From: Octopus bimaculoides
Lineage: Eukaryota
Direction of reading: 5' to 3'
NCBI RefSeq assembly: GCF_001194135.2
Contig: NC_068981.1
Span: forward strand, 75,800,490-75,852,435
Length of the DNA: 51,946 nt
The position numbers were made by a program, and so were the translations under genes. This document shows, one piece after another, positions 1 through 51,946 of the stretch (positions are counted from its first letter, which is position 1; each line of letters opens with the position of its first letter). The notes under the pieces are model-generated. The model was given only the letters and a program-made list of their open reading frames with translations, was not told where the DNA came from and searched no databases.

Positions 1-1879
1 AAGAGAGAGAGAGAGACAGAGAGACAGACAAACAGAGACAATCAGACACAGAGAAAGATAGATAAATATATAAATGATATGTGCTTTTGTTTGTCAGCGT
101 CTGTGCCTGGGGTTGTGGAGCTTGTGCACTCCCAAACTGTGGCCGAGTCGTAGAGTAATAACGGATATACATTTTAGCTATACATGTGTGTGTGTGTGTG
201 TGGGGGGGGGTATGTGTGTGTGCGCGTGCGCTGTGTGCGAGTGCCTTCTGCATATCCATATAAAATCCCACGCGTTTATTTTTTTTGTCTCTACAACACT
301 CAGTGCGTTGCGTAATAGATATATATTCGATAAAAATCATAGGTACGAACACATATATATATGGGCACGCCACCACATATAAACAGAGACATACTTAAAC
401 TTCCATATAAAACATAAAAAGTGATAAATCGATTCATGAAAATATTTCGCTCATTTCTTCCCTGCAATTCTCAGTTTGTCATTCAGTAAATCGCATACAC
501 ATAATGATTACGATATGCCTATACAGATATGAATATCGCATGAAACATTGTATTTATACGTATTTATACACATTCTCACACGTACACTTTCGTAGATACA
601 CGCGTACATTCAGGCACACACACAATTATACGCACGCACGTGCAACAAGAACGGAAATGTATAATTTGTTTGCGTACATAGATACGTATGTACAGAGCAT
701 TTCACTGGGCCATACAAGATGCTAATTGAAGTTAATATAACTGAAAGCGAAATAGAAACTGAAAAAGAGAAAAGGCAGCTGAACAGAATTCTGTATATAT
801 GGGCAGATGTCTACTCCTGTTTATAAGTCTTCATATGATTTAACGTGATATAATAATGACTATTTCAGTTCGTAAAAACAAATCGAAGGCGCACACACTC
901 CCATATACAATTAAACACACACTCACATATTTCGGTACATATACACAGATATAGACACAAAGAACATACAAACGCAATATAGAGTCAAATATAAACATTA
1001 AATTTGGACTTTTCAATTGAGATGTTGTGGTTTGTTAAAATAGACACTTGAAATAATTATCTGACAATACGTTCAAACTATGACAATTAGCATTTGAATT
1101 CTTATTAACCTTTGGTTTAATAACAAGATTGTCTGGATGTTTGTATAATCCGGATATTAGTATTTGTTTGTGCTCTCTTGAAATGAAGTAGGATTCTTTA
1201 CTGAAACTGCATTCTATGTGGTCAGTTATGTAGAAATTATAGAATGCTTAGTGTACTAAAAGGCCGCCAGCCGACACTATTTCCACAGCTGGATTGCTGT
1301 TTGTTGTCTACAGCCTAATAATCGATCGATCGAAACTTGCTCTGCACTCAAGTTTAAATTACTTCACTCCACCCACACATACACAGAGAGAAGGAGAGAG
1401 AGGGTGAGACAGGGGGATACAAAGACAGATAAAAACACAAAAAGCAACACAAATAAGAATGGGTCTCACGCTGGTTTCGACAAACTTTAACACAATTGTT
1501 CGATCAATAGAACTTCTTACTCTTTGTTTAATTTTCTTAGTGGCATAGTGTTCCACTAACATTACATGGAATATGTCTAGAGCAAGTTCGAATCTAGGAA
1601 ATTATTATTGAAGAGCAAGTCTCTTAATTATTTGACCATTGCTTGTACCACATGCACTCATACACCGAAACACACATAAATATACAAACAAGCTTACGTA
1701 TACACGCGCACACGTATTTATATCGTTCTGTTTTTTAAGTTTTGGCCTTATAAAACATATGTATCTGAGTTCAGTTTCCCTGGGCTATGTGCTTACTTGT
1801 GTTTTCTCCTATCGCTTAGGGTGGATCTATGATGCAGAATCATTGAAATTGGGTAAGGAGAAAAGATTTTGGGTGTTGT

Positions 1880-2335
1880 ACTTAATACTTTGCTTAGAGT
1901 CCGTTGGTTTATGATAAATGTCAGTTATAATTTGGTTGTTGACTTGTTTGTCATAATATTCAAGAAAGGGAGTTGTTCTTTGCTATATTCTGTTGTAAAT
2001 TGAACGTTAGGGTTAATATTATTTAATATTAATTTAAATTCCAAAAGTTTATCAATGGTCTCCTTCTAAACGAAAATGCAGTCGTCCAGGTATCTTTTCC
2101 ACTTCTATCTTGTATAATGGTGAAATGGATAACGATACTTTTGCAGTGACACTTCATATATAGCGAATTTAAAATATCCTGTTATTAGGTTCGCAAGAAC
2201 AGGGACTGCTTTCGTTGCAATCGCAATTCCGCATTTTTGACGATAGTAGGTGTCATCAAATAGGAAATAAAAAGTTGGTTTATACGTTCTGGAAGTACTT
2301 AGTGATACGTTTCCAAACCAGAATTATATTGCTGT
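1880..2335 (-). mobile_element. Penelope-like element (PLE) reverse transcriptase remnant
   Basis: Manual minus-strand translation gives FLFDDTYYRQKCGIAIATKAVPVLANL, WKRYLDDCIF (YLDD at 2081-2092), NINPNVQFTTEYSKEQLPFLNI and TDIYHKPTDSKQ. These match the order and character of PLE RT motifs; stops and frameshifts present. Confidence 0.8.
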
Positions 2336-3195
2336 TTTCCATATATATATATATATATACATTCATACATACGTACATATACACACCCTTACATACATGA
2401 GCCAATGCACACAATCGACTAAAACTCTTCAAGACGATATCCTAGAATGACTGAGAAAATTTAAAAGAAAGAAAAAAAATATAAATAGGGATACATATAT
2501 CATTAGACATGGACCACAATGGTGGTATGTAAGCCATTTTTCAAGAAACATGGAATGCATGAACGGGTTATAATAGTGCAAGTCTATCGTGATATAACGA
2601 TAAAATGTGTAAAAATCATCTGTTTTTGATGAAAATTACTTTACGTGTAGATCACCGTGGGCAAAGAGAAGAAAATTCATGGAAGGGTGAACTAATTGAC
2701 CAATAAGTAAGAGCCTCCAGTTATAAAGTTTTACAATATCATTATCGGCGAGCTTGAGACATTGTAAAATAAATTCTTTTTGACAGTTAAAGAAATCTAT
2801 TCTCTTTTGGAATTTAATAGAATATTGGATTTTTTTTGTGTGTGGTAAATTTTATTGCATTATTTTGCTTTAGTTCTAGGCATGGAGTCCTTACACTTGT
2901 GTGCTGAAGTAGCTCGTCATATTTCTTCTTTGTGTGAAGTTTATGCTATGTGTGTTCACGTTTGGGAACAGGGCTATCCTGAATGGCGTTGACGTTGTAA
3001 ACAAAGGCACTTGTTTGAATTATTTGAGTGTAATACACACGCACGCACACACACACTCATATATATATATCTACATGCCTTTAATATATATAAATAAATA
3101 TATTTAAAGGGAATAATTAATAGTTTTTCCCTTATGAGGTTTTTCACGCTAACTACTTGGTAAATTCTTATAAATATTTTATCCTATTTTTAAAT

Positions 3196-3282
<87 letters not shown>

Positions 3283-3699
3283 NNNNNNNNNNNNNNNNNN
3301 NNNNNNNNNNNNNNNNNNNNNNNNNNNNNNNNNNNNNNNNNNNNNNNNNATATATATATATATATACATACAGTATAAATATGTATCTATATGTACATAT
3401 ACAAAATCACTTTGAGGAACAAAAGCATAAATTACACGAATACGCTAATATTAATACAAATGTTGTGCCTGTACTGAACTTCGAAGATTAACAATGATGT
3501 TGAATAATTAATTATTTCATGGTATCAAGTCTAATGCATCATCTTACTCAACTGCATCGTGTCGGCTGAAAGTGCATATCCACTAATAAGAATATGTGCG
3601 TGAGTGTGCGTATTAGAAAGCCCTTCACAATATTGGATTGCATATGCATTCTTTACTACAGAATCTACACAAGTTGCCTTGAAATTCCCGAGTAAAATA

Positions 3700-4460
3700 A
3701 TTGGTAACTCGGTATCATTTATTCATTTAAATGTTTCTAAATTTGGCGTAAGGTAGATATGTTACTTGATTCCATTCAGTCCATTAGTAAATCTGTGAAA
3801 TATTTTATTGTAAAGATGAATTCTAATGCTAACGTAGCGTGATTTTGGCAACCTGATCCTAAAGAGCGAGATGAAAACATTGCAATGTATTTTTTCCCAG
3901 CTTTCCGTGTTGACTATTGTTTTACTGAAGTATATCGCAGTGTCTGTATAGGATGCACACAGTATCAACCAACAAATCTAACTCTTTGTCCAACTATCTT
4001 TAAATAGCGCGTTTAAAGGTAGTGTAAAGCCCATCTAATTCCAGATATACTAAGAAAGGAATGTAGCATAGGATAACTCAATTTCGGGTGGACTATCTGA
4101 CCCAGTGTTGTCAGGTGATAATTTAGTCGGTAAACACTAAATTTCAACATTTCAAGGCGAATTCTGTACATTATGTTGTAAAGAATGGATATGCAATCCA
4201 ATATTGTGAATGATGTTGCGATTATTCTACAAACTTTTAAAGAGTTAACATCAAAATAAGCTACAGTTGCATGAATTATCCTGCCTCTATTTTTAGCTAG
4301 AATTAATTAGGAAAATTGATTACTTTCTCAAACATAATTCATCAATTATTTAAACAGAATTAAAGGCATTTGTATGGTAAATGCCATCGGAAATGTCCTT
4401 GCACTGCTCATGTATAACCAATGCTTGACCAATGGTCATGATGTTTTATATAGCTTAAAC
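3700..4460 (-). mobile_element. Possible highly decayed Helitron RepHel remnant
   Basis: Frame-shifted minus-strand pieces AVQGHFRWHLPY, LGQIVHPKLSYPMLH and ELDGLYTTFKRA resemble the Helitron pre-helicase segment (HLP..Q, GR..VHP..YYLRMLL, NG..Y.TF..A). By-eye match only. Confidence 0.3.
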
Positions 4461-4793
4461 TGTAACTCATTCAAATTCAGGTATATTTTACAGCTATACA
4501 TGCTTACATAACAGACGCACATAAGGACTTTATACAAACAACTACTTTTTAAATGACAATGACTTCTCCAGCTACAAACTTAAATCATTTTAGAATAAAC
4601 GGCACCAAATTCCACTACACCGAATGAAAAAATCCAATATTCTAGTACAACAGTCAAGTAGAAATAGAAGTTGCTCCAGCGGTGCTTTGGATCCTACACA
4701 CCTGAAGACGCGCACCTATACTGCAAATATTGAATCATATTGATGCAATAATGCGTATTAATTGGTCAATGTTACGTTTATTATGCACATGAT

Positions 4794-4833
<40 letters not shown>

Positions 4834-4836
<3 letters not shown>

Positions 4837-4890
4837 ATTCAAATAAAGGTTATAAACCTCATTCAGGCATAATAAAATCCATTGAAAATA
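4834..4890 (+). repeat. Fragment of the dispersed repeat at 8225-8500 (opposite orientation)
   Basis: ttcaaataaaggttataaacctcattcaggcataataaaatccattgaa is close to the reverse complement of 8230-8280. Confidence 0.7.
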
Positions 4891-6189
4891 CCTCTCCATT
4901 TTCTCCTTATTCTTCGTGTGTGTGTGTGTACGTGTATTGCGCTTCGAATTATCACAAAATTTTCATGAATTTTATTCCTCAAACTGAAAATTAAATCTGC
5001 CTACAAGAAGTACAATACAGAGAATTAATTTTGAAATATGACTCAAATAGGTTCGACTAATAAGAATTTGACGTATATGTTTGTGATGATATTATTTGTA
5101 TATCTCAAAGGCTTTGTCAGCTTTAATATAATTGTTTAGTAATATTCTTATCATTGGTGATGGTCAAACATTGCCAATTCAGCACACGAACTATTTATTT
5201 GATCTCCGCTTTAGTTTTTATTCGTGTAACCTTTACTTTATACGTCTATTAAAGTTATTTTGTCACACATTCTGTGATCTCATCAGTGAATCTCTGCCTT
5301 ATGTATCTCCTCTTGCCCCCTTATAAGATTTTGTCCACCTATTGTATATTTGGAAACACTTATTTTTTGTAAATACGATACTGTCGAACAAAGAGAATGT
5401 GTTCCCAACACTGCATATGCATTAAAGTTCAACAGTTTTTCAATCAATCCGTTTATAAATGCTGGTAATCACTTCTGTTCTAGATGTGACTACATTATAT
5501 ATATNNNNNNNNNNNNNNNNNNNNNNNNTGTGTGTGTGTGTGTGTGTGTTTGCATTCCTTAACGGGTGCATGAAGATTAATAAGATACAATTAGGTACAA
5601 ATCTACTTATGATATAATCCAATATTAACACAAAATATCCGTATTAGTATATGTTTTACTGATGTAAATATCAATAATATGTGTTGCTCGGGAAACATTA
5701 AACGAATTATGTAATCTAATACTTTATAAAAAGAAGATACAAGTTTATATTAAGAAGAATATATGAACTTAAATTTATTGTTATATATATATAAAATAAC
5801 TTAGGAATATATCAATGTGGATTAAAATAACGATAAAATAAAACACTGTTTTCTATAATCTGGAATAGTAGTTACCTATGTATGTGTAAATTTGTTATCT
5901 GAAGATATATGGATTGCTATAATGTATATATAATTCAGAGGGAATTAATTAAAACAGTTTCTTAATTGAAATGCAAATATTGGAATTAGATATTTGTAAA
6001 CCGTTCAACTTGCAATTTTGCACCAACTTGTATCTTCAGAAGTTATAATTAATTCAAATTAATATGAATTATATGTGCCTATTGCCGACATCTCAACCTT
6101 AGTATTATATTAATCCATACGATAAGTATTTTTTAATTACACTTCAATAAACGGAGTTTGTTTGGAAATTTAGATTTTCAGAATTAGGA

Positions 6190-7280
6190 CAAACAAGTAG
6201 AATAAAAGCTACCAGTTACGAGTTCCACATTTCTAGCACTATTTATACTTCCACTACATCCAATTATTATTTAAATGGGACCTATATACCAAAACGTACG
6301 GATTGTGTTATAACTTTACTCATCAATAACGAAAATTTTTGCGGCATTTATCAAAATGAGTTCTTAGGCCGTAAATTGCGTAGTTTTCAACCACATACAT
6401 TGTTCTCACAATTCTTTTATTAAACCAAATTCAGGTGGTATGAAAATCATTCTGCACCTAGTCTCCATCGTAGTACCAGCCATTTCTGTAATTGTTTTAT
6501 GTGTCCTTTGGTTAGGTAGCTGCATTCATACATTGAATTACTAATGCAGATTTGATACGATTTGACTTTATAGTGTACATTTTATAATCGAGGTTATGCC
6601 TTTCAATAATTCACGTTTTTGATCCTTTGTTTTTGCCTGTCTCATGGTATTTGTTGCTAATTTAGATACAAGAAAGGAAATTTAAGACAGAGAACTTCAT
6701 ACATCGATCCAAATGATTTGTACGTTGCTTCGTAGATTTGTTAAAAATATAATGCAATGTGGAAGTCAATAGAATTTGCCCCAAAACTTAAATGGTGAAA
6801 AGAACACTGAAAAGAATTGTTCCAAGGACCGAATGATTCTCCAATCTACTACTTTTACCGATTCATAATTATGTTATGTTCATCATGTGGTTTATAAGAG
6901 GTCATTTCACCAGTTGAAGAAAGAACAAACATTGATTCCAACTTTTGTGAAAGTAGTCCGTCTTACCAACAAAATCTAAGTCCTTTCAACATCTCACACT
7001 TGATTTTTATATCTGCATACACGATCACGGCTTCTGAATCATTTTGCTGCATTGGCAAGAACCAGTAGTTAGATTGTTTGTAACATTATTTGTAACTGAT
7101 ACTTACGATGTTGTCTGAACCAAACTATGTGTTTTTTAAGAAGTTTGTCATCGCTTTAGCAGATGTAAAAATATGATTTCAGTAATTCCATCTATTTCAA
7201 ATCGTATGAGCATGCCCAGCAGTCGGCGCAGTAGGATTGAACAAGAAAAATAGTATCCCTGAGAAGATAGATAATGTCAT
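6190..7280 (-). mobile_element. Decayed Helitron RepHel (PIF1-type helicase N-terminal half) remnant
   Basis: Minus-strand pieces occur in Helitron order: IRFEIDG..IFLHL, DVERT*ILLV, SPFKFWGKF, then ATNTMRQAK..Q..LLKGITSIIKCTL*SQI (spacing of a ruined Walker A, FLDGPGGTGKTFLY), TEMAGTTM (TGMAATLL-like) and AAKIFVIDE (Walker B). Confidence 0.6.
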
Positions 7281-7328
7281 AACTTAGCTTTAAAGCTTTA
7301 ATTATATAATTATATATGAATGGATGAA

Positions 7329-7368
<40 letters not shown>

Positions 7369-7408
7369 CAAACACACACACACACATATATATATATGNN
7401 NNNNNNNN

Positions 7409-7553
7409 TCAGCTGAAACTGTCTCCAAGTCTTGTAGTGATGATGGTGGAGGGTATCAACTTCTTATCTATTTGAAATGCACCAAACATTTCGGCTGTGT
7501 TCGTTACGCTAGCGCCTTTGACGTCTTTGAAAGTCCGATAGATCTGTCATTTT
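7409..7553 (-). mobile_element. Internally deleted Tc1-like transposase fragment
   Basis: ATG at 7550 starts MTDLSDFQR, then GASVTNTAEMFG, joined almost directly to the C-terminal YPPPSSLQDLETV. The DDE core is deleted; the fragment abuts an N gap. Confidence 0.65.
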
Positions 7554-7753
7554 AATGAATTTTAATTACCCTCTTCTGATGATATCTGAAAAGAAACAGC
7601 AAGTTTAGCAAAACATATTAGACAGCACAAATAATAAATTAAAAAAACCCCAAAATAAAGAAGATTTTAACGGTTTTATAGATATTTCAAATTATGATGC
7701 CATGATGCTAGGTGTTTCCATTATTTTGTCCAACCGCTGTATATAAGAAGATT

Positions 7754-8113
7754 AGAAAATAGAGATAATTAAATTAATAATCATTTATAAATTGCAAAAT
7801 TGGACATCATATGTTTCGATTTAAGACTTTATAAATTAATTAGTAGAAAACGGAGGTGGAAAGGGATATCCCCATACCCTTATATTTTCATATTATTGTG
7901 TGTTGTGTGTAGGGGATTTGCTCTCTGCACTCAACACACAATAATATGAAAATGTAAGTGTATATCGTTTTTCCACCTCCGATGAAATTCATCTTTAAAA
8001 TACTTTTAATTATACTAATTTATTTACAAAGCCTTGAATCGAAACAGCTGTCAGAGATGCTGTCCAATTTTGTAATTAATAAACTATTATTAATTTAATT
8101 ATCTCTATTTTCT
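7754..8113. repeat. ~360-bp imperfect palindrome of head-to-head PLE-type terminal units, with a degenerate hammerhead in the right arm (7974-8057)
   Basis: 7754-7845 is the reverse complement of ~8012-8113, e.g. attattaatttaattatctctattttct. Inner arms 7851-7915 and 7921-7981 pair nearly perfectly. The right arm reads CCGATGA..AATTC/GAATC..GAAAC AGCT GTC AGAGA. Confidence 0.8.
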
Positions 8114-8224
8114 TAAAATTATCTTATTTTCTTAAAAAATATATAACCCCGATTTAGCCAATTACCTTACAGTTGAATATTAAATGTAATATTCAATACT
8201 TTTTGTAATATGTAATAAACCAGT

Positions 8225-8500
8225 GTATTCAGTGGATTTTATTATCCCTAAATGAGGTTTATAACCTTTATTTGAACTTATATATATATATACATGGGAG
8301 AATTTACGGAAAAAAAGCAACAGACGAAGACAGGTGGTGTAAACAACAAATGGACGTATTAGTTTAACGCTCGGCAATAGAGAAAGTCTTTGACGTTCCG
8401 AGCCTACGCTCTTCAACTGAAAGGAACACAGAAAGAAACAAGGAGAGGAACAAGGAGAAAAAGATATAAATGTAGTGGTCAGCGATCTATCATGGCGAAT
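8225..8500 (-). repeat. Dispersed non-coding repeat, probably PLE-terminal-repeat derived
   Basis: 8293-8500 is closely similar to 19941-20146. The minus strand carries TTGAAGAGCGTAGGCTCGGAACGTC, a hammerhead-like or PLE-end-like motif. (TA)n lies inside. Confidence 0.7.
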
Positions 8501-8920
8501 ATATATATACTCTAAATAGTTAATACGGAAGACAGAGTATGCTGCAAACTTTATCACAACAATCATTTTGGCATAATTCTGCCGGCACACTACTAGGGAC
8601 CAACACAAAATATAGTTTGGATTCTATATTTTAGATTTTAAGTTTCAAATCTTAACTTTAATTATAACTTAGGCACACGCACACACAGACACACATATGC
8701 ATACACACCTCATGAAGTCACAATCAATATGATACTAACAGCAGTTTTGTCTCTACTCTTAGAAAACAGTAGATAAGTGTTTCGTTTTACGCTTAAGTGT
8801 GCTTTAAATAATAAACTTATCTTAACATTTACGTACAAGTGTCTATATTATTTGCGCATGAATACACATACCCACCCTCACGCACGCACATGTGCACACA
8901 CATACACACACATACACACA

Positions 8921-8981
<61 letters not shown>

Positions 8982-9398
8982 CATTGAAATACATCTGTTT
9001 GACTGAAGGTAAGTAGATTCACATCATGTCAATTAGAATTCATGAATGTCCTCTTCAAAATTATACGTTCGATTAATTCAATTAGTCTCGTCATACTAAC
9101 TCTGGTTTTTATTTATATATTTTATGGTTTCTTCAGCTGCTGAGTTTTTTTTATGCCATAATTCACATTCGTTTCTTACTGTATTCTTGTCTTACTTTTT
9201 TCCCTATTCATTCTTTTCCGATTTTTTTTTTCTGAAATATATGTCTATATTTCACTTTTCACATTTTTCATCACTGCTTTTAATTTTCAAATAGAGATCA
9301 TTACTTTAATTGCAAATGTAAAAAAAAAATGTTACATTAACATCAATAAATACAAAATCAGTATCCATAATAGCAAATCTTAAAAAAATATTTCAAAG

Positions 9399-9473
9399 AT
9401 AATAATGAGAATAATAATGATGACGATGAAGACGACGACGACCACGACCACGACGACGATGATGATGATGATG

Positions 9474-9552
<79 letters not shown>
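9399..9552. repeat. Compound trinucleotide microsatellite (GAT/GAC/AAT)n
   Basis: Direct inspection; explains the poly-L and poly-I ORFs. Confidence 0.95.
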
Positions 9553-9556
<4 letters not shown>

Positions 9557-10296
9557 ATTTTTAAAAAATGAAAAAAAAATAGCATGCTTCGAGCAGAAAA
9601 TTGAATATAATTTTATTTACCGGAGATAAAAAATAATGCAAAATCAGTTGATTCCTTTCAAAATGATCTAAGGCACGTAATACTAAATATATGTAGAAAA
9701 TGAGAACAGCATTAGCGATAACAAGAGCATTAACAATATAGTGATGAATGTGCAAAGGAAACAAATGTCAACCTTTATTTTTGATAGATATATTTCATAA
9801 AGTATATTGTGGATTTAGTTAGGTGGGAATCGTGTTCATGTTTACATTATTCTGATCGTGATAATCAACTAAATATATATATATTATTAAAGTCTTAGTA
9901 ATGTATATCTACAGTTTTCCATTGAGTAAAGTCTATACATACCAGAGAAAAATGTAGAACAAAATTTTTTTAAATGCTGTTAGAAAGTGGAATTGTAGAA
10001 AACAAATGGTAGAAGAGAAGATGTGTAACTAATTCTACAATGAAGAGTAATTATATGTGTTAGTGCATGAGTTCTTGAAGAATGAAGGATGGATGAAACA
10101 TGGAAAGAAATTAAATTAATAAGATAGAATTGTTGAGATATTGGTATCTATATTCATCACCTTTGTAGAATTGTAGATGAACAAAGTGCATATACATTCA
10201 TATATGCTTAATATATTCGTGATGTAAATGCAGCATTTTTACGTCTTGTGTGAGCAAACATCCATACACACGCATTCACATACAATATATACGGAC

Positions 10297-10327
<31 letters not shown>

Positions 10328-10467
10328 CATTATTTACTTTATTTCAAGATGTCTTACCAATAGAGAAAAAAAACCTCTTTCTAACCTAGATCCAAGGTTC
10401 CTTCTTTGGGATTTTAACATCATGAACAGGGTATTTTTGTATGTATGTGTGTATCTATATATGTATG

Positions 10468-10700
10468 TATGTGGAAATTGTGTGTGCTTGTTAGTATTTT
10501 GGGGATTTACACATCAATGGATCGGATCTCATCAAGCGTCCAATCAAGCAGCCCAAATGTTGGTATGAGTACTGGCACTGCAAATACATTGTGGGCCACT
10601 GTATTATTGAATGCAAAGAATTCTGAGGACCACATTTTCTTTATTCGGCTGTAATATTTATTCAACTGTAAGATATATTTTCACCTTGTCCTAGATACCC
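10468..10700 (-). mobile_element. Non-LTR retrotransposon RT C-terminal fragment, R4/Dong-like
   Basis: Minus strand: GYLGQGENISY, then YSRIKKMWSSEFFAFNNTVAHNVFAVPVLIPTFGLLDWTLDEIRSIDV*IPKILT. This resembles the post-YLG region of R4-clade RTs. Confidence 0.55.
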
Positions 10701-10740
10701 GCAACATTCCTCGCAGGAATGTGTTATAGCTTTCAATGAA

Positions 10741-10858
10741 CCTTTTCAACATATCTTAGTATTTTACCAAGTCCTGCCTATAAAACTCCACATTTCTCTT
10801 CGACACGCCGGTCGCTGCCGCAAAGATTTTGATATTTTTTCGTTTTTTTCTTTTTCGC
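10741..10858 (-). repeat. Duplicated 5' ORF1 segment of element B
   Basis: 10741-10852 is ~90% identical (by eye) to 11754-11866, direct orientation. Confidence 0.9.
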
Positions 10859-12117
10859 TTTTCACAGGGTGGGTTGCTGGGGAATTTGGGGCTCCTGTTT
10901 GTCTGCTTGTGTGTCTGTAGTGTCAGGGTCAGGGTCAAAGTCAGTGTTTGGTGGGAAAGGACGAGGACCGGGTTCGGGGGTCATCATCATTGGTGTGATT
11001 TCGCTTCCTCCACTTTCTGTTTGTGTTAGTGACTGCATTCCATAGATTTACTGTCTCTTCCTCCACTTGTTTGTCCTTCCTTTCCGTTGCACAGGGTTCC
11101 TCTTCGCATACTCCCTCATTCGGCGTCACAGTAGCTGGAAGTGTTGTTTCCCCCATTACCAGTAGGAACACCGGTATCTTGGCCGGAGATGGAAGCATCT
11201 TGGCCGGAGATGCTCTTATGTGGCCCTTCTGGTCACATTTGTAGCAACGCGGCTTTCTGCCTTCCACTGCAACCCTCAATCTCTTATCACCCACCACAAT
11301 GGTGTCGATGATATTTTCTAGATCTCCGGGGAAGCCTGGAAGACGATTTCCAGTCATTGCCCCAGCCAGTTCTGCTTTGGTGTATTTGTGGCATGGAGGA
11401 TCGATATTTTCACCTCGAAGCCTATCATTATCGCTGCCATCAGCCAGACAAAACCCCCCGGTGGTACCTCCTCTACCCTTACCCAGGAACCACGCCTTTC
11501 AAGGTCAGATGATAGTAATATAATCTCCTCTGTTTTCTTCTGTCGGGAACTGCACTTCTACTGATGCGTATTTGGCGCCCCTGGCCAGGCACGTTATTTC
11601 CGGCCAGATGGATGCCTAGCACGTTTCAATTTGTACCTTGTTTGCCATTTCAGTTTTCTTCTCCGTTATCGCATATGTCTGAAATATCATCGTTTTCTTG
11701 CAAATGTCCCTCGTAATTTCGTTAGGCGGGGTCAGTTCTACCTGAAACCCCTGCCTTTTCAACATTTATTGGTGTTTTACCAAGTCCTGCCTTTCAAACT
11801 CCACATTTCTCTTCGACACGCCAGTCGCTGCCGCAAAGATTTTGATACTTTTTCGTTTTTTTTTCTTTCCCTCTTCTTGCCTACTCCTCCTAAAAGGCAC
11901 TCGGGAAATACGTTAATTCACCATGCGACAGCTCCACGTCAGATGAGCTTACATCTTCGTATTTCATCATACAGCCCCCTTTCAAACAACGGGAAAACGA
12001 CAACTGGACTGCCGCAACGATTGTTTTCACAAAGGCACGCAGTAACAACGTTCAACAGAGCAACAACCGTAATATAACAAGTGACACTAACCGTAATTCA
12101 CGACTCTAACTCTAGAC
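10859..12117 (-). mobile_element. Tx1/L1-type LINE element B: 5' UTR plus disrupted ORF1 (zinc knuckle), no ORF2
   Basis: EITCLARGAKYASVEV (~11555-11600). ORF 10941..11357 has DTIVVGDKRLRVAVEGRKPRCYKCDQKGHIRA, a CCHC knuckle whose last Cys is lost in a short tandem duplication. Homologous to ORF1 at 44.2-45.0 kb. Confidence 0.75.
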
Positions 12118-12132
12118 GGACACATTTCGAAT

Positions 12133-13858
12133 TAATTTTATCATGACCATAAAGGCCTGACATACAGGGGACAAAACATGGACAGACAAACACATATATG
12201 GGGGCAGAAAAACAAAACAAATGAGAAATGAAAAGAAAAAAAACATAAAAGGATGGAACGGCGGCCGCTCGAAACCCCACTTCCCATTGGGTCTTTTTTA
12301 ACACAATTATTATTTTACTCATTAACAACAGTTTTTATATTCCTCTTTCGTACAAGTCTTTTATACTTACAATTTCAGTTAAATTCATCCCAGTTGTATC
12401 CACTTGATTCACAACTGCCATAGTTTAACTTTTAAAATCGGTCTCATTCTTCTCTTGTAGTCTATAATCTAGCTCCTTACCAATAATCAAACTTCTCGCT
12501 CCAGGGCATTGGTCATGCTACTCCACCTCTATACCGTCCTTTGCATTGTCTAACTCCATCATCGTCTGTTTATTATTCTTGTAACACAAAATAAGGTACT
12601 GCTTTTCTTGAGGTGGGGGCTGGGACGTTTTTAGTGCTGGCATGAATTTATGTGTTTGGGGAGGAGCATGGTCAGGGTAGGTGTTTGATGGGGTAGAGCG
12701 AGAGCTGGTGCTTGCGGGAACGGGTTGAGGTAGAGTGGGGCAGGTTGGGGGAAGGGTGGGATCGGGTTGGGGTTCTTTTTCCTTTTCTCCCTGTTTGTCC
12801 TTTTGGTCACCTCTGTCCACTTCTCTGTTGTTTCCACCTGTTCAGCTGGTTCCTTGCTGCAATCTTCTACCTTTGATGTCACGAGTGAAGGTGCTTTCTC
12901 CACCGGAGTTACTTTTTGTAATTTTGCAGGATGGGGAGGGCATTGGTCTCTTATGTGGCAAATCTGGCCACACTCGTCCTCCTACCCTCCACCATTAGCC
13001 TCAACTTTCTTTCTCCTACCATGATGGTGTCCAAAATATTATCCAGTGTATCTGGGGCAGCCTGGATAACAATTTCCAGGCTTTATCCTTTCTCGATTCT
13101 CACCAGTATTCTTACGGCCTGGAGAAATGTCACTATCTCTCCAGGTCCAACACTATCGCCGCAATCAACCATACAGCGTCCACCTCTGGTGGTTTCTCCT
13201 CCACCCTCACCTTGCACGTCTTCCAAGGTAAGAGGGTGGGAGGATTATCTCATCTATCGATACTGAGGCCACAGAGTGTTGCTTGGCCTTCTCGTCTGTG
13301 AAAAAATACACCTCCACGGTAGCAAATTTGGTACCTCTGGCAAGGTATATCATATCCGACCAGATGGGCGCCAAACACTTATCAATTTCTTTCCTCTTTG
13401 CTACGTTAATGCATTTTTATTTTTTAATGAACGTTTTGAATATTACTGTTTTTTTTGTCTACGTTCTGAGCCACGTCGCCGGGAGGGGATCAATCTTATT
13501 TGATGCCCCTTCCTCAACAACATATTTCCATACGTTTTCAACTCCTGCAGTTTGATTTAAAAATTTTTCCTTTTAGGTTTGGTTACATTCGCAAAATTCT
13601 ACTTTTGATTTGTTTCTCTCTTCTGCAATCCCTCCTCCATATTAGTTAGCACTTCACTAGCTTACCCTCCGACGAATTCATGTCGGAAGAGCTAATTACG
13701 CCACACTTCATTTTTCAATCACACGCTTCCCCCACTCAAGCAAGGGGAACAACGACAACAGTCCCGCTCGCGCGGAAGAAACAAGGTGTCCAAACGCACA
13801 TAAAATAAGAAGCTACGAAGCTTACCAACCTTAAATAACAACGTCGAAAGCCGAAAAA
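12133..13858 (-). mobile_element. Tx1/L1-type element A: 5' UTR, disrupted ORF1, T-rich 3' UTR; ORF2 absent (HAL1-like architecture)
   Basis: SDMIYLARGTKFATVEV (~13310-13360), LDTIMVGEKK, knuckle remnant CGQICHIRDQC, low-complexity tail (ORFs 12518..12820 and 12631..12903). A T-rich segment ends ...GATAAAATTA. Bracketed by 15-bp near-identical repeats at 12118-12132 and 13859-13873. Confidence 0.75.
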
Positions 13859-13873
13859 GGACAAATTTCGAAT

Positions 13874-14157
13874 GCCAGGAACGCAGTTCAAGTTGAATTT
13901 TATACCCATAACCTCCACGAGATGCCCGTGCATTTCGGTTTACATAACAATTCTTTGCGATTGCCACCCTTGGCATTCAACACAGCTGCGTTTTGGCGTC
14001 TCATTTCAGGGAAGTTGAAAGGTTACCTGCAATTTGGGTCTCAGCCATAAACCAGCATGTCGAGGAATATTTACACGTGCATCCCCGAAAAAATTTTTCA
14101 GAATTTACCATATAAAAAGGATATTTGAAAAGATCGCGTTTCTTTTGCGGTTCAGTG
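13874..14157 (-). mobile_element. ~285-bp Tc1/mariner-like terminal sequence, shared with 45258-45523
   Basis: About 80% identical (by eye) to 45258-45523. The minus strand begins TA|CACTGAACCGCAAAAGAAACG, like a TA-flanked Tc1-type TIR. No partner TIR found in the window. Confidence 0.5.
13898..13904 (-). promoter_or_regulatory. Candidate TATA box (GGGTATAAAA) 31 nt upstream of the first base of the 15-bp junction motif
   Basis: TATAAAA starts at 13904 on the minus strand. The A of GGC|ATTCG (Inr-like) is at 13873. Absent from the 45-kb copy because of a deletion. Confidence 0.3.
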
Positions 14158-14728
14158 TATAAATGAAATTACATACGGGTGCTTATATGTATTTATGTGT
14201 CTGTTTCTGTGTGTGTGCATGCATACATGCATGTACTTGCGTATGTATGTGTATATGTATGTATATATTTACGTACTTATCAGTGTTTCCATGTGCATGT
14301 TTGTAACTCAAATTAGCAGGGAAAGAACTGCCTCTAAGAACCGAATGAGTATGACATATGTTAACAAATTAGATACAAACACGAATAATAGAATACACGA
14401 CAAAGTAAAAACTAATGCCAAAATCGCATTGCACATATAATATAAAAAAAAAGGAGGCCATTAATATTCTAACAAATATGTTCTATGTCACTTTTATCTC
14501 GACATAACATACATTCATATTTGTCAAAATGAAAAGTATAACAATCCTATCATATTTAAAAGCTAGTCTCATTCAGAGTTCGTATTCAATTGAGTGGCAT
14601 CCTTTTCTGCTAGCTTAATGTTTTCTTCATTCTCGTTAATTTCTTTTAGTTTTCATTTTCTGAATGAGTAAATTTCTTAGCGTACTGATACGGAAATCTA
14701 TTCTATATATCACAATGAACTTGTAAAA

Positions 14729-14850
<122 letters not shown>

Positions 14851-15699
14851 TATATATATACATCGATATCTACATGTACATACGCACGCACACACATTTA
14901 TGCACACTATATATATATACATATATATATACACACACACATACATATATATGTGTATGTAAGTATGTGTGTACTTGTATGTACATGTGCGTATGTTGAA
15001 AGTTTGCTAATTACTTTTTATTTGTGTTTTTAGTTTGAATTCCCTTAATTCTTCAACATTTATTTAAATCCTTAGTTTAAGATGTAGCTCAGAAAATGAG
15101 GGGGGAATATTTTTTTAACGTTAAAATTTTTTTCTCTATTTTACATCACAATTGTTTCGATTTATCAAGAATATCTTCAATCATGCTAACACATAATTCA
15201 AATTAAAAACTGTTACATACATCAGCATGTATGTATATGTTTGTTGGCTGCATACATATACACACACATTCACGTATTTTTAGGGCAATATATGCGCTCT
15301 TTTCCTTCCTTCCTTATCCGCTCCCACGCACTCCTGCGGACCCATATGGGCATACATTCACATCCAGACCCACATAGCATACAGGCTCATACACACACAC
15401 ACATGTGTGTATGTTCGTTTGGCTGTGAAATGTTATACTGATTGTTTTCTCATGCAAAAAACATTCTTCTATATATACAAAAATTTTCTAATTGCTAAAA
15501 CTTTAAAAAAAAAAAAACTATTATGTTGAATAAATTTTAGTTTCGTGTAAGATGATACTAGAATTTCCTTTACCGCATTTTCTATTTCGAGACATTAAAT
15601 AGCAGTACATTGCCTTCTTTCTCTGTGCAGTATTACATTAATTTATGATATAAATTGTTTCTACCGCAAAGGGAAACGATGAAGAAAGTTATTTGCGTG

Positions 15700-15897
15700 G
15701 CAGAATTGGATTCAAATTTTGGCACAACGTAAGCAACATCGGGTGAATGTGGAGTAAGTTGACTATATTGACGATAGTGCTCATTTCGTACTTATCTTAT
15801 CTACCTTGGCAGAATTTGAGCTTTGGACTTAAACGCAGACATATTACCGCTAAGAATTTTCCTCGAAATACTAGCGATTGCACCATTTCACCGCCTT
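15700..15897 (-). mobile_element. Old degenerate copy of SINE family B
   Basis: Degenerate match (gtacttatcttatc..ggcagaatttgagc..caccatttcaccgcctt) to the adjacent copy and to 48862-49065. Confidence 0.45.
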
Positions 15898-15984
15898 ATT
15901 GATGTTGCAGTGTTTTTTTCTGTTCTGTATTATACCTAAAGCAAAATTTCATTTTGACATAAAATGTTTGTTTCAAATTTTGCT

Positions 15985-16175
15985 AGTACGTCAACAATTT
16001 TGGGAGAGGGACACGTCGATTACATCGACTCTTGTAGTACTCAACCAGTACTTATTTTATCGACCCCGAAAGGGACAAGAAGCTAAGTCAACCTCAGTGG
16101 AATTTGAACCTAGAACGTAAAGAGAGACAAGTATTTTTTCCCGAGGTGCTACAATCTCTGCCAGCTTACTTCCTT
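15985..16175 (-). mobile_element. tRNA-type SINE, family B
   Basis: cagtacttattttatcgaccccgaaagg..gtcaacctcagtggaatttgaacctagaacgt. The minus strand shows a B-box-like GGTTCAAATTCC; reverse-complement similarity to 48862-49065. Confidence 0.7.
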
Positions 16176-17902
16176 ATCCTTATGGAAGTATTATTATTTT
16201 TTTCTGTATTATGCTTGATTATTTTCAAGTAACTTATGATATTTTATTTAGCCTCTCATTTATAGTAATCTCTCGAAACAACACTACAGTATCAATTTCA
16301 TGTTAGAAATAGACGCATATAATATGTTTGCTTCAGACGCTTTGCTTTTCAACGAAAAACAAAACCTCAAGTCACAAACGTTTATAGAAATATTTTCGAG
16401 AAGAAAATTACATTTGTGGCATTTGAAACTTTTTCTGTAATTAACACAGAATATTCCAGCCTGTCACTAAAAGCCTGCTTTATATATTTGGCGATTATTT
16501 CCTCAGAGAAGTTTACTCGAATATTTCAATTCATCTTTTTTCGTATGTATCTTTAAGAAATGATGGCTTCGAGGCACAGACAATTTCATTTGAAATCGGC
16601 TTGGAATGAAAAATTGAGCTGAAATTTTGCAGCTGCCGTAAATCATTTTCATTGAATTTTGGAATATATCCTTAATTTCGAATATACTGAAGCACATAAT
16701 AACATATAACTAGTACACTACTTTATCTCGACAAAACAAAATAGGACGCAGGTGAATAATGTGTTAGCAATAATCGAATAGTATAGTTATTTGTTTCAAA
16801 TCTAACAACAACGAAATGCAGTTAAAGAGGAATATTTTACATAGACATAAATCTTTTAAGAAATACTGTTTAGGCAGAATAACAAATGATACTAACACTT
16901 GCAGACCTAATGTTAAAAGAAACTATATTGATGTAAAATTATCATATTAATGCATCCTCTTAATCGTGTGTTGCAACAATTGTGTATTAACATTTAAGAG
17001 TAACTAAATTTAAGGATATACTTGCATAATTAATATGCCATCATATTTTTAGCCAGTAAGTAATAGTGTTAAATAATTTCTTTTCAAAAGCCGGCTTAGT
17101 GATATCCTTAACTGGGGCAGCACAAGTAAAGTACACATACCTTCCTAAAGACAACTAATTTTCAGTACAGATATACACTTGCTACAAGAGCTGCATATGA
17201 ACAATGCAATAGTTTGGCACTCATCAATTTCACATATGCTTTCGTATTATTTGCTCCTTAATTAGCGTTTACTACAGTTGACGGATGTTTTATAAATTAT
17301 TCATATGATCTGATAGATCATTGAAGAGATCTGCATAGTTAATATATCCCTCCAACAACTACTAAAACCGAAATTCTAAGAATAAACTTACCCCACCCTC
17401 TCGAAACAAGTAAATAGAAACTGTGTAACAGGAAGGAATTTCAACCATGTTTCGTGGTCTGCTACCACAACAGCTCCTTTATAGGATCCAGTTAGCTCAA
17501 GACATCATCAGGAGGAACCACGTCCGGTTTCAGCCCCTACTCCTCTACCGTTTTGACGTGGCGGGGCCACCCCCTTTCGGAGGTGTCTTCAGCTCTGGTG
17601 TTGGGTGCATGTCTTCTTTCACCGTTCTAGATAAATTTTTAAAAATTGCCTTATCATTTACATGTTTAACTTATAAGGAAATATCTTCAAGACCACCGAC
17701 AGAACAAAATGATACCATCATACAATGCAATTTGCATTGTTTCCAGATTCCTAAATCATTACCATCTTTTCTTTCTAACTACTAACTTAAAGGAAGCCTC
17801 CTCTTCCACTTTCTCTGTGCTTCACCTCTCCTCCATTTCCTTCCTTTCCGTCATCATCACGCTTTTCTTATTGTATCGTATTTTAGTGTTCCATATCAAA
17901 TG

Positions 17903-17905
<3 letters not shown>

Positions 17906-17941
<36 letters not shown>

Positions 17942-17951
17942 ACACACACAA

Positions 17952-18028
<77 letters not shown>

Positions 18029-18050
18029 CATACACACATACATATGTACA
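17906..18050. repeat. (CA)n microsatellite
   Basis: Direct inspection. Confidence 0.95.
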
Positions 18051-18373
18051 TATATCAAACGTCTAAAACATAAAGTTGCCTCTTCGACAGGGAAAAACTT
18101 TCAGGATCTGAACCACACCTTTCCATTTACATGTAATCATTGACGAAAGAATTCACAATTGAACATCAAGAGTAGCAATGTATCCCACTAGGTGGACCTG
18201 CGATCATTTAATGTCTACTCTTCTCTAATAGCAAATAAATATATCAGGTTCGGAAACCAACTAAATTTAGTATTTTGAAATGACTTATTCTGGCTGTAAC
18301 ATAAGGGATAAACTTGTTTGTAACACTACCGCTGCAATTATTCAAACAAAAGACTTGAAGTTATATATATACA

Positions 18374-19653
18374 CAGACATGCAGGAAGTAAATAGACACG
18401 TTTAATTTTCAAAATCTTTTATTTAATATGCGAAGCGCACAATTGAGATGTAATCGATAGGGAGGACTACGTACTTCAGTATTTAGTTGATATTTCTTTT
18501 GCAGTTTTTAATTCAGAAACTCTTTTGGGCATCGAACTGATGAGCTTTGTGATTGTCTCTAGTGGAATTTCTGCCCACTTTACACGCAACAATCGAAACA
18601 ATTCATCTTTAGATTTTGGTTTCTGTCGAGTTGTTCGTATAGCTCTCTAGTATGCTCCAAAGATTTTCAATTGGGTTCATATCACGAGATTGGTTCAACC
18701 AAGGAAGCTTTTTGATCCCATTTTTAGTCAGCGATTGTTGATTCCTTTTCGCTATGTGGCATGGCGCCCCATCTTCCGTGAATCCATGAATCCATGAATA
18801 AAAACTCATTTTTCGTTATGTTATCGTGTGAATACATCGGACGTAGTCCTTGCTTAAGTATTTCGATGTATTTTTCAGAGTTTATGGCTTCAACATATTC
18901 GATCAGCGTAGAACAGCCATTGATGGCTGGTGACAGCTCCCCATATCCTTACAGATGTACCGTCATGTTTCACAGTTGGTTGGAATCGTTTCAAATCAAA
19001 TTCTTGATTGGGGGGACTCCAGACCCAAACACGTCCACTGTCTGAAAATAATGCAAATCTGTATACATTTGAGAAAATCATTCTATCCCAAAATGAACTG
19101 GATTTATCTGACATCTCCTTAGCACATTTATTTCGTTTTATGATATTAATTGATTGCAGGAGAGGTTTTCTTCTAGCTGCTCGTCCATAATACCCAAGCT
19201 TATGCAGATATGTAAGACGCGTTCTTGGCCTAACTTCTAGCTATTTTACAATGTCAGAGGCCTTCGGACAGGGTTCGCTTTCCGCACTTCTCTTCAAACA
19301 GCGAAGCTGCCTTTCTGAAGGCTCAGGTCGGCCGGGAAGAGAATCTATTGATTCTTTTCCTTGGCTTTTGAATTGCACTATAATTTTATTAACTGTAGCG
19401 AGAGAAATTTGAAGATTTCCTGCAATTTTTCGCTGGCTAAGACCAGCCTCAGATTGCACAATAATACGACTTCATTGAAAATATAACAGTTCTTCTGAAT
19501 ATTTTGTTCGTGGCAAATGTTTAATATAAAGGCACGTGGAATGAAAAAAATGAATCACTATATTGTAAATTCTACACCGCTTAAAGCATATTAAGAGGCT
19601 TAGATCAGAAAATTTTGAAAATTAATGGTGTCTATTTACTTCCTGCATGTATG
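18374..19653 (-). mobile_element. Full-length, inactivated Tc1 (DD34E) DNA transposon
   Basis: ~42-bp TIRs (acatgcaggaagtaaatagacac..ttaattttcaaaat) at both ends, in TA-rich flanks. Transposase pieces: HTH QRKIAGNLQISLATVNKII, GRAARRKPLL, RVWVW, and EDGAPCH..WLNQSRDMNPIENLW with 34 residues between D and E. Several frameshifts and stops. Confidence 0.92.
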
Positions 19654-19940
19654 TATATATATACTTGTTTCAGCTGCTATGTGGGTGCCGTCATCGAGAA
19701 TTTAGTCACAGAAATGAAACATAGTAGTTATATTTTTATGTATTATACTCATTCACTTTGTCTTTTTTGCTACAACTCTTCGATTCGGGAATCTAAACAT
19801 GTCGCTAGAGAGATAGATAGATAGATGGAAAGAAAGACACACACACACACACACANNNNNNNNNNNNNNNNNNNNNNNNNNNNNNNNNNNNNNNNNNNNN
19901 NNNNNNNNNNNNNNNNNNNNNNNNNNNNNNNATATATATA

Positions 19941-20146
19941 TATGGGAGAATTTACGAAAAAAACAACAGACGAGGACAGGTGGTGTAAACAACAAAATGA
20001 TGTATTAGTATAACGCTCGGGAATAGAGAAAGTATTCAACGTTTCGAGCTACGCTCTTCAACTGAAAGGAACACAGAAAGAAATAAGAAGAAAAACAAGG
20101 AGAAAATATATATAAATGTAGTGGTCAGCGATCTATCATGGCGAAT
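19941..20146 (-). repeat. Second copy of the 8225-8500 repeat
   Basis: Close match to 8293-8500; motif TTGAAGAGCGTAGCTCGAAACGTT on the minus strand. Confidence 0.8.
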
Positions 20147-20166
20147 GCCGAATAGAAATATATATA

Positions 20167-20332
20167 CGACGGGCTTCTTTCAGTTTCCACCTACCAAACC
20201 CACTCACAAGACCTTGGTCGGCCCGAAGTTATAGCAGAAGACACTTATCCAAGGTGCTGCGCTGTGGGACTAAATCCGTAACCATATGGTTGGTAGGCAA
20301 GCTACTTACCACACAGCCACTCCTACACCCAT
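20167..20332 (-). mobile_element. tRNA-type SINE, family A
   Basis: Reverse-complement match to 51763-51917; A-box-like TGGCTGTGTGGT; ends in ..GAAAGAAGCCCGTCG-(TA)n. Confidence 0.85.
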
Positions 20333-20361
20333 AACATATGCATACACACACATACAAATAG

Positions 20362-20510
20362 ATATACGGCGGATTTCTGCATTGTTTCTACCTTCGAAAA
20401 CCTTTCAAAAGCATTGGGTAATCCAACTATGCGCGACGTATTGTTCCGACGCGCTGACTCGGAATTCACGTTGCTGCGAACCAAGCTTTTTAACCAAACA
20501 AACACATGCT
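20362..20510 (-). mobile_element. Older degenerate family A SINE
   Basis: tggttaaaaagcttggttcgcagcaac..ggtagaaacaatgcagaaatccgccgtatat aligns loosely with family A. Confidence 0.45.
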
Positions 20511-22049
20511 TGAATATTTCCCCCGTATGAGTGGTTGCTTATCTTTAAGATTTTGTGGACGGAAATAGGGATTATTATGTGTCATAGCATAAAGGGATAA
20601 ATAGGGCCAGAAGGTGAGAAATAATTGATAATTGTAATTTTTTTTGAATGAACGTACGGTAGAGAATATGATGGTAGATTTAAATAGATGGAAACATGTT
20701 GTGATTGGGAAGGGTAAGAGAGGTTGAATATTTTGTGGAACTATATGTAGTGAATATAGATACATTTGGGCCAAGTAAAAGATAAATAAAAAGCTTTGAA
20801 AGAAGAACAGATCTAATGAATAGAATGCTTCGCACAAAAAACAAATATACAAAAGTTTGGTGATGTATAAAATGTTGATAACAATATATATATATATATA
20901 TATATATATGAAGAAGAGAAAAAGCAAGAGAAAGAAGGGGAGAAAATATCGGAAGAAGATAAATAACTTGGATAATGTTATTCAAAGCAGTGCTTATATC
21001 TTTCTAGTTACATCCGGCTTCATTTAATTCAATAGATGCCTTCTATTTGCATTCATAGATGGTTTTAATCCGACTGATTCAGTATAAAATTATTGATCAT
21101 AAATATTGAAAATATTACAGTCCCTAAAGTAGTCGGAGTAGTCGGTTCATCTTGTAGATGTCATTTATAAACACACACACACATACGCACACACACACAC
21201 ACTCACACACACATGCTCACACGCACACACACATATATGCGCACACGCATATATGTATACGCATACATATAAATATATATAAAGACATACACATATTTAA
21301 ATCTCTATATATATACACACACACACATATACATATAATGTAAATAATACAGGAGACATTCACAGAAATACACGACAGTTAGTTCATTTATATGATATGC
21401 ATATAAACGGATTAAGGATGTGAGTGGGAAAATTTTAAAGGAATGCTTTTTTTTTTATTCCATTACATTTCGTGCCCTTAGACTACATTGATTAGTAAAT
21501 GTACGAACTAATATATTTCTTTAAACTGATGAACTTCACTAGGAACAATTTGGTGCGTAGAATACCAATTTAGTGCATGGCTGATCATAGGTCAATGAAT
21601 CGCTTGTTTTGCTTGTATTTTGCCTCGCAACAAAGATTTTAACACCGGAAGAAATAACGAAATACTGTCTCTAAAATTACACACTACAAAATAAGATATA
21701 CATTTACACACATATTCCAGTAAAGATATGAATGTGTTCAAATATTAATAATTTTTTATTACAACTTTTCCATAAACTCATTTTTGACGCTTCCAGAACT
21801 TCATATATTCATTTTCAAGAATTTAAATCAATTAGACATCCACTTTGCCGTTTATATACTGACTGAATATTTTGTAGACTTTTCTATTAGTTTTGTTGTC
21901 CTTGAAGCTTCCACAAAGTAGTCACATGTTTTAGAATTAGGTTTTCTTGTTCTTCGCCACACCTAATTCTTTTTTTCTGCTGGAGTTATATTTCGGTATT
22001 GCATTTCCTTATAGGTTTTCATTCATTATTGAAAAAATACTCATCCTTA

Positions 22050-23738
22050 ATTCATTGTTTTATGAAGAATATTTTAGAGTGTGTCAGATTCTTTATCCTT
22101 TTTCTACGTAGATTTGTTTTGCGGTGTGTGATGTAGAGTGTTGCGATTGCACATTGTTATTAATGCATGACTGTGATACTAGTATTCGCCAATGTAGCAT
22201 TGAGAGTTGCTTCGTTTACAACTTTTGTTTTCAAAAGGGTGATAGTAGGTTACCCTGTTCATTAGCAGCTTCGTCTTAACTTTACATGTTTCTGATGTTC
22301 TATTGATAAGAAGGTTCTTGGTTTTGATCTTGTTAAAATATCTTTTTAGTTTATGAGCCTGCGTGATGCATTTGAATTCTATGTATTTGCTTGTTCGATT
22401 TTTGTTATACGTTTGATTCAGAGAATAAAACAAATGGGTGATTTGTGTATTTTATATGATGTTCACTGTGATATAGTTTTTGCATTGTATTTGAAGCTGT
22501 TTTCTTTTATAGCACGGTCTAGTAGTCTATAATTAATGTTTATTTTATTCTGCGCTTCCCTTTCTCATCTGTATTGTATTTGGAGGAGAATCTAAACTTT
22601 TCGCTTAAAAGTGATTTTTTCACTACTGACGTTTATAGCTGTGGGGGCATTCACTGTTTTCAAGTAGGTATATGATGTTTTGTTGTTTTCAATTTGTATT
22701 TCTATATCAAAAATGATAAAATCATTTGTCTTATTATGGATGTTAAATTTTGATATGGTGATCTTTTCTATATTTCCTTTTCGGCTTTCTACGACCTTTA
22801 TTTTAACCATTATCTATAGTTTACGTATAGGATATATATTTTATGTCTTTAAGCATTTTCCTTTTCTATGTAATGTGTAGAAAGAATGCAGAAAATATAG
22901 GCTGTGAAGGTCTGCCTATGGTTACTCAAACAATATAGAAGAAAGGCTAGCAAAAATGTACCTCAGTCGTACACGTCATCACTAGTTTTAAAATAAGTTT
23001 GCTGGTATGGCTTGTTGCTATATTGTTGAGTGCTTATATACATTCTCTATTATGATTCCTTTCGTATTTGCAAATGGGACATTAACCTATAAGCTTTCTA
23101 CATTTAATGTGATGATATATATTGTATTGGCTTCTTTATAAATCTGTACAACTTCCTCAGATGATCATAAGCTATATTTCTCTTTTACATATTGCTTGAT
23201 AATTTTTTGTATTTTTTTCGAACTTGATTGGGTAGGTGTATTTCGTTGAGATATTATAGATTTTATTATACTATATATATATATATAAGCAATGTTAAAT
23301 CTCTGAACGAGGTATTAACAGTAACTGCACCATAAAGTGAAGTGGCAAATATACTTCACTTTATTTATATATATATATATATATNNNNNNNNNNNNNNNN
23401 NNNNNNNNNNNNNNNNNNNNNNNNNNNNNNNNNNNNNNNNNNNNNNNNNNNNNNNNNNNNNNNNNNNNNNNNNNNNNNNNNNNNNNNNNNNNNNNNNNNN
23501 NNNNNNNNNNNNNNNNNNNNNNNNNNNNNNNNNNNNNNNNNNNNNNNNNNNNNNNNNNNNNNNNNNNNNNNNNNNNNNNNNNNNNNNNNNNNNNNNNNNN
23601 NNNNNNNNNNNNNNNNNCATATTCAAAAGAGACAGAGACTTCAAATTCGATATATCGATTTATTCACCACTCTATGTTAACATTTCTGTGAATTTGAAGT
23701 CTCTTTTGAATATGAAATTTAAAAGTTTAAAAATCTTA

Positions 23739-23788
<50 letters not shown>

Positions 23789-24100
23789 TGGGAAGAATTC
23801 GCATTTCATGCACCGAAATAAGGTGATCATATTTGTACAATATTGCTCTCATTAGATTTTTACTTCTACTATAAGTCGTTTGGTGTTGTGGTCTTGATTT
23901 TAGTGAATTTCATGTCGTATCTGAATAAAGTTTTAATTTTTGTATTGTATTCTTTGTCTATGTCAATGCAAATATGTTACTTTTGTCACTTTCAAAATGT
24001 TTTATGGTCTTATCTTTAAGTCGTGTGCAGGTAAAAGTATTTCAATTCTTTAACATAAGATCATAAATGCCTGAAAGGTTTCAATATGGGTTTCAGAGAT
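22050..24100 (-). mobile_element. Decayed PLE spanning RT and GIY-YIG endonuclease, interrupted by (TA)n and an N gap
   Basis: Motifs in order: DKSNIF/DKEYNTKIK..MKFTKI, KSIISQRNTPT, TLNVESL*VNVP, GVTIGRPSQPIFSAFFLH, FIIFDIEI, LLDRAIK, and NRVTYYHPF..C..CYIGE (GIY-YIG-like, ORF 22179..22433). Confidence 0.72.
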
Positions 24101-24215
24101 TCATTTTTCTAAACTTTCTCCAACAAACAGGTGAAACAATAAGAAAAAATCTGGCACACAGTCATGACTATTGAAATTCATAAAAAATCTGTTCCGTATA
24201 TAAACGTGTTATATA

Positions 24216-24845
24216 CAGGGTGCTGTGAATAGACTGTCCTCTAAATTACGCAAACATTAAAACAAGACTGACATCGTATTTTAACAGATATGTGTACCAA
24301 CATTACATAAAAATCTTCCGAAATTCTAAAGAGTGAATCTATTTAATAAAATCGCTTTTGGCTTCAACCACGGCCTCCAGACGACTACGGAAACTCCAGC
24401 GCCTCTTCTGGACGGTTTCCTTGTTTAACGTGGTGACTGCTGTCATAACATTTAACTTCAGTTCACATTCGGTGCTCAAGTTTTGTTGTTAGCTCGCTCA
24501 ACTGCGCATCACCCATAATAATCAAGTGAGTTGTAGTCTGGGGAGTTAGGTGGCCAGATAGTAGGGGTGATGTGGTCGCAGAAATTGTCTAACCATTATG
24601 ACTAGGTTTTCCTGCTTGTGCATGGTACAGAGTCCAGTTACCAGTTAGACTGTCTTCCAGCAGCCACCCTCCTGTCCCAGGGCAACACTACTTCCTCCAA
24701 GCACTTGATGTAGGCCTCCGTGTTGAATCTGAAGCCGTGTGGGATGATGAATTGAGGCATAACGTCGCCATGATTAGTGATAATTTCAAACACCATGATG
24801 ATGACTAGTTGTTTGATTTTTATCACTCTTGTTACAAGTCCTCAG
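24216..24845 (-). mobile_element. 5'-truncated maT/DD37D-like mariner-family transposon fragment
   Basis: IMVFEIITNHGDVMPQF..NTEAYIKCLEEVVLPW, then DSVPC..WPPNSPDYNSLDY with ~36-37 residues between the two Asp. Terminal TA|CAGGGTG at 24214-24222. Confidence 0.85.
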
Positions 24846-27481
24846 ATTGCATTGACCTCAGATTGACACTCAAACAATTTGAAACGTTCATATCGGAGCT
24901 TCATGCGCGAATACCAAACAATACTACATATCGTTTCTGGTAGAGTGAATTGTGTCACGGTGCTGTTTTTTCTCATAGAGGGAGCCCAACTAGCCCTACT
25001 ATAATCTGTAATCGACAAAATCCAAAACAAACAATGCGCTTGTGCGAAATAAAAATTATAATCTGGTGATATATATATATATATATACACACATAACTCA
25101 AAATTCAAAATTCAAAATTCAATAGGGTATTTTACAAATAAAAGTGTAAACTTGCTAGACACTTTATTACTATCATTATTATTAATAATAATGGTAATGA
25201 TACCTATTTAATTTGAAATATTTACATAACTGTAATTTTACTACTTATTCATTAAGCTTGAATGAAATATATGGAATATAAAATGAGTGAAATTTTTAGT
25301 AATGCTATACAATGTCAAGTTAGCCGTATTCCTCTTTCTGGTGGCTTGTTTGTTTTAGAATCTAAATTTATTAGTTTCTGCTATTGTACTCTAAATGCTT
25401 TGTAACATAGTGAATTTATTACTTAATGGGCAAAAATAGGTTACGAATTTATGTGTTTGTTTATGAATTACAGATGTCTGAATTTTGTTAACGTGAACAA
25501 ATGTACGGCACATATATTACACCGATCTCAAAATTCGTGTTGTTCGAACGTCAAGTAGGACTTAAGTTTATCAATCATCAAGTTAAGACCAAATGTCAGC
25601 CATGGTCTCCATTCCATCTAAAACCCTATTATAACATTGCCAGATGTCAGTAATTTAAAACATTGAAATCATAGCTATCTTTTATTAGAGTATAATGTTA
25701 AAGTTATGGCTGTTTTCTATAGTTTCTGAATATATGTCGTCTTTTAGTGAAAAATATACTCCATAAATGATACTCTAACGATCGGAATGGTTATCAATGC
25801 TGCTTTGTAACTATTTATTAACATATTTACTTTACTGGAGAAAGATTTATTTAATGCTTTCTAACATTAAGATATTAAAATTCGTTGAAAAGCCGCATGT
25901 AGATTGGTAATAATATATAAATAATCCACGTAATTAGATTCCTCGCTATGAAATAATTATCTATCTACAAAACATTCAATATCAACATGCGCTGTAACAT
26001 CGTTAGTTTGAATGAACTGAGGGAAATACTCTTATTTTCCTATATAAGACCAATCTACAAATCTTCTAAGACTCATAAACATATCAGCAGGATATGTCTG
26101 CTAATTGTCAATGGCCTGCAATGATGATCAATTAGTTTCTCAAATAATGCATTAATTTTCTCCTCTGATTCCAAATAAATTTAATCAAACTTCCGAACAG
26201 AAATGTATTGTTAAATCTAAGAACATGTCAAAGTAGTATTTCTGTTTAAAGCCCAATTAAAATACAATTTCCACATATACAAATAGCGAAATAGTTCTAA
26301 AAAGCTCTTGAAAATACTGTAAACTTCACAGACACACATACACGCGCATACACACTCTCACGCACACACACTCTCACTAACACATACGCGGCGCGTTCAC
26401 GCACACACACAAACACTTGCATACACGCACAAACACACACACGCACACGCACACACACAAAAATGACTTACTGTTCACCCAAGTTAAGCAAGCAATCGGT
26501 TCGTTAGATATTTATCCAATTGACTATTAATAAAGGAGTGAAACTGAACTAGTGCATGTGTTTATACGATTGGCATAATGACTCTCCCTAGGCACAACAC
26601 AACCTACATTTAGAACTCGAGAAATTTATGTATATTTCCATATGACTGAAGGGAAACACGATGATGACTCGTATTATATACGACTTGCTGTTGTACAACG
26701 ATTTTGTCAGAAATATATATTCTTCTACGTGGTTATTCTTGTTCATTGAAGTTTTAACTCCTATTTTCCTTTTACAACTGGTGGATCATCGTAATCCTTC
26801 TTGTGGGAAAATTCCTCTAGATTTATGAAGAAACTATTGCATATGTAGCTAACATAAATACCCCAAACCAGGTCGTTTAACATTAGGACGAAAAAGATAC
26901 CATCTAATTTTTACCACCTCTGAAATTTTTGAAAAAGAATAACAGCGTTGAACTATCAACAGCAGAATCTCAAAACATGCTTAGTAAATGTAATATTCAC
27001 AAATGTAGAGGAAATAATGTAGGTAACAAAATATCGTCGTTGTGGATCGTGAGTTGACTGACCCTAGTGTAATACAAGTTGAAGAATGAGGAGGTATTTT
27101 ATTTTAAAGCAAATACGAATGGAGAAATGAAAAAGTATCTCATTTACTGAAGCATATATAGGTAATTCAATAAAAGTTATATAGAATGAACAATAAAAAA
27201 TTTAATGGAACGAGTCAGGGTGCATTAACAATAAATCAGGACGTTTTCTTTGAAGAGTACTACGCAGTGAATGTCTACACAGCAGAAATAGTGAAAACCT
27301 CAAATCAGCTGGTTGTATACGGATTATATTAGACCACGTATGTGTGAGAAACTAAAATCAGTGAAATCCAGCATATACACAATTTTTCCTCATGCAAGTC
27401 CGTTTTAATCTCATGTGACATTTTAAATTTAAGATCGCCCTTGTCTAACACACAAACACGCACGCACGCGCGCGCATACAC

Positions 27482-27548
<67 letters not shown>

Positions 27549-28024
27549 CATACACAAACACGCATGTATGTATATGAACAATATCGATTTCAATCAGTTA
27601 ATGTATGTGTGAAGTTAAATGGTTTTGACTGCGGTATTTCGGCCTGGGAAATTCTCTTTAAAGATGTGTGTTGAGAAACACAGTATACTTCAATGTTAGG
27701 CGACACAAATCGCCCTGGTCTTCAACGAGAACGTCAGGTATTGATATTTCGCTGTTGTCCTGTCATATCTGTCGATATTGATAAATATCGATATCTGTCG
27801 TTCTAGTTCACCTTCAGATGATTTGTTTCGCTTGGTTTTGGAATCTACACTGTTTTTCAACACACTACATCTGTGAAGGCACTTTCACTGAACGAAATAC
27901 CGCAAAATACCCCTGTGTGTGTGTATTGCAATATATTTATAAACATCTAATGTATAATTAAATTTCATGCTTATGTGTCTGTCTGTATGTATGTATAAGT
28001 TTTAGTATACATATATATGTGTGT

Positions 28025-28120
28025 GTGAGGTCAATGTTATGCTCTCTCAATCACGAGATCGTGATTTCAATTCCTAGCATGGGTGGTGCATCGTGTCCTT
28101 GAGAAAAACACTTCCCTTTC
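28025..28120 (+). mobile_element. Degenerate tRNA-derived SINE head
   Basis: ..caatcacgagatcgtgatttcaattcc..gtgtccttgagaaaaacactt: B-box-like remnant followed by a typical SINE body start. Confidence 0.4.
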
Positions 28121-28284
28121 CTTGGATAATGGAACTGCACCTGTTACATCCGATATTTATTTTTATTTTTATTCTCATATTTCTATTTATACTTCCTATA
28201 TTTATATTTCCTATATCTCCCCCTTTCCAAAATAAATTCTTGTATTGAACTCTATTATTTCCCTCTATTTAACTCTCTCTTATC

Positions 28285-28331
28285 GTCTCTGATGAAGGGA
28301 TATCCTCATATCACTGAAACAGATGCAAGAC
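28285..28331 (+). ncRNA. Minimal type-I hammerhead ribozyme motif (mutated)
   Basis: GTCT-CTGATGA-AGGGATAT cctc ATATCACT-GAAA-C-AGAT-GCA-AGAC. Stem I is 4 bp; stem II is 7/8 bp; U16.1 is changed to C. Confidence 0.75.
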
Positions 28332-28399
28332 TACCTTTCTCTTTATAAATGTCATAGAAAGTTCACACTGCCTCAAGTTTCTTGTCTCATTTTTTATTT

Positions 28400-28805
28400 A
28401 GTACAAACACACATATTCCTAGGAAAAACCACACACATACACACACTGTAAAATCTAACAGTCACAACAAACACTCACAGACATACACACATATATATAT
28501 ACACAGGCACATACACGTACACACATACACACGTACACGAGCACACCGTCCTGACGAGTACAAAGAAACCCAGAGACACATTCCTAGAAAAAAACACTCA
28601 CATACACACGTACTCACACACACACATACACACACGAGCACACATGCACACCGCCTTGATAAACGTAACACACAGATACACATGCACACACGGACAGACA
28701 CGCAGCGCCCTGACCGCTATACCACACATATACACACATACCATCCCGATAATTACAATTAACACATATATATGCACACGGACACATACATATGCACACG
28801 CACGC
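28400..28805. repeat. Degenerate CA-rich low-complexity repeat
   Basis: Interrupted (CA)n with recurring cattcctagaaaaa-type units; explains the His/Thr-rich ORFs. Confidence 0.8.
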
Positions 28806-28846
28806 ATTGTTTTTGACAATGATAATAAAAATTTTGTTTGTTTGTG

Positions 28847-29143
28847 TATCCTTTGTGATGAGTCAAAAATAGTTTACATAAAAACAGATCAAGTAAAATC
28901 ATTTTTTACAATGATAAGAATATAAAAATTAGCTTTCATGACTATATCCCGATCAAGTAATAGAGCCTTTGACCAGAAAATAAGATGTGTACGGTTGGTC
29001 ATGTCTATCCTCTGTGATGAATCAAAGAATACTTTAAATATAAACATTCAGATCAGGTAATGGGATTTATCATATTGATATGAAGGTGAAAAATATTCTA
29101 CATAGATATATCTAGATCAAGTGAGCCTATGACAAGAAAATAA
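28847..29143. repeat. Degenerate tandem duplication, period ~159 bp
   Basis: tatcctttgtgatgagtcaaaaatag (28847) versus tatcctctgtgatgaatcaaagaatac (29006); gagcctttgaccagaaaataa versus gagcctatgacaagaaaataa. Confidence 0.65.
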
Positions 29144-29269
29144 ACCGTATCATGTTTGCCAATCGGTGGGTGCTAAAGTTTTAGACACACTGTTATCAGA
29201 AACCATATTTGTTTGCAGCACCTTAAACAGTCATAATTCTTGGATCTTGCTTTTAGGGACCCGTCAAAC

Positions 29270-30010
29270 TTAATAACCCGCCCGAAATTCCATAAGCCCT
29301 CAAGCGCTTTCTAACGTAATGTTAGAACATTACGCTTTCTAACGTAATGTTAGAACAGATACCTGCACGCTTAGATCTTCTGATAGAACCATTCTCTTCT
29401 CCGATAAAACAAAATATTCATATAGAGCAATTAGTGACACATACGCACAGTTCCTTAACAACAGCATTACAGGATAACAACATAACAACATTACAACATA
29501 ACGACAGACGTACAGGAGGGATACTCCCAGGCGTACAATAGTATTAACCAAGAAGCCAGTGATATAGCTTTTAAACTAGGCATAGAAAATAAGGTAGAGA
29601 CGCTGTCGAATAAGGATACCTTCATAACGATCAAGAGTCATAAGCTTAACGTTGCCTCTAATCCTAAAAGCAGGCTGATAAACCCGGTTGAGCCTGAGAT
29701 CGGACAGGTGAGCAAACGGCTCATCAGAAAGATGAGCAACGGCGTTAGAAACGCCTCTAACTTCGCCCCACGGTGCAATACGAACAAGATCATTATATGC
29801 TCTAAGGCTAATAGCAGTGTGGGTAGAAGTAGGTTTAACCAATTTGATATAGTGGATTCCTACCCATCTATATCAATGAAGCCCCTGTTCAAGGCACTGG
29901 ACTTTGCTAGGGCTCATACTGAAGTACTCAAGCTAATAGTACCTCATTATCTACGAAAATCTGGGAATTTAAAGACAATAATATCGATTTCAGTCTCGAA
30001 TGGGATTTAG
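29270..30010 (+). mobile_element. PLE RT N-terminal remnant of a distinct lineage
   Basis: PPEIP*ALKRF, LFSDKT, then an open frame from ~29540 to 30010: INQEASDIAFKLGIENKVE..TFITIKSHK..NPKSRLINPVEPEIGQVSK..QFDIVDSYPSIS..ALDFA. Confidence 0.75.
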
Positions 30011-30595
30011 TGCGTTTAGCGCAACTATACATATATAGCCGATATTGATGTAGACTTTGTTGTATGGAATTATATGATATTTTAAAATATAGAGATAAGA
30101 ACTACTTAATAATAAATTAGATTTTAGACTGTCCTGTGTCTACAAGATTATTCGTGCCTTTAAATAAGCTGACAATTATTTAGTGTATCATATATATATA
30201 TATATATATATATTTCATTTTTTTGGGGTGACTAAAACTTCTTTTCTTTAAGCCCTTTCATCTATTAAATATTAGTAATCATAATATATACCTACCCAAT
30301 CCCACTGGTAAACCTATTCTATCACAGTTAATATAAATATACTATTTTTCCTAATAATTCTGTAATTTTTAAATATCCCCTAAATATGAAATATAACATC
30401 TATGATCTGTTACTATCGTACCTAAATTATTGTTCTTCGTTGTATTCTAAATATATTTTCTTAACCTATTTCTAACGATAATTTTAATTCTATTTCATCT
30501 CCATTATAACCCGGTATAATTATGCCTTTTTCCATCTAGAATTAATGATTAATTAATATTCTGATTATAACGATTTATGTAACAATTCTATTATA

Positions 30596-31873
30596 TCAGG
30601 TCATTAAGAATGAAATGTCCGATTTTCTTATGCACCAAGTTTGACAGTCGTTAACTATAATGTTTTATCCTAACAATTCTTTGTTTTACAACATTGAAGA
30701 GTTACATTACTTTTCGAAATGCAATTCATGGTGTCTGATTATATTGTGAGTTTTTCTCTTGTAAATCAATTTTTTGAACAAATGTTTTGAACCAATGAAT
30801 AGATTGTTTATGAATATAAGTTCCGTCGTATAACCAATGCATCACGGAGAGTTCGAAACAGCAATGAGGTGTTTGGTGAAGATGTGGCGAAGGAGCCCAC
30901 TGTACGTCGATGGTTTGCGAAGCTCCGGTCTGGTGATTTTACTCTTGAAAATCAACAGCGTGGTAGACCTGAGACTAAGGTGGATAATGATGAGCTAGAA
31001 ACTGTAGTGGAAGCCGATACCTCACAAACTACACGTGAGTTAGCAGCAATGTTTGATGTTTCGATTCCAGCTGTATTGGACCATCTCAAACAAATCGGCA
31101 AGGTAAAGAAGCTGAACAAGTGGGTACTACACAAACTAAACGAGTATCAAATGACACGTCGTCTTGAAACTTGCTGTTCTTTGCTGTCACGGCATAAAAG
31201 CGAACCATTTTTGCATGGTGTTGTTGCGAGTGATAAAAAAAATGGATTCTTTTCAACAAACGCAAGCGTTCTGCACGGTGGTTGGATAATGACGAAATGC
31301 CGAACAATCTGAACAAGAATATTCACCGAAAATGCTAATGGTGTCTGTTTGGTGGTCCAGCACTGGTGTCATCCATTACAGCTTCATGAGACCTGGTAAG
31401 TCAATTACAGCAGATATATACATCAACAAATTGGATGAAATTATGATCGTACTTGCAATTAAACATGAGATTTGTCAATAGAGACAGGTCAATTCTCTTG
31501 CAAGACAATGCTCGACCACATGTTGCACAAAGAACGCTACTCAAGTTACAGGAACTGAACTTGGAAGTACTCTGTCATCCATCATATTCACCAGGTCTTC
31601 CACCAACTGACTATCATGTTTTCCAGGCATTAGACAACTTTTTACAAGGAAGAAACTTCAAATCTGAAGAAGATACAAAAACAGCCTTTCGTGATTTCAT
31701 CAACACTTGCGCTCCAGAATTCTTCGCTGCCGGCATAAATATGCTACCGATAAAATGGCAAAATTGTGTTGATAATTTAGGTGCATACTTTGATTAACGG
31801 CATTGCCTTTTCTTCAGATAAAATAAAATAGACTTTCAGTTCAAAATCAGACATTTCAGTCTTAATGACCTGA
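30596..31873 (+). mobile_element. Near full-length mariner (DD34D; Hsmar1/cecropia-like), inactivated
   Basis: ~31-bp TIRs (tcaggtcattaagaatgaaatgtccgatttt, 2 mismatches) flanked by TA at 30594-95 and 31874-75; 1278 bp. ORFs 30869..31312 (TVRRWF..GRP..KWVLH) and 31453..31797 (LLQDNARPH..HPSYSPGLPPTDYH, 34 residues between the Asp). Frameshifts near the first Asp. Confidence 0.95.
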
Positions 31874-33086
31874 TAATATATTCTTTATTTTCATTTTATA
31901 TTACCTTATTTACTTTTTATATATCTTGGTATAGCATCTTTTATTGACTTACTCTAGAATTTGTTTTTAAATAAAGAATTTTTTAGTATAACATTTCAAT
32001 AATTTTTATTATAATTTTTTTATTATAGTTTTTATTATAAATCTTCTTTCAGATATTTTCTTATATTTCCTCGTTATAAATCTTCTTTCTTATTTCCTCA
32101 TATCTTAAGATTGTACATACCCTTCATGTATTTTTCATAATTTTTATGTTTTATTAATACTTTGACAATTTTAAAATTTTCTTCCATATATCCCACTGAG
32201 TACTGTGGACCTAAAATTATAAAAGTATTATATTTTTATTACACAATACTTTTTTTTATATATTTCATATAGTTTATATTTTTATAATTTTGCATATATA
32301 TCCTTTACATTTTTTATTTACTCATATTTTATCTGGTTATATTTTTATTTTTACTTTTTATTTCCTTATATTTTTAAAATTTTCATAGCATACAAATCTG
32401 GTGGCAATTTATAGTTTTTTAATTTTTTTTAAATACCTTATATGCTGCAATCGTACATTATGAATTATACGTTATCCCCTTATTTAGTTATATTTGAAAA
32501 TTCTTTCTAGCTTTTATATATCCGTATATTTATATTTTGCTTTAATGTTATAAGTAAACTAAGTTTAAAACTCACGCCTTCCATTTCTCTCTTAACTTAC
32601 ATCCCGCCCATAATCCTTTAAAAGGTATTCCTTTTAACAGTTCAATTTTCCTACCCTTTTAAGATGACGGTCAAAACAAGCTTTATTAGCTATCCCTTTT
32701 CACTCCCCCAGCATACATCCTCCTTTACCACCCCATGACCAACCCTTTGATGTTGATATATCCGGATGTAAAGTTCCATTTTCGTAGATAGTAGAACTGT
32801 CTGTCATGATACTAATTAATTTATAACTCCCCAAAGATCTAATGTGCTTTGAAGACTACATTCTCACCATTGTCATCAATATGTAGATAATGGGGTCACT
32901 ACACTCATTCATCCCTCCTCCCCACTCTAACTTATGCTAATTTCTTATTTGTCTGTCGCTGTACTCTCCTTTTAACGTGTTGCCAAAAAATTTAGCAGCG
33001 GAATCCTTGTAAATATTTGCTCTCTATTGATGATATTAATACATTTTAATATCGAACGTGTCCCTCCTTGCTTGATGTCTATGCAG

Positions 33087-33170
33087 TCATCTGATGAGAA
33101 CGGTTTTATTTGTAATGATGTAATGCTTTCATTGATCAATTGAAGGTGTCGCTCGAAACGGCCGTAATGA
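33087..33170 (+). ncRNA. Minimal type-I hammerhead ribozyme with intact catalytic core
   Basis: TCAT-CTGATGA-[GAACGG..57 nt..GTCGCTC]-GAAA-C-GGCC-GTA-ATGA. Stem I TCAT/ATGA; G10.1:C11.1 pair present; palindromic loop GGCC; GUA triplet, with predicted cleavage after 33166. Confidence 0.8.
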
Positions 33171-33599
33171 ATTGAAACTTACACAACTGTGTTATTCATT
33201 TATGTTTTACTCATCTAAACTGGATTCTGCAAAGTATTTGGACAGTATCTTTATATAAAGTACATGCCTGAACAAATAAGAGCAGATTTATTCACTAAGT
33301 TGGATCGTGCCATCTGCATACTCTGCATACTCTGCATGAATATCGGATGGAAAAATTTTATATAGAGATTGATAATCATCTAATATTGTGTGAGTGTGCA
33401 AACAAGTTCATCCTAGCAAGATGCCTCAGTTTAAGTACCTAATTGAACTGAAACTCAATTATATATGTATAATGAAGGGATATAAAAAATATCCCGGAGA
33501 CAGATGTGAGACCTTCTACTTATAAATGTTCTAAAATCTTCAGACCCTTGGATTTTTATCTCATTCTGAAAAAAAATTTATATATATATATATATATAT

Positions 33600-34457
33600 N
33601 NNNNNNNNNNNNNNNNNNNNNNNNNNNNNNNNNNNNNNNNNNNNNNNNNNNNNNNNNNNNNNNNNNNNNNNNNNNNNNNNNNNNNNNNNNNNNNNNNNNN
33701 NNNNNNNNNNNNNNNNNNNNNNNNNNNNNNNNNNNNNNNNNNNNNNNNNNNNNNNNNNNNNNNNNNNNNNNNNNNNNNNNNNNNNNNNNNNNNNNNNNNN
33801 NNNNNNNNNNNNNNNNNNNNNNNNNNNNNNNNNNNNNNNNNNNNNNNNNNNNNNNNNNNNNNNNNNNNNNNNNNNNNNNNNNNNNNNNNNNNNNNNNNNN
33901 NNNNNNNNNNNNNNNNNNNNNNNNNNNNNNNNNNNNNNNNNNNNNNNNNNNNNNNNNNNNNNNNNNNNNNNNNNNNNNNNNNNNNNNNNNNNNNNNNNNN
34001 NNNNNNNNNNNNNNNNNNNNNNNNNNNNNNNNNNNNNNNNNNNNNNNNNNNNNNNNNNNNNNNNNNNNNNNNNNNNNNNNNNNNNNNNNNNNNNNNNNNN
34101 NNNNNNNNNNNNNNNNNNNNNNNNNNNNNNNNNNNNNNNNNNNNNNNNNNNNNNNNNNNNNNNNNNNNNNNNNNNNNNNNNNNNNNNNNNNNNNNNNNNN
34201 NNNNNNNNNNNNNNNNNNNNNNNNNNNNNNNNNNNNNNNNNNNNNNNNNNNNNNNNNNNNNNNNNNNNNNNNNNNNNNNNNNNNNNNNNNNNNNNNNNNN
34301 NNNNNNNNNNNNNNNNNNNNNNNNNNNNNNNNNNNNNNNNNNNNNNNNNNNNNNNNNNNNNNNNNNNNNNNNNNNNNNNNNNNNNNNNNNNNNNNNNNNN
34401 NNNNNNNNNNNNNNNNNNNNNNNNNNNNNNNNNNNNNNNNNNNNNNNNNNNNNNNNN
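33600..34457. other. Assembly gap (largest of seven: also 3283-3349, 5505-5528, 7399-7408, 19856-19931, 23385-23617, 41262-41517)
   Basis: N runs, each bordered by dinucleotide microsatellite. Confidence 1.
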
Positions 34458-34523
<66 letters not shown>

Positions 34524-34524
34524 A

Positions 34525-34555
<31 letters not shown>

Positions 34556-34610
34556 ATGTATGTATTTATATATGTCAAGAGAAAGATTTGCACATGCAAG
34601 TTTTATTATA

Positions 34611-34797
34611 GAGTGAATCACATCTTTCTTTGTAAGGACCTACGCGCGTTACCGCTGCAAGCCGGTGCACATTGCAAATTGTGCATCTTGGTGTTAAGCG
34701 GCACCAGTAATTATCATCAAGATGTACAATTTGCAATATGCACCAGTTCGCAGCGGAAACGCTTGTAGATCCTGACAAAGAACGATGTGATTAACTG
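34611..34797. mobile_element. Fold-back MITE (Tc1/mariner-type ends)
   Basis: Arms 34617-34690 and 34718-34791 are reverse complements (74 bp, ~11 mismatches) around a 27-nt spacer. Ends resemble CAGT(G/T)AATCAC. Confidence 0.75.
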
Positions 34798-35199
34798 CAT
34801 AATGAAACTTGGATGTGTAAAGCTCTGTTCTGATATTATTAATTTATTATTACTTCACTACCGATACTATGTAGTCTTTGTAAGGGTTTTGAATTTACTG
34901 AAGTAATCATCAACCGAATATAGTAAATTTGACTAACAGAAGTTTATCTACATTCACTGAGTTTGGACACAATTGTTAACCGATAAGAACGATCATTGTA
35001 CTGCTAGGATTCTAACACGGAATAGAATAATCCTATTTCCGATGATTCCGTCAATAATGTGATATAATGTCTGCTTTTGTATTCTTAAATGTCATGAATT
35101 TTGAAAGAAATTTTGTACTTTAGCTTTCTCTTGGTTTAAACAGTAGCTTAATCTCACTCAAATCGTATTCTATAGTAATAGACAAACGAGTATTGCTTG

Positions 35200-35420
35200 A
35201 ATAATATAATTTCTGTTTTGCAAAAGAACAACATGGTCACGATGCAAATTTTTAGGTCATATGTTTAATGGATCAGTGTTATTCTTGAACTAAAAAACAA
35301 TGATAAGAACACGATTACCGCTGATGTTGCCCCAACGAAGTGTACTGTAGTGGCAGGAAGTTGATCTACGTTGACGTTGCGGACAGCTGCTAACTATAAG
35401 TGTCACATCAAAATTATTCC
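35200..35420 (+). mobile_element. Possible pogo/Tigger-type DDE remnant
   Basis: KRTTW/VTMQIF..W..KNNDK..ADVAPT..LTL..AAN resembles the NKKAWMT..IF..W..DNAPCH..FLPAN region. By-eye match, weak. Confidence 0.3.
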
Positions 35421-38400
35421 CATATTGGCCATACAATGCGTATTATTTTACAGCCTCTTTGATGTATATGTATTGAGCTTGTGTGTCGTAAATGTATAAC
35501 TGTTTGTATTATAATGTCTCTTTTACGAAATAAATATAGCACAAATCGATATAATGTATTGTAAAGTGTAATAGATGTGTAAATTATATAAATATGAAAC
35601 TGCATTACGCTAATGAAAATGATTCGCTTTCCCATGCTATATAAAATATATTATTAGCTAAATTAAATTAATGAAGCAGCAACATATTGAATCATTACAT
35701 TGTTATTTGATCTATTCATTTACTGGTTTCAATCATTGGAATGCTACAATATCGGGGTGTTTCGTACTAAAGAAATAGGCATTTACCTTGAACCCAGAAA
35801 ATACTTTATTAAAACAAGTTCTTATTTTACTGTCCTTGACATGTAGAGTTAATTTAGTTAAGATTTGTCCCAGAAACATAAAAAAAAAGACGAACTCTAA
35901 TGCTATAAAACAATTGGCAAAATTCCATACTAGTTCTTCGACCTACTCATCAACCTTATCGTATACGTTTCTTTTTTATTAAATTTGTAGCAAATCGTGC
36001 CGTGTTTAGCATTATGCTTCAGTTTAGCTCTTTCTGATTCAATCTATTGTAAATCGTGACTGTATTTTGTAAAATTGTTATTATAGGTTTTGCTTTCCAT
36101 TTTCTTCAATAAAGACGTTCATTAAATTGACTGAAGAAAGTTTTTGTAGTTTGTAAATTTTATTCCCTTTTCCACAAGACAACAGCGTACTGACACGCAG
36201 ATCATTAGTAAGAATGATTACCATCCAATTCACTGCAAACACCTGTACACAGAAATCGTTCTATCTTTCTCTTCAAGTATGTTGTCCCCATTGGCACAAA
36301 TAAAATCATTCGATAAGTTGCTAATGACATATAATTGTTTCTATCGCCATTAAAGACTTGCTAGCTTTCCTGACTGATAAAACACACATTCACATGGGAG
36401 CACATATATTTACATTTATGTGTATGTATTTGGGTGTTTGTAGGCACTGGGTCTATATAGATATACATATATATACATATATACACACAACAACAAAATA
36501 CTTTCATATATGTATTATATAAGTATGTATATATATGTGTGTGTGTGCGTGTATGTGTGTACATAAGAATATGTGTGTATATATGTACATACATGCATAT
36601 ATATATTGATAGGAAGGACAACAAAAGAAAGAAAGAGACCTCGATATTATGTAAATATTATGTATAACCAATTTTAGTAGATTACCAAATATATCATGTA
36701 TGTATCTATATACTAGAAGCAACCCAAATATTTTCTCGATTTCTAAACATTCTTTTTTTTGTTATGACGCAAAAGATCGCGTGTGATTTAACCGACCCGA
36801 GTATGTTAATAGTATTTGTCTTATCAATCCCAGAATGAACCAATGCCCAAAGTATTTCAGTGGTATTAAAACGCAAGAATAATTTTATGCCATTGTAAAA
36901 ATACGAAGAAAAATATCAAGTCTTTCATAGCGGGCGGTATCAATGTAAAAAGTTTCCTGGAATATATATTTGGTGTCTCTAGCCAAAATAAGGTCAGAGA
37001 GCGAATTGCAAAAGATAAAATTTCTAAAGAGGAAGGATTCAAATGTGTATAGAAAGCAGTCTAGGAGATGAAATACTGCAATCATCAGGGATAGGGAGAG
37101 GAGGAAAATAGAATGTTCAGGCTGACCTGGGCATAGATGCATTTCAATAAGTTGAATGGAGCGGCATCTGACGTTAAATGTAACGATAGAAAAAAAAAGA
37201 AAAAGAAATGATGTTTTTGTGAATTTCTGCCAATCAGCTTTTTGAACCGCCTTTAGGAAAGAAATTGATAGAAGAGAAACTGAAGTCTATTAGATATAAT
37301 GTCCAGCTGTGAGATCATGCTGCTATCGCCACACTTATACCAGTTTTGAATACAAATACCTCATTCTCGAGTTAACCAAGGAGCTTTTCTGTGGTCACTG
37401 ATCTTATTGGGAATAAAAGACAAATCTCCATCAAATCACATGTTGCTGTATAAAAATGCGTGACATTGTATAATTCAGGCTTATAGGAAAATTCGCCATA
37501 AGCTATTTCGTTTTAAATGACCTCATTCCATTTTTAATGTTTGAAGTTTCATTCTATTTTATAAAATCATTAGCTTTTATTGTTTATCATTCTCTTTTTC
37601 CTTTTTTCTTAAAAAAATGTTGATGCAATACGCATTATCATTGTCCATGCGACGAATTTTTCATAGGGCCAAATATCATATACACCGAAAATGTGTACCA
37701 CCAATTTTCCGGCCACGATAATGTAGACCTAGATGTATTATTTCCGAAAGACAGAATGCTTTACAAGCTTCTGAGGCTAGATAAGCAAAAGAAACATTTC
37801 TTATTTGTATACTCAATTTCTATTTTGCCCCCATGTATAGATTTATCATACTAAAGTTCCCTCGAATGTATTTATTTTCAAAGAATTTTCTTTGAATCAA
37901 TCAATAAATATTCATTTTCATTAACACGTTTATTAACATTTCAGCAATATACTAGAGTTCTCGATTCCCACTGACAATGTCCTACAAGAACTGCCTAACG
38001 ATTATAAAGAAGAAACCAAAAGAAAATGTCAATTAAGATTATTATTTTGGTTTTGCCTTGCATTTAAAAAAAAAATTGCTAACATTTAAAAAAAATATTC
38101 AGAGTATTAACTGCGATTTCTTCTCCACATGGATTCCTGACTTTGTAACATATGTTATCCGTTATGTGCTGCTCGCCAAAACATAAAATTAATCTGTCCT
38201 TATCTCATACTCGCCTCTTTATACACATATTAATATTCCATATGCTAAGAAATTCATGTGATGTATTCCACACTCGGTCTCTTGAATTAGAAGCTAAGCC
38301 CAACCATCAAGATTTCTATTGAATGACTATACGTATGTTTTAAAGTCTTACTTTTAATTTTACTGCACCTGACGTCCAAATAGTTTTTTTCCGAAAGCAT

Positions 38401-38989
38401 GAAACCAATACTAGTTAAGCTTTGTTGGCCAATTTAATATTGCATTTTATATTTAATTATGTATACTGAAAGTCTTAATTCATATTATTTTGGCGTACGA
38501 TTCTCGTTGATTTATTGCTGGTAGGTTTTACCTCTTAACTTAATGTTTGTTGATAATAGATTGTCACGGTAAGAAAGGGAACTGAATTTCTTTTCAAAAG
38601 TGTATTATATTCACATTCATTAATATATTCACCAGAAAATTACATGTGGTATAACAGCATCTCCACACACTATATCAGTTTTCGATATATAATCAACAGA
38701 TTGATTCTTGTACATAAAATAGTAAGCAAGTATATCAATGTGCTCAATATATAACTCACTCCATATATACATTCATTCACACACTCAAACACATACACAC
38801 GGGCACGCACACACACATACACACACATATCTTTATTTGTTTATATAGATATGTGAATAAATTTACCGTAAATAGTACTTGATATTTCAATATATAATCC
38901 CTATATATACATTAGTTACAACCATGTTAGTATACGTAAATTAGAGGATAGTTGTATACATAAATTTGAAACACGCATTATATTTACTG

Positions 38990-39069
38990 AACTTATCATC
39001 AGCATCATTATCATTATTATTATTATTACTTTTTTTATTATTATTATCATCATCATCATCATCATTACT

Positions 39070-39104
<35 letters not shown>

Positions 39105-39190
39105 TATTATTATCATTATTATTATTATTATTATTATCATTATCAACTTTATGACCGTCATCATCATTATTAACATGATCATATTATCAC
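38990..39190. repeat. (CAT/TAT)n compound microsatellite
   Basis: Direct inspection. Confidence 0.95.
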
Positions 39191-40317
39191 TGAATAATAT
39201 CAGCAGTAGTAGTTATTGCGGCTGATATTGTTGTATTAACTACCAATAATCGAATGAGTTAAAGTTGGCAGTGTTACCTGAAGCCATTCATTCTAGCCTT
39301 TTTCATTTTTCATCTGCCAGTTTACTCGCAGTCAAAACTATCAGATGAGATAAATGATCTACTCAACAGCAACAACTACGTAAGTTGTGTTTATATATGC
39401 AAATCTTACGAGTGTAGATGTCTCCTATCTATGCCCAACGCTACTGTATTATAGAACCTTTTTATGCATCGATAGCATGAATATATGTAGTTTACGTATT
39501 ATGATAAAGAAACTGAAAACACACTTGAGATTTGCTTTTATTCTTTTGCCTACAAGAGATTATTTGATACGCAATAGAGTTTCGCAGTTTCTTTAAAGAA
39601 TTTTCAATCAAAAAGAAAAAAAATCTAATAACACTAAACTCCGATGCGTATTGGTGATTTATATATTTGTACATTATTTATTATATTTTTGTTTGTTATT
39701 TATGACAACCATATCTTCACACAAACGTTTTCTGAACAATAAGATACCCAACATTACATTCTGTAAATGTCGCAGAAGAGTTCATTTGGACATTATTTCA
39801 GATCAAAGGATATGAAAAAGAAATCTGTAAGTGCATTATACCAAATATTTGTTCCTCTATTCAAGAGGCATTCGTAGAAAAAAAGACAGTAACCCCCCCC
39901 CCCCCCAAAAAAAAAAAGAGAAAGAAAAAACAAGAAAAAAAACGAAAACCTGAGGCCTGCTTTATAATTCCTGCATCCATTAATGATACCGTAAGCGATA
40001 TCAAAAAGTTACACAGTTTTATATGTATTATTTTGGGCCTTTTTTCCTACTTTCCTGTATAAACTGAAGGCATTTTTCTTGCAAATTTGTAAATATATTC
40101 TTCCTTTGCAATCAGAAATGTTGTTTATAGCAATTTTCTTTCGTAATGTTCCTTAACATGACGTGTATATGATTAAATATTTACGTATATTTAGATACAC
40201 GTAAAAGAATGCACAAATATACGTATATACCCATCACCGTCCACAAGCATTTATATGGGCGTGTGTGTATGTACATATATATATATATGTGTATGAGTAT
40301 GTATGTACATATGTATG

Positions 40318-40375
<58 letters not shown>

Positions 40376-40445
40376 TATACATATATTCATACATACACAC
40401 ATAGGCATAAACACACATATACACAAACACACACGCTCGAACGCA

Positions 40446-40477
<32 letters not shown>

Positions 40478-41208
40478 ATATAAATAGCCATTTCTCTGAA
40501 GTCATATTAAAAATATCATTCTGAATATTGCCTTTTCGTGTTAAAGGAATATCTTATTAAATTGGTAAGACGACAAAATTCCTTCCATTTGTTTGCTATG
40601 TGTTCATATAAGAGAATCTTTATAATTCTTAGGTTTTTTTCCCTCCTTTATTTAAATGCTATGAAGGAGGAAAAGTTTTTTGTTCTTTTTTTGAATGATG
40701 ATCCTTTTTATGTTCCCCTTTTTCAAACGAAACATCAGCTAAACCATTGAAACACTAACATATTAGAAATTTGCAGTTAACAATTTTTGTGTATAATCAG
40801 CGTTGGCATTTCTTGTTCATATATTCAGCAAAATCCTTATGAACAACATTCAGAATATAGAGCTCATTCTACAAATTAAGAACGTTATTAACTTGAACGT
40901 TTTTATATTTGGCTTCTTCAATAACATTTCATGAAAATAGTTTTTTTCAATTTATAGACATAGGAATATATGAAAATTGAGTAAATGTTATTTTATTTAA
41001 GCAGCGGACTCTCATTGTGTTTTGTAACGGAAATAACTCCTCATATTTCATTTTATTTTACTGCAGCCTCTTATAAAACTTTTTAATTAACACACGCGCG
41101 CGCAAGCACATATACATGCATATTTACATATATACATACATGCATACATACATATATACATACATATATACATGCATATGCACATTCATGTGTGTGGATA
41201 TATACATG

Positions 41209-41261
<53 letters not shown>

Positions 41262-41517
41262 NNNNNNNNNNNNNNNNNNNNNNNNNNNNNNNNNNNNNNN
41301 NNNNNNNNNNNNNNNNNNNNNNNNNNNNNNNNNNNNNNNNNNNNNNNNNNNNNNNNNNNNNNNNNNNNNNNNNNNNNNNNNNNNNNNNNNNNNNNNNNNN
41401 NNNNNNNNNNNNNNNNNNNNNNNNNNNNNNNNNNNNNNNNNNNNNNNNNNNNNNNNNNNNNNNNNNNNNNNNNNNNNNNNNNNNNNNNNNNNNNNNNNNN
41501 NNNNNNNNNNNNNNNNN

Positions 41518-41570
<53 letters not shown>

Positions 41571-42202
41571 TACACATACACACACATATATATGTATATA
41601 TATACCCACATACGAATGTATAGATACGCATAGAAATATTCGCAGGCAATCATGCATACACACATACACGCACGTACACATACAGACACACACAAGCGCA
41701 CGTACACACAGAAGTTTGAAAATATCAATATACTGATTCTTTATGAACATTTCAGAATGTGTGAGATGTATGCTGCAAAATAATTTCTGTTTCAAATGAA
41801 GTACAAGAAGTAAATTATACATTTATTGCCATTAGGATCCTTATGAAAGAACATAGTGAATAATGAATAATGAATAATAATGAATAATGGTGACTTCACT
41901 GATCATTCAGGTGTTTTAGAAATCATAGCTAGTTCTTTCTCAAAATACATATCCAAACACCTTTAGGTATGCACAATGTCTGAAATTTTGTAGGAGCTAG
42001 TCGATTACATCGAATCCACTGCTCAACTGGTGGTTATTTTACAGACTCCGAAAAGTGGAAAGGGAAAATTTGAAGTCAGAGCGTAAAGACACCCGAAATA
42101 CTAGTAAATATTCTCACTGGCATGGTAGCGATTATGACATGGTACATACATACATACATACACACACACATACATACATACATACATACATACATACATA
42201 CC

Positions 42203-42630
42203 GGACACAGACAGTGTTCGTTAGTCAGATGTCTTCCTGGGGCTAAAAACAACAGTAACACGGTCCTTTGTAGGACCGGTACATTAAGTTGGCAAATATA
42301 TTTTACGATTCCGTACAATTACTGTTTAACTATCGCTTTAAGATTTAACGTAGCTTATTTCTCAGTTTTGAAGATCAGCGACATTTTGTTGCTGAAAAAC
42401 GCATATTGTATTTTGCGGATGACTATCACACACTGAAGACGAGTAACTACCCAGAAACCCGGGTGTGTGTGTATTACGTAAGGCTAGAGATGGAAGTGAT
42501 GAACTTCCCTTGCTAATACTAATCTGGCACAAAGAGTGTGCCGTTATCCAACTGGAGGAGATGTCTACCTGGGGCTAAAAATAATAGTAACACCGCCCTC
42601 TATGGGACCGCCACATTTACTGGACAAATA
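42203..42630 (+). repeat. Partial tandem repeat (period 332 bp) enclosing a degenerate hammerhead at 42427-42471
   Basis: agatgtcttcctggggctaaaa (42227) versus agatgtctacctggggctaaaa (42559). Between them: CACACA-CTGAAGA-CGAGTAACTACCCA-GAAA-C-CCGG-GTG-TGTGTG. Confidence 0.65.
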
Positions 42631-42888
42631 TATATATCAAATGGAGACGAACACCTTTCTTCCATGTGATCAGCTTCATAAATTAGGGCACTGGGATATT
42701 TTGCTACTTTTCTGAACACGAAACCAATCGTGGCCTTAATTCAAAATTAAAGACGCTCTATGCACTAATGAGGTGTCAAACACGCATTTTAATTAATCTT
42801 TCGACTTTTACAAATGAAGTCGAACACACACGATGTGTGTGTTATATATCTTATAACAATACATGTGACGGCCTCTAGCCATTCATTT

Positions 42889-43030
42889 TTGCTGCTACTA
42901 CTATTACTAGTAGTAGTGCCACTACTACTACTGTTGCTGCTGCTGCTACTACTAATACAATTACCACTACCATCACTACTACTACTACTACTACGACGAC
43001 GACGACGACGATGATGATGATGATGATGAC
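42889..43030. repeat. Compound (CTA/CTG/GAC/GAT)n microsatellite
   Basis: Direct inspection. Confidence 0.95.
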
Positions 43031-43408
43031 GTTCCAAAAAGAAAGTTTATGAGTTAATAGATTCTACATAAACTCTATTTAGTGATACTTATTAACTATA
43101 AATAAAACCCCTTTCATAGTATGATTGGTTAATATCATCATCCGATCGTACTTATTGTACGGATTATGCTAGGTCACTCTTGATTGTTACTGGTAATATG
43201 TAACCCATTACAACCTGTTTTTGCCGACTAGTCTGATAACACCACCAAGCTTCCTTGGCGAGGTGCAGGACGAAAAATAAAATGTTTCGAATGGCGGAAG
43301 AACTCATAAGTAATCAGTGGCTATCCTATAACGTTTACAAATATAAATATTGTTTATATATTTTTATTTCATTTATATTTTTAAATCATATTTTTCAATG
43401 TATTCTAT

Positions 43409-43942
43409 CTACCGATCTGCCAGATGAAAGTGACTGGACAGATCCATGAAATGCGGGTTTCCCCTCCTATCCGAATTGGAGCCAACACTATTTACCCGTG
43501 CATCGTATATAGTGTTAAAGTCGCCTAACAGTACTGAAGTGTGTAACGTGCCTAGAAATTTCTCTAGGTCTCCAAAATACTCACACTGTCCAGTACCACT
43601 GGGTTCATAAACAGCTACCAGCTTGAATGCCTTACCACTGCTGGGTGTCACATCAAGGACGACCAACCTGCCCTCCGAGTCAACAAAGATTGTTCTAGTC
43701 TCAATATCCAGATTTTTCCTGAACAGCACAGCAACACCTACTCCGCCTCCGAGTGCGCATGGAGAAATAATTTTCGCGTAGCCGATTAGGAGGAGGGAAA
43801 CGTCTCGCAGACTACTCAACCTGGTCTCTGTAACTGCTATTACATCCAAATTATGCGACCTGAGGTCATTCAGGAAACATCCGTGCTTCCATGACGACCT
43901 CAAACCGTGGGCATTTATACATCCTATTTTGAAAGAAACCAT
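43409..43942 (-). pseudogene. 3'-truncated LINE ORF2: APE (L1-EN/Tx1-type) endonuclease
   Basis: 177-aa open frame with INAHGL, VIAVTET, GGGVGVAVLF, DSEGRLVVLD, VAVYEP and LLGDFN motifs. No RT follows. Confidence 0.9.
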
Positions 43943-45242
43943 TAAAGTAAAGGCTTACCTTCTTGATGGGAAGTAATTCCCATCTTAATCTTCTGCTCCG
44001 GGGCTGGGGGGATGTCGTGGACAAGTACCTCAAAGATTTGTGGCGAAAAATCCCATATTGGAGGGCTTAAGTCGAGTTTGAACTCACTACGGTGTATAGT
44101 GATATTATTTGTATCAATTTAAAAAATTTCAATGTATTTCGGTGTGTTAAATTCTTATATCAAATTTGCCGTTGGGATATTATTAATTTTCGTCAGTAAA
44201 CATTCATATTTTGCGTTTGGTCGAATGGTTGAAAATAATTTCCCTCTTGGGGTCTGAATTTTCTAAATTATTTCTTTTTCGGTGCTTTTTTTCGATGTCG
44301 GGCACGATGGTGCAGGTTGACAATTTATTCTCTTTTGCTTTTTTGTCTTCCATTGTTTTTGCCATTCCGCTTCTTCTGTATTTTTCCTTCAGTTTCTTCT
44401 GTTGGTGTTGATGATTCTGATGATGACGGTAATGTTTTCGCTTCTGGAGTGTCTTCTGGGGGTGGAGATTTCGGTGCTTCCTTGTGCAGATTTGCACTCG
44501 GCTCTGATGTGGCCTAGCTGACGACATCTAAAACACTTCCTCCCTTCTACTATTATTCGGAGCCTGTTATCTCCCACCTCTATAGCCTCTATTATATTCT
44601 CGATGTCGACAGGGAAAGCTTGAACAATCATTTCAATCTCCTTCCCCTGCCAGTTTTGACAGTCTGTTACTGTTGCTTTTAGGATTGCCATTTTTCTTCC
44701 ATTCCGAAGCATATGTCTGCCACCAAACATCCTGCATTCCCTTCCGATGGTATTTCACCTACTTTAATCCTAGACGTTCTTCTGCCTAGGTAAGTGGGTA
44801 AAAGTACCACCTCTGCTGTCCTTAGAGTTTCTATAGAGTGACGTTTCGCCAGCTCGTCGGATTTGAATTTTACTTCCACCGTTGCATATTTTCTTCTTGT
44901 TAAGAACGTTATATCATTCCATTTTTGTTTCAAAGCTAGTTCCATGGCTTCTTTGGAAGCTACATCTAATTTTTTGTCTTTAACAGTCCAATGTTTGTAA
45001 ATTACGGTTCTCTTTTCGACACTTTCTATAGTTTCATAGTCATGGGCAATTTATTTTGGTTCTTGTCACTGCCCTGGCGAATAACAATTTCCCCTTGAAA
45101 CGTGGGTGGGGCACATCGAAAAGACTTTCACAAACGTTAACATGTGTAACAACAAATGTAACAAATGTAACAACACAAAGTTCAACAAATAAACAACGAC
45201 ATATATAATTCACAGTACAACATAGTAATAAACCCAAAATTC
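43409..45242 (-). mobile_element. Tx1/L1-type LINE element C (5' UTR, frameshifted ORF1, start of ORF2)
   Basis: ORFs 44679..44945 (TFLTRRKYATVEVKF) and 44389..44730 (VEGRKCFRCRQLGHIRAEC, intact CCHC knuckle), followed by the APE ORF. Confidence 0.85.
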
Positions 45243-45257
45243 GGAGAAATTACGAAT

Positions 45258-45523
45258 GCCAGGAGAGCGGTTCAAGTTGATTTCTGAGATGCACGTGTAT
45301 TTCGGTTTTTATGACAATTGTTTTTACTGTCACCCACGGCATTCAACACTGCTGCGTTTTGGCGTCACGTTTCAGGTAAAATTGAAAGGTTACCAGCAAT
45401 TTGGGTCTCAGCCATAAACCAGTATATCTTGGAATATTTACTCTTACGTCCCCGAAAAAATTTTCAGAATTTACCATATAAAAATAACATTTGAAAAAAT
45501 CACGTTTTATTTTCGGTTCAGTA
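45258..45523 (-). mobile_element. Second copy of the Tc1-like terminal sequence
   Basis: Matches 13874-14157, e.g. gcaatttgggtctcagccataaaccag is identical. The minus strand begins TA|TACTGAACCGAAAATAAAACG. Confidence 0.5.
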
Positions 45524-45527
45524 TAAT

Positions 45528-45593
<66 letters not shown>

Positions 45594-45952
45594 TGTGTAA
45601 TTCGAATAAGAACACAAAGAGACACTTTTACTCATCTTTAACAATTGTTTCTGTGTCAAATCTGCTTCCAAATAAAAATTCACGCAATATTTCCGGTTTT
45701 AGGCATTATAGCGGCACTTCCGCAGACCTATCAAAGGTGCGAATTTATGTTGTGTTATATATATATAACATAAAGTAGGAGAATGCAGTTAGGAAATCGG
45801 TACTTCTCCTTTGTCAAGAGTATACTGACAAAGAACTAAATTCAATAATTTTAATGTAGGGTAATACATTTGTTTGCTTCATTCATTTTGTTTATTGTAC
45901 ATACCGTGCATATTTATGCGTGTGTTTGGAAATATTTTCTTTTCCTTTTTAT

Positions 45953-46353
45953 TCTTTTACTAGTTTCAGTCATTTGAATGCGGCCATGCTATAGCTCCAC
46001 CATTAGTCGAGCAAATCTACCCCAGGACTTATTCTTTGTAAGCTTAGTACTTATTCAATCGGGATCTTTCGCCGAACCGCTAATTTACGGGGACGTAAAC
46101 ACACCAGCATCGGTTGTCAAGTGATGTGGGGGGGGGCAAAGACAGACATATAAACATATACATACACATACATATGTATACATATATACGACGGGCTTCT
46201 TTCAGTTTCCGTCTACCAAATCCACTCACAAAGCTTTGGTCGGCCCGAGGCCGTAGTAGAAGACACTTGCCCAAAGTGCCACACAGTGGGACTGAGCCCG
46301 TAACCATGTGGTTGGTGAGCAAGCTACTTACCACACAGCCACTCCTGCACCTA
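45953..46353 (-). mobile_element. Family A SINE with microsatellite spacer and extended 3' module
   Basis: Head 46189-46353 matches 51763-51917 in reverse. It is followed by (TA/TG)n and a ~170-bp module ending ..gcatggccgcattcaaatgactgaaactagtaaaaga. Confidence 0.8.
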
Positions 46354-48534
46354 TGCATAATTAATTTGACAATATCATACAATTTAGTTTACGTTATTTG
46401 GTTAAGTATATTCCAGTCTGTCGATGCCTTTCACATATCCAGTTTCCATAATAGTCAGTGCTATAGCCGGTATAATCCTTGAAATTGGTTTTTGACTATA
46501 CCCCTGTGCAATGATTGAAATTTATTGCAAAAATATGATTGAATTGAGAACTGGATTAGAGAAAGCATGGTTTCTCTAGCGATGTCTTTACTTAAAACAA
46601 ACTTTGATTCCCTAACGAGAAATATGCATTAAATTAGGTAAATTAAAGAATTGTAAGTAAATAAATGTAAATAGCACGCACGTTTTTAACATCATGCACA
46701 TCATTCAAATATTTTTTCTCCTATCTTTTGTTTTAGGTAACGTCATTTACATATTTCTATTAAGTGAATTGAGTTCAATGCCCGCATGAGATCAATTATT
46801 CAGATGGGGCCTATTTTCTCTAGCTATTTAAAAACAATTTCATAGTTGTTTTTAATAATTATCTGAACGCTGAGAAACTGCAGTGTTAGAATATTTCTTT
46901 AAATATTGTAATGCTCTTCGTACTTTTTGGTGATCGGCATAGTATTTAAGAATTTGCCAGGAAAGAGAGTAAAATCGATTGTTTTCCAGACAAGTCTATT
47001 TTCAATATTTTCTTCCTTTTCTTGTTGTTTAAATTCCAGACATCACAAATATAGTCATTGCCTTCCATATATTTTCTGTTAGATTTCTATTATTAATCTA
47101 TTTAGTTAGCTGACACATAAATATACTGTTACTAATCAATAAGTTATTATCCTTATTATTCTATTAACCGAATTATAAGAATAAAATAAAATGGCATTAT
47201 TGCAGCCTTTTGTTGTATTAATATTTTTTTTTTTAGCTTTTAATTCAGTTTTCAAAGAGCAGACACATGATCAAAGGCGCTCGGATCTCATCTATTTGTG
47301 AATATACAGGACTATATATTCCAAAGTGTTTTTTCTCTGTTTAAACAGTGGTGTGTGATTTTTGCTATTTTTAGCATGTCAAGTGACCAATTAAAGGTTC
47401 TCTTATAATCTTTTGTATTCCAACAAACAAATTAGAAGAAAAAGAGTCATGTAGTTTTTGCTGAGAAAAGTCTGTCGTTGAAAGAAACATGAATTTAATA
47501 TACGCGTTGTTTGTAAACATCCAAGTATAATAGAAACCAAGCGTAGAAAAATAGACAGTGCTTCGGTCGCAACGTCATAATGACTGGGTCGATCATACAT
47601 ATTGTGAATAATAGATAGTAAAAAGGAAAGAGACCGGGCTAGGAGAACATCGCTTAATGATATTTAGGTATAGACTGAGCTGAAAAAAATCGCATTGCTT
47701 GAAGAACCTCTATCAGGGAACGGAACAGAAACATATGTGAAACCATATAGTTACTGTGGCTGTAAATTTCTGACATTTTCTTTAGATTTTTATCCCTTAC
47801 AGGTTTAACGTCTAGGTAAATGGTAGAATAACGTTTAATACATTTACACAAATATTTGATAATGAATCAAGTAAGAGTCGTATGTGATAGGTATAAGTGT
47901 CTGTAACTTTATTTGCATTCTGTTTCAATTATGTATCTGACGTTGCATCAAAGGAAAATCTAATGGAACATTTCTTTCTGATACGCTACAGATAAATTAA
48001 ATTTCTGAACATTAATCTACTCATATGATGTATCACATTAATCTTATCATTAATCTTACGTAAAATCTATCTTTCAATACATTGGTTTCTTCACTATTCG
48101 CCTACATTGAAAATATATAGTATTTATTTATTTTTTTTTTTTTTGCAGCCTAACAATATATAATCAATGACCTTTATTTTTCTTTAATTTTGATATTTAT
48201 AGCTATGGTTTATACAAACAAACAACTCTGCAAAATATGTGCAATAAAACATCTAGTGAGAGCAACGATATGTCTATTTTTTTCTTTTCAGGATGAAACA
48301 TAAAAGACAGTTGGCAATTTTGCGTTAAATATATTTATATTCAAAACCAAAAAAGCCAAAGAAATTAATTTCTTCCTTTGTAAGGGAAGCTATTGACGAA
48401 AAGAGAAAGCTATTGCTGTTAATGTTACGTAATAACATACACTATAACTATGCGTACATCACCTGTACAAAAACCAAATGTGGATTCTGAAGGGTATGTG
48501 GATTCTTGGATTCTGAAGGGTATGCAACATTTGT

Positions 48535-48720
48535 TATTGTTGCTAGCCCTGGGTCAGCGCGGACAGAAAATATCTATGATCAAAGGCATTCCAACAGGGT
48601 CACTCCAGCATTCATTTGCTCATAAATAACTTGGCTGAATATTTCTACCCTTGTTTCAGAGTACAGGGATTTTATTTGGGAGATTCGGCTCTGTTTCTAG
48701 CAGATATGATTTCCACGTAA
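48535..48720. repeat. Probable old SINE-like dispersed repeat
   Basis: atttgggagattcggctctgtttctagcag..ccac is loosely the reverse complement of gtggtcac..caaatctccatcaaatcac at ~37390-37440. Confidence 0.35.
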
Positions 48721-48861
48721 TGGATATTTTGAAATATGAAGGCAGCCTTTGTGACTGGTGAAAATTATTTCTCTATTCTTGTGTCAGCCATCTCTTCTTC
48801 AAAGGTATTCTCCAGCTAAATTTTTCAATTAGTCTTTAATATTATCATCTAAAATGTAAAA

Positions 48862-49065
48862 AAGCGGCGAGCTGTCAACAACAGAAAATGGTTCGCAAAA
48901 TTTCGTCCGTCTTTATGTTTTGAGTTCAAGTTTCGACTTTGGTCTTAAACCTTGCGGTGTCGCTGAATTGAGTAACAGTTAATCACTAGAATCGACGTTA
49001 TTGACTAGCCCCCTCTTACCAAATTTTAGGCCTCATTCCTATTGTAAAAAGTATTATTTAAAACG
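48862..49065 (+). mobile_element. tRNA-type SINE, family B
   Basis: aagcggcgagctg..atttcgtccgtctttatgttttgagttcaag..gactagccccctc, with B-box-like GAGTTCAA. Confidence 0.65.
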
Positions 49066-49477
49066 TAAGTGTACTGATAAATGTAATTGATTTTCTGTTA
49101 CATTTCGAATCCATATAAATGTGGGGTAAAAAATGGAATCTTTTGAAAGATATAAGTGACACGTTTAAAATCACTTGACCCTAACAGACAAGTGGAACGA
49201 CAAATCTACTTCACATCGACTAAAATACGAATGGGATGTCTCACTCGATGGTGAAAAAGGATTTATCTCAATCGATGGGAAAAGATGCCCACGTTTAGTC
49301 CTCTGACCTTGTACATTTACAATCTCACTTCAAATGAGTCGGTGACCAGGTCAGTCAGTGCGACGATACTGGTGACATCGAGTAATAAATTCTTAAATGA
49401 AGTAAGAGATTCTATGAGGTTTTGAATGGATGTCTTTCACGCTGAAATTCGTACATATACATACGTCCATACATACA

Positions 49478-49510
<33 letters not shown>

Positions 49511-50994
49511 GTTTGTGTGTAAGTGTGCATATGTAGGGTCGTACGTATGTGCGAATGTTTGTATGTAATGAATATTTACAGATGCGTTTATAACAGGAAT
49601 AGAAATAGGTTTAAGAAATTATCTGAAGAAAATCAATAACGGAAGATGTATGGCATTAACCTCAACTCTACCTTCATAGAATATAAACATTTAAATGGTG
49701 AATCGTATTTAAGAAGAGAGAAGATATGATACGACGAAGGGTTAATAAGAATGACATCCATACCTCTATTGACTTTTTGTTTTGATAGTATTTTGGACTT
49801 TAGGCCTCTTTCATTAGAACAAAATGTTGATTCGCAGATGTCGGCTGGTGACGGCCAATATTTCTTTAAAAATTTTACACTGTGTAAAACAAGGATTTGG
49901 CTATGTACATTTACTTAAACACTTTCAATTATATATCATATCTATGTATATAAGTACGTATAGAGCAGTTCTATTCATGGAGTGGTGTATAATTTAACAC
50001 AGCATCCAGTATAGCCGTTTAAATAGAAATATTTATCTTAGTACTTAATTACTATTCAATGTATCTAATGCGTACAGAAATTATGATATTCTATATAATA
50101 TGTTTAATATATTTCATGTGAATTTAATCTTAGAAACACTGAAAGTGCATATGTAAAATAAAGCTACATAATATGCTATGGCAATAGTGTATGCATTATC
50201 GTGGGAAACATCAGTGTTTCACATGTAACTTGAAATAATTTGGTCCCTAGCTTTACAGTTCTGTATGCTGAGTGTTACTTATGCATGAGTGAAGATGCAT
50301 GCTTGATTGCTGGAAATGGGAATTAGCAAATTTCTCTCGAATACGAATGAAAATATATATTGAGTCCTGAACTAAGGGAATGGCCCAAGCTTTGTTTCCG
50401 AAAAAGCTATTAAATTTTGTATTCCATTAATGCCATCTGTCAGATATTCTGGATACTGGAAAGGCATAAATATTCCTTTGGTCACAAGGTGGAACAAGCC
50501 TTTCTATGGAAAAACACACCCCTACTATTTCGAATTGTTTTTCACGACTAGGAGTTTTAAATTGATGTATAACAATAATAATCTTAATACCTCAAATACA
50601 CCGACTTACAATCCTTTGATAGAGAAATTCCACTGCCTCATCGTATATTTATTCTGATTTGCTTGTTATGTTTTTTTTCTTCCGTTTCTCCCATTTCACT
50701 CTGCTTTCGATTCGTATCTTTATTTCTCCAGCATTTATTAGGTTTCTTTGTATTGAATAGCGTCTACTGATATAAAATATAAGAATACACACGTTGCAAA
50801 TATAAATGCACATATAAACACAAACTCACGCATATTCGCAAAAGCCCACCTCATATATATATATATGCTATATTAAATCTATGAGCAAGTTATAAACAGT
50901 AGCAGTACGGAATCGTAACATATAATTGCTAACCGAGTGTCGCATCTTATACAAGGCAGTGCTACTGCTTATATCTCGCTCAGATAATTAATAT

Positions 50995-51070
50995 AGCTGG
51001 AGGAAATGTCTTCCTGGTGTTATAAACGTCAGTTGCACTGCTCTGTAAAGGACGCCACACTTGGTAAGCA
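50995..51070 (+). repeat. Fragment related to the 42.2-42.6 kb repeat
   Basis: ctggaggaaatgtcttcctgg matches ctggaggagatgtctacctgg (42552). Confidence 0.5.
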
Positions 51071-51081
51071 ATTACATGTTA

Positions 51082-51187
<106 letters not shown>

Positions 51188-51250
51188 ATATATGTATATA
51201 TACACATACCATGCATACAAACATATATAAATTCGTGCACATATTCATGT

Positions 51251-51572
51251 GATGGAACATACTTGCAACTTTATTGATCACAACGATCATATCGTCAAGT
51301 CCTGCACTCTGAAGGGTGGGAAAGTATATAATGAATTTCAGTGCATCATATGCTACAGAAGCATCCCATCAGGTGATGTAATTGGGCTCTTGTTGATCTT
51401 AAGAACGAGACATTACATATGTAACGAAGATCTCCAATATATCGCCTGATAAGACGTTTCTTCATCGTGGGATGCACCGCTATTCGTTGTATAGTTTCCC
51501 AGGTGTGAGGGAGCGATGCAGGATGTGTCGAAACGATCGTTGTGATAAAGAAAGTTTCAAGTATATTCCATC
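51251..51572. repeat. ~320-bp palindrome of two head-to-head hammerhead-bearing units
   Basis: Plus arm 51441-51546: ATCGC-CTGATAA-[GAC..GTC]-GAAA-C-GATC-GTT-GTGAT. Minus arm 51377-51277: ATCAC-CTGATGG-..-GATA-T-GATC-GTT-GTGAT. Flanks continue as an inverted match to gatggaa/ttccatc; centre ttacatatgtaa. Confidence 0.85.
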
Positions 51573-51762
51573 TTCCTTCTCTATTGTTTTCTATCATACT
51601 CAATGTGCAGTGAAGAATTACGAATGCTGATCCAGCGACGTTTGCGCAATTACCATGGAAGATGCAAGGTAGCCATAAGCAGAGAAGTTTTTATCGGCAT
51701 ACTACTAGGGACATACCCAACTCGTAAATCTAAAATTTAAAATTTAATTTTAACTTATATAG

Positions 51763-51917
51763 ATGTGGCTGTGTGGTAAGTAACTTGCTTCCCAACCACA
51801 TGGTTCCGGGTCCAGTCCCACTGCGTAGCACCTTAGGCAAGTGTCTTTTACTTTAGCCTCGGACCGAGAAAGCCTCGTGAGTGAATTTGGTAGACGGAAA
51901 CTGAAAGAAGCCCGTCG
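51763..51917 (+). mobile_element. tRNA-type SINE, family A
   Basis: gtggctgtgtggtaag (A-box-like), ggttccgggtccagtccc (B-box-like), and a tail gaaagaagcccgtcg-(TA)n. Confidence 0.85.
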
Positions 51918-51946
51918 TATATATATATATATATATATATATATAT

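Follow-up and report, generated by a model that had tools for sequence, protein, structure and literature searches.

Three minus-strand LINE copies in a 51,946-nt stretch of Octopus bimaculoides DNA (NC_068981.1, positions 75,800,490 to 75,852,435; hereafter the window) begin next to versions of the same 15-mer, and two of them also abut the same repeat. This arrangement raises the question of whether diverged LINEs insert at one preferred site or whether the shared upstream sequence belongs to the LINEs themselves. An earlier note on this DNA had proposed insertion at one site, with the end of a Tc1-like transposon as the target.

A repeat joined to diverged LINEs at the same base

Blastn and alignment confirmed the segment of ~285 bp that had been noticed at 13.9 and 45.3 kb with about 80% identity. 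This segment, referred to here as repeat X, spans 283 bp at locus A (13874-14156, minus strand; delimited by blastn and MAFFT against the 45.3-kb copy) and 265 bp at locus C (45258-45522, minus strand), where it carries a 17-nt internal deletion relative to A. Identity between 13859-14217 and 45243-45581 was 77.5% over 360 columns; in the alignment of the two X copies the mean column identity was 83%, and similarity stopped at the 15-mer. On the minus strand, X at locus A begins ACTGAACCG and finishes ...TTCCTGGC, and its junction-side end, past which an uninterrupted X would continue, is written ...CCTGGCATTC. The LINE parts next to X are far more diverged, as claimed: elements A and B gave no blastn match to element C, and the conceptual ORF1 proteins share 40-47% identity.

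A Logan contig (L014) from public octopus-like reads (runs SRR11869384-94) provided a third, independent junction of X, 15-mer and A-type LINE, with an X that is 80.8% identical to the locus A copy over 146 aligned nt. A, C and L014 all read ...TTCCTGGC followed by the 15-mer and a LINE 5'UTR, so that all three share one upstream flank, joined at an identical base. The nucleotide-precise X/LINE junction thus recurs in three independent copies from two LINE lineages, with a mosaic identity profile. Since LINE 5'UTRs normally evolve faster than ORFs, this profile is more simply explained if X is a separate entity.

X contains an inverted repeat (13867-13980, minus strand) with arms TTGAATGCCAAGG (13968-13980) and CCTGGCATTCGAA (13867-13879). 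The 15-mer shares its first 7 nt with the 3' arm, its initial bases (ATTCGAA) belonging to X's own inverted repeat. The arms are found again in L014 and, at 45334-45346 and 45250-45263, in C, separated by loops that differ in length; they are nearly invariant across copies, so that the inverted repeat has no covariation support. X gave no Pfam, Rfam or tRNA match, and a small-RNA gene, a ribozyme or a tRNA-derived SINE was rejected as its identity (ARAGORN and Rfam were empty even at E<=10, bar microsatellite 'miRNA' noise). No solo X was present in the 52-kb window or in 19 Logan loci, both window copies being occupied by a LINE. Metagenome scans with X patterns returned 0 matches and then 8 seed-only chance matches, and literature and sequence-string searches for X returned nothing. 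Diverged X sequences considered upstream of two Logan relatives, L011 and L016, were discarded: the gapped alignments fell at about the 95th-97th percentile of the real-sequence background and ran into coding sequence. The more distant relatives L005, L010, L011 and L018, whose 5' ends are imprecisely defined, have no X upstream.

The LINE copies and their affiliation

Element A (12133-13858, minus strand) is a ~1.73-kb ORF1-only LINE derivative, delimited by translations, ORF1 alignment and colinearity with L014. It comprises approximately a 5'UTR (13430-13858), a decayed ORF1 with frameshifts, stops and a CCHC remnant (12760-13440) and a 3' region (12133-12759), all on the minus strand. A and L014 align colinearly for about 1.7 kb, with 81% identity in X and 71-72% in the LINE, and their homology ends at the same nucleotide (...ATAAAATYAATTC). 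Element A is therefore a discrete unit with a genuine 3' end. By tblastn, neither A nor L014 showed similarity to ORF2. We also considered that element A might end in the first codons of ORF2; there was no significant DNA similarity to the inter-ORF region and ORF2 start of C, and the shared terminus with L014 was found instead.

Element B (10864-12117, minus strand) consists of a 5'UTR and a decayed ORF1, whose C-terminal ORF (10941-11357) carries a CCHC motif, and is cut off after ORF1; its ORF1 region is 65% identical to that of A as DNA. A 123-bp re-copy of B's own 5'UTR segment 11754-11876, 90% identical, is placed after B's ORF1 (10741-10863, minus strand). Element C (43409-45242, minus strand) retains a 5'UTR, an ORF1 with one frameshift and a zf-CCHC motif (44389-44945), and the first 177 aa of ORF2 with an intact APE endonuclease domain (43409-43942); it stops without RT. 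All three copies are decayed.

Pfam identified PF03372 in the 177-aa ORF of C (E 2.8e-11) and PF00098 in the same element (E 4.5e-05), with a weak zf-CCHC match in B. A profile built from the 177-aa APE ORF and its relatives retrieved structures of human L1 EN (E about 2e-10) but no R1Bm or TRAS1 EN at E<=1. The N-terminal APE domain is thus nearer to L1 EN than to R1/TRAS EN. Distant full-length relatives (31-33% identity in APE) combine APE, RVT_1 and zf-RVT. A direct word-index protein search with the APE ORF and an exact-protein look-up of the window ORF gave nothing. The L1-type APE and the CCHC-bearing ORF1 fit the Tx1-like affiliation that had been suggested; Pfam detected no RRM or Transposase_22 in ORF1, whose upstream part shows conserved motifs only, and tblastn found no RT of the A/B/C family in the window. 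From these domains, a Tx1-like assignment is plausible.

The 15-mer at the LINE 5' boundary

The 15-mer was present at all three sites where it had been reported, directly 5' of each 5'UTR and always in minus-strand reading. The reference copy, ATTCGAAATTTGTCC, lies at the X/element-A junction (13859-13873). The copy at the junction between the 3' end of A and the 5' end of B, ATTCGAAATGTGTCC (12118-12132), differs by 1 mismatch and has no X upstream, and the copy at the X/element-C junction, ATTCGTAATTTCTCC (45243-45257), differs by 2. Element A is exactly bracketed by two copies, as described in the earlier note. As a loose pattern (<=3 mismatches), the 15-mer matched 3 times in the window compared to 2.77 expected, which is not above chance, and two of the three matches simply mark the inner limit of the X homology. 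The independent observation is the 12118 copy alone, which matches at 14/15 positions; such a match is expected 0.0045 times per window and ~4e-6 times within 50 bp of the A/B junction in either direction. Local alignment for further X sequence at this junction yielded the 15-mer alone (score 25; shuffled sequences averaged 20.6 and reached 32).

A 3' junction can be seen in just two copies, B and C having lost theirs. A's leads into the 15-mer and B, and L014's into ATTCATTCTTTGGAT. The proposal that the 15-mer is a target-site duplication did not carry over to L014, whose 3' flank matches it at 8/15 positions with only ATTC convincing. Because the L014 3' junction lacks the 15-mer, the 15-bp duplication was not reproduced; the flank matches nothing else, and it was rejected as another LINE 5'UTR or as window sequence (z about 0, no matches).

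The LINE start also has promoter-like features. CATTC fits the arthropod-type initiator CAKTY, and the first base of B is the A of ATTC. In B, AGTCGTG (12099-12105, minus strand) occupies +28 to +34 from the A of ATTCG in the 15-mer and fits the DPE consensus RGWCGTG. The corresponding boxes are CGACGTT at +28 in A (13840-13846; 5/7) and AGACGTT at +29 in L014 (6/7), and C has none. Across the window the Inr/DPE pattern occurred 2 times compared to 2.7 in shuffles, its position alone being notable. By analogy with Drosophila LINE promoters, and assuming DPE use in molluscs, AGTCGTG is a putative promoter element.

The outer end of X

X had been thought to end in a TA-flanked, TIR-like terminus. 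In both copies the homology instead peters out in a compound (CA)n(TA)n microsatellite and TGTAATT, and the terminal 1-2 bases differ: X ends TA-CACTG in A and AT-ACTG in C, with the weak similarity (TGTAATT) running on outward. At locus C a compound (TA)n(TG)n microsatellite (plus-strand reading, 45523-45599) abuts the outer end, and its decayed equivalent lies at 14157-14300 at locus A. With (TA)n next to the outer end of either copy, a TA at the terminus is uninformative. In L014 the (TA)n sits at X position ~100, not at the end of X. No motif shared at the 3' end precedes the other compound microsatellites of the window, nor does any X-like sequence.

The outer 24 nt of X had no inverted copy in the window at <=6 mismatches; a partner could lie outside the window. 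Neither X nor the 1.7 kb past each LINE array contained a transposase-like ORF, ORFs in X had no Pfam match, and six-frame Pfam scans of 8980-10745 and 41710-43410 returned nothing. With no second inverted terminus, no transposase and an outer end that enters a microsatellite, the Tc1-like identity of X was not upheld. Of the proposal that diverged LINE subfamilies hit one site in a DNA transposon, what survives is the joining of such LINEs to one ~285-bp repeat at one exact position, to which L014 adds a further case, while a DNA-transposon host is unsupported. X may nevertheless be the end of a TIR element, as a candidate identity. Other TIR-bounded elements of the window also end in (TA)n (e.g. 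4819-4886 / 8228-8295), so the microsatellite-adjacent outer end of X is not unusual for a TIR element here.

Site preference and its alternatives

We tentatively favor, with slightly less than even confidence, a preference of the LINEs for inserting at one fixed position in a dispersed repeat. X would be a pre-existing dispersed repeat of unassigned class, and at least two deeply diverged L1/Tx1-type lineages, the C type with ORF2 and the A/B type including an ORF1-only deletion derivative, would insert preferentially at its inner end, at ...TTCCTGGC/ATTC. The 15-mer would be the junction sequence, either duplicated or re-created at each insertion or resembling the target because the LINE 5' end mimics it, and a second insertion at the same point would produce the head-to-tail order X-A-B. 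We infer the pre-existence of X, the site specificity of the endonuclease and the length of the target duplication (15 bp or only ATTC). Several observations count in favor of site preference: A, C and L014 have the same junction down to the single base; X is far better conserved between A and C than the adjoining LINE sequence; B carries the 15-mer without X exactly at A's natural 3' end, an end validated by L014; and an L1-type endonuclease with a CCHC ORF1 points to a group rich in target-specific members. Against it count the occupation of both window X copies and the lack of a solo X, most target copies being empty in known target-specific systems, the missing 15-mer at the 3' junction of L014, the lack of X upstream of the more distant relatives, and the fact that X has no inverted partner, transposase or recognized family. 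The roughly co-ordinated divergence of X and LINE between A and L014 also fits a single co-transposed unit.

Such a unit is the core of a serious but on the whole unlikely alternative, in which X is a 5' leader or promoter module transcribed and retrotransposed with the LINE and swapped between two lineages by recombination. The 15-mer would then act as an internal initiator (C-A+1-TTC), a DPE-like box lying near +28, B-like copies would start at ATTC without X, and target specificity would be unnecessary. All three known X copies lie upstream of a LINE and none is solo, L014 is colinear with X plus A as one unit, and the 15-mer is absent from the L014 3' flank. The CATTC start fits an initiator, B begins at the A of ATTC, and DPE-like boxes occur in B (perfect), A and L014. 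However, a 283-bp non-coding module would have to remain at about 80% identity while the ORF1 proteins are at 40%, or a recent swap is needed; C has no DPE-like box, the Inr/DPE pattern is no commoner than in shuffles and molluscan DPE use is assumed; and the microsatellite at the outer end of X is left unexplained.

The joins could also have arisen during reverse transcription. In this improbable scenario the arrays are head-to-tail chimeras produced by reverse-transcriptase template switching at the 5' end of the LINE RNA (ATTC), with a jump to the 3' end of an A-type or X-containing RNA as in U6-L1 chimeras, and the 15-mer is the LINE's own 5' terminus. B's ATTC does begin exactly at A's natural 3' end, the A-type unit of L014 is also followed by ATTC, and A-type 3' ends (..AATTC) share ATTC microhomology with the LINE 5' start. 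X would nevertheless have to be an abundant RNA with a 3' end at ...CCTGGC, and no tRNA, Rfam or pol III-type feature was seen in it; the sequence downstream of L014 has no significant similarity to any LINE 5'UTR; and three identical X/LINE joins from two lineages demand a very strong acceptor preference. Much less probable still is that X comes from a retroposon on the plus strand, either a SINE or the 3' end of a LINE, with a (TA)n(TG)n tail, placed head-to-head with a minus-strand LINE. Both window copies of X do end ...GGTTCAGT and then AATTAC(AT)n(TG)n on the plus strand, but a head-to-head join at identical bases at three loci still demands site specificity, X has no tRNA-, 5S- or 7SL-like head, the (TA)n of L014 lies at X position ~100, and the other compound microsatellites of the window have no X-like sequence before them. 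Hardest to credit is an origin of the two loci by old segmental duplication or gene conversion, with the 12118 15-mer there by coincidence. In its favor, every copy is decayed and embedded in repeat-rich DNA; yet the flanks past X and past the LINEs are unrelated, the LINE bodies come from different lineages, L014 adds a third copy whose flanks differ, and a 14/15 match at the A/B junction is expected ~4e-6 times by chance.

Returning to site preference, its most far-reaching form is that a cephalopod Tx1-type lineage has kept strict one-site specificity despite 40% ORF1 identity, with an ORF1-only derivative at the same site, arrays built by repeated hits and the 15-mer acting as re-created target and initiator. 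This combination is possible, though we consider it doubtful.

Comparison with known elements

Either reading is of a kind already known, transposon-targeting Tx1 elements being documented in Xenopus and crocodilians. Copies of Tx1L, a Tx1-clade LINE of Xenopus laevis, are flanked by duplicated target sequence. As summarized in PMC4494074, the element integrates at a single site of the non-autonomous piggyBac transposon Tx1D. The octopus elements resemble this pair in joining an L1-superfamily APE LINE with a CCHC-type ORF1 to one precise point of a dispersed repeat, through a junction common to copies; unlike Tx1D, the octopus host repeat has no TIR pair or superfamily, the host is a cephalopod, and a target duplication was not reproduced in a second copy. 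Target specificity is found in many members of the Tx1 group, some of which insert into piggyBac, Mariner or Harbinger transposons: Mariner-N4_AMi is the target of the crocodilian Tx1-Mar families, and Tx1-9_AMi integrates ~300 bp away from the Harbinger 5' end (PMC4494074). The geometry originally proposed here is similar, with several related families sharing one transposon target a few hundred bp from its end, but the crocodilian cases draw on many copies, both flanks and an RT phylogeny, whereas the octopus elements offer three junctions on the 5' side, an uninformative one on the 3' side and no RT. Both L1-Tx1 and Tc1/Mariner families belong to the coleoid repeat complement (PMC8967140; PMC13282606). 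If site preference holds, transposon-targeting Tx1 LINEs would extend from vertebrates to molluscs, and the X end with the 15-mer would offer a compact target for studying the sequence specificity of L1-type endonucleases.

A carried leader would also have precedents. The 5' UTRs of L1 elements are modular, as in the A/Tf/Gf monomers of mouse and the serial 5'UTR replacement of primate L1. X is likewise a sharply bounded upstream module on diverged LINE bodies and is absent from some copies; unlike mouse monomers, it is single-copy per element, and one module across lineages with 40%-identical ORF1 would be unusual. The Drosophila LINEs jockey, Doc, F and I have internal Inr and DPE promoters, and the octopus LINEs similarly start at the A of CA(G/T)T(C/T) with an RGWCGTG-like box near +28, in molluscan LINEs a putative promoter element; it is absent from C. 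If X is such a leader, the locus would display ordinary LINE anatomy, with a shared 5' module and an initiator-like start, and would mainly aid octopus repeat annotation. Either way, no gene is affected and no open question is touched.

Mammalian genomes contain ORF1-only, non-autonomous L1 derivatives known as HAL1 ('half-L1'). Element A and L014, two copies only, likewise retain a 5'UTR, ORF1 and a defined 3' end with the same termini and without ORF2, and under site preference they would make a convenient natural reporter for trans-mobilisation.

LINE pieces of the window and their class

All LINE pieces of the window lie on the minus strand, so that the 5′ end of each element is its high coordinate. 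Element C (45242 down to 43409) comprises a 5′UTR, an ORF1 that has a single frameshift and carries a zf-CCHC knuckle, and the start of ORF2, an intact 177-aa stretch coding for the APE endonuclease (PF03372, E 2.8e-11), after which the element stops. Elements A (13858 down to 12133) and B (12117 down to about 10864) each consist of a 5′UTR and a decayed ORF1. Their 5′UTRs are homologous and their ORF1 DNA is 65% identical, and their conceptual ORF1 proteins are 40-47% identical to that of C. Searches by tblastn with full-length relatives found ORF2 sequence in the window at 43412-43942 only. A profile of the APE of C and its relatives matched endonuclease structures of human L1 (E about 2e-10) and none from R1 or TRAS elements, and distant full-length relatives have the domain order APE, RVT_1 and zf-RVT, which makes a predicted assignment to the L1 clade, as Tx1-like elements, reasonable. 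Among named proteins, the only relatives of the LINE proteins are UniRef entries from Octopus bimaculoides; all related DNA that was recovered comes from Logan assemblies (runs SRR11869384-94), as short contigs obtained by profile searches seeded with APE and ORF1 sequences.

All related LINE 5′UTRs contain a hairpin-like box (CCCC...GGGG), 105-150 nt past the 15-mer found at the LINE 5′ boundaries (~13735-13760 in A, ~11985-12010 in B and ~45085-45110 in C; also in contigs L005, L011, L017 and L018), and a second box, GGGG...CCCC, just upstream of ORF1. The 21-bp unit ACAAACGTTAACAAATGTAACA is repeated 3.1 times within the 5′UTR of element C (45130-45197).

Element B ends at a 123-bp piece of its own 5′UTR (11754-11876) repeated at 10741-10863 with 90% identity, directly after its ORF1 and 1013 bp downstream, which a local duplication or a template switch could have produced. 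An open frame on the minus strand (~10500-10740, closing with …NTVAHNVFAVPVLIPTFGLLDWTLDEIRSIDV and a stop) has no Pfam match and is similar to what lies past the RT domain in another LINE type. A (CATA)n run comes next (tail 10299-10327), and the whole looks like a 5′-truncated foreign LINE which cut off element B.

A recurrent junction between repeat X and the LINEs

The three 15-mers reported in the earlier note are present (12118-12132, 13859-13873 and 45243-45257). With three mismatches allowed, the motif has 3 matches in the window compared to 2.77 in shuffles; two of the three simply mark where a longer homology ends on its inner side, and the 12118 copy is the only independent datum. 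This copy matches at 14 of 15 positions, with a chance expectation of 0.0045 per window and ~4e-6 for the A/B junction position. The common ~80%-identical segment described behind the 15-mer was likewise recovered at both loci (13859-14217 and 45243-45581, 77.5% over 360 columns; 83% column identity), and within it the ~285-bp repeat X adjoins elements A (14156-13874) and C (45522-45258). No more of X is found at the A/B junction (12118).

Toward the LINE, the homology of X has a sharp limit at the 15-mer. Outward, each copy passes into TGTAATT and a compound (CA)n(TA)n microsatellite, and the "TA-flanked TIR-like terminus" ascribed to X is therefore not a clean one. The outermost 24 nt of X have no inverted counterpart in the window, ORFs in X have no Pfam match, six-frame Pfam scans of 1.7 kb beyond each LINE array revealed no transposase, and tRNA and Rfam searches gave no match. 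The suggestion of a Tc1-like host, having neither an inverted terminus in the window nor a transposase, is supported by none of our tests.

Within X lies a conserved inverted repeat, TTGAATGCCAAGG ... CCTGGCATTCGAA, whose 3′ arm extends 7 nt into the 15-mer. Its arms are kept in all three X copies (A, C and contig L014), with a loop varying by 17-30 nt; since the arms hardly vary, the repeat comes without covariation evidence.

An independent third junction and an ORF1-only unit

Contig L014 (2085 bp) is colinear with window positions 14049-13056 through X, the 15-mer variant ATTCAAAATTTCCCC, the 5′UTR and ORF1, with 80.8% identity to A over 146 nt of X and 71-72% over the LINE parts. Its first bases belong to a (TA)n run at X position ~100, a place occupied by ATATAC in copy C; L014 was not counted as a truncated X, since the run may be an expansion internal to X at which the contig happens to end. 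Homology between A and L014 ends at one common nucleotide (...GGCCTTTATG(G/A)TCA..ATAAAAT(T/C)AATTC), and neither contains ORF2 sequence. Given this shared end and the lack of ORF2 in both, element A is a self-contained ORF1-only unit of ~1.7 kb whose 3′ end is real, and no chance fragment. The putative non-autonomous derivative (12133-13858 and L014:169-1891), consisting of a 5′UTR, ORF1 and a ~570-bp 3′ region with a common terminus, is a HAL1-like structure in a cephalopod. Past the unit, the 3′ flank of L014 reads ATTCATTCTTTGGATGC..., which has ATTC (and TTTG) in common with the 15-mer, 8/15 overall, and matches neither the window nor any LINE 5′UTR. With the 15-mer missing from this flank, its status as a proven target-site duplication was not upheld.

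In the internally deleted LINE copies L011:971-1666 and L016:245-1011, the C-terminal part of the RT follows directly on ORF1. Another related LINE contig has initiator/DPE-like spacing at L001:90-125 (ATTCGAAAG...GGACGTG), ~300 bp upstream of an ORF2 start, where a copy lacking ORF1 may begin.

Possible targeting of X or a possible module carried by the LINE

Two models account for the precise, recurrent junction. X may have pre-existed, with LINEs landing at one site in it, to which we give slightly less than an even chance. Counted in favor of such targeting is the mosaic profile, in which X is ~80% identical between loci with unalignable LINE bodies, the reverse of usual LINE 5′UTR behaviour. 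Element B carries the 15-mer without X, exactly at the validated 3′ end of A, and (TA)n is also found at the ends of other TIR-bounded elements in the window; both were counted likewise, as was the target specificity on record for many members of the Tx1 clade, whose targets include piggyBac, Mariner and Harbinger transposons, in one case at a point ~300 bp from the end of the transposon (PMC4494074). Known systems that come closest are Tx1L/Tx1D of Xenopus and, in crocodilians, the Tx1-Mar and Tx1-9_AMi families (PMC4494074); coleoid genomes are known to contain both L1-Tx1 and Tc1/Mariner families (PMC8967140; PMC13282606). If true, targeting would place an already known transposon-targeting Tx1 type in a new phylum, together with an ORF1-only derivative.

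Alternatively, X could be a leader or promoter moving with the LINE, which we consider rather unlikely and which would make X plus LINE an ordinary LINE structure. Consistent with such a carried module, no solo X was found, both window copies being LINE-occupied, X and LINE diverge roughly together between A and L014, and the 3′ flank of L014 lacks the 15-mer. An initiator-like motif would also explain B as the copy of a transcript started at ATTC. Read as a promoter, the junction GGC-A-TTC fits the CAKTY initiator, and a DPE-like box lies exactly at +28 to +34 in B (AGTCGTG; consensus RGWCGTG), at +28 in A (CGACGTT) and at +29 in L014 (AGACGTT); element C has none. In its relaxed form, the Inr-DPE pattern has two matches in the window, each at one of these LINE starts, which is about the number expected from shuffles (2.7), and the promoter reading, whose premise is Drosophila LINE promoters, is suggestive only. 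A template-switch chimera or a plus-strand retroposon would each explain less than targeting or a carried module, and we rate both lower.

Repeats and gaps in the surrounding sequence

The window is AT-rich (~33% GC), with a compound (TA)n/(CA)n microsatellite every few kb. Microsatellites of the compound (TA)n(TG)n kind abound, with a common polarity pattern (3204-3282, 14157-14300, 34459-34575, 45523-45599 and 51084-51187); AATTAC(AT) precedes three of them (14160, 45531 and 51084). Both window copies of X adjoin one, for which no model accounts well. Seven N runs mark assembly gaps (3283-3349, 5505-5528, 7399-7408, 19856-19931, 23385-23617, 33600-34457 and 41262-41517), several adjoining microsatellites, and repeat structure nearby may be incomplete.

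Four inverted-repeat pairs, 89-94% identical, have the look of TIR-bounded elements or MITEs: 4819-4886/8228-8295 and 18364-18418/19609-19663, both with (TA)n directly outside both arms, 3624-3685/4149-4210, and 30594-30626/31843-31875. A SINE-like ~175-bp repeat in three copies (20152-20332, 46162-46354 and 51765-51944; 82-86% identical) and a 217-bp repeat pair (8284-8500 and 19932-20146; 90% identical) are both unrelated to X.
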